DNA of 64,000 nt from Verrucomicrobiia bacterium. GTDB lineage: Bacteria; Verrucomicrobiota; Verrucomicrobiia; Limisphaerales; UBA1319. Shown here one piece after another: positions 1-64,000 of this stretch (its first letter is position 1; each line of letters starts with the position of its first letter). The notes below the pieces were generated by a model. That model was not told the DNA's origin, did not search any database, and saw only the letters and a list, made by a program, of their open reading frames with translations. A program made the position numbers and the translations under genes. The stretch spans positions 1,120,001 to 1,184,000 of the forward strand of contig OY760937.1 in the NCBI GenBank assembly GCA_963664225.1, written 5' to 3'.

Positions 1-1762
1 AGTGAATGCACTTTTCGCGGTCGAACGAAGGCACGCCGTTGGGACCTGGGGCAATCGCCTGACCTGAACAGACTTCGATGCAGATTTTCGTTCCGCATTG
101 CTGGCAGAGGTTCGGGTAAAGAAATTCAACATGATCAGCCCAGCCCGCGGGCGCCTGCACCTTGCCGCCCATCAGAAGAGCGTCCTGATGTGAAACGAGC
201 AATTGGCCGTCATAGGGAATTGCAGGCCAGCCGCAACGCTGCATCAATGCTCCGTGCAGGGATATCCCTTGCGCATCGCATTGCTTGCGCAGAATTCCCA
301 GTTCCTCCGTTGAGATCTTGCCCCGGTAATATTCTTCCAGCGAGGGAATGCGCTTATAGGGCGGCATCGGCTTTCCGGGGACCGAGAACATGCCCTTGGT
401 CATGCCCGTCAACGCCATTCCGATCATGCCGGTAACCACTCCGCGTTGGAATCCGTCCCGGGATTTCTCCGCAATAAGTCCCTCTTTTTCGACCCAACTG
501 TTCCGCCGACGTTTCACATAGGCTTCTTCGAGATTGGCTTGCGTGAATGGCTTTTTGGCTTTGAGCAATTCGAGAACGCCTTCGGCCAGTTGTGTTCCGG
601 TGGCCCACGCTTCATCCACACCCGAGCCAGTTAGAACATTGGTTGCACCGGAACCTTCGCCGATGCGCGCAAATCCGTTTCCCACCAGTTGGGGTTCGCC
701 ACGCCGACCGGACTCTTGCAGCGTTTTGGCTCCCCAGGAACGAAGGCGTCCGCCTTTCAAATGCTTCCATAAATACGGATGCATCATCCAATGCTGCAAA
801 TAGCGGTAGGAGGTCCGTACGGGGCTGTCGAACCAGGAGGGCACAAAGATGCCAACCGAAGCAACCCGGTCCGGATGCACATAGAAAAATCCAAATATTT
901 CCGGCTCAGGAAAGCCGAACGTGTGTAATACCGTGCCCGGAGTGAGTTTGGTATCCTCTGGCAGATCCACCACCATCTTCATGCCCACAGCCCAATCGTG
1001 CACGTGATGGCCTTCGGGCAATCCGAATTGCTCGTCCAACTGCTGGCCGATGGCGCCGACCGGTCCATCCCCGACAACGGTCAATGCGGCGTGAATATCC
1101 ATGCCCGGCATGAATCCATCACCAGGTTGGCCTTTTTTGTCCGTGCCCTGGTCGGCCAGTTGAATGCCCGCTACTTTTCCATCCTCGATGAGAACCTTCG
1201 CCACAGGTGTGCCCGGCCAGATTTGCACGGCGCCGGAGCTCATTAATTGAGCGCCCACCCATTGATTGAATTGGCCCATCGAAAGGATCAACCCGCCTTT
1301 TTTGTGCAGGAAAGAGGGTGTGATGGGAAGCTCCACCGCATCATCTTCAAATGGCAGCGCCCATTTCATGGTCCGAACCATTTTGTCAGCCGCGCGCAGG
1401 ACCAGGGAACGACGGCTGGCACCCACTGGATCGAGCAGGTAAAGCACCTTTTCCTGGGCGACTGGAGTCGCCATTGGGATTTGCGCCGGGTCCAGATTGG
1501 GCAGGGACTCTCGAATGCTGCGACCTTTGGTGACCACACCAGATACCCCGAAACCCAAATCCTCGGCGCGTTCGTAGCAAAGGACTTGGGGTGGCATCCC
1601 AGGCATGGACGCGCTTTCCAAAGCAGGCGTTCCATCCTCATTGGTTTTCGTCAACTGGTGTGACAACGTGGTGAGAAAGCCACCCATGGCGGGACCGAAT
1701 CCCACGCACACAATATCAGCGTCCATCTTCGGACGTTCGATGTCAGAAACCGTATCGGGCAT
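1..1762 (-). CDS. Electron-transfer flavoprotein:quinone oxidoreductase-like (FixC/FixX-type) flavoprotein with C-terminal 4Fe-4S ferredoxin; 3' end runs off the window
   Basis: Absent from the ORF track because there is no stop in the window. Both ends translated by hand: start ATG 1762 gives MPDTVSDIERPKMDADIVCVGFGPAMGG (FAD-binding motif), and the end reads LCQQCGTKICIEVCSGQAI...DREKCIH (ferredoxin cysteines). Lies directly downstream of an acyl-CoA dehydrogenase. Confidence 0.85.
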   Translation of the reverse strand, partial: MPDTVSDIERPKMDADIVCVGFGPAMGGFLTTLSHQLTKTNEDGTPALESASMPGMPPQVLCYERAEDLGFGVSGVVTKGRSIRESLPNLDPAQIPMATPVAQEKVLYLLDPVGASRRSLVLRAADKMVRTMKWALPFEDDAVELPITPSFLHKKGGLILSMGQFNQWVGAQLMSSGAVQIWPGTPVAKVLIEDGKVAGIQLADQGTDKKGQPGDGFMPGMDIHAALTVVGDGPVGAIGQQLDEQFGLPEGHHVHDWAVGMKMVVDLPEDTKLTPGTVLHTFGFPEPEIFGFFYVHPDRVASVGIFVPSWFDSPVRTSYRYLQHWMMHPYLWKHLKGGRLRSWGAKTLQESGRRGEPQLVGNGFARIGEGSGATNVLTGSGVDEAWATGTQLAEGVLELLKAKKPFTQANLEEAYVKRRRNSWVEKEGLIAEKSRDGFQRGVVTGMIGMALTGMTKGMFSVPGKPMPPYKRIPSLEEYYRGKISTEELGILRKQCDAQGISLHGALMQRCGWPAIPYDGQLLVSHQDALLMGGKVQAPAGWADHVEFLYPNLCQQCGTKICIEVCSGQAIAPGPNGVPSFDREKCIH

Positions 1763-1794
1763 ATCAGATTGATCGTGGTCGTCCTGTGCTGGCA

Positions 1795-4014
1795 TCAGAC
1801 GGGGTAATCGAGCGCTTCGGGGATCATGACCTGCGTCAATGCCTCTGCCGCGCGATCTTTTGCAAGTCGCGAACCTGTAAGGCATCCGTCCAGCTTGAGA
1901 CGCATGCGCGAGAAGGGTTCAAGACCGATCGCCTGAACACAAGGTCCTGCCTTGTGAGGATGCGCGGCGTTGATTTCAGTCACGTCGTTGACTCCGCGCG
2001 CGCTGCTCGCGATTCCCGGAATCACCCCTTCGAGGGTGTCCAGATCATCCGCTCCATAACAACTGCCGCATCCTGCCTGGTCCCATGCAGGATGGCGGTT
2101 GTAGCCATGCACCAATTCGGCGCAAATGCGGCCGGTTTCACCGGCGGCGCGGGCGCACTGCACATGGCATAGGTCGGTCATGAATTGGGTCAGCCCCTCG
2201 AGTCCCTCTGCAAGGGCGGGATTGGAGGGCCCTTTGGCCTCCAGTTCGAGTGTATCCAACAGAAAGGCACGGGCGGCCAGCAACCAACAGAGTACGTCGG
2301 CCAGGGGGAACGTGACACCCTGACGCGTTCCGTGATAAAGCCGCGCGCCGTTGGCGTCGGCTGTGTTTTGAAGGTGATTGAGCGTCCAGAGCCACATTTC
2401 CATGGCCGAGGCCAGTGTGCAGGCTCCCGTACCGGGCTTCTCCGAGGCGATGAGTCGCAAATCCCCGATCCATTTCTTGAATAAAGCGAGAAACACCTCG
2501 CTGCACATGGTCACACTGAGTTGTCTGCGCTGAACTGATTCCGGGCCCTCGTAAGTGGCTTCAAGCTGGGCATCCATCCATTTATGCCCAAGGAATCCCG
2601 GGCAATCCTCGGTCACCCCGTATCCACCCATGAGGCTCACCGCTTCGCGCATCATGGTCGCGCCATAGCCGGTGTTCCACAATTTACAGGCGGGACAGAA
2701 GACATTGGCCTGGGCGTCCTGAAGAACAAATGAAACGATCGGATCCTGTTGAAGCGCTGCAAGGCGGGCGGCATCACGCTTGTTTTCGGGCGCGGCGGCC
2801 AGGGCCAGGTATTCCAGGGCGTCTTTTCCGCTCTTGGCCAGGGCCTTCAACTGAGCGCGTGCGCCGGTGATGTTTTGTTGAGCAAACAGTGCATCCTTCG
2901 TCTTCTCGATGGGATCCAACTCGTCATACATCCGCGCCGCGGTGAATCCCAGTGAGGCGCTTGCCTCCCCGGTGGCCCAGACGTCGATCAAACGGTGCAG
3001 GCTGTCCTGCTTTTGTTGCAGCCCCAGCTCGTAACGGGGGGAATTGGTGTCACCGACATCGCCGCCGCGGAAACGCGTGCGCTGATAGCGGATGACCGGC
3101 TCCACGGCGGATAGCAATTTGGCTGCAGTCATCAAGCCGACCGTGACACGGGTGCGGCGAAATACGCTTTCAATGATTTCGCTATGATCGTGATTGGGAA
3201 TGATTACGCCATTCTTGACCGTATAGCCACCGACGATGCGGCTGGCGGGAACGCGCAGGCTGAAGATGGGATCGCACGTCGAGGAAAGCTGATGAACGAG
3301 CTTTTTCGTGGCCGAACCACGATCGAATAGTCCCGGATCGGTTTCTTCGAGAATGATCATGCAACTGCCCTTGATCCGCGTATCGGAAGAATCCACAGCC
3401 GCAGTGACGATGTTGGCAAAGCCCATGTTTGTGATGAAGCGGCCCCGCTTCTCCACCTGGAGCATCGGTTCCTCGCCTTCCTTCCATTCGGCAATGCAAA
3501 TCTTGCCGCTCAGCATGCTGGTCTCCACACCCACGAAGGGCAGGGGTTCTGTCAGTGCGAAGGCGGCACGCTCCGTTTTTCGGTTTTCACCCGGTTTGGC
3601 CGGGGCGCATCGGGCCATGTAATGATCGCGCTGCTCTGGAGTGCCGCATTCATGAATGGGCGCCAACCCCAGATTGCTGGCAAGGCTGCAAGTGGCCGCG
3701 CCCGCATCCACCCAGGCCAGTTCGAAGGCGACCAGGGCAAGGGCGAGATTTTTCGGTCCTTCGATAAAACCGCCCTGCGCGGGATCGAGGAATGACGCAG
3801 TGATGCCGGAATCGTCGTACACCGCCAGGAGGCTGTTCTTTTCCGGCGTCCACTCATGGGAATTGCGCCCGCCTTGGGCCACCAATCGAGCGACGGGGCC
3901 TCGAGCCACCGGACGGACCGATTGTACGAGCATGGCCAGGTCGAAACGGTCGGCATAACGCCACATTATTTGGCGCACATCGTCACCGGGCAACGTTCTT
4001 AAGGTTTGTTTCAT
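1795..4014 (-). CDS. Long acyl-CoA dehydrogenase family protein
   Basis: Motifs AFALTEP, KRGRFITN, REAVSLMGGYG and ATYEGPESVQR. Start is uncertain (ATG 4014 or 4038). Confidence 0.9.
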   Translation of the reverse strand: MKQTLRTLPGDDVRQIMWRYADRFDLAMLVQSVRPVARGPVARLVAQGGRNSHEWTPEKNSLLAVYDDSGITASFLDPAQGGFIEGPKNLALALVAFELAWVDAGAATCSLASNLGLAPIHECGTPEQRDHYMARCAPAKPGENRKTERAAFALTEPLPFVGVETSMLSGKICIAEWKEGEEPMLQVEKRGRFITNMGFANIVTAAVDSSDTRIKGSCMIILEETDPGLFDRGSATKKLVHQLSSTCDPIFSLRVPASRIVGGYTVKNGVIIPNHDHSEIIESVFRRTRVTVGLMTAAKLLSAVEPVIRYQRTRFRGGDVGDTNSPRYELGLQQKQDSLHRLIDVWATGEASASLGFTAARMYDELDPIEKTKDALFAQQNITGARAQLKALAKSGKDALEYLALAAAPENKRDAARLAALQQDPIVSFVLQDAQANVFCPACKLWNTGYGATMMREAVSLMGGYGVTEDCPGFLGHKWMDAQLEATYEGPESVQRRQLSVTMCSEVFLALFKKWIGDLRLIASEKPGTGACTLASAMEMWLWTLNHLQNTADANGARLYHGTRQGVTFPLADVLCWLLAARAFLLDTLELEAKGPSNPALAEGLEGLTQFMTDLCHVQCARAAGETGRICAELVHGYNRHPAWDQAGCGSCYGADDLDTLEGVIPGIASSARGVNDVTEINAAHPHKAGPCVQAIGLEPFSRMRLKLDGCLTGSRLAKDRAAEALTQVMIPEALDYPV

Positions 4015-4230
4015 CGAGTCAGCAAGTCGCGATTCCATAGCAAATAATACAGGCACGCATTAAAGCGGGCTGTGGAATAACACGCAAGTCAAAGCGTCAG
4101 CCGTTACGGGTTAAAATGCCAATGTTCGGGACATGGAGACCATGTAATCCGTTGGCCCGGACGGCAAAGAGGATCTGTAACACTGTTTGGGAAAATCACT
4201 GATGACGATTGGAAATACTGCGCAACTCCG

Positions 4231-5010
4231 TTACGGTTCGAGCTGGAAGAGGGAATCCGGCAGGCGACCGATTATTTGTTCCGGGAGGCGTGCATCCAGG
4301 GAGCCAGGATCAGGTTTTTCGATACCGATATGGTTATCGCAGAAAAGAACGTTCGCCTTTTTAACATGTCTGAAATGTACGGTGGCCTCGGCCCGGTTTG
4401 TGCCAATATAGTAAAATTCCTCGAGCATCGGGTGATCGCGGGAGGCCGGTGCCTGGAAATCGTTGATTTGCGCCGCATCCGCCATGAGGGCCAGTTGTGA
4501 AGGATGGGGGATTTTAGAGACCTGAAACGGCGGCGCGCTCAATGGGGATGAAAGCAGGAAATTGTAGCCGTAGCCATAGGCGGCGCCCACAGCCTTGAGT
4601 TTAAACTGGCTCATGGCGTAATTGAGCGATGGGCAGATGCTGATACCGCGGCCCGTCAGATAGGCGCGAAGGGCCCCCTGGGCAGGATCGAAAGCGCGCT
4701 GGCTTTCATTGCCGCGTTCAAGCCAGCCAAACCAGTAAATATCCCCTCCGTTTGTATAAGCCCCCCGGTAGCGAAAGGCCCGGCCATCATTGTCATCCCA
4801 ATACATGTGAACGGCCATCCCCAGTTGCCGCAAATTCGAGCCGCATTGGACCCGGCGGGCTGATTGGCGGCTGCGGCTTAGCGTGGGCAGGAGCAGGCTT
4901 GCCAGCAATGCGATGATTGCTATGACGACCAGCAATTCAATCAACGTGAACGCAGATATCCGCCGTGTGACTATTTTGCGCAGATTTCCGGTTGTCCAGA
5001 GAATCATCAT
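4231..5010 (-). CDS. Prepilin-type N-terminal cleavage/methylation protein with H-X9-DG-like C-terminus (DUF1559-like pilin)
   Basis: [27 protein letters not shown] class III signal, C..NLRQLG..MY segment, and C-terminal [15 protein letters not shown]. Start ATG 5010 overlaps the upstream stop (ATGA). Confidence 0.9.
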
Positions 5011-5987
5011 GGGAGCACGGCTTTGACTCGATAAAACGCAAAATTGACGGGGGCGTTGGTATCGGTAATGACGATGGGTGCCGTGTCGCCCAAAACCGGG
5101 GTGGCGGCCGTTTGCCAGAAGACCAGGTCCACACTTCTTTCCATCGTGTAGAACCATCGCGGGCTGCCATTGAATGCCGCCTGGTTTTGATTGTTTTGGA
5201 GCACGAATCGCAAATTGCGGATCGGCGGGTCTGGAAACGTCAGGATTAAATTGTCAATGGTGCCTTGCGCAAATAGGGACCCTGCAAAACCGGGTTGCTG
5301 GCCGATATCCGAATAGCTGGTGATGGATAAAGCGTTAATGCGGAAATCCACCGAGGCGTCGGGCAGAAGGACATCCTCAATGGGGCCAAACGGTTCGCCG
5401 TTGAGGGTGATCATTGTGGACAAGGCCTTCTTGGCAGCGGAGTAGGTCATTGTGATGTGGAACAAGCCACCCGGCGTTAGTTCCATTGGAAAATTGAAAG
5501 AAGGAAAGAACCGCGAATTGGTGGTGGAAATGACTGGAGAAATGGTGGCACCGAAACCGGTGTCTGGAAAGTACGTCCATTCAATGAGATTGGGAGTGTT
5601 GGCCGATGTGCCTCGAATAAAACCAGTCTTGAAGGCTTGTTCCAGATTCAAAAAGCCAAAGGCCAGCTCAAAGGCATATGGCTTGTCAGGATCAATGCCA
5701 GCTTGGATGTTGTGCATGACGAGATCAAGATCCAGGCTGAAATCGTCCGCCATACTGACAACCGTGTTGAGCGGATGGTAAAAGAAACTGTTCGAATTGG
5801 AGGAATCCCAAGTGACATCGAGCGCCTGGGATTCAACGTTCCATACAAACAGATTGGTTGCGCCGACCATTTTCCAGCCATTCGGAGCGGGATCACTTGA
5901 AAAATCCTCCCTCAACTCCGCGCCCCATGCCGTGGCAACGCTCAGGGACATCAGAAGGAACAGGGTCGCGAGACGCAATTGTTTCAT
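5007..5987 (-). CDS. Secreted hypothetical protein (beta-sandwich-like) with verrucomicrobial-type C-terminal FYRV domain
   Basis: Sec signal peptide [24 protein letters not shown]-terminus [12 protein letters not shown]...FAFYRV. Confidence 0.8.
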
Positions 5988-6037
5988 AAAACGGCGGATT
6001 TTAAGAAATCTTTCGTATTAGCTCTGTATGCGGGCCG

Positions 6038-6865
6038 TCAATCTCGCACGCGCTTTTTCATGTGCCAACCAAGAAGACACAGGCCGGATGCTAACAATGC
6101 ACTTGTAGCCGGTTCAGGCACCGGCGAAACAGTGGAAAAACCGTCGATTTCATAATAACCGTCCAACACGTCGATTCGGACATATTGAACACTGTCGAGT
6201 TGGACCTTTTCTCCGTGATTGTCGATGGCCCAATCCAGATCATAGCCCGTGCCCCCGGCCGAGCCCGCATAAAGAGCGCGAATTCCGGCCAGATCTTTGC
6301 CGCCGAAATCAGAATCCTTGAGAGCGGGGTTCACGGGCAGAGTGAAGCTGCCAGATCCATCGGTGGGATAAAGCTTATCAAAGACCGGAGCCAGAGAGGA
6401 ATCCAGCGTGTAAAATGTTTGGTTATCCGGGCTGACAGAGATGCGCACCGCGCCCAGGCGTGGATTGAAGATGGAGCCATCTGTAATGCCACCGCCTGAG
6501 AAATCGCCGTTGGTAATACTGAATCCGGCACCTCCGAATACAATGAAATCAACCCCGTATGGATTCGATGGAGAATTGATGGCAGGGACCCCCAACTGCA
6601 CGGTGAGCGTTCCGTTGGTGCCAACGGCCAGCAATTGGCTGTTAAGATAAGGCGGGCTGAAAGGATCAACCGACCCGCCATACACGCCCGGTGTGACCCG
6701 CGAGGGTTCGCCGATGACGCTGGAAGAGTTGGTATAACTTGCAATGTTCGAACGAAGCGCGCCCGGATTGTAGTCCGTGACGGCGCTTGCAAAAGACGCT
6801 GCCTGGTTGGTGGAAACGGTCGTTGCCACGCTGGCTCCCAGAGCCAGCCACGATAGAATTCGCAT
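6038..6865 (-). CDS. PEP-CTERM surface protein with putative BtuH-like cobalamin-binding domain
   Basis: Signal peptide plus C-terminal VPEPATSALLASGLCLLGWHMKKRVRD (PEP, TM helix, basic tail). First gene behind a cobalamin riboswitch. Confidence 0.85.
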   Translation of the reverse strand: MRILSWLALGASVATTVSTNQAASFASAVTDYNPGALRSNIASYTNSSSVIGEPSRVTPGVYGGSVDPFSPPYLNSQLLAVGTNGTLTVQLGVPAINSPSNPYGVDFIVFGGAGFSITNGDFSGGGITDGSIFNPRLGAVRISVSPDNQTFYTLDSSLAPVFDKLYPTDGSGSFTLPVNPALKDSDFGGKDLAGIRALYAGSAGGTGYDLDWAIDNHGEKVQLDSVQYVRIDVLDGYYEIDGFSTVSPVPEPATSALLASGLCLLGWHMKKRVRD

Positions 6866-7018
6866 GATTCAGTTTTTCGTTGGTTCCGCGTTAATGCGGA
6901 GGTTGCATTTTCTGGAGACCAGCGCGGAGTCTGGAAAAAAACCTCCAGACCCCGGCAAAACGGAGAATGAAGGCATCCAACGACCCCGCCGAAAACAGAT
7001 CAGCGGGCTGGCCTCATC

Positions 7019-7330
7019 CTTCTCTTTGACGGAGAAGCGGTTTGTGAAGATCAGGACCTGTAGCAGGTACAAGAAATTCACAAACCTGACGAGCGCAGCC
7101 AAACCGGTATCCTGACTTCGAGCTATTGCTTGAGAAGTGTCCGGCACACTGGAATGCATGATTCCGGAGTGTGCGAACGCCATTCAAACATGGACCTTGC
7201 TCCCGCCTTCCCAGTCCTGTGACCAGTGGCATCATGGAGCTTGTAACCCGTTACAGTGGCGCAACCGTCCCCGATTTTCACGGGGTTCCCTGACATTTTG
7301 CTGCGTATCAACACGCAAACCTCCACAAGT
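7019..7330 (-). ncRNA. Cobalamin (B12) riboswitch, long AdoCbl-type, with candidate distal P13
   Basis: Minus strand reads AGGGAA-CCCCGTGAAAATCGGGG-ACGGTTGCGCCACTGT...GCCACTG..ACTGGGAAGG...AGTCAGGATACCGG (B12 box about 7104-7118). P7 CGGGTTA/TAGCTCG and P8 GCTCC/GGAGC pair. Hairpin CTTCTC-CGTCAAA-GAGAAG at 7019-7037. Confidence 0.93.
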
Positions 7331-7364
7331 TACTCAGAACTTGTGACACGAGGTCTGCGATCTT

Positions 7365-8561
7365 TCAAAGAGCGGGATTATGGTGGATTGGCTCCTCTGC
7401 GTTGCCAAGAATAAAAGAGCGTGAAATTTTACCTCCGCGTTCGATGTGGTGAAGATTGCCGCGCCACTGCACATGGTCGATGAACAAGGAGAAAGACCAC
7501 AGGAGTGACTGAAGCAGATCCTTGATGAGAACGGGCCAGAAAAAGGCGGCGGTGGGTTGTGTGCGGGTTAATCGTTGTTGTAAAGCCGCGGCTGCGGTAA
7601 TGCGAATCCACAGACAGGCGGCGGCGGCACTTAGAACTGAGAGGCTGGGACTTGTGGCGAGCCAGAGAAGGGGCCAGAGGCTGCCAGTGCTCAATATGCT
7701 GAAGAAATAGGGCAGGGGTTTGCAGTGTCGTATGGTGATGGCCCATCGCAGTTGGTGGATCCAGACTTCCCGCCAGGTCATTGGCGAGGACCAGCATTCC
7801 ACGGGGATGGTGCTAAGGATGATTTTTCCACCCTGGCGATGTATGAGTTGGCCCAGTTCGTAATCATCAGCCAGATGGTCTTTCAAGGCGTGGAAACCGC
7901 CAATCTCATGGATCCATTTGCGCGTGGTGGCCATGACGGCACCGAGGGCGAAATCCATCGGGCCGAGATTCCGGCTCTGGCATACCTGGCTCCAGAAATC
8001 CGCATTGATGGCCACCGCTTCCCAATGCATGGCGGGCGTATGTGGATTCGCCAGACAATAGAAACAGTTTACCAGACCTGTTTCCGAATCTTGAAAAGGA
8101 GGCGCCAGGTGGGTGAGAAGATCCGTGGGTGCGAGGACATCCGCATCGGAAACGACCAACAGATCGTGTTTGGCCAGTTTTTCGAGCTGTATTAAAGTGG
8201 ATACCTTCGCATTGGCGCCGAGTGTCGGATCGCAGATAATCAAGCGCGCGTCGATGTGGGGATGTTTTTGAATCAGGCGTCGGACCACATTGCAGACGGG
8301 GTCTTTTTCTGTAGCCACGCCGAAAAGGATTTGCACGGGACCGGCATATGTCTGGCTAAACCAGCTTTTGAGGCATTTCAAAGTGGAGATTTCGACCCCC
8401 TTGAGAGGTTTTAAGACCGAGATTCCAGGGGAAAACTCCACGACAGGCGGACGTTGATGCAGGGGAAAACGACGTGCCGCACTCCATTGCCAAAGTACAA
8501 TGGCGCAACTTAAAAAGGCCAAAAAGCCAAGTATAACGGTTAAAACCATTCCAGATGCCAT
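7365..8561 (-). CDS. hpnI: Hopanoid-associated glycosyltransferase HpnI / ceramide glucosyltransferase family
   Basis: N-terminal TM; ISVLKPLKG, GANAKVSTL, SDADV, LADDYELG and HQLRWA (QxxRW-like) motifs; C-terminal TMs. Confidence 0.75.
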   Translation of the reverse strand: MASGMVLTVILGFLAFLSCAIVLWQWSAARRFPLHQRPPVVEFSPGISVLKPLKGVEISTLKCLKSWFSQTYAGPVQILFGVATEKDPVCNVVRRLIQKHPHIDARLIICDPTLGANAKVSTLIQLEKLAKHDLLVVSDADVLAPTDLLTHLAPPFQDSETGLVNCFYCLANPHTPAMHWEAVAINADFWSQVCQSRNLGPMDFALGAVMATTRKWIHEIGGFHALKDHLADDYELGQLIHRQGGKIILSTIPVECWSSPMTWREVWIHQLRWAITIRHCKPLPYFFSILSTGSLWPLLWLATSPSLSVLSAAAACLWIRITAAAALQQRLTRTQPTAAFFWPVLIKDLLQSLLWSFSLFIDHVQWRGNLHHIERGGKISRSFILGNAEEPIHHNPAL

Positions 8562-8765
8562 TTAGCAGGTAAATCGCCATTATGGCGAGGAAAGAATCGA
8601 CAGATTTGCAGTGCCAACGGCCAGAATGGGATATGCAGCGGTATTACAATTGATCGAGGGCTGTGACGCACAAGATCTCCTCCAAAGTGATCTTACTGCT
8701 CAAGGCCTGCTTTAAACCGTTCTGGCACAGGTTATGTGGGTATTGTGACGAATGGCTCAATGGTT

Positions 8766-9203
8766 TCATTGAACAGGTTGGACGTTCATGTCCAGCCAAT
8801 AATGGAGGGTTTCTCTTAGCAGATTTGAAAACTCGATAAAATCGACCGGTTTGCGCAGGTAACTATTGGCTCCCCGCCGGAAGCTCTCCTGAACATCTTT
8901 CTCTTCGGTCGAACAACTCAAAACGATCACGATCAAGGAGCGGGTTCGATCATCGGCCCTGAGTCGTCGAAGCACTTCGAGACCGTCCATTTTTGGAAGT
9001 TTTAAATCCAAAAAGACCAAGTCGGGCATGTGAGTGTTTAAGACACCTTCAAGGGCGGCTTTGCCCGTAAGAAAATCAATGGCTTCGACACCGTCCCGGG
9101 CGACAAGAAATTCCTGTTGAGCACGGTTGTTCTTCAAGGCCTGTTTGCATAACATGACATCATCAGGATTGTCTTCCACCAGCATGATGATTTTGTCGTT
9201 CAT
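8766..9203 (-). CDS. Single-domain response regulator (Rcp1-like receiver)
   Basis: LVEDNPDD, LDLKLPKMDG and GANSYLRKPVDF. Confidence 0.92.
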   Translation of the reverse strand: MNDKIIMLVEDNPDDVMLCKQALKNNRAQQEFLVARDGVEAIDFLTGKAALEGVLNTHMPDLVFLDLKLPKMDGLEVLRRLRADDRTRSLIVIVLSCSTEEKDVQESFRRGANSYLRKPVDFIEFSNLLRETLHYWLDMNVQPVQ

Positions 9204-9233
9204 AAAAAGTCCCGGTGATTTACCAACATTGAT

Positions 9234-9974
9234 CTACGACTTCAAAGTTTTGACAGGTTTTTCCTTTTTAGGATGATCCACGGAGACTTTCTCGAATTTT
9301 AACCATTCGAGCGCCCGGCGTGCAAGGGATTTTGCGTCTGGCAAGTCCATTTTCTGGCGGATGTGCTCGCAATGAGATTCGATCGTGTTGATACTGACAT
9401 GGAGGCGGGTGGCCATTTCATGCGTGTTCAAACCCTGACCTATCAATTCGAACACCTCCAGTTCGCGGTCGCTCAATCGCTCAACTGTCTGCCCAGTGGC
9501 GCTTCCATGGTTCTCCAGCATGTTGCAAGCCATCGCCTGGGCTATGGAAGGGCTGACATAGGGTCTTCCGGAAAGCACCGTGCGGCACCCTTCAAACATA
9601 TTTGCCGGACTGTCGTTTTTTGAGAGAAAACCACGTGCTCCCGCGCGGAGGGTTCGTTCCGCGAAGAATGGATCTTCGTGCATGGTTAGCACAACGATAG
9701 GCAGTCCGGGACAGCGGTTCTTAAAATCCCGGATAAGTTCGAGTCCGGCGCCGATTTCCAGCAGCATATCCGCCAGGACAAGGTCGGGCTTGAGGCTTTC
9801 TGCAGCGGACAGGGCTTCCTGGAGGATTCCATATTCGCCGCACACGGTAAAGTCGGGTTCGGCATTAAGCAGGAGTTTGATGCCCTCGCGGATAATCGGA
9901 TGGTCGTCCACGAGTAGGACGCGGGCTTTGCCCGACCTGATTGGACAGTTGTTTTTCGAGGCTCCAGACATCAT
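9234..9974 (-). CDS. NarL/FixJ-family response regulator (REC plus LuxR HTH)
   Basis: LVDDHPIIREG and LSDRELEVFELIGQG...TIESH. Confidence 0.93.
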   Translation of the reverse strand: MMSGASKNNCPIRSGKARVLLVDDHPIIREGIKLLLNAEPDFTVCGEYGILQEALSAAESLKPDLVLADMLLEIGAGLELIRDFKNRCPGLPIVVLTMHEDPFFAERTLRAGARGFLSKNDSPANMFEGCRTVLSGRPYVSPSIAQAMACNMLENHGSATGQTVERLSDRELEVFELIGQGLNTHEMATRLHVSINTIESHCEHIRQKMDLPDAKSLARRALEWLKFEKVSVDHPKKEKPVKTLKS

Positions 9975-10286
9975 TTACTTTTGTTGCGATGGGACGTTGA
10001 AACGGCGGCATTATATCAGGCTGCTTTGCTTCATCAGCCGGTTGTTGATGCAATCTTGCATGGGATTGCACAAAGGGCAGTCCCCGGTTTCGCAATTTTT
10101 AATCCGTTGCCTGCCAAGCCTTCAGGACGACTGCGCAAATGGACATGTCTCGCACAGCAACCAGAATGCCGCTCATAATATGCGACTCCTCCAAACTGTT
10201 TTGGTTTCCGCACAAGCTGTAATGTATTAATCAATGTAATGAACAAACCTCGTTTGTCAAAAAAGGATGGGATTCAAAATAAAAAC

Positions 10287-11375
10287 TTACGATGCTCCAA
10301 GCCACAAATCGATCGGTTTATTAACCTTGGGATGGAAAGGCAGCGGCACCCGTCGTCCAGTTCCAGCCGATTCATAGGCGGCCAGCATAAGTTCCATTAC
10401 CGCGCGGCCATCTTCGCCGGTGACCATGGGCTGTTTGTCATCACGAACGCACTCGATGAAGTGTTTCAGTTCATGCGGATAACCTTGGTTGAAGGCTTCC
10501 TCGAAAATCGTAAAACTCCAGCCTTGTGTTGAGCCCGCTTTTTCCATGGCGTAACCATAACCCTTTTCGCTGAACGTCAGCGCCGAGTTGCCGACAAACA
10601 GGTCCGCATAGATCACTCCACCGGTGCCATAAACCTCGATGCGGTCATCCATGCCGCCTTGCTTGGCCCAGCTATTCTCGGCCACACCGATCGCGCCGGT
10701 ATCGAATTCGACAATGATGAGGGAATTGTCTTCCGCTTTGGTTCTCGCCGAATGGTGGATCGATGCCATATGCGCATAGGCACTGACCGGTTTGACTTTC
10801 GCTCCCAACATCCAGCGGAACCATCCCAGGCCATGGCAGCCCATGTCCATGACCGCGCCACCGCCGGATTGTTCGATGTTGTAAAACCAATCGCTATGCG
10901 GGCCCGAGTGTTTTTCGCACTGCCTCAATTGGAAGATTTTGCCCACAGCCCCTTCATTGACCACTTTTCGAACGCGCTCGTATTTGGGCGCAAAGCAAAG
11001 CTCCTCAGCGTACATGAGTTTGCAGTGATTAGCCTTGCAGACGTCAATCATGGCATCGGCTTCCTCCAGATTCATGCACAAGGGCTTTTCGATGATCACG
11101 TGTTTGTGCGCCTTGGCGGCTGCGGTGACCGCGCGCGCATGAAGAAAATTGGGCAGACAGACATCCACAACGTCGCAGTCGGATTCCCCAATGGCCTGAT
11201 CCAAATTAGAAAACCCGCGGGGAATATGGTGTTTTTTGGCCATGGCCTCCGCTTTTTCCGGGTTGCGGGTATAAATGGCGACAACTTCCGCTTCGGGAAT
11301 GAAACGGCGATAGGATTCCAGATGGATGTCGGCGATGAAACCCGCGCCCAGCAAGGTTACTTTGGTTCGGTTCAT
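10287..11375 (-). CDS. Gfo/Idh/MocA family oxidoreductase
   Basis: LGAGFIA, HVIIEKP and GGGAVMDMGCH. Confidence 0.93.
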   Translation of the reverse strand: MNRTKVTLLGAGFIADIHLESYRRFIPEAEVVAIYTRNPEKAEAMAKKHHIPRGFSNLDQAIGESDCDVVDVCLPNFLHARAVTAAAKAHKHVIIEKPLCMNLEEADAMIDVCKANHCKLMYAEELCFAPKYERVRKVVNEGAVGKIFQLRQCEKHSGPHSDWFYNIEQSGGGAVMDMGCHGLGWFRWMLGAKVKPVSAYAHMASIHHSARTKAEDNSLIIVEFDTGAIGVAENSWAKQGGMDDRIEVYGTGGVIYADLFVGNSALTFSEKGYGYAMEKAGSTQGWSFTIFEEAFNQGYPHELKHFIECVRDDKQPMVTGEDGRAVMELMLAAYESAGTGRRVPLPFHPKVNKPIDLWLGAS

Positions 11376-11460
11376 ATCGTGATGATGTTTGTGGTGTGAG
11401 TGTAGTCAATTGCGACAGAATTGTCACGGTGAAAACATTGCCATCGGACAGCTCCCTGAC

Positions 11461-11491
11461 AAAAAAGCCGCCGGTTAAACTCGGCGGCTTT
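11461..11491 (-). terminator. Intrinsic terminator after the DUF1080/ThuA gene
   Basis: Minus strand AAAGCCGCCG-AGTTTAAC-CGGCGGCTTTTTT: a GC-rich stem followed by a U tract. Confidence 0.85.
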
Positions 11492-11539
11492 ATCGCAATG
11501 GACTTATTGGAAAGCCCGTTTTATTCGACAGGTTGCAGC

Positions 11540-13084
11540 TTACTTAGGGAGCCAGGGGGCCGGAATGGATTTCTGGTCATCCACGGGTTTGAGGTTGTAT
11601 TTCATGTCATCCGGTTCGATTTTTGTGACCACACCATCGGCCGGAACTTCCATTTTTGCGGTCCACAAAAACGCATTTAACAGGAGTTTACGGCAATCCT
11701 CGTTGGCCCAGGATTTGTGGAAATGGCCTCCGGTGTATCCGAAACCGCGGCCGCCATCCGAACGTTGCTTGGCCCAGGCTAAAATTTCCGAGCGACCCGG
11801 AAATTCCTTGGCAGCGGCCGTACCCCTAGTTTGATCGGGAGGAGTGGCCTTGAGGATGGGGGTAAAACCGGACTGTTCGGCGGGAAACTGGATGTTGTAA
11901 TACCATTCGTCATTGAGTTTGAAGGGCTTCACTCCATGCGTGATGGGATGCTCGGGCAGGTTCGTGAAATCCGCCTCCCACATGGGATTCGTCGAATAAC
12001 CCGTTTCGTAATACCCGCCGATCCAGTGTGTCAATTCAGCGCCACCTTTGTTCTTGGGCACTTCCACCGTGTAATGAACGCAGGCCAATCCAACGCCTTT
12101 TTTCATCAATGCATCGAGGATTGCGAGATGGTCTTTCTGGATGAGCGCATTGCCATCGCCGCCATCCATGAAAAACACGATCGAATCGGCATTGTCAAAG
12201 GCGGTGATGTCCTTGGGCCAGCCGTTATTGTTGAGATAGGCTTGGGCGATGACCCCGGGAACCTGATCGAGACAATGTTTCCATAATGCGACTCCCGCGT
12301 CGTGCTCGTGATCTCCAGGACCGTGGCTCACTCCTCCTGCAACCATGACAATTTTGCGGACATCCCCCATGGGCAGGCGCTTGAGTCGGATGTCTTTGAA
12401 TTGAACGGTCATGGCCTTGCCGGCGTGGAGTTGCAGGGCAAGAATCCCGGAACGGGAGCGCTTGCTGACTTGTTCATCAGTGACATCCACTGTGACGTTG
12501 CCATTGATTTTGTGGATCAAATGGTTGCCCTGGGCAATAATGACATATTCATTCCAGTCGCCGGGCTTGATTTGTGATTGGATTGCAGAGCTGTCCCCCA
12601 CAGAGCCAGTGACCTGAATTTTGCCATCCTTGTCGATGGTGACCTTCTGGCCGCGCTCGGCGAGGATGCCCCGGCCCCGTTCTTCATAAAGGATGCCGGA
12701 GTAGGACTTGCCGCATTCCATGTCGCCTTGGTAGCCGCCCGCGACCCAGTTCCCCTCGTGTTTGCTGCGGTATTGAATGCCGGAGTTTCCAAATTTATCG
12801 TCGTTGTTCGAAATCAGGCGATAGGTGGTGCGCAGTTCAAAATCATCGGTCATTCCTTCGCGCCAGATGATGAATGTGTTTCCTTTGGTCGGATTTTCCG
12901 GTGTGGTTTGGCCTGTTATGGCGCCATCCTTGACAGACCAGAACGCGGGATCCCCATCCCAGCCGCTCAAATCCGTTCCATTAAAGATGCTTTTAAAGCC
13001 GGTTTCATCCTCTGCGAATGCCGGGAGCGCCACGGCGATGACTCCCAGGGCTGCCGTGAGGAGAAGTTGTTTGAGTATTTTCAT
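11540..13084 (-). CDS. Secreted DUF1080 (3-keto-disaccharide hydrolase-like) plus ThuA-like fusion
   Basis: Signal peptide; DUF1080 motifs FNGTDLSGW, NSGIQYRS, WNEY and GILALQLH; then ThuA/glutamine amidotransferase-like motifs SHGPGDHEH, HPITHGVKPF..DEWY and GGRGFGYTGGH. Confidence 0.88.
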   Translation of the reverse strand: MKILKQLLLTAALGVIAVALPAFAEDETGFKSIFNGTDLSGWDGDPAFWSVKDGAITGQTTPENPTKGNTFIIWREGMTDDFELRTTYRLISNNDDKFGNSGIQYRSKHEGNWVAGGYQGDMECGKSYSGILYEERGRGILAERGQKVTIDKDGKIQVTGSVGDSSAIQSQIKPGDWNEYVIIAQGNHLIHKINGNVTVDVTDEQVSKRSRSGILALQLHAGKAMTVQFKDIRLKRLPMGDVRKIVMVAGGVSHGPGDHEHDAGVALWKHCLDQVPGVIAQAYLNNNGWPKDITAFDNADSIVFFMDGGDGNALIQKDHLAILDALMKKGVGLACVHYTVEVPKNKGGAELTHWIGGYYETGYSTNPMWEADFTNLPEHPITHGVKPFKLNDEWYYNIQFPAEQSGFTPILKATPPDQTRGTAAAKEFPGRSEILAWAKQRSDGGRGFGYTGGHFHKSWANEDCRKLLLNAFLWTAKMEVPADGVVTKIEPDDMKYNLKPVDDQKSIPAPWLPK

Positions 13085-13163
13085 ATCGATGGATCAATAA
13101 ATGTCGGAGACCTCATGTGCAAGGTCCCTTGGGCATAATTATCTGACTGTTCTGAGGCTGGTT

Positions 13164-14009
13164 TTATTTAAATGTTTTCTTAAGGAATTTGAGGCCCTTG
13201 ACGGCGATATCTTCGTTGTTGGGTTCAATCTGCCGCCAGATGGCCGCAGCCTTGGCGATGACTTTGACATCCGGAGTGAAGGACTCAATGGCGACATCCT
13301 TATTATAGCGGATCTTCTTCAACGCGGCGCCGGTGGCCACCCAATCGATATGGTCGTTGCCGGGACAGCCGCGGTCACTGCCGCTGGCATGGAAATGCCC
13401 CAGGTTCTTGCCTGCCTTGATTATGGCTTTAATGGGGTCTTTTTCCTCGATGTTCATATGGAAGGTGTCCAAATGAATGGCCAGGGCTGGATTGTTCACA
13501 TCCGCCAGCATGGCAAGCGCCTGATCGCAAGTGTTGATGAAGTCGGTCTCAAACCGGTTCAGCGGTTCGATGGCGATGGTGATGCCCTTGTCCTCGGCTA
13601 TCTTGCAAAGTTTTTTGAGATTCTTGACGACCAGCTTCCATTGGGTCTTTTTGTCCTTGTCGGATACCGCCTCTGCGCGGCCAACGGCGGAATAAGCCGG
13701 CCCGGCAAATGTCGTGCAACCCAGGACAGCCATCTGGTCCATCAGCCCGGTCACGTAATTCATGCTGTTTTGCTGACTCTCGGGCGTGCCTCTCAGGTCG
13801 CGGTCCGGTCCGAAAGCCCCGCACACCGTCCCGCAAACGAGACCGTTTTTATCCAGGGCGTCTTTGACACGCGCCGGATCGATATGGGATGGATCCTCAA
13901 TGGCGAGTTCCGCAGAATCGAAACCCCACTTTTTAAATTGTTTGAAAAGCTTGACGCTTTCAGTTGTGAATGGAGAGGTAAACAGAAATGTGTTTATGCC
14001 GAATCTCAT
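13164..14009 (-). CDS. Sugar epimerase, D-tagatose/D-psicose 3-epimerase family (xylose-isomerase-like TIM barrel)
   Basis: EPLNRFET, HLDTFHMNIEE, HFHASGSDRGCPG and IESF. Start moved to MRFGINT at 14009. Confidence 0.88.
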   Translation of the reverse strand: MRFGINTFLFTSPFTTESVKLFKQFKKWGFDSAELAIEDPSHIDPARVKDALDKNGLVCGTVCGAFGPDRDLRGTPESQQNSMNYVTGLMDQMAVLGCTTFAGPAYSAVGRAEAVSDKDKKTQWKLVVKNLKKLCKIAEDKGITIAIEPLNRFETDFINTCDQALAMLADVNNPALAIHLDTFHMNIEEKDPIKAIIKAGKNLGHFHASGSDRGCPGNDHIDWVATGAALKKIRYNKDVAIESFTPDVKVIAKAAAIWRQIEPNNEDIAVKGLKFLKKTFK

Positions 14010-14056
14010 AGGTGGTTTGGTTTTTTCGAAAAATACCGCAGAACGAATGGGAGTCA

Positions 14057-16066
14057 ATGAATATTCAAACATTCCATCGCTTTTTCATGCGATCTTTATT
14101 TTGCGCATACGCGCTTCTGGTCGCCGTAATGGCATCTGAAACCCAGCCCGGCGAGGCCGCGGTCAAGGGGCGGTTTTCCCAACCGGACAAAAAGGGCATG
14201 CCTGGCTTGTATGTATGGACGGACCTGTGCAACGTCTATGTCCTACGCGAGGGCGATACGGCGTTGCTGGTGGACTTGGGGGATGGCAGCGTGCTGGAAC
14301 ACCTCGGGGAAATCGGCGTTCATTCGGTCGAATGGGTGCTGTTCACCCATCATCATCGCGAGCAATGCCAGGGGTACGGGCGGTTGAAAGGTTGGCATCC
14401 GAAAATCGGCGTTCCCGACGCGGAGCTGACCCTGTTCGAGCACCCGAATGATTTTCGTAAAATGCATCCTTCATTGGCGGATCCGTTCACCGTATATGGA
14501 TCGAGTTATGTGCGTCCTCCCATCGAATCGGTGACCGTGGACCGGTCCTTTCAAGGTATGGATATGTTTCGTTGGCGCGGGCATCAATTCTGGTGCGTGG
14601 ACACACGGGGGAATAGTCCGGGCGGGATGTCCTATCTGTATAAAACTCAAGACCGGTGGCGGGCATTTTCCGGGGATGTGATGCTTGCAGGTGCGCGCCT
14701 GCACAACTGGTTCGATTCGGAGTGGGATTACGGATTTGGAGCCGGAATTTACGCATTGGCTAGGTCAGCCGCCACTTTACGCAATCTCGATCCGGAAATA
14801 CTTCTGCCAGCGCATGGCGACATGATTCGGGAGCCTATCAAGACCTTGGGAGATTTCGATGGAAAGCTCCGTAGGCTTGAGAAACTCTATTTGCGCGGCT
14901 ACGAGCTGAACACCTTTGCGGAGGCCAGTCAGGACCCTGTATCCAGGCCCACGCTCGTGACCGACCTGTGGCAAATCTCACCGCATTTGTTCAAATTCAA
15001 GGGGATCAATTCCTGGCCGAATTTCGGATTGATCCTTTCGGATTCGGGGCGGGCTCTGGTGGTGGACTGCGGATTGCTGGACGTCGGGTATTTAGATCGG
15101 GCGCTGGAGGGCATGAAGTCGCAGTTTGGTCTCAAATCAGTCGATGCAGTGGTCATCACACACATGCATGGGGATCATTTCCTGGAAGTGCCGCATTTAC
15201 AGAAAAAATGGGGCGCGTCTGTGTGGGGCCTGGAGTGTATGCAGGGCCCGTGCGAAACGCCGGAGCGGTATGATTACGCGGCTTCAATAAACGCTTATGG
15301 CAGGGAATTCAGCGCGATTCATTTCGATCGACTGTTCAAATCGGGCGAGACCTTTGCATGGGAGGGTTTTGTTTTTACAGTGGATTGGATGCCCGGGCAG
15401 ACGGAATTCGCCTTGTGCCTCCATGGTCGGATCGACGGTCGCACGGTGGCATTCACCGGGGACAATATTTTGGGCAATCCACGCGATTCGCGGCAATCCG
15501 GTCACGAAGCGGTGGTCGCGCATAATGGCAGCGTGCTGGAGGAAGGTTACATTTATGGATCGCAATATTTGCTCGAACTGAAGCCTGACTTGCTGGTAGG
15601 CGGCCACTCTTGGGTGATGGATCAGCCGGGTGCCTTGCTGAAGCGTTATCACCGATGGTCCCTGGACATGCGTTCCGCCTTCAAGGATCTTCTTTGCACA
15701 GAGGACTACCGATACGGTTACGATCCGTTCTGGGTAAGGGCCGAACCTTACCGCACGCGCATTGGGCCCGCCGGGGATCAGACGGTGAGGGTTCATTTGA
15801 GGAATTTTAAGAAAACTCCGCAGGTTCATCGCATTGAATTCCATAGTCCGCAGGGGATCAAAGTGGAACCCGCGGTGATCACAGGCCAACTGCCCGGCCA
15901 AAGCCGGGGTCAGTGGCCGATAAGGATTCACGCGGAGACGTCAGCGAGCCAGGGCGTGCAAATGATTGCAATGGACGTAACTACCGACGGTCACCGCTAT
16001 GGGGAATGGTTTGATTTTGTAGTGCAAGTGGATGGCGCCCAATCAGGCGGTGTTGACTCAAAGTAA
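14057..16066 (+). CDS. Exported tandem metallo-beta-lactamase-fold hydrolase with C-terminal Ig-like domain
   Basis: Two MBL modules (FTHHHREQ...FSGD...PAHG and ITHMHGDH...FTGD...GGH) and a hydrophobic N-terminus. Start 14057 or 14087. Confidence 0.82.
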   Translation: MNIQTFHRFFMRSLFCAYALLVAVMASETQPGEAAVKGRFSQPDKKGMPGLYVWTDLCNVYVLREGDTALLVDLGDGSVLEHLGEIGVHSVEWVLFTHHHREQCQGYGRLKGWHPKIGVPDAELTLFEHPNDFRKMHPSLADPFTVYGSSYVRPPIESVTVDRSFQGMDMFRWRGHQFWCVDTRGNSPGGMSYLYKTQDRWRAFSGDVMLAGARLHNWFDSEWDYGFGAGIYALARSAATLRNLDPEILLPAHGDMIREPIKTLGDFDGKLRRLEKLYLRGYELNTFAEASQDPVSRPTLVTDLWQISPHLFKFKGINSWPNFGLILSDSGRALVVDCGLLDVGYLDRALEGMKSQFGLKSVDAVVITHMHGDHFLEVPHLQKKWGASVWGLECMQGPCETPERYDYAASINAYGREFSAIHFDRLFKSGETFAWEGFVFTVDWMPGQTEFALCLHGRIDGRTVAFTGDNILGNPRDSRQSGHEAVVAHNGSVLEEGYIYGSQYLLELKPDLLVGGHSWVMDQPGALLKRYHRWSLDMRSAFKDLLCTEDYRYGYDPFWVRAEPYRTRIGPAGDQTVRVHLRNFKKTPQVHRIEFHSPQGIKVEPAVITGQLPGQSRGQWPIRIHAETSASQGVQMIAMDVTTDGHRYGEWFDFVVQVDGAQSGGVDSK

Positions 16067-16107
16067 CGCTTGCCGATTCGGTGAAATCCAAGAAACTGAG
16101 GGGAGTT

Positions 16108-16386
16108 ATGAAATACGTTTGGATTTTACTCTTGGGACTGGCGCTGGTGGGCTGTCAAACAACCTCGCGCACGTTCAATAAAATCAAGCCCGGCATGTCG
16201 CGTGCGGATGTTGTGGCCATCCTGGGACAGCCTGAGTCTGTGTCCAGGGTCAGGGATACGGAGGTGATGCGCTATCAGATCAAGGAAACCATAAACGAAT
16301 GGTACCCGGATACCTATTATGTGCAGTTGCGCAACGGCCAGGTGATTTCTTCTGGACCGCTGAATTCCTTTCCCGCTTCATACTGA
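16108..16386 (+). CDS. SmpA/OmlA (BamE)-like small lipoprotein
   Basis: Lipobox LALVGC, IKPGMSRADVVAILGQP, and GGGAG SD before ATG 16108. Confidence 0.8.
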   Translation: MKYVWILLLGLALVGCQTTSRTFNKIKPGMSRADVVAILGQPESVSRVRDTEVMRYQIKETINEWYPDTYYVQLRNGQVISSGPLNSFPASY

Positions 16387-16397
16387 TTATCTGACAA

Positions 16398-18494
16398 ATG
16401 AGCCTTGCGACGCCTCAGGATTGCGAAACGACCTCCTTCCGATCGCCAGCCGAGTTGCATATCGATTACGAGCGGGATCTTAATCCTGAGCAATATGCGG
16501 CGGTGATTGCCCCTCCGGGGCCAGCGTTGGTTCTCGCGGGGGCAGGGGCGGGCAAGACGCGCACTTTGATCTATCGGGTCGCCTATCTGCTGGAACAGGG
16601 TATTCCGGCCGACCGCATTTTGTTGCTTACATTCACGAACAAAGCGGCCCGGGAGATGATGCGGCGGGTGTCCGAACTCTTGGATGGCGCCGGACAGGCT
16701 TTATGGGGCGGAACTTTTCATTCCGTTGGCAACCGATTGTTGCGCCGCCATGCCGATGCCCTGGGGTTTTACCCGGATTTCAGCATTCTGGACAGCGACG
16801 ATGCCAAGCATTTGATTGGCGTCTGCCTGACGGAGAGCGATCTGAAAAAGACCGATAAACATTTTCCAAAAACAGAGGTTCTGGCGTCCATTTTCTCGCT
16901 TGGCATCAACACATGCGCGCCGATTCACAGGGTGCTTGAGAAACGGTTTCCACATTTCATTCATTTCGGGAAGGAGATCAAAGAGCTGCACGAAATGTAT
17001 CAGGAGCGCAAAAAGGCTTCCAATGCGATGGACTATGACGACTTGCTGGATCTGTGGCTGAAATTGCTGCAATCACGCAAAGATATGTGCGAGAGATACC
17101 AGCGGCAGTTCCAGTTCATTCTGGTCGATGAATATCAGGACACCAATCAAATCCAGGGCGATGTCGTGGATTTGCTTGGCGCGCGCCATCATAACATCAT
17201 GGCCGTGGGGGATGATTCCCAAAGCATCTACTCGTGGCGCGGCGCCAATTTCCGAAACATTCTCGATTTTCCAAACAAACATCCGGGAACCAGGATCTAC
17301 AAGATTGAAAAGAATTACCGCAGCACGCCGGAGATTCTGGAATTGGCCAATCAAGCCATCTCGGCCAACACGAACCAATTTCCGAAGGAATTGGCGGCCG
17401 TCCGCAAATCGGGTGCCAAACCGGTATTGGTAAAATGTGAGGACGCCTTCCAACAGGCGCAGTTTGTGGCGGACCGCATCAGGGAGCTGCGCGAGCAGGG
17501 CGTTTCCATGTCGGAAGTGGCGGTGCTTTACCGGGCCCATTTTCACGCAATGGAGCTTCAGATGGAATTCGTGCGCCAGCACATTCCCATGGCGATCACG
17601 AGCGGAGTGCGCTTTTTTGAGCAAGCCCACATCAAGGACGTAGTGGCGTGGCTTAAGCTCGTGGCCAATCCCAGGGATGAAATGGCCTTTAAGCGCATCC
17701 TGCAGCAATTGCCGGGAGTGGGTCCCAAAGCTGCGGACAAATTGTGGCAGGCCTTTCAATCCACAGTGGTCCCAAAGAAATCAGACGGCCCCGTTGCCAA
17801 TGTGCTTCCGACTCGAAAAGACAAGGGACGCCCCAGCGTAATTGGCGCAATGCCGGCTGAGGATTTAAGCCCAATGGCTCAACGCGCTGCGAATTGCGCT
17901 TCGGCGATGCCCAAAAAGGCCCAGTCTCTTTGGCCAGCCATTGCCGCAACCCTTGTCGATCTGGCCGATCCCCGGATCTGCAGCACTCCCGGGGCAATGA
18001 TCGAACATGTCCTGAACTCCGGATATGCGGAATATTTGAAGGTGACCTATGAGAACAGTGAATTGCGAATGGAGGATGTTCGCCAATTGATCGAGTTCTC
18101 TGGAAAATACAATGATTTGAGCGATTTTCTGGCGGAACTCTCCCTGCAAACCAATGTGGAAGCCCAGGAGAACACTCAAACGGTGGACGATAACGACAAG
18201 GTGCGTCTATCCACGATTCACCAAGCCAAGGGTTTGGAATACCATGCCGTATTTGTCATTATGCTCTGCGACGGCCTGTTCCCGAGCGCAAAATCCCAGG
18301 AATCGCCAGACATGGAGGAAGAGGAGCGACGGCTTTTTTATGTGGCCATCACGCGCGCGCGCAATGAGCTTTACCTGTGCTATCCGCAATTCAGACAGAG
18401 CGGGGGCTGGCAGGATGGGTATCAATTGCCATCGCGTTTTTTATCTGAAATCAAAGGGAAAAACCTGGATAAATGGTCTTCCGAGAAAGATTGA
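16398..18494 (+). CDS. UvrD/PcrA/Rep family SF1 ATP-dependent DNA helicase
   Basis: LNPEQ, AGAGAGKT, TFTNKAA, VDEYQD, VGDDSQSIYSWRGA, NYRS, TIHQAKGLEY and EERRLFYVAITRA. Confidence 0.95.
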   Translation: MSLATPQDCETTSFRSPAELHIDYERDLNPEQYAAVIAPPGPALVLAGAGAGKTRTLIYRVAYLLEQGIPADRILLLTFTNKAAREMMRRVSELLDGAGQALWGGTFHSVGNRLLRRHADALGFYPDFSILDSDDAKHLIGVCLTESDLKKTDKHFPKTEVLASIFSLGINTCAPIHRVLEKRFPHFIHFGKEIKELHEMYQERKKASNAMDYDDLLDLWLKLLQSRKDMCERYQRQFQFILVDEYQDTNQIQGDVVDLLGARHHNIMAVGDDSQSIYSWRGANFRNILDFPNKHPGTRIYKIEKNYRSTPEILELANQAISANTNQFPKELAAVRKSGAKPVLVKCEDAFQQAQFVADRIRELREQGVSMSEVAVLYRAHFHAMELQMEFVRQHIPMAITSGVRFFEQAHIKDVVAWLKLVANPRDEMAFKRILQQLPGVGPKAADKLWQAFQSTVVPKKSDGPVANVLPTRKDKGRPSVIGAMPAEDLSPMAQRAANCASAMPKKAQSLWPAIAATLVDLADPRICSTPGAMIEHVLNSGYAEYLKVTYENSELRMEDVRQLIEFSGKYNDLSDFLAELSLQTNVEAQENTQTVDDNDKVRLSTIHQAKGLEYHAVFVIMLCDGLFPSAKSQESPDMEEEERRLFYVAITRARNELYLCYPQFRQSGGWQDGYQLPSRFLSEIKGKNLDKWSSEKD

Positions 18495-18647
18495 TCCAAT
18501 GATTCCGATGATCGCGGTCGGCAGAAAGAGCAGGGGATTCTTCATTTCCCACCCTGCCCATGGACAGTCTATAAAGCCTTAAAACCCGTTCCCAGCCGCG
18601 GTAATTCGCGCGCTGAGATCCCGCCTCCAATTCTCGGCCACGCACTT

Positions 18648-20750
18648 TCAAGGGGCCAGTGTTTTGAGCAGGAAGGAGTATTCGAGCGCTTTCATGAATG
18701 CCGATTGTTTATTGTCGGCCGCACCGCCGTGCCCGCCTTCGATGTTTTCGTAATAGAGGATGTCGTGACCTTGCTCCTTCATCCGGGCAACCATTTTACG
18801 GGCGTGCGCGGGATGAACGCGGTCGTCGCGGGTGGAGGTGCGGAAGAACACGCGGGGGTATTTTTGGTCTTTGAAGACGTTTTGATAAGGGGAGTATTTG
18901 CGAATGTATTCCCAATCGGCGGTATCGGGATTGCCGTATTCATCCATCCAACTGGCCCCTGCCAGGAGTTTGTTGAATCGGCGCATATCCAGCAGCGGGA
19001 CCTGGCAGACGACCGCACCGAAGAGGTCAGGGCGTTCAGTGAGCATGACGCCCATGAGGAGTCCGCCGTTGGAGCCGCCCATGATTCCAAGATGTTTGGG
19101 CGAGGTGACCTTGCGTGATGCCAGGTCCTCGGCGATTGCGATGAAATCGTCATAGGCGCGCTGGCGATTTTGTTTGCGGGCGGCTTCGTGCCAGTTGGGG
19201 CCGAACTCGCCACCACCGCGGATGTTGGCAAGCACGTAAACGTTTCCACGCTCCAGCCATGCGGCGCCGGTTTCGGCATAGTACCCTGGGCGCATGGAGA
19301 TTTCGAATCCGCCATAGCCATAGAGGAGAGTCGGGTTTTTACCGTCCAGCGCCATGCCTTTGCGGCTGACCTGAAAGTAAGGGACCTTTGTGCCGTCCTT
19401 GGAAGTGGCTTCAAATTGGCGCACTTCCAGACCCTCGCTTTTGAAATAAGCGGGCAGGCTCTTGAGTTTATCCCGGTCAGGGCGTCCAATGGTCCCCAGC
19501 GAAAGTGTGGTGGGATTCAGAAACTCGGTGATGGTCATGAAATAGTCGTCCGATTCATCGGCATCAATTCCATAAGCACTCACACTGCCAAGGTCGGGAG
19601 CTGGCAAGGGAGTCCTGGTCCATTTGCCGTCTTTGTGCTGCCAGATGAAGAGCTTGTTGCGGACGTTTTCGAGCTCGTTGACGATGAGATAATTCTTTGT
19701 GGCGCTGGTTGCTTCGAGGGATTTGCGAGCCGTCGGTTCGAACAGGGGAAAGAAGGCGCGATCGCCTTTGAGGTAGGCTTCAAGATTCGCGGCCAGGAAT
19801 GATCCAGCGGGGTAGGTTTTGCCATTCAGGGTCCAATCCAGACGCAGGCGCAGGAGGATTTGATTCTCAAAAGTGGAGATTTCCACGTCGTCCGGCTTTT
19901 CGATTTTAACCCAGGAATCACCACGCCGGATGAAAGTCTCATTGCTGAAGAACGTGACGCCACGGCCAATGAATTCGTAGGTGTGCCCGTGATCATGAGC
20001 CACGCTGGCGCTCACGGCAACGTCGGTGGTTTTGCCTTCAAAGAGGGTTCGGGCCTGCGCCAGCGGGGTGCCGCGTCTCCATTCCTTGACGATGCGCGGG
20101 TATCCTGAATCAGTGAGCGAACCGGGACCGAAATCGGTGCCGACGTAAAGGGTGTCGCGGTCTCGCCAGGCAACGTCGCTCTTGGCTTCGGGCAGGAAAA
20201 ATCCGTTGGTGATGAAGCTCCTTGTTTTGAGATCGAACTCGCGGGTGACCGTGGCATCCGCACCACCGCGCGAGAGTAAAACGAGGCAGCGTTCATAATC
20301 CGGGTAGAGGGCATGAAACCCTTTCCAGACCCAATTTTCCTTTTCATCGAGGGCTAATTGATCGAGATCGAGCACGTTTTCCCAGGCTGGAGTGGTCTTT
20401 TTATATTCAGCAAGCGTGGTTCGTCGCCAGAGGCCTTTAATGTTTTTTTCGTCCCGCCAGAAGTTGTAATAGAAGGGTCCTTGTTTGGTGACGTACGGGA
20501 TTTTTTCCTTTGAATCGTAAATGGAAAGGAGGCGTTGACGGATCTTCTCGAATTCCGTCGATGCCTCAAGTTCGCGCGTGCTCAGGGCGTTTTGCTCTTT
20601 GACCCAGGCAAGAGCTTTGTCGCCGGTGACATCCTCAAGCCAGAGATACGAGTCGTCAGATTGCGGCGAAGGCGCCGTTTCGGCCTGTACGATCGAAAGA
20701 ACACTGGCCAGGAGGATAAACAATCCGCTAAAAATTGAGAGCTTGTGCAT
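18648..20750 (-). CDS. Prolyl oligopeptidase (peptidase S9A), exported
   Basis: YLWLED, LYGYGGF, NIRGGGEFG, GGSNGG (Ser), DDRVHP (Asp) and GGHG (His). Signal peptide from MHKLSIF. Confidence 0.95.
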   Translation of the reverse strand: MHKLSIFSGLFILLASVLSIVQAETAPSPQSDDSYLWLEDVTGDKALAWVKEQNALSTRELEASTEFEKIRQRLLSIYDSKEKIPYVTKQGPFYYNFWRDEKNIKGLWRRTTLAEYKKTTPAWENVLDLDQLALDEKENWVWKGFHALYPDYERCLVLLSRGGADATVTREFDLKTRSFITNGFFLPEAKSDVAWRDRDTLYVGTDFGPGSLTDSGYPRIVKEWRRGTPLAQARTLFEGKTTDVAVSASVAHDHGHTYEFIGRGVTFFSNETFIRRGDSWVKIEKPDDVEISTFENQILLRLRLDWTLNGKTYPAGSFLAANLEAYLKGDRAFFPLFEPTARKSLEATSATKNYLIVNELENVRNKLFIWQHKDGKWTRTPLPAPDLGSVSAYGIDADESDDYFMTITEFLNPTTLSLGTIGRPDRDKLKSLPAYFKSEGLEVRQFEATSKDGTKVPYFQVSRKGMALDGKNPTLLYGYGGFEISMRPGYYAETGAAWLERGNVYVLANIRGGGEFGPNWHEAARKQNRQRAYDDFIAIAEDLASRKVTSPKHLGIMGGSNGGLLMGVMLTERPDLFGAVVCQVPLLDMRRFNKLLAGASWMDEYGNPDTADWEYIRKYSPYQNVFKDQKYPRVFFRTSTRDDRVHPAHARKMVARMKEQGHDILYYENIEGGHGGAADNKQSAFMKALEYSFLLKTLAP

Positions 20751-20951
20751 CACGGCCGCTACAAAAAGCCCGGATCGACCCGAGGTCAATTCATTTCTTG
20801 GGTTAAACAGGAAAATGAATTCATGCAAAGTGGGGCGCTGTCATTACTCTTTTCCCGGCATGAGCATCAGTTTTCGATTTAACGCATCAAAAACATTCGC
20901 TGCGAACGATGCGGAATATCCGATCCAGTGCGCTCTTCGCGGTCGCGATCA

Positions 20952-23900
20952 TCAGGGCAGTTGCGGAGTCCGCACCCGGTAATATCGATTGGTTAGAGTG
21001 TCGGGATCGGTGATTTGGATCAGGCGCGTCGGTGGTCCTGAAACCGCAGGAACGTCCACCAGCCGTTGCCAGGAACCAGGCGTTAGCGAATCGCTGAACT
21101 CAATGGTGTAAGATTTCTCTGCCATTGCGGAGAAGGTCAATGTCAGCGAATTCCCCCTGGCTACCTTCAGGCTCAACTCACTGGTTGGATCGAGAGGATT
21201 GGTTCCGGCCAGGTATTCCTGGAGGTTGGTCATGCCATCGTGATCCGGATCGGCTCCCGGTGCCGCCTCGGCGTTGGAGTAGGAGCCAAAGTACAGAATC
21301 TGCCAGGCGTCAGGTAAACCGTCGTTGTTGGCGTCCACCGGGGCGCTGGTATTGGGTTGGCCGGGGGTCGGAACGGCGGTGAACCAATTCGCGGGATCAT
21401 TTCCATAGGCAGACAACGTCTGACGCTGCAGAGAGAAGCCTGTGCCCATGGCGCCCATGGACCAGGGCAATGTGCCAGAATAGCGAACCTCCTCCACCAG
21501 GACATAAGGGACATATCCCGCGTCGGGATGCGGCGCGACTTGCGGAGCATCGGGTCTGTAGAGGGCAACCTTGTCGCTGGAATTCCCCAGGTGACCGGTG
21601 TAAGGCCCGTAAATCGGGACGTCGGCGCTGGCTGGATAGCGGTTGCGGAATGCTTGCAGGGCGAGGGGATCCGCTGGATCGATGTTGACCAGCAGTAAAC
21701 GTCCTCCGGCGGGCAACGAGACATTCTGTTGGAATGTATAGCCCACACCGCCCTTGATCATCCAGGTGTTGGTGGAAGCCGCGGGATCAAAGAGAACCGC
21801 TGTGGCTGTCGAGATGTTTTGCAGCTCGATGAATTCATCGAGCGTGTTGTCCTCGCCATCGGCGAAGGTCGGCGGAAAGAACATGATTTCACTGATGACC
21901 ACCGGGCCGATCAGCGGCGAAGCGTTGGCAGCGCCCGTGCCCGTGCGGAATTGCTCGACTGTCTGGGGATGATCCATCCCGAAGGTGGTGGCGCTCATGG
22001 GAACCAGATCCACTTGGCCGATGCTGTTGGTATGGCGACCGAAGGAGACCCCGTTGGCGCCAGCGCCGAAAGATTTCACGGCGCGATATCCGGTCATTGT
22101 TCCATCCGGCAGCGCTTCGGACAGGCAGACGGAATCCCCATGGGCGGAGTTAAACGTGAACGGAAGGCCCGAGCCATTCGTGGGGCTGAACTGGTATTCA
22201 TAGAAGACAATGTAGCCGTGCGCCGGAATGGAGGTGCCGCTGGGAATCTGATATTTTTTGGGCGACTCCTGAACATTGCTCAGGAACCAACCGCTCAAAT
22301 CCACCGGGGCCGCGCCATCATTGTAGAATTCAACCGCATCTTCCAGCGGCGGATCGGTGTGGGTGAGGACTTCGTTAACCACCACACCATTCAAGGGTAG
22401 GTAGTTGCTCGTGCCGGGTGTTGCGCTGGTGGCAAAGCGGACGACGTTTGTCGATCCATCCGGGAATCGTCCCTCGGAGACGCCGGTCTGTTGAGTGGCG
22501 AACGAGACGGCCGTGATCAATGTTTCCGCGGATGAAAAGAGGCCTATGGTTTCGCCCGTCTTACTCAGTTTTAAGTTAACATGATCCGCGCCTGAATTGA
22601 GGCTGCCATCCGCAAGGAACTGGATGTAGCCATGAATTCCCGAGCCAATAAATGACAACGGCGGAACAGGCGAGAGCGTCTTTTGTGTCAGGTTGTCCGT
22701 GAAGCACATGCGCCCCAGAGCCACTGGCTGGGCGCCGCTGTTAAACAGCTCGAACCAGTCGCTTCCACTCGCGGGATCCGCCATCCACTCGTTAACGATC
22801 AGTCCGGCGGCGGTTCCCAGTCCGGCGGCACTGTTCATGGCGACGGGTGTGGGCACATTAAGCGTCCAGGTGCCTGTGCCATCCGGCACGCGCCCAATGG
22901 AGTAATCCGGGGTCTGCAGGCCAAAGGTAATGGCGTCTATCAGTCCACCGCCGTTGGTCGCGCTGTTGAACAGGAACACGGATGTCCCTTTGGCCGAAAG
23001 GTTGAAGCCCGTATTGTCCGCTGAGGCCGGTTGGTTGCTATCGCAATAAAGAAGCAGGAACCCATTGGCGGGAACGAGCGTATTGGTCGCGAAAACGAAT
23101 TTGCGCGGGATGTTGGGATCATCGCTGAGGCTTAAACCCGCCAGGTTGATTTGGTTGGTCGAGGTGTTGGCCAACTCGATCCAATCGGATGTGCTTCCGT
23201 TGGCATTGGTGATCGACTCATTGCTGGCGAGTATTTCGTTGAGAACCACCGGCACGCCTTCCGTGGTGGTGGTGATGATGTTGGTGGTGTAATGCACCGC
23301 GGATAGTTGCATGCCAAACACGTCGTCGGAACTGCTTCCATTGACCTGGTGAACCTCCACAGCGATGACGTTGTCACCCACTACTGGCTGATTCGTTAAA
23401 ATGAGAAATTCCGGCGCGCCTTCATTAGGCTGATCCCCCGCGGTTGTCGCGTAGGTAACCACATCGGGCATCCGCAACGAGCCTGAGCGAACGCCATTCA
23501 GGTAATACACCGCTCCGTCATCCACAAAGTTGGTTGAGACCAGGACAATATTGTCCAGGCTTCCGTCCCATTGGAAATGAGTGCGATAATACACGGTAAT
23601 ATGACCGTTGGCCTGGGCCGGGGCAGGGATGGTGGTCACGAAGGGATACGGGTACTCCAGCGGAGTTGTCTCGCGGCCAAAGAGTCCCGTGCCGGTTGGC
23701 CAGGTGGAATCTGCGAATGCCGGTTCGCGCCAGGCGGTGCCGCGATCCGTGCCGGAGTTGTCGTAGCGCCAGGTGTTCGTAATGTCGAGCAGCTTGATGA
23801 CCTGCGAGGTGATATTGGTGACTGAAATTGTGCCTCCGTTCGCGACGGCATTGGGGCCGCCGGCGGTTGGCTGCGGGAAGCTCACAATGACATCACTGCC

Positions 23901-26900
23901 GCTGGGGCTGCGGCCCTGGGAGACGTCTGTGGACTGGGCGCCATAAGTGATGGTGTCGATCGGATTTAACAGGGCATCCGAAAGCAGAATGATTCCAACA
24001 TTCGGATTGAGCTTGAAGTTCAGATGATTTGCCCCCTGGGCGGGAGTGGCGTCCGCCACGAAGGACAGGTATCCACCGGCATCGATGTAACTGAATGCGG
24101 CCAGCCGATTGAGGTTTGGAGCGCCCTCGGCATTGGACAGATAGCAGCCTTGGAGGGCCACAGGATTGGTGGCCGTATTGTAAAGCTCCACAAAATCATT
24201 GTTCGCCAGGAACATGGAATCCGCCAGCCATTCGTTGATTTTCAAGTGATGGGGATCGTCCAGTGCCAGCGCAATGTTTTCACCTCCGAATGTGGGACGG
24301 CACAGAACCCAGGTGCCGTCCGCGGCGCGGCCCAGGGAGTGATCCGTTATTTGCTGGCCAAAGGTAATGGTGTCCAGAAGCCCGCCGCCGCGAATGCTTG
24401 AGTCATGGAGGAACAGGCTGTCTCCCGTTTGTTTCAAGGCGTAGCCAAGGTGCAAACCGTCCGTGCTGAACGCGCTGTCACCATACAAAACAAGGTATGC
24501 CCCAGCCGCCAGGGTGGTCCCAGGCGAGAAGGTGAAGGCGTAAGGTTGGAGGGAACTGGTGCTCAGGCCCATTCCCGATAAATCGACCGTGCTGGTCCCG
24601 TAGTTATGGATCTCGACCAGGTCCGGCGTGGTCCCGGCGTGGATCAATGCCGCTGAGTTCTTGGCCAGGATTTCATTGATCCGTATTGCGGGTGTTGTGG
24701 CGGGTGTCCAGGAGCTGTCGACCACCCATGTTCCGGTCGAGGTGATGATGGTCTCTTCACCCAACGCCGGATCATCCTGGTACCAACCGGAATCGCGTTT
24801 GCCAGTCACATCCACGGAATGGGGCCCGTTGGCAAGATTGGCAACCGTGATGGGCGTGGCAATGCCCGTTTCCGCGCTCCAGGCGCCGCCGTCCAGCCGC
24901 CATTTGTAGGCGACATAGCCCGATCCCTGTGGAAATCCCGCCGTGGGGATGCCAGATCCAGTCCGATTTACACCCACAAAGAGTGTGGCCGTGGTGAGGT
25001 TGTTGGTTCCTTTGGGGGCTCCCGAAATGGAGGCGCCAATCGGAATATTTCCACCCATGTCGCGACCATTGGGGCCGGTTCCACGCGCTGGGGAGCCAGG
25101 CAGCAGGCTCAACCAATCCCGCATGATTTGGGCGTCCTGCCAGTTGGTGAAGAAGGTTTCCGACACCTTTGGAATGTATGTCAGCAGGGGAGCGATTACC
25201 TGGTTGTTCGTACCCGGACCGGTCCATGCAAAAGGCAGGATGTTATTATTGAAGGTCACAGTCACCTGCGCCGGATCGTAATTGCGCACCAGTTGCTCGG
25301 CATCCTGAACAATATTTCCCTCAAGGTAATAGCCCTTGCCGAACGTGGTGATTGAAGGAGTGGTGTCGCGGACATTGACCACTCCCGAGTCGAAATCCTG
25401 TCCTCCGGCTTTGGTGGCGTGGATGATGGTGTTGTTGATCAGGGTGAAGTAATTCCCTTCCTTGATGGTGGCGGCGTTGTCGCAGTCGAAGAAGATGTTG
25501 CCGATGGCCGTGATCTCGGATGTATGCCCTGAATCGGCGCCTCCAGATATTGCGCTGGAACTGTCTGGAGAACCATTCCTGTGATTGTGCAGGAAAATGT
25601 TGCCCTCGATCCAGGCATCCGTGCCGTCCAGATCGAGGATGTCGTCACTGGCTCCCGCAAAGACGTTGTTGTAATACTGGATGATGGGCTGGCCCAGATC
25701 GCGATTGCCCCCGGTGAAATCCATGATGTCGTTATAACCCGTGGTCGTGCCAAAGAAACACTCCCGCACGATGCCCCGTCCGCCTGCCTTGACCCCGCCT
25801 GTGCCATGGAGCAATTCAAAGGGAGCCGTCGTGGTCGGAAAGACGCAGTGACTGAGCAGGAACGAGCTGCCATCCAGTGCGACATACTGGTGGGTGGTGG
25901 TTCCAAAAGTGGCGTGATCGAGGTAAATCGTGCCTCCGGCAACCTCGATGCAGGTTGTTCCGTTGCCCTCGAAGTGGACATAAGCCAGACGGGTCTCCGG
26001 TGAACCCACCGCGCCATCGATTGTCATGCCGCCCCAACTCACGCCAGTCCCGGGAGTCGTGGTGAAGAGGATGGGCTGCGTGTCCGTCCCTTCGGCTACG
26101 ATGCGACCGCCGTTGGCAACGACGATGTTCACACCGGAACCGAGATAAACCGTCGTGCCCGGTTCGATGGTGAGCGTGCTGCCGCTGTTCACGGTAAGGC
26201 TCGAGGTAATATTATAAGGCCCGCCTGCTGCGGTCCAGGTGGTGTTGGCGGCAATCGCGCCTCCCTCGGTTTGAACCGAGCCATCGTCATACCAGATGTC
26301 CGAATAGGTCCGGGCGCGTTCAATGCCATTCGCGTCGAGCGATTGAACCAGGACGTGGTTGATGCCCGGGGTCAGCGGCACATTGCTGATGGACCAGGTT
26401 CCCTCCCAAGCCACCCAGGCGGCGGCGATTCCATTGACCTTTACGCTGCGGGTGTCAATCGCGTTGGCGGCGCCCGTCAGCGAAACACTCCCAGTGGTTG
26501 TGTGGGGATAACCGCTCTGAACCGCCAGTGCATTTGAAACGGATAAGGAAAGGGGGATTTGAGAGAGCACCCAATTGACCTGCGCGGCGTTATACGCCTT
26601 CATGTTGTCGATTTTGTCCTGGGGCACCCACGAATTGAATAGTCGATCCAGCAGCGAATTCATCTGGTCAGGCCTGAACGCTGTATCCGCCAGTGTTTTA
26701 AGCCAGCGATAATAGATCGGGGCGAACTCGGGTGTCTTCATGAACTTGTTCATGACACTCAGGGCGTTCATCCGGAAAATGCTGTGCCTGGGCGGAATGG
26801 GTGTCAGACCTCGTCCCATCATGGTGTCCATGTCATAGGGTGTGGCTAGAAATCGCGTATCCGCCGCGCCGCGGTAAAGCGCGTAATCATCACCCACGCC

Positions 26901-28676
26901 GTTCGCCAGACAGGTCTCACCGTTATCCAGCAGCGTGTCGATGGCCATGTATTTCATCCATTCGTCCACGTTGATGCGTTTTTCCATGTCCGCCACGTAA
27001 TTCGATGGGGAATGGCCATTAACGCTATTGAGCACGGCAATCAGATCGATCAGATCGGACCAATCATTCTGAAGGGTGTTGTTCTGCTTGAAATAGGTGT
27101 TGGTGTAAACCTCCTGGGCAAAGTCAGCCCCGTGCCAGGTGAGATCCGCAACGTTGTTGGCATACTGGGGATCGCTCAACGCGGCCTGACGGATGCCGCG
27201 ATAGGAATTGCCATTGGGGTCCAGAGGAAACGCGCGCTGGATAAAATCCTTGTTGTATTGTTCGTTGGCGGCGTAAGCGCCGTAGGAATTGTTATCGGGC
27301 AACCCGGAAAGACTCATGAGATTGGTCCCGTTGATGCGAACCTGAACCGCGCGCGATTCTGCCATCGGGATATCGAGACTCCGATAAACCGTGCTGCCCA
27401 GCACCTGGCTGTAACTGTATTGTGAATTAAGATTGATGCCCGTCAGACCTTTCCAGGAACGATCGCCCGGGATGTTGACATGGTAATTATTCGGATTGGA
27501 CAAACGCGTGCCATGCCCGCGATTGCGCACGCCGCAATTGTAGCGGAGCTGGAGCGTGGTGCCGCCAGTCATCACATTGTCAGAAGTAATCCAGGTCGCA
27601 TTCATCTGCGCATCGCTGTCGCCATCGGGAAAATTCCGGCCCATTTGATAAAGTTCAGCGCGTTCGTCTTCCCGCATGATCACGCGGTACACCGGCTGCG
27701 CGCCTGTGTATGAGCTGTTGTCAACTTGATAGAGCAGGTTGGCCGTGCGTGAGGAGGCGGTGGTCAGGCTATACACCGGGTAGGTGCGCGTGTTGTTCTC
27801 CTTGTCCGTTGCCTGGAGGAAAAACTCGATCACGGTCCCGTTGGCCTCTGGCGCCATAAAAGCGCCATAAATGCCGTCGCCCGCCAATCCATCCCCATGT
27901 GTCCCATCATCATACATCGCGACGGCGGTAAAAGACACGGTTCCATCCGTCCGCCAATGAAGCGTGACGGTCACGCCATCGGCGTGTTCGTCTACTATCC
28001 GCGCGCTGATCGCCACGGTATCGGTGGAATTTGGAATCGCTGGTAAATGTTGAACCTCGGTAATAATCGGCGCTGCATTTGTGCGCGCGATGGAATTGGC
28101 GCGCCCCGGTGTGCCGCCAATCTCGGAACTGCTGCCCCAGTTTAGCGCGAAGGTGTTCGGCAGCAGGGGATTGACCAGCTCGAGCGAACTGCCCTGTCCG
28201 TCATGCGGGGTGTTCCATTCCCAGCCGTAGTGTCCGTAAGTGGCAAATCCATTGGTTGTCAACACGCGCGAGGACCAGTCGCCATCATTGTAATACTGCA
28301 CCTCGCTAATCACTTGGCCCAGAACGTCTGCGAGTTGCAGATGGCTACCCATGGGGGGCGTCCATCCCGAGAGGAAATTGGTCACGCCGGGATGCTTCGC
28401 CGCAAATACGGCTCCATCCGCCGCCACCACCAGATATCCCCCGGGGCTGAGAATCGTATTCGCAGGCATGACAAAATGCACTCCTTTAGTGAACTGCCAT
28501 CCGGACAAATTCGCCGCCACTGTCCCCGGATTATACAACTCGACATAACTTTCGAGCAGGTTCTCCGAGGAGGGGTGATACATGATCTCGTTTATGACCA
28601 CGTTCTGTGCGCGGGCGATCATCGCGGATCCCACCAGGAAACCGAGACACGTTAATATTCTTAACAGTTTCTTCAT
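20952..28676 (-). CDS. Giant secreted protein: 7 lamin-tail domains, CotH-kinase-like domain, beta-helix, Ca-binding repeats and C-terminal YYRV domain
   Basis: Signal peptide; seven (V/I)(I/V/L)(N/S)E LTD starts; YDDGTHGDGLAGDGIY; GVRNRG...PYDMD (CotH-like); DDILDLDG..IEGN (beta-helix); DANNDGLPD..DPDHDGMTNLQEYLAGTNP. Confidence 0.88.
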   Translation of the reverse strand: MKKLLRILTCLGFLVGSAMIARAQNVVINEIMYHPSSENLLESYVELYNPGTVAANLSGWQFTKGVHFVMPANTILSPGGYLVVAADGAVFAAKHPGVTNFLSGWTPPMGSHLQLADVLGQVISEVQYYNDGDWSSRVLTTNGFATYGHYGWEWNTPHDGQGSSLELVNPLLPNTFALNWGSSSEIGGTPGRANSIARTNAAPIITEVQHLPAIPNSTDTVAISARIVDEHADGVTVTLHWRTDGTVSFTAVAMYDDGTHGDGLAGDGIYGAFMAPEANGTVIEFFLQATDKENNTRTYPVYSLTTASSRTANLLYQVDNSSYTGAQPVYRVIMREDERAELYQMGRNFPDGDSDAQMNATWITSDNVMTGGTTLQLRYNCGVRNRGHGTRLSNPNNYHVNIPGDRSWKGLTGINLNSQYSYSQVLGSTVYRSLDIPMAESRAVQVRINGTNLMSLSGLPDNNSYGAYAANEQYNKDFIQRAFPLDPNGNSYRGIRQAALSDPQYANNVADLTWHGADFAQEVYTNTYFKQNNTLQNDWSDLIDLIAVLNSVNGHSPSNYVADMEKRINVDEWMKYMAIDTLLDNGETCLANGVGDDYALYRGAADTRFLATPYDMDTMMGRGLTPIPPRHSIFRMNALSVMNKFMKTPEFAPIYYRWLKTLADTAFRPDQMNSLLDRLFNSWVPQDKIDNMKAYNAAQVNWVLSQIPLSLSVSNALAVQSGYPHTTTGSVSLTGAANAIDTRSVKVNGIAAAWVAWEGTWSISNVPLTPGINHVLVQSLDANGIERARTYSDIWYDDGSVQTEGGAIAANTTWTAAGGPYNITSSLTVNSGSTLTIEPGTTVYLGSGVNIVVANGGRIVAEGTDTQPILFTTTPGTGVSWGGMTIDGAVGSPETRLAYVHFEGNGTTCIEVAGGTIYLDHATFGTTTHQYVALDGSSFLLSHCVFPTTTAPFELLHGTGGVKAGGRGIVRECFFGTTTGYNDIMDFTGGNRDLGQPIIQYYNNVFAGASDDILDLDGTDAWIEGNIFLHNHRNGSPDSSSAISGGADSGHTSEITAIGNIFFDCDNAATIKEGNYFTLINNTIIHATKAGGQDFDSGVVNVRDTTPSITTFGKGYYLEGNIVQDAEQLVRNYDPAQVTVTFNNNILPFAWTGPGTNNQVIAPLLTYIPKVSETFFTNWQDAQIMRDWLSLLPGSPARGTGPNGRDMGGNIPIGASISGAPKGTNNLTTATLFVGVNRTGSGIPTAGFPQGSGYVAYKWRLDGGAWSAETGIATPITVANLANGPHSVDVTGKRDSGWYQDDPALGEETIITSTGTWVVDSSWTPATTPAIRINEILAKNSAALIHAGTTPDLVEIHNYGTSTVDLSGMGLSTSSLQPYAFTFSPGTTLAAGAYLVLYGDSAFSTDGLHLGYALKQTGDSLFLHDSSIRGGGLLDTITFGQQITDHSLGRAADGTWVLCRPTFGGENIALALDDPHHLKINEWLADSMFLANNDFVELYNTATNPVALQGCYLSNAEGAPNLNRLAAFSYIDAGGYLSFVADATPAQGANHLNFKLNPNVGIILLSDALLNPIDTITYGAQSTDVSQGRSPSGSDVIVSFPQPTAGGPNAVANGGTISVTNITSQVIKLLDITNTWRYDNSGTDRGTAWREPAFADSTWPTGTGLFGRETTPLEYPYPFVTTIPAPAQANGHITVYYRTHFQWDGSLDNIVLVSTNFVDDGAVYYLNGVRSGSLRMPDVVTYATTAGDQPNEGAPEFLILTNQPVVGDNVIAVEVHQVNGSSSDDVFGMQLSAVHYTTNIITTTTEGVPVVLNEILASNESITNANGSTSDWIELANTSTNQINLAGLSLSDDPNIPRKFVFATNTLVPANGFLLLYCDSNQPASADNTGFNLSAKGTSVFLFNSATNGGGLIDAITFGLQTPDYSIGRVPDGTGTWTLNVPTPVAMNSAAGLGTAAGLIVNEWMADPASGSDWFELFNSGAQPVALGRMCFTDNLTQKTLSPVPPLSFIGSGIHGYIQFLADGSLNSGADHVNLKLSKTGETIGLFSSAETLITAVSFATQQTGVSEGRFPDGSTNVVRFATSATPGTSNYLPLNGVVVNEVLTHTDPPLEDAVEFYNDGAAPVDLSGWFLSNVQESPKKYQIPSGTSIPAHGYIVFYEYQFSPTNGSGLPFTFNSAHGDSVCLSEALPDGTMTGYRAVKSFGAGANGVSFGRHTNSIGQVDLVPMSATTFGMDHPQTVEQFRTGTGAANASPLIGPVVISEIMFFPPTFADGEDNTLDEFIELQNISTATAVLFDPAASTNTWMIKGGVGYTFQQNVSLPAGGRLLLVNIDPADPLALQAFRNRYPASADVPIYGPYTGHLGNSSDKVALYRPDAPQVAPHPDAGYVPYVLVEEVRYSGTLPWSMGAMGTGFSLQRQTLSAYGNDPANWFTAVPTPGQPNTSAPVDANNDGLPDAWQILYFGSYSNAEAAPGADPDHDGMTNLQEYLAGTNPLDPTSELSLKVARGNSLTLTFSAMAEKSYTIEFSDSLTPGSWQRLVDVPAVSGPPTRLIQITDPDTLTNRYYRVRTPQLP

Positions 28677-28737
28677 TTAAGGATTTTCAGTTTCAGACGA
28701 TGCCCGGACGGGGCGCAGACCTGATTGGTCACCATGT

Positions 28738-28753
28738 AGCAAATATCATGCCG
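28738..28753 (-). promoter_or_regulatory. Candidate sigma54 (-24/-12) promoter for the giant LTD/CotH gene
   Basis: Minus strand CGGCATGATATTTGCT has GG-N10-GC with TTGC, about 60 nt upstream of ATG 28676. Confidence 0.6.
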
Positions 28754-29155
28754 ATTTATCATTCAAAAGATTGCCAAGATGCACCATATATTAGAACGGA
28801 TTATCTTAATTACAAGGGACATTCAAAACGCAACGCCTGACTTGGTGGCCTGCAAATTTGAATGACAGTGTCAATTCATAAGGACAGACGGCCTTCCGTG
28901 AAGCTCGCCCGTAAAAATCCGTTGTCTGCCGGCATGGGCCTTCTTCAACGGCCAATCCTAGGCAACTCACCTTAACAGAACCTTACAGAAACACTCGAAA
29001 ACAGGAAAATAAAGCAAAACCGGGCTCCTCCACCGCCATTACGCCCTCTCGAGTTTCGTGTTGTATCAGGATGACGATGCCCGCCACCGTCAAAGCGACA
29101 AAACTTACAAGTCTCCCGATTCGCATCACGAGCCTTTCTCGCCAATCCGACGCTG

Positions 29156-29497
29156 TTATTTCTCTTTCTTTTCCTTCTCTTCCTGCGCCGGGGTTTCCTG
29201 TTCGACCGAGATAACATCGCCAGTGATGGCGTCCACTGCAACTTCGGTTGTGTTCTTTGAATCTGGTACTGAGATGTCGAATGACCAGATCAATTTGCCT
29301 TTCTCCTCTTCAAGTTCGCCCGACTGGAGCGTGCCGCCAGGCGCCTTGGTGAGGGCGATTTGTTGAGCTTGGTCCCGGGAGATTTTGGCCTTGGATTGCA
29401 ATTCAGCCGATGTTTTTTCGGTGGCGCAACCGCCGGACAATCCAAGAATAGCGGCCAGGAGCAAGGAGCTTTGTACGCTTAGGATCGTTTTTTTCAT
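29156..29497 (-). CDS. PepSY-domain lipoprotein
   Basis: Lipobox-like LSGGC and ISRDQAQQIAL...ELEEE....W...EVAVDAITGDVI. Confidence 0.88.
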   Translation of the reverse strand: MKKTILSVQSSLLLAAILGLSGGCATEKTSAELQSKAKISRDQAQQIALTKAPGGTLQSGELEEEKGKLIWSFDISVPDSKNTTEVAVDAITGDVISVEQETPAQEEKEKKEK

Positions 29498-30963
29498 GGT
29501 TTTACATTAGTGTTTTTGGTTTCCGTTATTACTGAAGTTCGCATTGGTGGAGTGTTTGCACTCGGTTGTCCTATTGGCCCGATTACGGCCATGGAAAGTT
29601 CGCCCTGGTGGTTCATGGCTGCTTCCAAACGACAGCCCATCGCAGACGTCAATGCCCGCACCAGGGATAAACCCAGGCCCGAATGGCCCCGGTTTGAGCG
29701 AGCCGCGTCTTTACGCCAGAACCGCTCGCCGAGGTGGGGTAAATCCGCGATTTGGAGATGTTCGACTGGGTTGATGACCGTCAGGGTGAATTGGCCTGCC
29801 TTCGCCTCGCAATGAGCGCGAACTGTGGCGCCTGATGGCGAATATTCGATGGAGTTTTCCAAAAGGTTGCTCAAAATCATGCGCCATAGGATGGGATCGC
29901 TTTGGATGACGAACGTCGCTGACTCGTTTGCTTTGAACGCAATACCGCGGGCTGACGCCCGGGTTTCCAGCGATTGGTAGATTGTGACAATCAAATCGGA
30001 GAGGCAGATGGGTTCGAACGAGACCGGGACCGGCCCGCGCTCACTGCGGGCGATGGCGAGCAACCGGGTGAGGATGCCTTCCATTTGGATTGTGACCGCG
30101 AGGATATGGCGGTCAAAATCGGCATCGCGGGTGTCCGGCCACCTCACAGCGAGTTCCGCCAGACTCCGGATTTCGGCGAGTGGCGTGCGCATTTCGTGTG
30201 CCAGATCGGCGCTGAATTGGCGTTCGCGTTCGAACGCCGTCTGCAATCGTTCCAGCAGGTCGTTGAGGCATGTGGTGATGGGGATTAATTCTCCGGGCAA
30301 CCCTTCGTTTGAAAACCGGGTGGAAAGCGAATGGGCATCGATGCGCATTGTCTCTTCCGTCAGGAAGTGCAGTGGCGCCAATTCGCGCCGCAATAAGAGC
30401 GGCAAGGTTGCCGCAGAGAGTGCCAGCATCAGCAGTCCGCAGCCTCCCAAAACCAATGCCAGGATTTTCAAGGTGTTGTCCAATTCACGACGGTTGACGG
30501 CCATGACAAGGATGGCCTCGAACGGATCGATTATTTTGCGATTTTCATCAGCAGGCTGCGGTTGATATTTGAAACCAACAGCGCGAGCCATGGCGCCATT
30601 GGGCAAAGGCAGATCCCAGCAATCGGGTTTGGGCAGGGTGCCGTATCGCAATGGCAGGCTGTCTCCATGGAGGGATTTCGACCGGCGCAACACAGTGCCA
30701 TCGGTCCGCCAGATTTGAAATAGAGTCGTGCTTCCCTGTGCATCGAACTCCCTCATGAACTGGACAGGAAGTTCGAGCTCGATGTTGCCTTCTGTCTGTT
30801 CGAACAGCGCCGAGAGAGCCATGGCTTTGGCTTGAATGGCATCGTCGAATTGCCGGGTCAGGGCAGTACGGGCCAGTAAGTAAGCGGCGAACAAACCTGC
30901 GCTCAGCAGCAACGTCCAGCCCAGCAGTAAATGCCCGGTCAGACGATGGCGAATGGTGGTCAT
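29494..30963 (-). CDS. Membrane sensor histidine kinase (QseC/CusS-like)
   Basis: Two TMs, HAMP, FSADLAHEMRTPL, NLLENSIEYS and GHSGLGLS. Confidence 0.93.
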   Translation of the reverse strand: MTTIRHRLTGHLLLGWTLLLSAGLFAAYLLARTALTRQFDDAIQAKAMALSALFEQTEGNIELELPVQFMREFDAQGSTTLFQIWRTDGTVLRRSKSLHGDSLPLRYGTLPKPDCWDLPLPNGAMARAVGFKYQPQPADENRKIIDPFEAILVMAVNRRELDNTLKILALVLGGCGLLMLALSAATLPLLLRRELAPLHFLTEETMRIDAHSLSTRFSNEGLPGELIPITTCLNDLLERLQTAFERERQFSADLAHEMRTPLAEIRSLAELAVRWPDTRDADFDRHILAVTIQMEGILTRLLAIARSERGPVPVSFEPICLSDLIVTIYQSLETRASARGIAFKANESATFVIQSDPILWRMILSNLLENSIEYSPSGATVRAHCEAKAGQFTLTVINPVEHLQIADLPHLGERFWRKDAARSNRGHSGLGLSLVRALTSAMGCRLEAAMNHQGELSMAVIGPIGQPSANTPPMRTSVITETKNTNVKP

Positions 30964-31637
30964 GACCTGGCCACCTCCAGCACATAACCCAGACCTCGCC
31001 GGGTGTGGATGAGCGGGGCGGGATTCGGCTCGCCCAGTTTGTGCCGCAATGAAGATATCACGGATTCTATGACGTTGCTCATCGGTTCGGACTCGTCATC
31101 GTAGAGATGTTGTGCAATTTCGGTTTGGGTTACGACTTCGCCCCGCCGGAATGCGAGATACTCAAGGAGTTGATATTCACGCGGCTTGAGTCTCACAGCC
31201 TGACCTGCGCGCCAGACCCGCTTGCCACTCGTGTCGATCTCCAGATCGGAGATTTTTAGATTTGTTCCTTTATTGCCATACGCGCGTCGGCAAAGCGCTT
31301 CCACGCGGGCGAGCAATTCCTCCAATGCAAAGGGTTTGATCAGGTAATCGTCAGCGCCTGATCGCAGTCCCTGGACGCGATCCTGAATCGAATCACGGGC
31401 GGTTAACAACAATACGTGAGTGAGTTTGCCACATTCCCGTAATCGCTGCAGGACCGACAAACCATCGAGCTTGGGCAGCATGATATCGAGTATGATCACG
31501 TCATAATCGATGGTTTTGGCCCGCCAAAGGCCGTCCTCACCGTCAACCGAGACATCGACCGCATAGCCGGTCCGCCTCAAGGCAGTGCCCAATGTTTGCT
31601 GGAGCAGAAGTGAATCTTCCACCAATAATACGCGCAT
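30960..31637 (-). CDS. OmpR-family response regulator
   Basis: LDIMLPKLDG, GADDYLIKPF and IHTRRGLGY. ATGA overlap with the kinase gene. Confidence 0.95.
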   Translation of the reverse strand: MRVLLVEDSLLLQQTLGTALRRTGYAVDVSVDGEDGLWRAKTIDYDVIILDIMLPKLDGLSVLQRLRECGKLTHVLLLTARDSIQDRVQGLRSGADDYLIKPFALEELLARVEALCRRAYGNKGTNLKISDLEIDTSGKRVWRAGQAVRLKPREYQLLEYLAFRRGEVVTQTEIAQHLYDDESEPMSNVIESVISSLRHKLGEPNPAPLIHTRRGLGYVLEVARS

Positions 31638-32024
31638 AATGACAGACCCAATTCAATCGCATTCTCTGACAAGCGCAACCAGGCGCGATCTGATGGGCGC
31701 GAAACTAACAGAGGTCACCTTATCGCACGCTGAACGCCGGGTCACGCGGAAGAATCATTTGGTTTGCGCAAAATTGAATTCTTCAGCCGTAATGATAACT
31801 CGGCCCAAGCGATGATTGACGCAAAATGCACCTCCAGGGGGCATTGGGTGCTTCAAATTGCATTGCGTTCGCGATACTTTTTGCGTAGATCGTTGAGCCG
31901 GTCCGGATTCAGGTATTTTCGAGCGCCGTGGTCTGGATGGCTCGAGGCCGTCGAAGTCATTGGTGTGGTTTTGAAAGCAGATGAAATAGGTTTCCATTAA
32001 ACTGAAAAATGTAAGGAATTTGCC

Positions 32025-32918
32025 ATAAAGACACGAATCCTCAAACGTTTCATCGCAGCCGCAGGCGTTCTGGCGGTCAGTGCGACGCTAATTCTGCTGG
32101 TGCAGCCTGCCGCTCCGGCCACAAGCGAGTTTGAAACGCTTTCGGAAGTTTCAGTCTTAGAGCTGCCCCATTTGGCTGCGCGCATGGTGGCTGAAGCTCC
32201 AAAGGGCGAACAAGGAGCAGTTGTCCGGGATTTACTGCGAAAAGTGGATACACTTTCAAAGCCTGGTATGATTCCATTTACAGTGAGCGCCATATCCCGC
32301 GTAGCGCCTGACGCCGTCGATGTAACGGTGAGTACAGCGGCGGCACTCCAGCCACAGGATGCCCTGTATATTGCCAAAGCTGCGTTGAATGCGGCCCCCC
32401 AAAAAACGGAGGCGATCATGGAGGCAATTTGCCGACAGGTGCCACAATCCTATCCCTGGGTGGCGGTGATGGCCATCGAGGCGGATTCCGGGGGGCGCGC
32501 ACGAATTCTCAGAGGAATCTCGTCGGCCATTCCTGTTTTGGCACTGCCAATTGAGCAAGCCCAAAGGTATTGTGGTGATCGTCCAATGTCGGAGTTGATG
32601 GAAAAGGTCCACGAGTTGGCGACGGCGGCTTATCAGGAGCAGATCGCACATCTGAAACGCACGGCCATCGAAAATGCCCTCCAAAATTCGGATGCCGTTT
32701 CCGCATCGGGTCATGGCGATGAAGTTGACCAGATACCTGCGTCGATCGATCAGGGCGCCAACATGAACAGTGCCGTTCGCGCACGACTGGCCGCTCTGGA
32801 CCGTGGAGTGACTCGCGAGTTAATGGAAACAGGTTTGATTCCTTCCTGCGCCAGCGAGATGGGTTACTTGATGCCGCGGCCAGACATTCAGCCGGATTCC
32901 GGCGCGAAGGCTCCGTGA
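32025..32918 (+). CDS. Exported alpha-helical hypothetical protein, probable non-canonical ATA start
   Basis: In-frame signal-peptide-like segment KTRILKRFIAAAGVLAVSATLILLVQPAAPA upstream of the ORF-track GTG at 32100. Confidence 0.6.
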   Translation: MKTRILKRFIAAAGVLAVSATLILLVQPAAPATSEFETLSEVSVLELPHLAARMVAEAPKGEQGAVVRDLLRKVDTLSKPGMIPFTVSAISRVAPDAVDVTVSTAAALQPQDALYIAKAALNAAPQKTEAIMEAICRQVPQSYPWVAVMAIEADSGGRARILRGISSAIPVLALPIEQAQRYCGDRPMSELMEKVHELATAAYQEQIAHLKRTAIENALQNSDAVSASGHGDEVDQIPASIDQGANMNSAVRARLAALDRGVTRELMETGLIPSCASEMGYLMPRPDIQPDSGAKAP

Positions 32919-33061
32919 ATTCGGGCGCCAACTTGGATGATGGTGGAAGTTTAAAGTGCGGCAATTTGATCTGAGTGTGTAACACCATGAAGTTTCTAAA
33001 GACAGGGCAATGTTGGATTCCAAATAAAACCGCTCCTATTGGAAAATGGGTGTCTTAGCGC

Positions 33062-35125
33062 ATGCCAACAATTCTAACTATCGAAGACGATGAGATTTTT
33101 CGTCGCGCCATAACAAAATACCTTGTTAAATCGGGCTTTGAAGTCGTGGTTGCTTCGACCGGGCGGGAGGGGATCGTGAAGGCCATGGAGAATAGCCCGG
33201 ACTTGATTGTGTGCGATCTTGCCATGCCGGGGATGGATGGCTTCGAGGTGCTGGCGGCGCTTCGCAAAGAGGATCGTCTTGCATCGATCCCGGTTATTTT
33301 TCTCAGTGGCCGGGCGGAGCCCAGGCAGGTTCGTGAGGGAATGAATTATGGGGCTGACGATTACCTGACAAAACCCCTCGATCTGGCGGATTTGGTGAAG
33401 GCGGTCAAAGCCAGGCTGACGCGGCGGCAATCTGAAAGGGAAAGGCAGGAAAAGCAGATTGAACGTGCGATGCAGCTTTTCTCGGGGATCATCCATGACC
33501 TGCGCGATCCGCTCTTCGCGGTTTTGGGATTTGTTGACAGGCTTAAGGAGGGCACCGCTCCGCCCGTTCAAAAACAGGGCGATTCCGGCCAGGTGATCGA
33601 TCAATTGCACCAAGTGATTGAACGAATGCAGTCCATCGTATCCCAAACGATGTTCCTGATTCGTTCCCGAATGAAACGGCTGCCATTTGATCCCGGCTCG
33701 TTCGATTTGCGTGAATTTTGCGATCGAGTGGTCTCGGACCATGATCAAAGTCAGCGTCTCAGGTTCACTTGCGCCCCGGGCGAATACCCAATCATCGCCG
33801 ATTCTCTTCGCCTTCGGCAGGCATTGGAAAACCTGCTTTCCAATGGGTTGAAGTATTCGGATAAACCTGTCGTGGTTCGACTAAGCACCGCGGTCGGCGG
33901 CTATTTACTGGAAGTCATGGATCAGGGAATTGGAATACCAACCGAGGACCAAGCCAGTATCTTTGAACCTTTTTTCCGCGCCTCCAACGCCGCCTTCAAA
34001 CCAGGCCACGGATTGGGTCTCAGTATTGTTAAGAGCAGCATCGATCAGCATGGTGGGCGAATCAGCATTGCCAGTGATGTCAGCAAGGGGACAACTGTCT
34101 CCATTGAACTGCCAGCAACGCCGCCTGAGGATTTGGTGCAGACTCACATCGAAGACCATTCCGAAGCTGTCCAGAAGCGTGAAGAAGTGCCAAAAATCGC
34201 AGGCGTTGGAGCAGGTGCAAACGTGCTTGTGCCGCAATTCGGCCTGGTGAATAAGAACACGGGCATCCCACTGAGCGGGCGGGGTAAAGATATTGTATCA
34301 TCTTTCCAGCCGGGATTCTCAGGGAGGGGTGGGGATGCCGGGTTTGGTGCATCGTCCGGGGGGCAAATCCCACCAGAAGGCCTCCTTAGGGCCATTATTG
34401 TTGACGATGAACCGTTGGTGCGGAGCGTGCTGCGCGATTTTATTGAAAAGTCGAATGATATCAAAGTGGTCGGCGAAGCTGGAACTGTGGCGCTGGCTCG
34501 TGATTTGACAAACCAACATAATCCCAATGTTGTATTCCTCGACATCAACCTTCCAGACGGCTTGGGGTTCGATTTGCTTTCCAATTTGCGGCCGCAGACT
34601 GCCGTCGTATTTGTCACGAGCACTGAGGAATACGCGATTCATGCGTTTGATTGTGAAGCGACGGATTATCTGCTCAAGCCGGTCAGTCTCGAACGTCTGC
34701 AAAAGGCATTGCTGCGTGTGAGACAAAACTTGCTGGTGGATGGCAAGCCGCTTTCATCTGTCAGTTCCAAGCTGGAGGAAACGTTTTTAGTAAAGACACT
34801 TGAAGAAAAAAGGTTGGTTAAGTTCGGTGATATCAACCGCATAATAGCCTATGGAGAGTATTCCTGGGTTCACTGGGCAAAAGGAAGGAGCGCGATGCTC
34901 AGGAAATCCCTTAAACAATGGCTAATGGAACTTCCGGGCGAGCAGTTTGTTCGTGTGCATCGCCGGGCCATCGTGAATCTTGCATTCATGGAGCGGATTG
35001 AGAAGATTTCTGGAGCACGGATGCAGATATATTTGCGTGACACGGAAGAACCCATTCTCGTGAGCCTTAGGCTGTCTCCCGGGCTGAATCGAAAACTGAA
35101 AGCGTTCAAGCCTGAGTCGGAATAA
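33062..35125 (+). CDS. Cytoplasmic hybrid REC-HisKA-HATPase-REC-LytTR protein
   Basis: CDLAMPGMDG; IIHDLRDPL; NLLSNGLKYS, DQGIGI and GHGLGL; VDDEP..LDINLP..YLLKP; FVRVHRRAIVNL. Confidence 0.88.
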   Translation: MPTILTIEDDEIFRRAITKYLVKSGFEVVVASTGREGIVKAMENSPDLIVCDLAMPGMDGFEVLAALRKEDRLASIPVIFLSGRAEPRQVREGMNYGADDYLTKPLDLADLVKAVKARLTRRQSERERQEKQIERAMQLFSGIIHDLRDPLFAVLGFVDRLKEGTAPPVQKQGDSGQVIDQLHQVIERMQSIVSQTMFLIRSRMKRLPFDPGSFDLREFCDRVVSDHDQSQRLRFTCAPGEYPIIADSLRLRQALENLLSNGLKYSDKPVVVRLSTAVGGYLLEVMDQGIGIPTEDQASIFEPFFRASNAAFKPGHGLGLSIVKSSIDQHGGRISIASDVSKGTTVSIELPATPPEDLVQTHIEDHSEAVQKREEVPKIAGVGAGANVLVPQFGLVNKNTGIPLSGRGKDIVSSFQPGFSGRGGDAGFGASSGGQIPPEGLLRAIIVDDEPLVRSVLRDFIEKSNDIKVVGEAGTVALARDLTNQHNPNVVFLDINLPDGLGFDLLSNLRPQTAVVFVTSTEEYAIHAFDCEATDYLLKPVSLERLQKALLRVRQNLLVDGKPLSSVSSKLEETFLVKTLEEKRLVKFGDINRIIAYGEYSWVHWAKGRSAMLRKSLKQWLMELPGEQFVRVHRRAIVNLAFMERIEKISGARMQIYLRDTEEPILVSLRLSPGLNRKLKAFKPESE

Positions 35126-35246
35126 TTTCGAACAAGATGATGAAGCCGGGCCGGACTATGAATATGGAAAATATCCATCCATTTTGAGGGCATCTTCATG
35201 AGATGGGAATTTGGTGTCATCTGTTAATCAACGCGCAATTTTGCTT

Positions 35247-38200
35247 ATGCATGTTTGTCCTGGGCTTGTTTCTCTAATAGCTTGGCTCGCGGTTATTCTG
35301 GCCATGGCGGGGCATCGTCTGGAAGGGGCCAGCACATCAGGGATATTTGGCGGCGGGCCGTTTTATTCCGGAGGCACGCAAGTCATGAACGACCTGCGGG
35401 CCTCGGGTTTCACCACTGTGATCCTGTGGACCATTCATGTGAATGCCAGCACCGGAGATTTGATACTCAACGACCAGAAGGTGGCATCCAACGGCGCTTA
35501 TGTCGGAAATGCCACATGGCCCGGTCAGCTTGCCACATTGAAGCAGGCACCGACATCGGTCAGGCGGATTGAGGTGGGGATTGGATCGTGGGGTGTCAAC
35601 GATTTTCAATCGATCAAGACACTGATGGCCTCTCAAGGAACGAACACCAACAGCATTCTGTTTAGGAATTTTCGCGCGTTGAAAACGGCAACCGGGGCGG
35701 ATGCGATCAACCTGGACGACGAGATGCTCTACGACATTGCGAGCACGGTGAAGTTTTGCCTGATGTGCGCCTCGATGGGATATAAGGTTTCCCTATGTCC
35801 CTACACGAATCCCAATTTTTGGTCCGGTTGCATGACGCAAATCAATAGCCAACTGCCTGGGACTGTGGATGCGGTGTTTCTCCAGTGTTATGCAGGAGGG
35901 GCGGGGAACGATCCTGCATCGTGGAATAGCACCTTTGGTGGTTTTAAGGTGTTTCCCGGAATGTGGTGCCGTCACGGCAGTGCATGCGCGGAAGGCGACA
36001 ATCCGGCTACCGTTGCCAGCAGTATGGCGGCATGGAAGAGAACGGCTGGTGTGAATGGAGGGTTCCTTTGGCTGTATGACGACATGCGATCCTGCACGAG
36101 TGAAGGAACGACGGCCGATTATGCGCGCGCGATTAACTCGGCTTTCCGCCTGCCAGCGCCAAGCGGGTTGGCTGCAATTCCAGGAGGAGGCACGGTGCTA
36201 TTGACTTGGAATCCATCCGTCGGCGCGAATAGCTACAATGTCAAACGCTCGATATATGCCGCTGGTCCTTATGCGGCCATTGCAACAAATGTATTGACCC
36301 CCTGGTTTCTAAATACGGGACTTGGTCTGGGGACGCGCTGGTTTTATGAGGTGAGTGCGGTGGATGCCAATGGCGAAGGCATCAATTCGGTTTCGGTTGG
36401 CGCGTTGACCTGCAATGGACTGTTGCCTGCGGGCTGGTTGGACCTGGATATTGGCAGCGTTGGCCTGACGGGCACCGCCACGTACTGTGGCAACTCCTTC
36501 ACAATCCAGGCAGGAGGCAGCGATATTGGGAATCTGACGGATGGATTTAATTTTGTGAGTGCCTCAGCGTCCGGCAATAGTGCCATCATCTCACGCGTTG
36601 CATTTTTTGAAGAAACAGATCCCGGCGCCAAGGCCGGCGTGATGTTTCGGAATGATGCCTCACGCGGGAGCATGTTTGCGGATATTGTGGTGACTCCGGG
36701 ACAAGGGATACTGATGCAATCCCGGAATATCGCCAACGGTGAGTGTGTTTCGACCACGGTGGCAGGAATCAACACTCCAGTGTGGCTTCAGATGGTGCGG
36801 GATGGCGACACTTTCACTGGTTATTATGCGAGTGATGGCGCTAATTGGACGCAACTTGGGACGGTCAGTATTGCAATGGCCGGTAACGTGATGTCTGGGT
36901 TGGCTGTCACCGCACACAGTATCACCAATTCGGCCCTGGCAATCTTCGATTATGTGAGCACGGGGGCTCCTGCGATTCTGCAACCGTCAAGCCCCGTCAA
37001 TGTGATGCGTTCTGAAGGGGCCAGTTACACCTTTTCCGCAATCGCGAGCGCCGCACTTCCGGTTTATTATTCCTGGACTCAAGACGGAGCGGCTTTGCCC
37101 AATGCCAACCAGGCCTCTCTCACCCTGGTGAATTTGGCGCCGACCAACTCTGGAAATTATTCGATTGTGGTGAGCAATGCTTTTGGGTGCATCACCAACA
37201 GTATTGCAATGCTCACCGTGGTTGCCACAAGCAACAGCCTTTACCCTCGCACGATAGTGGCCGATCACCCGCTAGCTTACTGGCGTTTGAACGAAGTGGG
37301 AGGCAGGGTGGCTTACGACTACGTTGGCGGCAATGACGGCTCGTATTCAAATGTTTGGTGCGGGCAACCTGGTTATACGCCGTCGGACAAATCGGCGAGG
37401 TTCGGATATTTGTCGCGTTCGAACAGTTATGTCACCATCTCGTCGGTGAACTTCGCCACCCCCGCAAATGCGGCGTTTTCGGTGGAGGCATGGGCGAATG
37501 GAATCGCACAGACCAACGACAGCGGCATCCTTGCGAAAGGCACAGGCGCGGGCGGCGAGCAGTTCAACCTTGACTGTGGCAGCGGCAACCACGCCTTTCG
37601 TTTCTTCGTTCGCGATGCCGGAGGTGGCGTGCATCTGGCCAACACGAGTGTTGTGCCAAACGGCAAATGGCATCACCTCGTTGGCGTTTGTGACGAGGTA
37701 CACGGCAGGATCATTATTTATGTGGATGGGATTAGCGCGGGGCAGGGAACGATCACAGCCGGCAGCGGCTTGTTGGCGACTAGCAATCCGATGACGATTG
37801 GGGCGAGGCAATCCGGGGCGAACACCCCGTTCGATTTGCAGTTTAACGGCTACGTCGCCGATGTCGCGGTTTACAACTTTGCGCTCAACGCGGCCCAGGT
37901 GCAGGCGCATTACAGTGTGACTACAAATCGTCCGCCAGTTTTTACCGCAAATCCATTCACCGCGATGGACGCAATCGCCGGTCAGCCTTACAATGGCGGC
38001 ATTGCCAATTTCGCCAGCGATCCCAACGGGGGATTGCTGACATTTTCCAAAACCAGCGGCGCCTCATGGCTGAATATTTCTGCGGATGGAACCTTGTCCG
38101 GCACACCGCTTTCGGTTGATGTCGGCTCCAATGTATTCGGGGTGAACGTAAAGGATCCCACCGGGTTGTCAGCGAGCGCGGTGATGAATCTGAATGTGGC

Positions 38201-38408
38201 AGGCGCTCCGCCAATTACAGTGTCCGTGTCTACGCAGGGGACAAACCTGTTGTTGACCTGGACAGGTGGAATAGCGCCATACGGGGTGGAAATGGCGACC
38301 AACCTGACCAGTCCAACCTGGTGGCACATTGCGACACCGTTTAATGGGCACAGCATCATGCTCGTTTACAGCAATTCGGCTGCGTTTTATCGAGTTGGTG
38401 GACTGTGA
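35247..38408 (+). CDS. Secreted multidomain glycoside hydrolase (GH18-like barrel, FN3, beta-sandwich, Ig, LamG, Ig) with C-terminal FYRV domain
   Basis: Signal peptide; ADAINLDDE (DxxNxDxE) and LQCYAGG; APSGL..LTW..SYNVKRS (FN3); YWRLNE..WHHLVGV (LamG). Start uncertain. Confidence 0.75.
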   Translation: MHVCPGLVSLIAWLAVILAMAGHRLEGASTSGIFGGGPFYSGGTQVMNDLRASGFTTVILWTIHVNASTGDLILNDQKVASNGAYVGNATWPGQLATLKQAPTSVRRIEVGIGSWGVNDFQSIKTLMASQGTNTNSILFRNFRALKTATGADAINLDDEMLYDIASTVKFCLMCASMGYKVSLCPYTNPNFWSGCMTQINSQLPGTVDAVFLQCYAGGAGNDPASWNSTFGGFKVFPGMWCRHGSACAEGDNPATVASSMAAWKRTAGVNGGFLWLYDDMRSCTSEGTTADYARAINSAFRLPAPSGLAAIPGGGTVLLTWNPSVGANSYNVKRSIYAAGPYAAIATNVLTPWFLNTGLGLGTRWFYEVSAVDANGEGINSVSVGALTCNGLLPAGWLDLDIGSVGLTGTATYCGNSFTIQAGGSDIGNLTDGFNFVSASASGNSAIISRVAFFEETDPGAKAGVMFRNDASRGSMFADIVVTPGQGILMQSRNIANGECVSTTVAGINTPVWLQMVRDGDTFTGYYASDGANWTQLGTVSIAMAGNVMSGLAVTAHSITNSALAIFDYVSTGAPAILQPSSPVNVMRSEGASYTFSAIASAALPVYYSWTQDGAALPNANQASLTLVNLAPTNSGNYSIVVSNAFGCITNSIAMLTVVATSNSLYPRTIVADHPLAYWRLNEVGGRVAYDYVGGNDGSYSNVWCGQPGYTPSDKSARFGYLSRSNSYVTISSVNFATPANAAFSVEAWANGIAQTNDSGILAKGTGAGGEQFNLDCGSGNHAFRFFVRDAGGGVHLANTSVVPNGKWHHLVGVCDEVHGRIIIYVDGISAGQGTITAGSGLLATSNPMTIGARQSGANTPFDLQFNGYVADVAVYNFALNAAQVQAHYSVTTNRPPVFTANPFTAMDAIAGQPYNGGIANFASDPNGGLLTFSKTSGASWLNISADGTLSGTPLSVDVGSNVFGVNVKDPTGLSASAVMNLNVAGAPPITVSVSTQGTNLLLTWTGGIAPYGVEMATNLTSPTWWHIATPFNGHSIMLVYSNSAAFYRVGGL

Positions 38409-38421
38409 AAAGCGATTGCGG

Positions 38422-40824
38422 TTACTGCATCCCGCCAACGGCGATTGCGTAATTACGACCTTCCCAGCCTTGATTGCCTTTCCAGAAAAAGGTGAATTCG
38501 ATTCCCGCACCGTTGGACAGCGTTGCCGTTGGTAAATCGGCGAACCACAAATGAAGAATTTCTTCCCGGGTTGACTCCATGGTGTGGGTGCTGGCCCAGC
38601 CGTCATCCGACCAAATGATGGCGGCGTCAGAAGCGAGGATGATGCGTAAAATCTTTCCGGCAGGCATTCGGCGAAGAGGGTGGCGGAAGCTCCAGAATTC
38701 GTGCCGGCTTTTCACCGGATACGCCACGTAGCGTTGGAAGGCGGGTTCGACTCGATCAAAGCAGACTCCGTCATGACGACTGCGGACAAGCGAGACATAT
38801 TCCGCATGTGACCAGCAGAGTGGCATCGCCGCGCCGGTGGGATGACCACTTTTAAAACTTCGATCTGGAAGGTTGTCCGCATCCCAGATCTGTTCGGTGA
38901 GCATGCAGCCTGCATTGGCAAACTTCTCCATCGTCGTGATGTAGGGCAAGGGATCGCGTCCGGCTGCAAGTTCGTAATGACCGCGTTCACCCGTCAAGAT
39001 CGGCCAGCAGCGTCCCACGCCGGAGCCGTCAAAAGCACTGCCATCGGCTTTCTGGCCGTAACCGTCGTGGTTGTAGCGGCGCCAGCCGGACCCTTGCGGC
39101 AGGTCGTATTTCAAAACGCGATCCAGAACTTCAATCGAATCCCGCACTATGGGATTATCAGCCGCGCGAATACCCAAACGCACCATGTGAAGAAAATCGC
39201 CGCCGACAATGTTCCTGGCCGGATGGATTCCTCCGCCGTTTGCGACCGCAAGCATTGTGGTATTGGGATCGGCATGAGGATCGGGCGTCTTGGGATCGGT
39301 GGGGTTGATCCGGATGTAGTGGCGTGGAAAACCTTCCACCAACTCCCCGCGAGTTGTGACTGTCCATTCTTCAAGATGCGAGGCGAGCCAATCGGCATAC
39401 GTCAAAATGAGTTCCGCCGTGTTCGTCTTCCCGGATTGCCCGGCGAATTCCGCAGCGCAGACCATGCTGGCGATGACTGTTGCGAGCGTGGGAGGTGAGT
39501 AACCGGCATTTTCCTCCCAGCGTTCCTGGGCTGTTACCGGACCTTCCAGAATGAGATACGCCGCTGCGCGGAAAATCATCACACACGGATTGAAGAGACC
39601 AAAACTGATGCATTCATTGCGCAAACGCCATGCCAACAGTATGGGCGCGGCAATTTCATCAAGCTGCAAACCGGGCCAATACGCCTTGCCATTGATCCAG
39701 CTATTTTGTGGAAAACTGCCGTCGGCCCCCTGGATGGCCGCGAGCCAGATCAAAGCGCGTAGAGGAGTGCCGGTCTGACCCGAAGCAAGCAGCGCCGTCG
39801 CGCTTTGTACCAGGTCACGAGTCCAGACCAGATGATACCCGCCGAGGTCATTGTCATTCTTGGTTTCGCCCCAGGGGATGCTCATGGAGGCGACCAACGC
39901 TCCTTCGAATGTTTTGTCTTCGTGAGCGAGCAAGATGCAGCGGCTCAACCGATACAAATGCCCTCCATCTGTGGTGTGATCGCTGAACTCACATTGCGGA
40001 TTGATCACGGTGCGTTGCCACTGGCGGACAAACGCTTCTCGATGCGCATCAAACGGCTCGGCCAGGGATTGGAGCAGCTTTGTTGCGGTGCTCTGGCAAC
40101 TGCGTCCGAACGCGATGCCAATGGTAAATTCATCGCCATCCTCGAGATTGATTTCGCCGGTCAGCGCTATGTTACCGTCATCTGCCGAGCGAAATTCCCA
40201 ATTCATCCTAAAATTGCTCATCAAATCCCGCCAGCCGTCGCTGAAACCGACATAGCCGACGGAGCGGCGCGAAAAGCCGATGCTGGAACCCATGACCAGG
40301 TAAATTTCTCCGCGTTCAGCGTGGAGTAGTGTGTTACCACCGATTTCGGAACACCATCCGGAATTGCCAGCGCCATAACGCGCGAGGTGCGGGGCCAGCA
40401 GCGCGTAGAGGCGCAACTTGCCGCGCAACGATTCATCAAGCACTTCAACTTTCGTGTGAACGAGCAGTACGGACCGGTGTGGATCCGTCAGAACGTGTTT
40501 TATAATCCGGTAGCGTCCCTTTCGTTCGGAATTGGTGAGACGATAGAACAGACAATCGCGCTCCGGATATTCAAGCCGATGCAGCAGGTCGCGCTTTTCC
40601 TCGTGGCAGAAGGTTTCTCCATCACTGATGAGATATTGGAAATCGCGCGTATTGGGCTGATCGACATGCGGGTAATAAATCTCATTTACGATGCCGTGAC
40701 TGAGAGTAAACCAGAGACGACAGCTCGTGTGATACGCGGTGCCAAGACCCTCCTTGGCACTGGATGTCCAACGGGGCTCAATGCCCGGTGCGCCGAAAGC
40801 TGCTGGATGATCAGGGAGGTTCAT
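38422..40824 (-). CDS. Glucan 1,4-alpha-glucosidase / glucoamylase (GH15 with glucodextranase-type N-terminal domain)
   Basis: GAPGIEPRWTSSAKEG, GGYHLVWTRD, QERWEE, GRCWPILTGERGHYEL and PLCWSHAEY. Confidence 0.93.
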   Translation of the reverse strand: MNLPDHPAAFGAPGIEPRWTSSAKEGLGTAYHTSCRLWFTLSHGIVNEIYYPHVDQPNTRDFQYLISDGETFCHEEKRDLLHRLEYPERDCLFYRLTNSERKGRYRIIKHVLTDPHRSVLLVHTKVEVLDESLRGKLRLYALLAPHLARYGAGNSGWCSEIGGNTLLHAERGEIYLVMGSSIGFSRRSVGYVGFSDGWRDLMSNFRMNWEFRSADDGNIALTGEINLEDGDEFTIGIAFGRSCQSTATKLLQSLAEPFDAHREAFVRQWQRTVINPQCEFSDHTTDGGHLYRLSRCILLAHEDKTFEGALVASMSIPWGETKNDNDLGGYHLVWTRDLVQSATALLASGQTGTPLRALIWLAAIQGADGSFPQNSWINGKAYWPGLQLDEIAAPILLAWRLRNECISFGLFNPCVMIFRAAAYLILEGPVTAQERWEENAGYSPPTLATVIASMVCAAEFAGQSGKTNTAELILTYADWLASHLEEWTVTTRGELVEGFPRHYIRINPTDPKTPDPHADPNTTMLAVANGGGIHPARNIVGGDFLHMVRLGIRAADNPIVRDSIEVLDRVLKYDLPQGSGWRRYNHDGYGQKADGSAFDGSGVGRCWPILTGERGHYELAAGRDPLPYITTMEKFANAGCMLTEQIWDADNLPDRSFKSGHPTGAAMPLCWSHAEYVSLVRSRHDGVCFDRVEPAFQRYVAYPVKSRHEFWSFRHPLRRMPAGKILRIILASDAAIIWSDDGWASTHTMESTREEILHLWFADLPTATLSNGAGIEFTFFWKGNQGWEGRNYAIAVGGMQ

Positions 40825-40857
40825 GCTCCAATATTACTTGTTGCCAACATCAGAAGT

Positions 40858-41547
40858 TCAAATTGCCATAAAGTCACACATGTTGTATTTGAGCAATTCT
40901 CCAATGTGATCGATGCTGGCGTCTGCCGCAGGGCTGCCTGCCAGAATCTTTGGATCTGAGGCGTAATGTCCCTGCCGGACGAAAATCGTCGTTACCCTGC
41001 CTTTCCAAATGTGTTTGACCGCGGCCAGGATCCGCAGTTTGTCGTCCACGAGCACGTAATGATCGGCAGGGCAGTGCGCTTCCACGTCTGCCAGTTCGTG
41101 CTCTTTGTGCACATAAATCAGCGCGCGGCCATCGACCGCTTCATAAAGACCCGAGCGGTCGATTTTGCGAGGTTGAAAAACGACGTCGCCGTCCGTAAGA
41201 AGGACCGGGGGGCCCCACTTTGCGACGCGCTCGATGACGTCGAGTGAATTCGGGAAGAGCCGGTTGGCGAAAGGGTAGTTGATGAGAAATCGCGAGACTG
41301 TCAGCAATCGCAAATCGTGAGGATGTTCGCTTCGGTAACGCTGCAACGCGCCCAGATAGTCTGCGTAACCAAGCTTGGCGCGCAACTGCTCGAAAGTGTC
41401 CCAATAATGCTTCGCGTATTCTGGACCCACCTCGCCTATGAGATGCTTCCTGAGATCGGCAGTGACGCGGTCGTTGTCGAGCAATGTGTTATCCACGTCG
41501 AAAAGAAAAACAATTTTGCTCTTCCTTGGTTTTTTTGAATTTTTCAT
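40858..41547 (-). CDS. HAD-superfamily hydrolase
   Basis: FDVDNTLLD and VLVDDK. Confidence 0.9.
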   Translation of the reverse strand: MKNSKKPRKSKIVFLFDVDNTLLDNDRVTADLRKHLIGEVGPEYAKHYWDTFEQLRAKLGYADYLGALQRYRSEHPHDLRLLTVSRFLINYPFANRLFPNSLDVIERVAKWGPPVLLTDGDVVFQPRKIDRSGLYEAVDGRALIYVHKEHELADVEAHCPADHYVLVDDKLRILAAVKHIWKGRVTTIFVRQGHYASDPKILAGSPAADASIDHIGELLKYNMCDFMAI

Positions 41548-41954
41548 TCTAATTTGATTTGTTGCCTCTGCCTGATGAGAAAAAATCCGTTTATGCGGCC
41601 AATTCCTTTCGCCTGGATATGGTTCACGTGATGTCTCATGGCGGCGGGATCAGCCCCCGAACTCATTTCAATAGGACAGTTGCATATTGAGACACTGACA
41701 CATTCGGCACGCAATGGACTGAACACTTTCGAAAGCATCCCTCCACCTTATTATTTTAATCTTTGGAAGCCGTGGCGCCCGGTTTCCTTCGTAAAGGTAG
41801 CATTAGTTTGATCCCGTGCTTAGGAAATGTGAGTGGCAATTGGCTTCAGAACGTTTGCCTTGTTGTTCTTATGGCAGTTTTGTTTTCTAAATTCGAAGCC
41901 GGGCTTTTGCCCATTGTCGTTGCCTTATGGGGGAAAATACGTAGGGTTCCAGGG

Positions 41955-42248
41955 ATGGAATCGCTCACAAACGCGCAAACACGTTCGCTCAAGGCCCAGG
42001 CCCAACGGCTCAAGGCCACACTTGAGGTTGGCAAGGAAGGCCTCAGCACAAAGTTTCTCGCGGCTTTGGACGACGCGTTGAAGCATCATGAGCTGATCAA
42101 GGTGAAATTTGGTCATTTCAAGGAAGAAAAGAAGGAGCTTGCGCCTCAACTCGCAGAAAAGAGCGGCAGCCACCTGGTAACCCGGGTCGGTAACGTTGTT
42201 GTGCTTTACCGGCCCAAACCGGTGAAGTCGGACGAATCGGAACAGTGA
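41955..42248 (+). CDS. yhbY: YhbY/CRM-domain RNA-binding protein
   Basis: LKAQAQRLK..VGKEG..HELIKVK..VGNVVVLYR. Start moved to ATG 41955. Confidence 0.9.
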   Translation: MESLTNAQTRSLKAQAQRLKATLEVGKEGLSTKFLAALDDALKHHELIKVKFGHFKEEKKELAPQLAEKSGSHLVTRVGNVVVLYRPKPVKSDESEQ

Positions 42249-42348
42249 TTTCCGGCTGCAAATAAGCCGTCCTTTCTCCGAAAGTCCGTTGTTTTCAGCT
42301 CCTGAAGGCTCGGAAGGCACTGAAAATTCCAAAAATTCATTTTTAAAT

Positions 42349-42376
42349 GAACCTTTTTCCGTTTCCGGCATTCAAG
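42349..42376 (+). promoter_or_regulatory. Candidate ECF-type promoter of the sigma-factor operon
   Basis: GAACCT-N16-TTCAAG ending 8 nt before ATG 42385. Confidence 0.45.
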
Positions 42377-42384
42377 TAATTGGA

Positions 42385-42939
42385 ATGTTTGAGATTGCGG
42401 AACCAAATTTGCTGCCAGTGGCGCAAGCCAAAGCCGGGGACGACGGGGCTTGGGACATGCTGCTCCGGCATTTTCGGATGCCGCTCTACATCTATATTTT
42501 CCAGTGGGTCCGCAACGAACAGACGAGCTTCGACCTGGTGCAGGAGACGATGCTCAGCGCCATTCGTCACATTGATGGGATCCAGGACGAAGGCAAGTTT
42601 GGTCCCTGGCTCTTCGGAATAGCGCATCAGAAATGCATTCAGTACTGGCGCAAACAAAATCGTGAGGATGACGCCCTGCAAGAATTCGCCGAAGCGCCAT
42701 CGGATTATGAGGAGGACCCGCGCCAAACCCTCATCCGTCGCGAAAAAGAGGCGCAATTCCTGAGGCTGCTTGAGGATTTACCGTTGTCGCAACGATCGGT
42801 CCTGGTGCTTTACTACATTGAAGAGTTTTCCCTGGAAGAAATCGCCTCGATCACGGGCACCGCACTCGGAACGATTAAGTCACGCCTTTATTACGCCAGA
42901 AAAGCGTTCAGAGATTTGTGGGAAAAGGAGAGTAAATGA
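42385..42939 (+). CDS. ECF-subfamily RNA polymerase sigma factor
   Basis: DLVQET, FGPWLFGIA and FSLEEIASITGTALGTIKSRLYYAR. Confidence 0.92.
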   Translation: MFEIAEPNLLPVAQAKAGDDGAWDMLLRHFRMPLYIYIFQWVRNEQTSFDLVQETMLSAIRHIDGIQDEGKFGPWLFGIAHQKCIQYWRKQNREDDALQEFAEAPSDYEEDPRQTLIRREKEAQFLRLLEDLPLSQRSVLVLYYIEEFSLEEIASITGTALGTIKSRLYYARKAFRDLWEKESK

Positions 42940-43376
42940 AAACACCACGGCAGATTTTATATGAGCACCATGCTCCCGCTGACGCCGAGTTAGAACGGAT
43001 CCAGCAACAGGCGCTGGCCTTGGGGTTGCGAAAGAAAAATGAGGCCTTCATTGTTTCCAGTAAACGGAGCGTGTTTAGGCTGCTTTTCAATCCTGCCGTA
43101 TGGGCAGCGGTCTTTCATCCGGCGCGCCAAATCTGGACGGGATTCGCCATTGCATGGGTGGTGATCGTGGTGGTGAATCTCTCGATTGAGACTCTGACCG
43201 TCAGTGGTGTGAAAACGAATCCGGCCCCTGCGAGCGCCATCTTGGCAAACTACAAAGAGCATCAGCGGATTTTGGCTGAGCTGACTGGGCCAACGATTAG
43301 ACCAATAGCTGAGCGCTCCAGGTCATCAGTTCCGAAACCACAGAGCAGACGGAAAACGATTATATCGATTGCTTAA
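42936..43376 (+). CDS. Single-pass membrane protein, putative anti-sigma factor
   Basis: Start overlaps the sigma gene stop; one TM (WTGFAIAWVVIVVVNL). Confidence 0.65.
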   Translation: MKTPRQILYEHHAPADAELERIQQQALALGLRKKNEAFIVSSKRSVFRLLFNPAVWAAVFHPARQIWTGFAIAWVVIVVVNLSIETLTVSGVKTNPAPASAILANYKEHQRILAELTGPTIRPIAERSRSSVPKPQSRRKTIISIA

Positions 43377-43380
43377 TAAA

Positions 43381-45054
43381 ATGAAAACCGATTCATCAGA
43401 AGCCACACAACCGTCGATCGCCCGCCTTTCCCGAAGATTACGCCGTGTTTTAATCGCACTGGTTGGGCTAATCACTTTGGTCGCGGTGTTTTACACAGTG
43501 GAAGACTGGAGAGGTAAACGGGCTTGGGAAAGCTACAAACATGAGATGGAAGCGAAGGGGCGGCTCGTTGATTGGAAGGCGTTCATTCCTCCTCCAGTAG
43601 CGGATGAGAGCAACATATTCAAGGCGCCCAAAATGGCCGAGTGGTTTGTCGGGAAAGGCACTTCCGCGCTGAACACCAATCTCGACGTTGCGCAGCACAC
43701 CCCGACGAGTATTGTGGTTGTCGCGGAAATCACCGTTGTTTCGAATATTGTCAGTGGTGCAAATGGCGTCTCCATTTACCGGTTGGAAGATGGAGCAGGT
43801 TTGTCGATTGCGGTGAAACAGGTTCATACGGCGTGTGGACCGAGCGCCAGGAGTTGCACCATCGGGGCGTTTTTTGCGTCTCCCCTTGACCAAATCAAAC
43901 CAACGCGAATGGTCCTCCAGGCGGATCGCGCGGTGGGAGTCGCCGACCTGGAGAAGATATTTGGGCCAAAATCTGGCGACACCACCTGCCGCATTGAAGC
44001 GATCGGAACCGGTTCATTCAGGATGGTCGTTCAAAATGCAATGAATGCGGCTGATTTTCTGGTGGCGACTGAGTCTATTAATGCTGATTTTGATACGATC
44101 CGAGCAGGGCTTAAACGTCCGTTCGTCCGGATGGACGACGATTATCAGCAGCTTTTCGAAATACCCATTCCGCGGTTCATTACGATTCGTTCAACAGTGC
44201 AAATGCTCGCCAAGCGCGCCCAGTGTCACATGCTGGAGGGAGAGTCTGAAAAAGCACTACAGGAAGTGACGCTGATCAACGATATGCGCCGCCTGCTCGA
44301 TGCACGTCCCATGACACTTGTGTCCGCAATGATCAATGTTGCTGTTGCTGGACTTTATGCGGATACCGTCGCCGATGGGTTCAGACTTCATGTCTGGGGC
44401 GAGCCGGAGTTGGTGATCATTCAAAAGCAGCTTGCCAATATCAGCCTCATCCCTCCCGTGGCGGAATCCGTTGAAAGCGAGCGAGTGGGTGTAAGCCACC
44501 TTCTTGAAACTCTCAAGCCGCAGAAATTAAGCGAAGTGTTTGGAGGCCTTCAGTCGAAGGTCCTGATTCTGATGCCTCGAGGCTGGTTGTATCAGAACAT
44601 GGCATTCGGGGGCCGTTGGATGGAAAAGTTTAATGAGACCTTTGATTCAGCCCGCCAATATATTTCGCCTCAAAAAGTCGAGGCACTAAAGCGGGATATT
44701 GGGGCAGAAATGGAGCATAGGTCGCCCTACAAATTTCTGGCTGGAGTAGGAATTCCAAATCTCTCGAAAGCCACGCAAACCTGCGGGAAAAATCAAACGA
44801 TGGCCAACCTGGCATTTCTTGCCTGTGCGTTGGAACGATACTGTCTGGCCAACAGTCGATATCCAGAAACACTGGATAAGCTTGTTCCACAGTTTGCCCA
44901 GAAGATCCCGCTGGACGTCGTCAAGGGCCAGCCTTTGCATTATCGTTGCACCGATGGCAAGCGGTTTTCACTCTACTCTGTTGGCTGGAATGAAGCCGAT
45001 GACGGTGGCAATGCCGAGCTGGACTGGATTTGGCAGTATCCGTCCAGTTTGTGA
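43381..45054 (+). CDS. Membrane-anchored hypothetical protein with GspG/pseudopilin-like C-terminus
   Basis: N-terminal TM after RRLRR; C-terminal ALERY....YPETLDKLVP...PLD...G.PLHY...FSLYSVG...DDGG. Confidence 0.7.
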   Translation: MKTDSSEATQPSIARLSRRLRRVLIALVGLITLVAVFYTVEDWRGKRAWESYKHEMEAKGRLVDWKAFIPPPVADESNIFKAPKMAEWFVGKGTSALNTNLDVAQHTPTSIVVVAEITVVSNIVSGANGVSIYRLEDGAGLSIAVKQVHTACGPSARSCTIGAFFASPLDQIKPTRMVLQADRAVGVADLEKIFGPKSGDTTCRIEAIGTGSFRMVVQNAMNAADFLVATESINADFDTIRAGLKRPFVRMDDDYQQLFEIPIPRFITIRSTVQMLAKRAQCHMLEGESEKALQEVTLINDMRRLLDARPMTLVSAMINVAVAGLYADTVADGFRLHVWGEPELVIIQKQLANISLIPPVAESVESERVGVSHLLETLKPQKLSEVFGGLQSKVLILMPRGWLYQNMAFGGRWMEKFNETFDSARQYISPQKVEALKRDIGAEMEHRSPYKFLAGVGIPNLSKATQTCGKNQTMANLAFLACALERYCLANSRYPETLDKLVPQFAQKIPLDVVKGQPLHYRCTDGKRFSLYSVGWNEADDGGNAELDWIWQYPSSL

Positions 45055-45169
45055 TTTCAAAACATCGTTAGCGCGTGGATAATGCATGGGAGTTGCGGCA
45101 CCGGAAAATGGAACCTTGAAAAAGTCCATCAGGGTCATCATCCTGCCTCTCCATAACATATCCATTACG

Positions 45170-46453
45170 ATGTCCTCATTGATCAAGACTCTCGCATCAT
45201 TGTGCGCACTGGCCACTTTGCCTGCGTTGGCAGATAATTTCGGCATCGCGGCATTTTCTGCCAATGGCACCTTGAGTGTTACGAACGCCTTCACCAACGG
45301 GGTGGTGACCATTGAGAAAGCGTCGGTTGTGGAGGGGCCATGGGTGGCTGAAAAGAATGCCTTTTCTTTTGCGACGCAGGCCCAGCTCAAACTGGGTTTT
45401 TCAAACGGCACCGCTTTCTTCAGGGCACTCGCCGTCGATTTGTCCGGGTCCAACGGATTCACAAATCTGTTTCAATCATACGGCTTGCTCACCACGGTTG
45501 CTGGTTCTGGTGAAGTCGATTGTATTACCTGCAATAACTGGTGGTCCGGCTATGAAGGAGCGCTGGCCACCGGGGCGGCGCTATCCTCGCCGCACATCGC
45601 CATGGCTGACCGTGCTGGCAATCTATATATTGCGGACAAACGGGCTCACGCGATCCGCAAAGTCACTCCGGGCGGACGCATTTATACCGTTGCCGGGACC
45701 AGTGCTGCCGGTTACGGAGATACGAATGCCGCCCTGGCGACTTCGGCGCCGCTCAATAATCCCAACGGCCTCTATGTGTTCGGAAATGGCATGTTTTACA
45801 TTCTGGATCGAGACAATGGATTGATCCGCAAGGTCGGGACGAATGGAATAATGATGACCATTGTGAATCATGGATCGGCGATTCAAGGTGGGCGGGGCCT
45901 TTGGGTGAATCCTGATGAATCGCTGCTTTATTACTGTGCTGGATCCACCCTCATGCGTTGGGATTCCACCAATGGCCTGACGGCATTTCTCTCCGGATTC
46001 ACGGATTTGGGCAACATCGACATGGATCCCACAGGACGACTTGTTGTCACCGATGCCGGGCAGAGCCGGGTGTTTCGGATTGAACCGGACGGTAGTAAAA
46101 CCGTGATCGCGGGTAATGGAACCAGCAGCGGAGGCGGTGATGGACAATTGGCCATGGAAACTGGGCTCTACCAGGTCCGGGGGATTTGGTATGTACCCTC
46201 GGACGGTTATTTCCTGGCCACAGACGCCGCTTGTCAGGTCTGGTATGTCGATACTTCCGGCACTATTCACCTGGTTATGAGAGGGACCTCAGGAGCCCAC
46301 GCTGGCGATGGCGCGTGGTTTTATGATAATCCAACCTCGCCGAAAATGAGCAATGGAAAGCAGGTCACCATGGATTATGATGGCAACCTGATCATTACCG
46401 AGAGTGAGTATGGTTACGTGAGAAAGATTCAATTCCTCAGGCACGGGCCGTAG
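45170..46453 (+). CDS. Secreted NHL-repeat beta-propeller protein
   Basis: Signal peptide MSSLIKTLASLCALATLPALA; repeats GNLYIAD...IRKV, LNNPNGL and TVIAGNG...GDG..A. Confidence 0.85.
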   Translation: MSSLIKTLASLCALATLPALADNFGIAAFSANGTLSVTNAFTNGVVTIEKASVVEGPWVAEKNAFSFATQAQLKLGFSNGTAFFRALAVDLSGSNGFTNLFQSYGLLTTVAGSGEVDCITCNNWWSGYEGALATGAALSSPHIAMADRAGNLYIADKRAHAIRKVTPGGRIYTVAGTSAAGYGDTNAALATSAPLNNPNGLYVFGNGMFYILDRDNGLIRKVGTNGIMMTIVNHGSAIQGGRGLWVNPDESLLYYCAGSTLMRWDSTNGLTAFLSGFTDLGNIDMDPTGRLVVTDAGQSRVFRIEPDGSKTVIAGNGTSSGGGDGQLAMETGLYQVRGIWYVPSDGYFLATDAACQVWYVDTSGTIHLVMRGTSGAHAGDGAWFYDNPTSPKMSNGKQVTMDYDGNLIITESEYGYVRKIQFLRHGP

Positions 46454-46465
46454 GACAGGAACCGC

Positions 46466-46783
46466 TCAGGAAATGGATAGCAATTCCACCTCGAAGATCA
46501 GCGTGGCGTTCGGAGGAATGGCTCCCGGATAACCCTGTTCGCCATAAGCGAGGTGGGGAGGGATGGTGAACCGTGTCTTATCTCCAACCTGCATGGTGGC
46601 AACACCCTGATCCCAACCTGCAATCACCTGGCCGGTTCCCAGGACGAACGCAAACGGATCGTCACGATCCACCGAGCTATCGAATTTGGTGCCGTCCGTC
46701 AACCATCCAGTGTAGTGAACCGTAACCGTGTCGCCGCGCTTGGGAGAAGCGCCGGTTCCAGAAGTTAATTTTTCAATTTTCAT
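46466..46783 (-). CDS. FKBP-type peptidyl-prolyl isomerase
   Basis: [23 protein letters not shown] and [14 protein letters not shown]. Confidence 0.96.
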
Positions 46784-46854
46784 ATAAATCGTTTTTCTGC
46801 AAATCGTGCCGACTGGAGGTTGGCGGCTTTCTGACAAAACCAAATATCATTCGT

Positions 46855-47334
46855 TTATTCCACCGAGACAATATGGTATTTCACGGTCGAGCCGCCAAGT
46901 TTCGCGGCCCATCGCTCCCCGGCTTTCCTGCCTGTCAGATTCTGGCCCAGGGGGGATTGGGGCGTGATGATGGTGATTTCCTTGCAGCGATATATGATCT
47001 CCAGCCCCCCGTTTTTCGGTCCAATGAAATACGTGGATCGCGTGCCATCGCAATCGAGTTCCACAAGCGCCGTCAGATCAATCGGCTGGCCAGGAGCAAA
47101 GTCCCTTGCCACGAGCGATTGGTAAAGCTTGATTGAGTCCAGGATTTCCTTGGCCTGCCGGGCCTGGCCTCCTGCGAGATAGGCCGCCTCCAGGCCTCGT
47201 GTATCGTATTTATTGTCGGCCTTGCTGCTCTCGTGCGTGGCCTCCTCATGAGAAGCGCGCGCGGCGGATTCCATGACGTTCAGGCTTTCGGTTAAACTCG
47301 CGGCAATCTGCTTTAATATTTGCGTTTTATTCAT
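46855..47334 (-). CDS. GreA/GreB-like family protein
   Basis: Coiled coil with KADNKYDTRGLEA and C-terminal ITPQSPLGQNL.G...G. Confidence 0.8.
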   Translation of the reverse strand: MNKTQILKQIAASLTESLNVMESAARASHEEATHESSKADNKYDTRGLEAAYLAGGQARQAKEILDSIKLYQSLVARDFAPGQPIDLTALVELDCDGTRSTYFIGPKNGGLEIIYRCKEITIITPQSPLGQNLTGRKAGERWAAKLGGSTVKYHIVSVE

Positions 47335-47485
47335 TCTTAACGGAAGCCGGAATCTAATCTGAATCGCATTCCTTGCGCAAGCCCGCTCCGGTGATCCTGG
47401 TCATTCTCGGCGAATCGTTCAAAGACAGACTTCGGTTTTCGATTCCAAGGCGGTCCCAGAGGGTCTCGAATGGGATTCTGCGCAA

Positions 47486-48511
47486 TTACAGTGGCACGAT
47501 CTGACCGGTTTTGATCGATAATTCCTCGGCTTCGCATATCTCCACGGCACTGAGGCCGTCCTGCGCTGTGACCATCTTGGGAGGTTTTCCGGCCAGAACG
47601 CATTCGGCGAAATAGTTCAATTCTCCCACATAACCATCGCCGCCAGTGGAGGGAATGGTGCGGGCAGGCTGGCCTTTTTCAAATACCCTTAATGCTTCGG
47701 CGCCCCGTGCAAAATCATAGTCCACGGTTGCTCGTTCGAAGATGAAGGTATAGGCCATGTTAAAACCATGACCTCCGTTCATCGCCCAGCCGCCTTCGGC
47801 GGTCACGCTCACCCCGCTGGGATACTGGTAGATCGTGCTGACATGGTCGATGGCTCCGCTCAATGCCGAGAATCCAGTGGAACAGACTGAGCGCGGCCGT
47901 CCAAAGCAGTATTGCACGAAATCCGTATCGTGGATGTGGAGGTCGAGCAACGCACCACCCGATCTCGCGCCGTCCATAAATTCCTTGGACCAGCCGGGAG
48001 GTTCCGAGACGCGACGAAGTCTTGCGGCAAGTACTTTCCCGTAGGAGCCGGCTTCCATCGCTTTCTTCACCCATAGCCATTCCGGCCAGAAGCGAATGCA
48101 GTGGGCGGGCATGAAATAGCCCTTCGCCAATTTGGCGGCCTCGACTATCTCTCGCGCCTGGGTCGAGGTTCGGGCGAGGGGCTTTTCGCAAATCACATGT
48201 TTCCCTGCCTTCAAGGCCATTACCGCGAGTTTGGTGTGTGCCAGCGTCGGCACGCAAAGATCGACGACATCGATGGCTGGATCGGCCAGGACTTCTTCAA
48301 GATCCTTGGTGGCTTTCGTCTGGGCCATGTCCAACTTCAACGGATCGCTGGTTCCTAGATTTCCGGAAATGTTGGAGAAATCACCATCCACGGGCAATCG
48401 GATTGCATCGCAAATGGCCGCAATGCGGGCGCCGGGAACTTTTTGCCACGCCTTGAGGTGGGAAATCCCCATAAAGCCGAGGCCAACCACGGCGACATTA
48501 ATGGTTTTCAT
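47486..48511 (-). CDS. Gfo/Idh/MocA family oxidoreductase
   Basis: VGLGFMG, HVICEKP and GGALLDLHIHD. Confidence 0.92.
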   Translation of the reverse strand: MKTINVAVVGLGFMGISHLKAWQKVPGARIAAICDAIRLPVDGDFSNISGNLGTSDPLKLDMAQTKATKDLEEVLADPAIDVVDLCVPTLAHTKLAVMALKAGKHVICEKPLARTSTQAREIVEAAKLAKGYFMPAHCIRFWPEWLWVKKAMEAGSYGKVLAARLRRVSEPPGWSKEFMDGARSGGALLDLHIHDTDFVQYCFGRPRSVCSTGFSALSGAIDHVSTIYQYPSGVSVTAEGGWAMNGGHGFNMAYTFIFERATVDYDFARGAEALRVFEKGQPARTIPSTGGDGYVGELNYFAECVLAGKPPKMVTAQDGLSAVEICEAEELSIKTGQIVPL

Positions 48512-48558
48512 GGTTCTATGCGCAATATTTGTTTTGGCAATGGTTGATGGATCGGGGA

Positions 48559-49413
48559 TCATTCGCCTCGAAGCAATCTTTCAACGAACAAGCGACCCGA
48601 GCGGATATCCTGCATGCGCTGGTCACCACCCTCGCGTTCAAAACAGAAGTAGCCGTCAAAGTGGATGTCCGCCATCGTCTTGAAGAACGACGCCCAGTCC
48701 ACCTGGCCTGTGCCTACCGCGGCCTCCTCGCCCCAGTTGCCGGGCACCCGGGTCAGAATCCCATCCTTGAGATGACAGGACTTCACATAAGGTCCGACCA
48801 ATCGCAGCGCTTCGATGGGATTGCCGTTGTTATAGAGGATCATATTGGCTGGGTCGAAATTCACAGCCACATTCGGGTCGTCGAGATATTGCAGGAAGGC
48901 TTTCAAATCCGGGCCGGTTTCCTGGCCGGTTTCGCAACCGAGGGTGATCCCGGCGGAGGCAAACAGTCGCGCCACTTTGCGAATGCGATCCACGAGCTTT
49001 GCGAAGGTTGGGTTTTGGCGATCATGAGGCACAAATCCCGCATGGAACATCACGAACTTCAAGCCGAGTCTTTGCGCCGTCTTCACCGTGATTTGCGCAT
49101 TGGTCCAGTTTTGATCCCAGGTGGCATCCGGCACCAGACCGCCGGTGAGGCGAATCGATTCCAGAGTCGTGTAATCCTCACCCACCGTACGGAACATGCC
49201 CGACACCGGTGTAATGCCTGCCTTGGCGAACAGTTCCGGCGCCTTGTTCCATAACTCGGGTTTTTCGCGGAATGGATCGAGGTCAAGCTGCACGCGGCTG
49301 AAGCCGGTTTCCTGAAGTTGCCGGATCAAATGTTCCGGCGAAGTGGGCTGCAACGACCAACCGCAAACGGCCAGCCGATTGAGGAAAGCGGAATAGGAAG
49401 GATTTGTTTTCAT
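48559..49413 (-). CDS. Sugar phosphate isomerase/epimerase (xylose-isomerase-like TIM barrel)
   Basis: CETGQE, NFDPANM, HLKD, VGTGQVDW and FERE. Confidence 0.9.
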   Translation of the reverse strand: MKTNPSYSAFLNRLAVCGWSLQPTSPEHLIRQLQETGFSRVQLDLDPFREKPELWNKAPELFAKAGITPVSGMFRTVGEDYTTLESIRLTGGLVPDATWDQNWTNAQITVKTAQRLGLKFVMFHAGFVPHDRQNPTFAKLVDRIRKVARLFASAGITLGCETGQETGPDLKAFLQYLDDPNVAVNFDPANMILYNNGNPIEALRLVGPYVKSCHLKDGILTRVPGNWGEEAAVGTGQVDWASFFKTMADIHFDGYFCFEREGGDQRMQDIRSGRLFVERLLRGE

Positions 49414-49466
49414 AATTGATAGAGGTTAAAACTGGGTTTGTGCAATCATCAATGGGGGTTGTTGGT

Positions 49467-50399
49467 TTAATGCATCTCCACGGCGCAGGTGCCGAGACCG
49501 CCGCGATAGTAATTGAACTGCACATTCGGGTGGTCGCCCAGCAACGACATGGGAACCGCCGTATCCGTAATGCCCTTGGAGATCATATATGCGGTGAGCC
49601 TCTGGCCAAAGGGGTTGTCGTGCATGCCCGCCTGCCAGATGGATACTTTCTCCGCTTTCCAGGTTTCCACAGGGCCGACACTGATGGCCATGGTGGGCAC
49701 TAGAGAAATGTTGCCGCCGCCGCTGGTGCGTGCATTTTGTGCCACAGTCAATGGATGGAGTTTGACCTGACGTGTGGCCAGTTTGCGGTACTCGGAGGGC
49801 GGGGGAGGGGTGTTCTTGTATTTGCCGGTACGTTGGGGCGGATCGTTGAATGCCCAGTGTTTCATGTCTCCCTGGCCGCCCTGCATCACGGCGCAGCGCG
49901 CGCCGGAGTCCCAACTCTTCCGATACGGTGCGGTATCCGCTTTTGGAAAATGGAGATGGGCATCGGGTATGCGTCTCTTTGCATCGATGCGATTGAAGCA
50001 AAGCTCACGATCTGCTTTTTCAAAAGAGAGCGGATGGGTCACCGGCGCCTCCTTTCCATCGATCAACCACTCATCCATGCCCCAGAAATGCCCTGCGCGG
50101 ACATCCAGTCCTAGGGAGTTGACGATACGGGCCACCAGCGGAAGTTGCTCGGTGGGGCCAATGGGACCGCAGATGCCCACAGGATTATCCGCAGTGCTCT
50201 TGCGCCAGGCGTCAACGTATTCCAATGCCTCGGCCAGGTAGAAATCCTCAAGCGTGTCATACAGGACGACTTTGAAGCCCGGACGGGAGAGTCGTTCCAG
50301 ATCGCGCGCGGTCAATCGGATGACGGCCTCGATGAGGTCCGCATCAATGGTCGTATAATCCCACCAATCGGGTGCAAGGGCGCTAAGTTTTCTGGACAT
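49467..50399 (-). CDS. Divergent glucosamine-6-phosphate isomerase/deaminase (NagB-like)
   Basis: FWGMDEW, HPLSF and HWAFNDP, the last resembling NagB HxxFNEP. Confidence 0.75.
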
Positions 50400-50446
50400 A
50401 TAATGAGTTGGCTTATGGTTATAGGTGGTCTGTGAAAGTGGTAACT

Positions 50447-51268
50447 TTATTGTCCGTTTTCAAGCGCAGCTTCGTAGCGTCGGTTGACCATGTAATCGGC
50501 ACCGAGCGCGTCCTTAAGCGGATCGATGTCGGTGGCTGAAAATCCAAGGTGCGAATGTCGTCGCCAGCCTTCAGCGTGGGTGAACCGGCCCGAAAGCCGT
50601 CCGAGTTCTTGCGACATGTCGGCCATTGCCTTCAGGTAGGAGTTCAGCCCCTGGCTGGCATCGAGCCAGGCCTGCTGGCTTTTGTGTTGGGCTAGCGCCT
50701 CGAGCTTGGTCTGATGCACCGGGGCAATATTGACGAACGAGCCCGGCACGATGTTCCGCCTCATGCCATCGCGGAGTCCGTGAGGCAAAGCGTGATACAG
50801 GGTGATATCCCCCTCGACGGCAAAACGTGCGGGGGTGGTTCGGAAATTTGGCATGCCAAGACTGAAGGCGGCGGTCACCGCCAGACGGCAGGTGTTCGTA
50901 TGATCCTCCATGTAGTCGTGCGGCGAGTGGGTGAGGACAATGGAAGGCTTGATTTCGCGCAGCACCGCTGCGAGTTGTCGCAGGGTTTTAAGTTCATAGA
51001 AAATTTCCAGATCATTGACGAAGCCCGGATGCCAGTGCGCGCCGAGCACGCGTGCGGAAGCCCTGGCTTCCTTCCTCCGCATGGCTGCCAATTGTGAAGC
51101 GCCAAATTGGCGACTGCCGCAGCATCCATCGGCGACATTCAAACAGTGAATCTCCCATCCCGCGCGCTGCAACATCAAAAGCGTGCCAGCCATCATGAAT
51201 TCGATGTCGTCAGGATGTGCCCCTATCGCAAGAGCGACTTTAGATGTTTTGCTGTCCGCGGATTTCAT
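50447..51268 (-). CDS. PIG-L/LmbE family N-deacetylase
   Basis: AHPDDIE, R..EA..SA..LG, THS..DY..DH and HKSQ. Confidence 0.92.
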
Positions 51269-51583
51269 TGGTTTTCACCCTGCATCGCCCTTTCCCTGTG
51301 GCGTTTTATTCAACGGAAATGGAACATCCGGAGTCTAAACTGAATTGCATTGCAGGCGCAAGTCCCCACCGCAAATTGTCCCCACTGCAAATCTCGCATC
51401 ACGCGCCAGACCTTCGACCCGATTGTGGTCATGGCGAACAAATACCGGGAATGGCGCTTGTTCCCGCGACGTGCTATTTTGGCCCGGAATTCGTAATGAG
51501 TTGTTTCATTGCTGCAAGGGGATCGCGGTGATCATTGATGCCTTGAAGCAGAGACCTCATGGCAATTAACTGACAGTGGCATT

Positions 51584-52618
51584 ATGGAATATAGAAAACT
51601 CGGCGGCTCGGGTCTGAAGGTGCCCGTGCTTAGCCTTGGAACCGGCACCTTCGGTGGCGCGGGAGAACTTTTTCGCGCCTGGGGCAATAGCGGCGTGGAG
51701 GAGGCCACCCGCCTGGTGGATATCTGCATTGAAGCAGGCCTTAATATGTTCGATTCAGCCGATGTGTATTCGAATGGATTGGCGGAGGAGATTCTCGGAA
51801 AGGCAATCAAGGGGCGTCGCGATTCAGTGCTCATCTCCACTAAGGCGACTTTCCGTGCCGGGGATGGCCCGAACGATATTGGTTCCTCGCGCCACCATCT
51901 CATCCACGCCGTGGAGGCGAGTTTGCGTCGGTTAGGCACGGACCATATCGACTTGTTTCAACTCCATGGTTTTGACGCGATGACACCGGTTGAGGAAACG
52001 CTAAGCACTCTCGATGATCTCGTTTGCAGCGGGAAGATCCGATACATCGGCTGCTCTAACTTCTCCGGGTGGCACCTCATGAAGTCGCTTGCCGTGTCCG
52101 AGAGATACGGCCTTGTCCGATATGTGGCGCATCAGGCTTATTACTCCCTTATTGGCCGAGATTACGAGTGGGAATTGATGCCCCTGGGGCTGGACCAGAA
52201 AGTGGGCGCTGTTGTCTGGAGCCCGCTGGGCTGGGGACGGTTGACGGGAAAAATCCGTCGTGGCGCGCCTCTGCCGGAAACGACCCGGCTAAAAGGGAAA
52301 GTCTCATCAGAAGCCGGACCCAAAGTGCCTGATGAGTATCTTTTCAAAGTCATCGATGCGCTCGACGCGGTGGCAGCGGAGACCGGCAGGACTGTGCCGC
52401 AGATCGCGCTCAACTGGCTCTTGCAGCGCCCCACGGTTTCCACGGTCATCATTGGCGCGCGCAACGAGGAGCAACTCAGGCAGAATCTCGGAGCGGTTGG
52501 CTGGAAACTCATCCCTGAACAGGTGGCCCGGCTTGACGCCGCAAGTGCAAAGCCGCCTGTCTATCCTTACTGGCACCAACAATTCTTTCCGGAGTTGAAT
52601 CCTTTTCCCGTTTCGTAG
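51584..52618 (+). CDS. Aldo/keto reductase
   Basis: LSLGTGTFG, FDSADVYS.G.AEEILG, ISTK, IDLFQLH and GKIRYIGCSN. Confidence 0.95.
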   Translation: MEYRKLGGSGLKVPVLSLGTGTFGGAGELFRAWGNSGVEEATRLVDICIEAGLNMFDSADVYSNGLAEEILGKAIKGRRDSVLISTKATFRAGDGPNDIGSSRHHLIHAVEASLRRLGTDHIDLFQLHGFDAMTPVEETLSTLDDLVCSGKIRYIGCSNFSGWHLMKSLAVSERYGLVRYVAHQAYYSLIGRDYEWELMPLGLDQKVGAVVWSPLGWGRLTGKIRRGAPLPETTRLKGKVSSEAGPKVPDEYLFKVIDALDAVAAETGRTVPQIALNWLLQRPTVSTVIIGARNEEQLRQNLGAVGWKLIPEQVARLDAASAKPPVYPYWHQQFFPELNPFPVS

Positions 52619-52699
52619 GGAAATTGATTGGGAAGACACGATGATTGTCTGCGGCTTGAAAGTCGATTCAAGAGGTGCATCGGATTCTGTCATGCAATA

Positions 52700-52744
52700 A
52701 AACAGCGGTGTCGCTTGCTCTTCAAGCGGCTCCGCCTGCTGTTT
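52700..52744. terminator. Hairpin between convergent genes, possible bidirectional terminator
   Basis: AAACAGC-GG-t-GTCGCTTG-ctctt-CAAGCGGC-t-CC-gcct-GCTGTTT. Confidence 0.45.
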
Positions 52745-52764
52745 CCTGACTATTCGGAGATGAA

Positions 52765-55170
52765 TTATTCTTTGGGCTTGAAGTTCTTCAAGTTGTCGAT
52801 CAGCGACTTTATCTGGGCGTTGTTTGGATCGAACTTCAGACTCGTTTCCGCAATCAGTAGCGCATCTTTCGCTCGGCCTGAGGTGATCAATAGATTAACG
52901 TAGCGGAAGAGTGTTTCCGGGCTGGTGGGGCAAAGGGCGTAAGCTTGCCGAAAGGCGTAATCAGCTTCTTTCGTCATCCTCTGCTTCTCGTCCGGAGTTC
53001 TGGCGTTGGTGGCGCGCCAGGCGTAAAGGCCGCCAATGGCGCTGCGCAGCTTGGAGAAGGCCTTCTGAGCCCATGTATCCGCGATGAATTGAGGATCGCC
53101 AGTGAATCCACCCAGATCATGCTTGAGGTAAACCTTCTCTGCGAAGGCGGCAATCTCGGCAACCGACGTGTCTTCTTTGAGCCAATCGCCCATCATGGGC
53201 TGGAGATACCGTATCCAATATTCGCGGTCCTTTTGAGCCAGTTCCTGTGAGAGGCTCTCCAGCGGTTTGCGATTGATTTTTAGGATCAGCCCGTTGGGCG
53301 AGAGGTGGGGATACATCCATTCAAGTGGAAAGCTTTCCTCGATGTAAAACTCGCGATCGGGGTTGCGATCGAAAATGGTTTTTGTGAGCAGGCCATTAAT
53401 GTTCATGACGGCGACTTGGCCGCTGACCTGCACTTTGTTGTCTTTCATCCGCACATCTTCGCCTGGCTTGAGTTTGTTCTCATTGAGCCGTCGGGTGGCA
53501 TCGGACGTATATTCCATGAAGGATTTTTGAGAATCTTCACCAGTGAGGGTATGGATGTTCGGGCCATACATCGCCCGCACGTATTCCAAGTAAGTGGCAT
53601 CGGCCAGGGCGTTCTGCGTGATGGTGTAGAATGGTTTTCCATCGGCATGAGATTCGGACATGGCAGTGATCACGCCGCGACCGGGATCGGTGCCGCCGAA
53701 GTAAATGCTGCCGGGCGGTATCGATTTGATGATGTCATTGCCATAGGCCAGAACATATTTTTCCTTCCAGTTGGAAAACTCCTGCCATGCAAGGTCTGTC
53801 TCAAGGATCGGGCTCCAGACCTTATCCAACGAATCATCCGCTTTCGTCCCTTCGTACTGATGGGCCCGTCCACGCATGGCAACCCAAAGATTTGTGGCCT
53901 TGGTCCAATCCCCGGATTTGCCCGCCTCAAAATAGGGCCAAACCTCCGGGGCCACGGGATTTCCTTCAGCCAGCTTCCGCGCCTGGGCTTCCTTGGCTGC
54001 AAAGAAGGAGCGCAAACGGGCATCGAACCACGGCTTCGCATTGGCTTCGGGCGTCGATGCATTGACCTCGGTCTTCTGCGCGGCAACGCAGGCGACCAGT
54101 GCAAGCACGGCGACTGAGCACAAACTTACGAGCAAGGTGTGTGGAGTGCTGCGAGGGCGGGAGGCATCCACGATGGCAGTGATCCGATCCTTCAGGCGCG
54201 AGGACCTGGCCATGGCGATGGCTTCCACCGGAGGCACACAGCGCAAAGTCGTGGCGATTTCCACAAGATGCGTGGCGTAGTCCGAGGCCTTGCAGCCGCC
54301 GTTCAAGACCATGTCATCGCAGGCGCTTTCGCGTTCGATGCGCATCCGCCGCGCAGCCATCCAGACGAGAGGATTGAACCAGTAAGTTGCGCACGCAAGG
54401 CGGGCCACGAGTTGAGTCAGGAAATCCCGGCGTTTCACATGGGAGAGTTCGTGCAGCAGCACGACCTTGCGCCGTTCCTCCGGCCAGTTGTCTGCATTCG
54501 CAGGGAGAAGGATGACTGGGTGTAACCAGCCCCACGTCATAGGCATCACATCTTCATCCGATTGCAGCAGGGTGACAGGCCGTTGAACTGCCAATTCCGC
54601 GCAAAGCTGGCGCAACAACGGATTCCAGTCGGGATTTATCGGAGGCCTCATCTTACGGTGGAACGACCGGAGCCGCAATTGACCCACCACAATCGAAAGG
54701 AGGATGACACTTGCACCGGCCATCCAACCGGCCACTAGCAGAGCGGCCCAGCCTGTGGTAAAACGGGTTGTAAGTTGCGGCCTTGAGCCTCCTTGTGCGG
54801 CGGCGGATTTTGTGGGAGCCGTGACAGATGAAGGCGCAGTCGTTTGAGTTTTGGCAGTCGTGGGCATTCTTGCTGGGACAAACTCGAGGGTGAGGGTGAG
54901 TTCATTATTGGCGTTCGCGCGCGTCCCTACTGTCCATAGCGGCCTTTGCCAGGAGGGCAGCACTTGTGAAAGGACTGGCAAACAGAGTAATCCCGCCAGC
55001 GCCAGGAACCATACCAGGTGACGCGCGGATGAAGCACTCCGACGCAAGCAAAGGCAGGCGCCGCATGCGACAATAAGAATGACGAGGCTTTTCAGTATGG
55101 CATCCAGAAACATCGCAGCGAACTGGGAGTGCTGGAGCGAGTATAATGTGGCAACGGTCCACGGGGTCAT
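52765..55170 (-). CDS. BlaR1-like M56 metallopeptidase with large C-terminal extracytoplasmic domain and TPR
   Basis: TMs; PMTWG..P.I.LP, VLLHELSH..R.D, YWFNPL.W and ERESACDD. Follows a BlaI-family gene. Confidence 0.92.
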   Translation of the reverse strand: MTPWTVATLYSLQHSQFAAMFLDAILKSLVILIVACGACLCLRRSASSARHLVWFLALAGLLCLPVLSQVLPSWQRPLWTVGTRANANNELTLTLEFVPARMPTTAKTQTTAPSSVTAPTKSAAAQGGSRPQLTTRFTTGWAALLVAGWMAGASVILLSIVVGQLRLRSFHRKMRPPINPDWNPLLRQLCAELAVQRPVTLLQSDEDVMPMTWGWLHPVILLPANADNWPEERRKVVLLHELSHVKRRDFLTQLVARLACATYWFNPLVWMAARRMRIERESACDDMVLNGGCKASDYATHLVEIATTLRCVPPVEAIAMARSSRLKDRITAIVDASRPRSTPHTLLVSLCSVAVLALVACVAAQKTEVNASTPEANAKPWFDARLRSFFAAKEAQARKLAEGNPVAPEVWPYFEAGKSGDWTKATNLWVAMRGRAHQYEGTKADDSLDKVWSPILETDLAWQEFSNWKEKYVLAYGNDIIKSIPPGSIYFGGTDPGRGVITAMSESHADGKPFYTITQNALADATYLEYVRAMYGPNIHTLTGEDSQKSFMEYTSDATRRLNENKLKPGEDVRMKDNKVQVSGQVAVMNINGLLTKTIFDRNPDREFYIEESFPLEWMYPHLSPNGLILKINRKPLESLSQELAQKDREYWIRYLQPMMGDWLKEDTSVAEIAAFAEKVYLKHDLGGFTGDPQFIADTWAQKAFSKLRSAIGGLYAWRATNARTPDEKQRMTKEADYAFRQAYALCPTSPETLFRYVNLLITSGRAKDALLIAETSLKFDPNNAQIKSLIDNLKNFKPKE

Positions 55171-55171
55171 A

Positions 55172-55555
55172 TTAGCGGTTATCCTTTCTGGCTTTTTCTA
55201 TGAGTTGTTGAAGATTGGTTAAGTCTGATTCTGAAAGTTTCGTATCCGCCGTCTCGAGAAGGGTCGCCATGGTTTGGGCCACTGACCCTTGAAAAAATGT
55301 CGAGACCACGCGTTTCAAGGCCGAGCGACGTGCAGTCTCGGGCGATGTGCGGGAGACATACACGTAGCGGGCCCCGTCTCGGCGATGGCGCACATGGCCT
55401 TTTTCCTCGAGGATGCGGAGCAGGGCACGAACGGCAGAATAACCTGGAGGTTCGGGCAGGTCGGCGAGGACTTCCGCTGCGGTGGCCTGGCCTTTGGAAT
55501 GGAGAACATCCATGATCTGACGTTCGCGGCGGCTGAGTTGTTGATCGTTATTCAT
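55172..55555 (-). CDS. BlaI/MecI/CopY family transcriptional repressor
   Basis: LSRRERQIMDVL, YSAVRALLRILEEKGHV and FFQGS. Confidence 0.95.
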   Translation of the reverse strand: MNNDQQLSRRERQIMDVLHSKGQATAAEVLADLPEPPGYSAVRALLRILEEKGHVRHRRDGARYVYVSRTSPETARRSALKRVVSTFFQGSVAQTMATLLETADTKLSESDLTNLQQLIEKARKDNR

Positions 55556-55561
55556 GCTTAA

Positions 55562-55622
55562 GTGCTAAAAAAGTAGCACATCGGCCTGAGGTGTCAAAAA
55601 GAATATGCTAAAATATTAGCAT
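55562..55622 (-). promoter_or_regulatory. Promoter (TTGACA-N16-TACTTT) with two TGCTA-N6-TAGCA operators for the BlaI-family repressor
   Basis: GTGCTAAAAAAGTAGCAC at 55562-55579 and ATGCTAAAATATTAGCAT at 55605-55622 flank the -35 box at 55592-55597. Confidence 0.75.
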
Positions 55623-55766
55623 TATTTGTGGGCGCTGAATTCGACCATTGAAACAAGGCGCGCAGGTGCCTGCCATTTACCCCGATCCGGCTTCTTGCAG
55701 AACGAGGCTCTGTATTACTGCGTGCGAATTATTGCAACGGAATCACCAGACAAGAACTGTCATACT

Positions 55767-57107
55767 TCACCGGCCTGCGCCCCAGGCGGTGCCGAAGGGA
55801 TTTATATGAACGCGATAGGTCTTGCTGCTGTGAAGCAGCGAGTGGCGTGTGAGTAGAAATGCCAACGCAATAGTGACTCCCACAATGATACTGATGAGAC
55901 TAAAGGAAATTTCGTGGTTCGTGAAAAATACTGTGGGCACGATCTGGAATAGAATCACCGTGAAAAGCATCAAGGCAAAAGCATCCCTTCCCGCACCCAA
56001 CCAGCTTACAAAAACAACACACATCGCGGCAGGCGCGAGAATTAGCGCATAACTTCTTAAGATCATTATTGCCGACGGAGTACCCGAGGTTAATCCTGAG
56101 ACTCCTGCCACAAAGGCCCCAACCGCGATCAGCGGTAGAAGAACCAATCCAATCATCACAGCGGTGAGTTTGGTGGCGGACATGGGGAGTGTACGCAAAA
56201 GGCGTATTTGCAGCAGTGTGGGCATGATGGCAAAGATAATAATGAGCCAGAAGGGCATCGTATTACCTACACCTGCAATGCTGTCCATGACTCGCTTCAA
56301 CGACGTCAAATGCCCCTGTAAAGCCAAAAACACCGGCATCATGACAAACATCACCAGACCGATTAAGAAGGACCGGACAAACGTCGTGCTGATCAAATAT
56401 GGAATTCCCCCAAACCCCGCGGGCGCACGGTGCTGCCCGCGCGGATCTTTGGACTGCAGCCCCGCGAGACGGAAACTGGCGCGGCCAATGACGAATTGTT
56501 CGGCCCGGAACCAGCCGAAGACGGTCAACGAACCGCCAACTGCCAAAAAGCATCCAAATTTAACGGGAGCTTTCAAAACGTCCTGGAAAAACAAAAAGCC
56601 GCCGCCGATCATCAATCCCCACATCATGCTAAAGAAGACATTTCGCGCGCGAACCCACCAGTTCCCATACCAGCCGCGCGAGGTGCTGAAGATAATGGTG
56701 AAGCCTATCCCCAACCATAGCAGGGTAACGAGGCCACACAGAGCAAGCCGGACGAACGGCACAGTCTTGTCGGGGTGAAACAATTGAAAAGTTTCCGCCC
56801 CTAGGATCAGGATTGCGTTCAACGCGACTGCGGGGATGCCAACGGTCGCGAGCCACCAGGCGCGTCCGATTTGTTTGCACGTCAGCGGCAATGCTGCAAC
56901 GGTGCGTGCGAGACCATGCTGGAAATCAAACGCAAGCAGGAACGCGCCTGTGAATAAGGCGACTTGGATTTGAATGCTCGAAGCCATGTCAAACGTGTTT
57001 TCAAGCGCCCTGCCCGAGGTGGACACACCAATTGCGAATTCAACCACCGCGGCAAGTACCAGCACCCACCACCAGCGCCGATAGTGATCGAGAATCAAGC
57101 GTTTCAT
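55767..57107 (-). CDS. Multi-pass membrane protein, ABC transporter permease partner
   Basis: Many hydrophobic segments; ATGA overlap with the ABC ATPase gene. Confidence 0.75.
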   Translation of the reverse strand: MKRLILDHYRRWWWVLVLAAVVEFAIGVSTSGRALENTFDMASSIQIQVALFTGAFLLAFDFQHGLARTVAALPLTCKQIGRAWWLATVGIPAVALNAILILGAETFQLFHPDKTVPFVRLALCGLVTLLWLGIGFTIIFSTSRGWYGNWWVRARNVFFSMMWGLMIGGGFLFFQDVLKAPVKFGCFLAVGGSLTVFGWFRAEQFVIGRASFRLAGLQSKDPRGQHRAPAGFGGIPYLISTTFVRSFLIGLVMFVMMPVFLALQGHLTSLKRVMDSIAGVGNTMPFWLIIIFAIMPTLLQIRLLRTLPMSATKLTAVMIGLVLLPLIAVGAFVAGVSGLTSGTPSAIMILRSYALILAPAAMCVVFVSWLGAGRDAFALMLFTVILFQIVPTVFFTNHEISFSLISIIVGVTIALAFLLTRHSLLHSSKTYRVHINPFGTAWGAGR

Positions 57108-57985
57108 GCGGCCTCCTCTTCCTTGACGAGGGCCACGAACAAATCCTCCAGCGTCAGGCGCGTGAGCGAGATTTGTTGCGCTCCGCGCGTTTCGAGCCAA
57201 TCCAATGCCCCACTTTCCTGGTCGAGCAAAGCTTGCCAGCGGTTTTCGGTCCGCCTCAAAATGGTAAGGCCCTCTCGATTCTGGAATGTCGTGCCGTTAT
57301 TGGTGAAAAACTCCACAAAGCGGTAGCGGTCCACGACTTTGTCGGTCCGCCCTTCGAGAAGCAGTTTGCCGTCCTTGATCATCCCTATGTGGTCGGCGAA
57401 ACGTTCGATGTCGCTTAAACCATGTGACGAAATCAGCACAGTGTGCTCGCCATCCTCGACGGCCTTGAGAAGTTCGCCGAACACCTGCTGCTTGGAAACA
57501 GCATCGAGGCCGGTGGTCGGTTCATCGAGGATCAATATGTCCGGTCGGCGTGAAAGCGCCAGCAGGAGGCTCAACTTGGTTTTTGCGCCAAAGGACAGTG
57601 TGGCAATTTTGTCCGTATCACTGAGATTAAAGGCCTTCATCAATGTGGCGCAGTAGGAGTCATCCCATTCGGGATAAAAGCCGCGCACGAATCGGATGGC
57701 TTTCCCGACCTTGCCCCAAACCTGGAAATTCAAATCGGGGCTGACATAGGCAGCGCGGCGTTTGAGTGCCACAGCATCGGAGCGATGGTCGAGGTCCAGC
57801 ACGCGTATTTCCCCTGCGTCGTTTCTTCCCATGCCGAAGATCAAATCAATGGCCGTCGTTTTGCCCGCGCCATTCGGTCCGATGAGGCCATAGATCGCGC
57901 CGAGTGGAACAGTCAGGTCAAGGGGCCCGAGTTGGAAGCGTGGATACTTTTTGACAAGTCCGCGGATTTCGATGGCATTGGTCAT
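57104..57985 (-). CDS. ABC transporter ATP-binding protein (YtrB-like)
   Basis: GPNGAGKTT, LSFG, ILDEPTTGLD and ISSH. Confidence 0.95.
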   Translation of the reverse strand: MTNAIEIRGLVKKYPRFQLGPLDLTVPLGAIYGLIGPNGAGKTTAIDLIFGMGRNDAGEIRVLDLDHRSDAVALKRRAAYVSPDLNFQVWGKVGKAIRFVRGFYPEWDDSYCATLMKAFNLSDTDKIATLSFGAKTKLSLLLALSRRPDILILDEPTTGLDAVSKQQVFGELLKAVEDGEHTVLISSHGLSDIERFADHIGMIKDGKLLLEGRTDKVVDRYRFVEFFTNNGTTFQNREGLTILRRTENRWQALLDQESGALDWLETRGAQQISLTRLTLEDLFVALVKEEEAA

Positions 57986-58030
57986 AGTGTCTTTGGGTCG
58001 GGTTTTGGTCTTGGCGCCAATGAAATCCAG

Positions 58031-58300
58031 TCAGCGCAGCGCGAAGGCAATGCCTGCCCCCAGGATGGCGCAGGCGACCGCGGCAATGGCCATTGTCCTC
58101 ATCTGGCCGCGATTTTGGATCCGCTTTCCAAAGGCGGCAAAATAGGCAATCAAGCTGATGACTGAAAAGGCCACCATGGCGATTCCCCCTCCGTATTTGC
58201 CCAATGGCAAAGCCGGGATGATGATTAACAGGATTACGACAAGGGCGGAGGAGAAAGCCACCTCGTCCGCCTTCATTCTCTGCGTCTCATTTGATTTCAT
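58031..58300 (-). CDS. Small three-TM membrane protein
   Basis: Three hydrophobic stretches; lies within the GntR-ABC operon. Confidence 0.65.
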   Translation of the reverse strand: MKSNETQRMKADEVAFSSALVVILLIIIPALPLGKYGGGIAMVAFSVISLIAYFAAFGKRIQNRGQMRTMAIAAVACAILGAGIAFALR

Positions 58301-58402
58301 AAGCATATTGACTGGTTAATGGTGTGTCTGCGTGCCTAAAACCAGTGCCATTAGTGGCATCGGCGGGGACACGTCCGGCAAATTGATTGGAGAGGTCCGC
58401 GT

Positions 58403-58804
58403 TCATTGCTTCTCCTTGAGAATTTCACGGGCAAGTTCAAGAATTTCGGCGGGCTTCAATCCAGCTTCGGCGGCTTCACGAAAGCCCTCACGAAAAAGAC
58501 CGCGCGCTGCGACGAGTTTCGTTTCGCGACTGCGGTCGTGCCCCTGTTCGGCCACAAACGTTCCCAGACCCTGTCGGCGGAAGATGATGCCTTCGCGCTC
58601 CAGTTCCTCGTAAGCCCGCTTGACGGTAATGACGCTGACGAGCAAATCCTCCGCGAGATGGCGGAAAGAGGGCAGGGCGACACCGGGCTCTAGGCGGCCC
58701 TCGCTGATCTCGCGTTTCAGGCGGTCAACGATCTGCTGGTAAAGCGTGCCGCCGGCGGCGGGCGAGATCGGGCCGATCAACCAGGATTTGGGTTCGTTCG
58801 TCAC
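58403..58804 (-). CDS. GntR family, YtrA-subfamily regulator
   Basis: LYQQIV, LPSFR.LA..L.VS..TV.RAY.ELE.EG and G.GTFV, with a short C-terminus, upstream of ABC genes. Start GTG 58804 is inferred. Confidence 0.9.
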   Translation of the reverse strand: MTNEPKSWLIGPISPAAGGTLYQQIVDRLKREISEGRLEPGVALPSFRHLAEDLLVSVITVKRAYEELEREGIIFRRQGLGTFVAEQGHDRSRETKLVAARGLFREGFREAAEAGLKPAEILELAREILKEKQ

Positions 58805-58813
58805 TGTGGATAC

Positions 58814-58843
58814 AGTATATAACAGATATATACACCGAGTCAA
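58814..58843 (-). promoter_or_regulatory. YtrA-type operator overlapping promoter TTGACT-N18-TATACT
   Basis: Perfect inverted repeat GTATATA-ACAGA-TATATAC at 58815-58833. Confidence 0.75.
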
Positions 58844-59175
58844 AAAATATTTTCAAAAATGCAAACAATTGTCAAATTCCCCTTCCCATCCGGGTATCCG
58901 GGAGATGCCGCTGGAATTCAATCGAGTCGCAAGTTGTCAGCATTGATATGTTAAGCGAACCTTGCTGGCCGTGTCCGACGCGTGAGGTTTGAGCGCGGAG
59001 GAAGGAGTGAGATGCATCGAAACGCGGCCCAAGCTGAGGGTGTCAATTGGAGATGTTAGGAGTGCGGATGCTAGGCTGGCTAGATCCCGCATTTCTCATC
59101 CTAAGCAGTTAAATCAACTCGCACCCAATTATGGTTTGCTTGTTTTCTTAATTGAATTCAAACAGTTTAAAGATC

Positions 59176-59472
59176 TCAAGCCAATCGACCGGCGCGTTGA
59201 TTCCAGAAGTGTGCAAATAGGATGTTCAAAGGCAATTCAAACATCATCACGAGGACGAACATCGACAACCACACCATTGGTTCGATTCGGCCTATGAAGA
59301 AAAAGATCAGGCCAATCCCTATTCCCATCCCCGGAAGCCCGAGCAGGAAACTGCTTAAAAGGATGTAATTACGGCTGATGCGACGATGTTTGTCTGGCCG
59401 AAGCCAGTTCAAACCAAACCAAGTGACATCGCTATCAGCGATTTGAAGAAACCAGCGCTCAATTGTTTTCAT
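59176..59472 (-). CDS. Small two-TM hypothetical protein
   Basis: ORF with two hydrophobic helices and a W...WLRP motif; fills an otherwise empty gap. Confidence 0.6.
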   Translation of the reverse strand: MKTIERWFLQIADSDVTWFGLNWLRPDKHRRISRNYILLSSFLLGLPGMGIGIGLIFFFIGRIEPMVWLSMFVLVMMFELPLNILFAHFWNQRAGRLA

Positions 59473-59654
59473 ATGCACAGCCCCAATAAGTTCTGTTCCG
59501 CAGGCGTTCCATGGAAACCGTCCAATTAAAGAACTGAATGTTCCGGTGAAAGGTAACGCAGGACAGGGGCAGATACAAATAAAAGCAATTGCCGGGAAAA
59601 CTCAAGGGTTCAAATTTTATGGTGTATTATAACAGTGACCTGACAAAAGTCTTT

Positions 59655-60851
59655 TCATTGTTTTGAGTGGGGTGAATTTGTGCCGACGGACTCGAGCCAG
59701 GCAATTGGAAAACGGGCAAAGCCGATGCGATTGTAACTGTCGGTTTCAAAGAGACAGCCCACGGCGTTGTCTGCGGTCTTTGTGAGTGCGCTGTAGGCGA
59801 AGCTGCCGGGCCAAAGGAGGCGTTTCACGGGCCAGGTGCGACCGTCGTCGAGGCTCAGGTGAACGGTGCCGGTGTCGCGCTTCATGCTGTCTGGACCGCT
59901 GTAGAGGATCCGGCCGCGCCCGGCGCCGTCGCAGAAGGAGTAACGGAAGATGCTGGCGTTACAACTTGGATCGCGCAGTTCCGGCACATTTTCGACGGCG
60001 GACCAAGTCCTTCCGCCATCCCTGCTTACGGAAGTCTTGCGGAGTTTTGCGCCCGCGAATGCGCGGGAGTTTAGCCGCACGGAGCCGTCGCTTAGTTCAA
60101 CCATTTGGGCCTCATTGAGCTGGCTGCGGCGACCTTGTTTGTCATCGGGCACAAACGCGCCGGGAACGTTTTCGCCGTAGTTCCATGTGCGGCCATGATC
60201 GTCGCTGAAGACTGCAAAGTTGTTCCATTGCCAGTAAGGTCCTTCGTTGAAGGGGATGATGAGGCGGCCTTTGTGCGGCCCGCGTGTGAGTTGGATGCCG
60301 TTACCCGGTCCGCTGGCGAGGGTTGTTGCGGCGGTGGGCCGTTTAGTGGAGCGCGTCACGTCCATTGGTTTGGTCCAGGTGACGCCGTCGTCATCCGACC
60401 AGAGCAGCAAATTGCGATAGACATTCGTTCCCTCGTAGCCGGTTTCGATCGAAGCGCTCGCCTCCTTCAGGTGCGAGGGGATGCGCTGAATCATCAGATA
60501 CACACGACCGGTCTGCTGTTCCACAACGACTGTGGGGTTATTGAGCGAATTCGCGCCATCCTCGGCAATGAGCATGAGGGGTCCCCAAGTTTTTCCGTTG
60601 TCGGCGCTTCGTTTGAGGAGGATGTCGTTGGAGGCCTGGTCGGTGGCCGCCGCGCGACCTTCTGCAAATGCGAGGACTGTTCCCGCCTTCGAAACGGCCA
60701 CAGCGGGAATACGGATGGATTTGTAGCCCTCTTTATCTGAGATGAAAACGTCGGAGAACTCTGGTTCTTCTGCGAGGGTGACGCTGGCCGCAACCGCGCC
60801 CACCACCGCCAAAAACGTCCGCAGCGCAAATGAAGAAATTCTGTCTTTCAT
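59655..60851 (-). CDS. Exo-alpha-sialidase family protein (GH33, BNR repeats)
   Basis: Signal peptide, RIP motif, five Asp boxes (S.D.G.TW), NEAQ..LNSR and AYS. Confidence 0.92.
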   Translation of the reverse strand: MKDRISSFALRTFLAVVGAVAASVTLAEEPEFSDVFISDKEGYKSIRIPAVAVSKAGTVLAFAEGRAAATDQASNDILLKRSADNGKTWGPLMLIAEDGANSLNNPTVVVEQQTGRVYLMIQRIPSHLKEASASIETGYEGTNVYRNLLLWSDDDGVTWTKPMDVTRSTKRPTAATTLASGPGNGIQLTRGPHKGRLIIPFNEGPYWQWNNFAVFSDDHGRTWNYGENVPGAFVPDDKQGRRSQLNEAQMVELSDGSVRLNSRAFAGAKLRKTSVSRDGGRTWSAVENVPELRDPSCNASIFRYSFCDGAGRGRILYSGPDSMKRDTGTVHLSLDDGRTWPVKRLLWPGSFAYSALTKTADNAVGCLFETDSYNRIGFARFPIAWLESVGTNSPHSKQ

Positions 60852-60968
60852 GTAAAAATATTCTTTCAAAGTGAGTTTCATTACCAGCGGATAACGACAT
60901 TCGACTGGGTGGTGATTTGACTCAATCAGATATGGATGAATCATCCAGTTTCTGATTTAATCTTCAAC

Positions 60969-61805
60969 ATGATCGCCGAATTAATGCGCCTGTTGAGTCC
61001 ATTAGCGGAACCGTTGGGAATGTTATGGCTCTTGATGTGCATGCTTTCCATTTACCTTGTATTGAAGCGCCACTTGTTGGGAGCGCTGATGCTTGCGATT
61101 TGCGCCGTGGCGTTTTCCATCATTGGCGCCAGTGCGCTGGGGGAAAACCTGCTTGGATCCCTGGAACGCCCTTATATCCGGTCGAACTTGAATGATGTGC
61201 CCGTTTGCGACGCGGTGATCATGCTCGGGGGATTCCACCGGACATCCTCCTATGACGCGTTCGGTTTCGATTTGGGCAACGCCTCGGATCGCATTGTGAC
61301 CGCCGTGGAATTGATGCGTTTGAAGAAGGCCAAAGTCCTCGTTTTAAGCGGCGGCACCAGCATGGATGGAAATACAAAATTTAATCCGGCGGTCTTGCTG
61401 CAAAAATGGTTTACATCCTGGAATATTCCCGCCGGGCAGGTGATCTATCTGGCTCCGTGCCGCAACACATGGGAAGAGGCCCTGGCCGTCAAAGAATTGG
61501 CGCGGCAACAAAGGTGGAGCCGGTTTTTGCTCGTCAGTTCGGCTTATCATTTGAGACGCGCTGAGGCGGTGTTCAAATCGACCGGACTGGACGTGACCAG
61601 TGTAGGCTGTGATTATCAGGTTGTCGGGACTGAAAAAGGCACACGGTTCAGCGGGCCGGTGCCGCGTTCATCATCGATTCTTCAGTTGGAATGTTACCTC
61701 CATGAGGAACTGGGATGGTGGCTTTATCGGGCCAATGGCTGGGTGGGGGATTCGACATCAACGAATGCGACCAAGGCCGAAAAGGAAAAGACAGTGCAAA
61801 AGTAA
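60969..61805 (+). CDS. YdcF/ElyC (DUF218) family membrane protein
   Basis: TMs; VIMLGG, DRI, LSGG, RNTWEEA, VSSAYHLRRA and LHEELG. Confidence 0.9.
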   Translation: MIAELMRLLSPLAEPLGMLWLLMCMLSIYLVLKRHLLGALMLAICAVAFSIIGASALGENLLGSLERPYIRSNLNDVPVCDAVIMLGGFHRTSSYDAFGFDLGNASDRIVTAVELMRLKKAKVLVLSGGTSMDGNTKFNPAVLLQKWFTSWNIPAGQVIYLAPCRNTWEEALAVKELARQQRWSRFLLVSSAYHLRRAEAVFKSTGLDVTSVGCDYQVVGTEKGTRFSGPVPRSSSILQLECYLHEELGWWLYRANGWVGDSTSTNATKAEKEKTVQK

Positions 61806-61820
61806 TGATCAATGCACCGC

Positions 61821-63494
61821 TTAAATCTGGTCCTCCAAGGGAACCAGGGAGAGAAGTATTGTCATGATCTGACGCCAATAAGCCGCACGTGGATCGAACG
61901 AGTATTTCACCGGTTTGCCGTTTTCAATTGTGTGCCACACCACGATGGATCGGGCATGAATATCATGGATGGGATCGGCAGGGATTTCCTCCAAGCCGAT
62001 GCGATAGCTGTTTTTGGGCTGAACGGCGTCATTAAATAAGGCCGCCACTTGTTCGGCCAGTTCCGGGCTGTCCACGATGAGGCCCATTTCTGTGTTTAGC
62101 CGCAGGGAGCGCGGGTCCAGATTCAAGGAGCCCACGAAAACGGTTCGACGGTCGAAAACAAATGCTTTTGTGTGCAAGCTGGCCCACTTCGATAAACGGG
62201 CGTGCTTGCGTTTGGTGCGGCGGATCAATTCGGCTGAGGGTTTGTACTCGTAGAGTTCAACCCCGCACTGGACCAGCGCTTTCCTATAACGGGTGTAGCC
62301 GATGTGGACGATGGGCGAATCATTCGATGCGAGCGAGTTGCTGAGAATGCGGACGCGCACTCCTTTTTCACGGAGCCGGTGGAAATATTCCATTCCTTCC
62401 TCACCGGGCACGAAATAAGGGGAGACGAGGAGAAGCTCTTTTTCGGTGCGGTTGGCAATGGGTTCTAACTGGGAATGCATGTAACGGACAAAATATTGCT
62501 TGTTGAGTCCGGCAATTTTGCTCGGCGGATCACAAAACAACTGCGAAGGTGCCCATATCAGGCGCAATCTGTCTCGCGAGAGAGTGTTCATGAAATCCGA
62601 ATCGCGCAGGGCGACGGCGTAAGGGGTCTGGCGGCTGGCTTCGTAGAATTCGCGCAGGGACTGGCATTCGTTGGTAAATTCCGAGGCGGTGGGTTTTGAG
62701 GAACGCAGCGCGCCAATGGGCACGGCCCATTCGCTGTTCCAGTAATCGTCGAAACAGGTCGAGACCTGATTTACGATGGGCCCGAAGGCCAGCAAATCCA
62801 AGTCATGAAATTCCATGTCCTCGCTGGCTTCGAAATATTCATCACCGATATTGCGTCCGCCGACGATGGCGGCGGCGTTATCGACCGCAAACACCTTGTT
62901 ATGCATGCGCCGATTCAGGCGTGAGGGATGTATCAGAAAGTCGATGGGCCGCGAAACCATCACGACATGGCGGCCCATGTATGGATTGAACAGCCGCACT
63001 TCAATATTGGGATGCGCGTCGAATGTGGCCATCTCAAAGTCCCGCCCGCCGGTATGGTGGTCGTCGAGCAAAAGACGCACATGTACCCCCCGATCGGCCG
63101 CTTTGAGCAGGTGATACATCAAGAGTTTGCCCGTAAGATCGCCATGCACGATGTAATACTGCACGTCAATGGTGCGTTCCGCAGTGTCCGCCAGATAGGC
63201 CCGCGCCAGAAAGGCGTCCATTCCGATGGAGAGCAGGGAGAATCCTGATTGCCCTGGGTGCGCGGCCTGGTCGGCGGCATACCTGCGTCCAAGGAAGGTT
63301 TCTTCAGGCTTGGGCCAGGCCACGGCATTTGGCCGGGGATAGTTTTTGCGGATGGTGGTGCACCCCGTCGAGCCCAGGATCAGGATTAGAACGAAAAGCC
63401 ATGGGAGGGATACTGTCAGACGACGGCAGAAGCCTGCCGTGGACCGGGTATTCCGGTCGAATTCACAATTCCATCTCAATAAATTCAGCGTCAT
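61821..63494 (-). CDS. Phospholipase D family protein (cardiolipin synthase ClsC-like), possible lipoprotein
   Basis: Two HKD motifs (RMHNKVFAVD..GGRNIGDEY and LHTKAFVFD..GSLNLDPRS) and STGC. Start uncertain. Confidence 0.9.
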   Translation of the reverse strand: MTLNLLRWNCEFDRNTRSTAGFCRRLTVSLPWLFVLILILGSTGCTTIRKNYPRPNAVAWPKPEETFLGRRYAADQAAHPGQSGFSLLSIGMDAFLARAYLADTAERTIDVQYYIVHGDLTGKLLMYHLLKAADRGVHVRLLLDDHHTGGRDFEMATFDAHPNIEVRLFNPYMGRHVVMVSRPIDFLIHPSRLNRRMHNKVFAVDNAAAIVGGRNIGDEYFEASEDMEFHDLDLLAFGPIVNQVSTCFDDYWNSEWAVPIGALRSSKPTASEFTNECQSLREFYEASRQTPYAVALRDSDFMNTLSRDRLRLIWAPSQLFCDPPSKIAGLNKQYFVRYMHSQLEPIANRTEKELLLVSPYFVPGEEGMEYFHRLREKGVRVRILSNSLASNDSPIVHIGYTRYRKALVQCGVELYEYKPSAELIRRTKRKHARLSKWASLHTKAFVFDRRTVFVGSLNLDPRSLRLNTEMGLIVDSPELAEQVAALFNDAVQPKNSYRIGLEEIPADPIHDIHARSIVVWHTIENGKPVKYSFDPRAAYWRQIMTILLSLVPLEDQI

Positions 63495-63613
63495 CCAATG
63501 CGTTCCAGCCCGCTCAATAACCGTTGCGAGCCAAACAACAGCGAAGTTCCTTACCCATTGAGCGGTTTAAGTAAAGCGCGAATTGGAGATTTGCGGCACC
63601 AGACACCAGTTTA

Positions 63614-64000
63614 TCAACGATCTTGATGACGCATATGGCGCAAACGAAGGGCGTTCCCAATGACGAATACGTCCGAAACGCCCATGGCCAGGGCACACAG
63701 TATCGGGCTCAAGAAACCCAAAGCAGCCAGCGGAATTGTGGCGGCATTGTAGAAGAATGCCCAGAACAAGTTCTGCTTGATGACACGCAGGGTGGCCTGG
63801 GCCAGGGCCAGGGCTTCGGGCACCGCGTGTATATCCGATTTTAGGAGTAGAATATCGGCGGATTCGCGCGCGATGTCGCTTGCGCGCGTGACTGCAATGC
63901 CCAGATTGGCCTGAACAAGGGCTGGCGCGTCATTAATGCCATCGCCCACGAAGGCCACGCGATGGTTGTCGGTCTGGAGTTTGCGCACGATATCGGCCTT
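63614..64000 (-). CDS. Heavy-metal P1B-type ATPase, C-terminal part (5' end outside the window)
   Basis: [25 protein letters not shown] and [14 protein letters not shown]. Confidence 0.93.

Follow-up and report, generated by a model that had tools for sequence, protein, structure and literature searches.

A cobalamin riboswitch in front of three envelope protein genes

What does a cobalamin riboswitch control when it is followed by genes for three envelope proteins and by no transporter gene? Microbial communities trade vitamin B12 as a keystone nutrient, and no description of its acquisition by the abundant soil and freshwater Verrucomicrobiota was found in the literature searched. The locus lies in a window of 64,000 nucleotides from a verrucomicrobial genome, for which the first-pass annotation had proposed a corrinoid-scavenging module composed of a surface binder and a cooperating pilin. 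The analysis described here makes it fairly probable that the operon is an envelope module induced by B12 starvation which captures and imports corrinoids. We regard the module as probably an undescribed route of B12 acquisition, because dozens of relatives carry the same set of genes after this switch, with one gene for a protein (P1) of the predicted shape of a known B12-capturing protein and one for a specialised pilin-like protein (P3). The features of the locus are the following:

7426..7453, minus strand: weak sigma-70-like promoter candidate within the 3′ end of an HpnI-like gene (consensus scan, 9/12 hexamer matches)
7085..7335, minus strand: cobalamin riboswitch aptamer (RF00174, 59.3 bits)
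6866..7084, minus strand: long structured leader, putative expression platform (folding compared with shuffles)
6038..6865, minus strand: P1, 275 aa, with signal peptide, BtuH-like domain (about residues 19–248) and PEP-CTERM anchor (248–271), as predicted by Pfam and an AF2 model
5007..5987, minus strand: P2, 326 aa, with signal peptide, concanavalin-A/legume-lectin-like jelly roll (about residues 20–255) and a C-terminal beta domain of about 70 aa ending in FYRV, as predicted by an AF2 model
4231..5010, minus strand: P3, a DUF1559/H-X9-D(N) pilin-like protein with class III prepilin signal (N_methyl, TIGR02532 and DUF1559 matches)

The cobalamin riboswitch that had been proposed ahead of three co-oriented genes was borne out by the Rfam covariance model RF00174 (Cobalamin), which matched positions 7085-7335 of the minus strand well above the gathering score of 31.5 bits (E 3.7e-12) and aligned over its full length (model positions 1–189 of 189). 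This is the single RF00174 match in the genome (150 of 415 candidates scored), and the window aptamer was also the sole significant nhmmer match in the genome for a profile built from 17 related riboswitches. The stop codon of the upstream HpnI-like gene lies only about 29 nt ahead of the aptamer, while 220 nt separate the end of the aptamer from the start codon of P1. Folding of region 6850-7110 yielded -102.5 kcal/mol (z -5.2 relative to shuffles), and no terminator-like site or intrinsic terminator was found on the gene strand of this leader. Long spacers are typical of the riboswitch-linked loci, with a median of 289 nt where P1 is missing. As sigma-70-like sites in the promoter region were no commoner than in shuffled sequences, 7426..7453 is to be taken as a candidate only. 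By the logic of the switch, high intracellular cobalamin would turn the operon off.

The sequence confirmed both spacings noted earlier, a gap of 50 nt from the stop of P1 to the start of P2 and an ATGA in which the stop of P2 overlaps the start of P3. The three gene products do carry three different targeting tags as previously described, namely a PEP-CTERM tail on P1 (PF07589), the domain ending in FYRV on P2 and a prepilin signal on P3 (PF07963, TIGR02532). In the lineage of the window no transporter gene follows P3. A conserved fourth gene downstream of P3 in the P2 lineage was considered and rejected, as the 51 ORFs scanned represented unrelated housekeeping or unknown genes.

B12-related genes of the host

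The genome (5.78 Mb, 96.35% complete) encodes MetH (2031.6 bits) and 12 B12-binding domains, and it gave no match for either CobS or CbiB. It thus needs B12, yet it matches neither of the two classical transporter families searched, since the TonB-dependent barrel (PF00593) and FecCD (PF01032) had 0 matches each in the whole genome. The earlier observation that the window contains no TonB-dependent receptor or ABC importer holds and extends to the genome. The description of the operon as being without btuB stands for this genome and fails as a general statement, because barrels scored above the cut-off in 8 of the 16 other genomes carrying the module; for the same reason, we discarded the idea that the module universally replaces TonB-dependent receptors. 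Components of other envelope machineries are present, namely seven secretin matches, a prepilin peptidase (Peptidase_A24) and three exosortase matches (PF09721, 149–168 bits). The genome further encodes a single DUF6580 membrane protein, a family for which nothing was found in the literature searched.

P1 is predicted to share the fold of BtuH-type B12-binding domains

P1, which is present as a single copy in the genome, starts with a Sec-type signal peptide, as read from the sequence, and ends in a PEP-CTERM segment (residues 248–271; 23.7 bits, cut-off 20.7). This tail match and the exosortases encoded in the genome are together what is expected for an exosortase substrate. Superposition of the AF2 model (pLDDT 81.9) by VIA-align placed two B12-binding domains of Bacteroides thetaiotaomicron first, those of BtuH2 (7biz_B; Z 12.3, rmsd 3.2, 151 aligned residues) and BtuG1 (8blw_B; Z 12.0, 163 aligned residues, 23% identity), followed by the next, generic fold at Z 8.6. 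Foldseek likewise matched the model with 7BIZ and 8BLW (E 3.9e-8 and 3.8e-5). Structure-based identity to both domains amounts to 18–23%, and a profile of 17 P1 relatives had 0 matches at E <= 10 among all PDB sequences. P1 therefore appears to resemble BtuH by its modelled fold, without a match at the level of sequence. The assumption of a surface binder gains support from this predicted fold, and P1 may bind corrinoids.

The residues N101, D106, D209, E239 and D241 are invariant or near-invariant in the P1 family. Judged from the alignment, they could form a phosphate or metal contact site like that of BtuH2, which we take as a lead only. For BtuH2, PMC8941943 and PMC13616437 name among the corrin, phosphate and metal contacts Gln333, Asn399, Phe401, His476, Tyr510, Trp577, Glu406, Asp522, Ser582 and Glu584.

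The likeness to BtuH and BtuG goes beyond the fold. As described for the known proteins (PMC8941943; PMC13616437), P1 too is preceded by a cobalamin riboswitch, exported and found in an organism unable to make B12, and fusions to other uptake domains occur in the BtuH and the P1 families alike. However, BtuH is a surface lipoprotein encoded together with BtuB, whereas P1 carries a PEP-CTERM/exosortase anchor in a genome without a PF00593 match; in place of a BtuB or BtuG partner, P1 is accompanied by a DUF1559 pilin and a P2 family protein. In these two articles, BtuH is described only from gut Bacteroidota and three Firmicutes, and the words Verrucomicrobia, Planctomycetes, pilin and PEP-CTERM do not occur (PMC8941943; PMC13616437). 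Searches for cobalamin riboswitches combined with PEP-CTERM found, in the literature searched, only work on a denitrifying reactor.

P2 belongs to a new family with a predicted lectin-like fold

P2 matched no Pfam or NCBIfam family, and its 143 relatives are all without a name. The AF2 model (pLDDT 90.2) is closest to legume lectins (Z 15.7, rmsd 3.3, 201 aligned residues), with an identity of 8–12%. As the Pfam lectin families are unmatched, the model suggests a common fold with legume lectins rather than a common family. A language-model look-up retrieved only unnamed verrucomicrobial clusters and a lectin cluster at 0.89. The C-terminus of P2 reads ...FYRVKAVLP, and at least 10 other ORFs of the genome carry counterparts of its last approximately 70 residues at their very C-terminal end.

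Proteins of the DUF4465/BtuJ type are secreted B12 binders with an augmented beta-jellyroll which are encoded in riboswitch-controlled B12 loci (PMC13398666). By its predicted fold, P2 is likewise a secreted jelly roll behind a riboswitch; in contrast to these proteins, its best folds are legume lectins. A relationship of P2 with DUF4465 gained no support, as PF14717 was matched by 0 of 33 P2 family members at E <= 1. The DUF4465/BtuJ chains 9FCT and 9I2L, or any other known B12 binder, were absent among the best 50 fold matches of P2 (Foldseek, VIA). By these comparisons, P2 looks like ordinary lectins and unlike any known B12 binder.

The lectin-like fold raises the question whether the operon serves B12-responsive adhesion without uptake. 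A starving cell would then display P2 as a lectin-like adhesin and P3 as a pilus component for attachment to surfaces or to B12-producing neighbours, and P1 would be a generic carbohydrate-binding module. Besides the resemblance of P2 to sugar-binding lectins, it fits this explanation that the fold class of P1 includes CBM32 and discoidin sugar binders (Z 7–8.6) and that the operon contains no transporter gene in the lineage of the window. Yet the sugar binders reach at most Z 8.6 with P1, well below the two solved B12-binding domains, and the module precedes a B12-type ABC importer in other lineages. Moreover, the host needs external B12, and no other riboswitch-controlled uptake gene was seen in its genome. 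We consider pure adhesion extremely improbable. In our reading of the operon as a capture and import module, P2 may bind corrinoids.

The riboswitch-linked module is conserved across the phylum

Across the phylum, P1-like loci (E < 1e-9, n = 17) were found in 16 further genomes. At 16 of these 17 loci a cobalamin riboswitch (RF00174) lies upstream on the same strand, and the remaining locus shows a match of 30.6 bits, just below the cut-off. Directly downstream of the P1-like gene, a full-length P3-like pilin was present in 16/17 cases, as detected by profile searches of six-frame translations; these pilins scored 163–371 bits as compared to 77–123 bits for pilin paralogues without a riboswitch. 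Among species-representative genomes, a riboswitch precedes P2 at 73 of 80 loci, or at 71 of the 73 whose upstream DNA extends over 1500 nt or more, and 18 of 20 such riboswitches were confirmed by a recheck with Rfam. P3 follows P2 within 600 nt in 62 of 73.

The order riboswitch-P1-P2-P3 was observed at 36 and the order riboswitch-P2-P3 at 23 of the 66 assessable loci of P2 relatives. Together with the 16 of 17 distant loci that combine a P1-like gene with a pilin, this is a mostly favourable outcome for the expectation that the trio follows the riboswitch in other genomes as well. Fusions of P1 and P2 occurred at 4/48 loci and additionally in protein P0017, and at the loci examined the pilin was always accompanied by a secreted partner, either P1-like, P2 or both. 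As P2 is often fused to P1 in relatives and can accompany the pilin without P1, it is likely to bind the cargo of P1 or to pass it on. In the 17 module-bearing genomes, 19 of the 21 cobalamin riboswitch matches are located at the module, and no TonB-dependent receptor was found behind any of the 21.

At a few loci of other lineages, genes for import or pili follow the pilin. L047 and L052 contain a fused ABC ATPase-FecCD (BtuD-BtuC-like) importer directly after the pilin, L050 a PilN/GspL-like protein and a secretin, and L046 a DUF6580 protein. The module thereby resembles the BtuB-TonB and BtuFCD system of the E. coli type in two respects, namely a cobalamin riboswitch that governs the outermost step of B12 acquisition and a BtuD-BtuC-like importer that is part of the operon at L047 and L052. 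It differs from this system in that the genome of the window has no match to a TonB-dependent barrel or FecCD.

P3 is a dedicated pilin of a riboswitch-linked subfamily

P3 comprises 259 aa when read from the ATG at 5010, and the longest frame extends to 5157. N_methyl (PF07963; 26.9 bits, cut-off 21.2) and TIGR02532 (23.1 bits, cut-off 16.3) identify the prepilin signal, with the motif A|FTLIE and glutamate at +5. In alignment A3, which comprises 19 riboswitch-linked pilins, the cleavage motif with its +5 glutamate (F6 and E10) does not vary in any member. The DUF1559 match (PF07596; 30.9 bits, cut-off 23.3) covers residues 47–71 only, corresponding to profile positions 3–27 of 268. P3 has H-X9-DN where 17 of the 18 other A3 members have H-X9-DG (the model of which we take to be TIGR04294), and the NKFMRAP-type motif of more distant riboswitch-linked pilins is missing. 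P3 thus shares the N-terminal methylation motif, the DUF1559 start and the H-X9-D motif with the DUF1559 ('SBP_bac_10') and H-X9-DG proteins, which are hugely expanded in the Planctomycetes-Verrucomicrobia-Chlamydiae (PVC) bacteria, and differs from them by belonging to a subfamily tied to B12 riboswitches.

Among 43 paralogues of the genome, P3 was the top scorer even by a profile built without it, with a margin of only 20 bits for this leave-out profile. In the pilin tree the clade of P3 has a support of 100, and the riboswitch-linked label requires 5 changes as compared to 20.2 in shuffles; the branch joining all riboswitch-linked pilins is modestly supported (82) and includes two long-branch paralogues as well. 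Scores and tree thus suggest, at the sequence level, that the riboswitch-linked pilins form a subfamily apart from the other 42 DUF1559/pilin-like paralogues of the genome, which agrees with the earlier view of P3 as a dedicated pilin. In the literature searched, no published function was found for the DUF1559 family and only unrelated work for H-X9-DG; no work linking DUF1559 to B12 or cobalamin was found, as judged from titles and the beginnings of abstracts. The combination of pseudopilin, cobalamin and riboswitch likewise gave only unrelated work in the literature searched.

P3 may act as part of a pseudopilus. Tentatively, and with considerable doubt, we propose that the riboswitch-linked DUF1559 proteins are the working part of TonB-independent import, in which a P3 pseudopilus would take the corrinoid, directly or via P1 and P2, and pass it to the periplasm by way of a secretin. 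A precedent for a pilus or pseudopilus that pulls a large ligand into the periplasm is given by competence and type IV pili, which take up DNA via a secretin, and the genome of the window encodes secretins and a prepilin peptidase. In contrast to DNA uptake, the cargo would be a vitamin of 1.3 kDa or a protein-vitamin complex, and the operon of the window has no linked gene for a retraction ATPase or for assembly. A complex prediction for P1 (residues 20–250) and P3 (residues 30–244) scored 0.01 against a mark of 0.32, which speaks neither for nor against a contact; a physical link between binder and pilin would belong to the proposed mechanism.

The same pilin could work outward, as a dedicated minor pseudopilin of type II secretion that exports or positions P1 and P2, with B12 capture itself retained. 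Contact with cargo is established for type II secretion pseudopilins as a family, the best NCBIfam likeness of P3 is the N-terminal helix of GspG (well under the model cut-off), and both the constant pairing with secreted partners and the seven secretin matches would suit such a role. P1, however, possesses its own sorting tag with three exosortases in the genome, P2 has a different C-terminal domain shared with other proteins, and the importer right after the pilin in L047 and L052 is better suited to uptake; export is thus an unlikely function.

We further considered that P3 stays outside any fibre, its N-terminus being an inner-membrane anchor and its globular domain a periplasmic corrinoid binder which replaces BtuF and feeds an inner-membrane transporter. 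The Pfam name SBP_bac_10 points in this direction, as does the position of the pilin directly before the fused importer in L047 and L052, where the adjacent ORFs scanned include no Pfam-recognisable BtuF; FecCD, in addition, is unmatched in the genome of the window. The prepilin cleavage motif with its fully conserved +5 glutamate nevertheless favours processing and assembly over mere anchoring, and at L050 the module occurs together with genes for a PilN/GspL-like protein and a secretin, which renders a BtuF substitute quite improbable.

A model for corrinoid capture and import

In the favoured capture and import model, the host would be a verrucomicrobial B12 auxotroph without the classical BtuB and BtuCD route. 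The riboswitch would silence the operon at high intracellular cobalamin, and at low levels P1, P2 and P3 would be made. P1 would be exported, and its PEP-CTERM anchor would tether it to the cell surface, where its BtuH-like domain would bind corrinoids, and P2 would be a second surface protein, probably binding or passing on the same cargo. P3 would be processed by prepilin peptidase and built into a pseudopilus similar to those of type II secretion or type IV pili below a secretin, thereby coupling surface capture to passage of the outer membrane; this pseudopilus step is the most conjectural part of the model. Import across the inner membrane would be finished by a transporter encoded elsewhere, here perhaps the single DUF6580 membrane protein. 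The original proposal of a module of binder and pilin is thus supported by the conservation of the locus, the predicted fold of P1, the dedicated pilin and the missing classical route, with corrinoid binding, repression by B12 and contact of binder and pilin as its conjectural elements.

Judged from the P1 model, the BtuH-type B12-binding fold appears to reach beyond gut Bacteroidota. P2 represents a new protein family linked to the riboswitch, with members in at least 70 genomes at the species level. By tying one member of DUF1559 to a defined ligand and a defined regulator, the module also offers a first ligand-based hint about a protein family that ranks among the largest uncharacterised ones of PVC bacteria. 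If P3 indeed forms a TonB-independent import pseudopilus, the expansion of DUF1559 in these bacteria would represent a set of ligand-specific uptake pilins.

Gene layout of the riboswitch operon

A cobalamin riboswitch matching the whole Rfam model precedes three minus-strand genes, whose products are designated P1, P2 and P3. The following features were assigned:

Window 7365-8561, minus strand: HpnI-like glycosyltransferase gene (TIGR03472, 286.8 bits, just below the cut-off of 310)
Window 7085-7335, minus strand: cobalamin riboswitch (RF00174, 59.3 bits; gathering score 31.5)
Window 6038-6865, minus strand: P1, open reading frame of 275 aa
Window 5007-5987, minus strand: P2, open reading frame of 326 aa
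Window 4231-5010, minus strand: P3, open reading frame of 259 aa from an ATG overlapping the P2 stop codon

The first-pass annotation had described a 50-nt gap between P1 and P2 and an ATGA overlap of P2 stop and P3 start, both of which were seen in the sequence; the targeting tags it had given to P1 (PEP-CTERM) and P3 (prepilin-type) were recovered as well. A leader of 220 nt separates the aptamer from the start of P1 and is strongly folded compared with shuffled sequences (z -5.2). No terminator-like site was found on its gene strand. The stop codon of the HpnI-like gene lies about 29 nt upstream of the aptamer; thus, the operon is either transcribed from a promoter within this gene or regulated by the riboswitch on read-through transcripts. 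At window 20952-28676 (minus strand), a 2574-aa open reading frame was also noted.

Homology and predicted folds of P1 and P2

P1 carries a signal peptide, and its tail is of the PEP-CTERM type (PF07589, 23.7 bits against 20.7). Its AlphaFold model, calculated from an alignment of 17 relatives (pLDDT 81.9), best matched two solved B12-binding domains, namely BtuH2 (7biz_B, chain residues 314-593; superposition score Z 12.3, rmsd 3.2, 151 residues) and the H-domain of BtuG1 (8blw_B; Z 12.0, 163 residues, 23% identity), while generic folds of the discoidin and CBM32 type ranked below (Z <= 8.6). A P1-family profile gave no match to PDB sequences at E <= 10. In its predicted fold, P1 hence resembles the B12-binding domains of BtuH2 and BtuG1, and this resemblance is structural only. 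In the sections consulted, two publications describe BtuH from gut Bacteroidota and three Firmicutes (PMC8941943, PMC13616437); the terms Verrucomicrobia, Planctomycetes, pilin and PEP-CTERM do not occur in the latter.

P2 possesses a signal peptide and matched no family in Pfam or NCBIfam. Its model (pLDDT 90.2) consists of two parts, a predicted concanavalin-A/legume-lectin-like jelly roll (residues 20-255, Z 15.7, 8-12% identity) and a beta domain formed by the last 70 or so residues (about 256-326; window 5007-5220). The tail domain recurs at the extreme C-terminus of 10 other open reading frames of the same genome (93-2350 aa), seven of which end in (F/Y)YR(V/I/L/A) and the remainder in a close variant. 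This distribution is consistent with a common domain for sorting or anchoring in Verrucomicrobiota that has so far not been described. Starvation-induced adhesion, to which the lectin-like fold of P2 would be suited, is regarded as a very improbable role of the operon, given that P1 matched the B12-binding domains better than the generic folds.

Conservation of the module

A search for P1 in 401 genomes of the same phylum gave a match in 24, and the strong set (E < 1e-9) comprised 17 loci from 16 other genomes. Sixteen of these loci have RF00174 upstream in the same orientation; in the 17th (G266:C103) it scored 30.6 bits, just below the cut-off. Pilins were located with a P3-like profile over six-frame translations, and a full-length P3-like gene directly follows the P1-like gene in 16/17 loci, the exception being G004:C1, from a genome whose second locus has the pilin. 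Twelve P3-like matches outside the profile's own members scored 163-320 bits, compared with 77-123 bits for riboswitch-less paralogues. In addition, genome G351 contains a weaker P1 match and a P2-tail match in the order of the window's genome, with a riboswitch.

For P2, 143 unnamed relatives were found in the protein collection and 219 in species-representative genomes. The best 80 of these 219 loci were examined, almost all from Verrucomicrobiota, Limisphaerales or Pedosphaera by name. A profile derived from Rfam-verified riboswitches (>= 50 bits, upstream, same strand) detected a riboswitch in 73/80 loci, and in 71/73 of those with an upstream stretch of 1500 nt or more; an Rfam recheck confirmed 18/20, the misses being the two weak profile matches. 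P1 lies between riboswitch and P2 in 48/80 loci, in four of which P1 and P2 form a single open frame, as in the natural fusion protein P0017 (51% identity to P1). Of the 73 loci whose downstream DNA is long enough, 62 contain P3 within 600 nt 3' of P2. The complete arrangement riboswitch-P1-P2-P3 was present in 36 of 66 assessable loci and riboswitch-P2-P3 with P1 missing in 23; no conserved gene was found 3' of P3 in the P2 lineage. Across P1-like and P2 loci, the pilin thus persists as the fixed element of the module, while its secreted partner varies (P1-like, P2 or both).

Several fetched loci showed further elements. Another secreted domain with the recurring signature W.G.G.N ... AWG.R..G occurs upstream of P1-like genes in other lineages (L053 165-812; L054 12103-13305; L043 4710-5390; L157 1339-1956), often as a small PEP-CTERM protein, or as the N-terminus of a long P1-like protein (L058 10955-13165); it is absent from the window's operon. 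In L119, a Verrucomicrobiia contig, the Acido-Lenti-1 small RNA (RF01687, 38-51 bits) occurs five times, on both strands (611-1607), at a distance of about 2.4-3.4 kb 5' of the riboswitch. In L148, which lacks P3, a SAM riboswitch is located downstream of P2 (8687-8803, plus strand), and P2 is preceded only by a weak riboswitch-like match (36 bits). In L054 of genome G368, a TPP riboswitch is situated about 4 kb past the pilin (5241-5341, minus strand).

The riboswitch-linked pilin subfamily

P3 contains the N-terminal methylation motif (PF07963, 26.9 bits against 21.2; TIGR02532, 23.1 against 16.3) and matches the start of DUF1559 (30.9 against 23.3). A full-length alignment of P3 and 18 further pilins linked to the riboswitch showed several common features: the prepilin F and E(+5), which are invariant, a pair of conserved Cys residues, an H-X9-D motif and a GY.YN motif, which reads TGYNYN in most members. 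Among 43 pilin-like matches to the P3-like profile in the window's genome, P3 ranked first even with a version of the profile that left out both P3 and its nearest relative (117.2 against 96.9 bits). When 61 pilins were placed in a tree by a quick method, P3 fell in a clade of 21 rows (support 100), all from riboswitch loci, four having been labelled 'other' solely for a position > 700 nt downstream. A single branch (support 82) separates all 34 riboswitch-labelled rows, together with two long-branch paralogues, from the remaining pilins. The label requires five changes on the tree compared with 20.2 in shuffles, none of 500 being as low. DUF1559 together with cobalamin was not found in the literature searched, and publications mentioning DUF1559 are, by titles and abstract starts, not about B12.

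B12 metabolism and pilin neighbours

The window's genome (one contig, 5.78 Mb, 96.35% complete) encodes MetH (2031.6 bits) and 12 B12-binding domain matches, radical-SAM enzymes among them, which indicates that the organism uses B12. The MetE family is represented only by a partial match of a 351-aa open reading frame (45.9 bits). Neither CobS nor CbiB/CobD was matched in this genome, which appears unable to make or finish B12; likewise, neither a TonB-dependent barrel nor FecCD was matched, and classical B12 uptake is apparently lacking. The window's riboswitch is the only cobalamin riboswitch detected in the genome (150/415 candidates scored by Rfam, plus profile search).

In 17 other module genomes, 19 of 21 riboswitch matches lie at the module (scoring covered 84 candidates per genome and 19 in G134). 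The remaining two precede a 205-aa PEP-CTERM protein (G332) and, in G128, nrdB-nrdA for class I ribonucleotide reductase (L156, G128:C16, 4139-8149; riboswitch 104.5 bits), the classical arrangement of a B12-independent isoenzyme. TonB-dependent barrels scored over the cut-off in 8/16 other module genomes, which argues against a simple replacement of BtuB by the module; 6/16 had none.

Directly after the pilin, L047 and L052 encode a fused ABC ATPase-FecCD importer, and L050 a PilN/GspL-like protein and a secretin. The window's genome has seven secretin matches, a prepilin peptidase and three exosortases. P3 might be an adaptor in the secretion of P1 and P2, which we consider unlikely; a role of P3 as a membrane-anchored substitute for BtuF is considered still less likely. 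In L073 (G242:C50, 6741-9558), a TonB-dependent receptor (599 aa, Plug and barrel) is directly followed by a P3-like DUF1559 pilin (123 bits), with no cobalamin riboswitch in the 14-kb region retrieved; such a pilin can thus also adjoin a classical outer-membrane transporter.

In the riboswitch operon of L046, the gene directly after the pilin encodes a DUF6580 membrane protein (7660-8172). DUF6580 is present in the window's genome (a single copy outside the window, G000:C1:2023495-2024031), G330, G351 and G128, all without a strong FecCD match, and no mention of it was found in the literature searched. DUF6580 is regarded as a candidate corrinoid transporter of the inner membrane.

A corrinoid capture and uptake module induced by B12 starvation is the best-supported explanation of the operon, and we consider it reasonably likely. 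P1 would serve as a BtuH-like surface binder, P2 as a second surface component able to replace P1 as partner of the pilin, and P3 as a specialised pseudopilin that may move cargo through a secretin.
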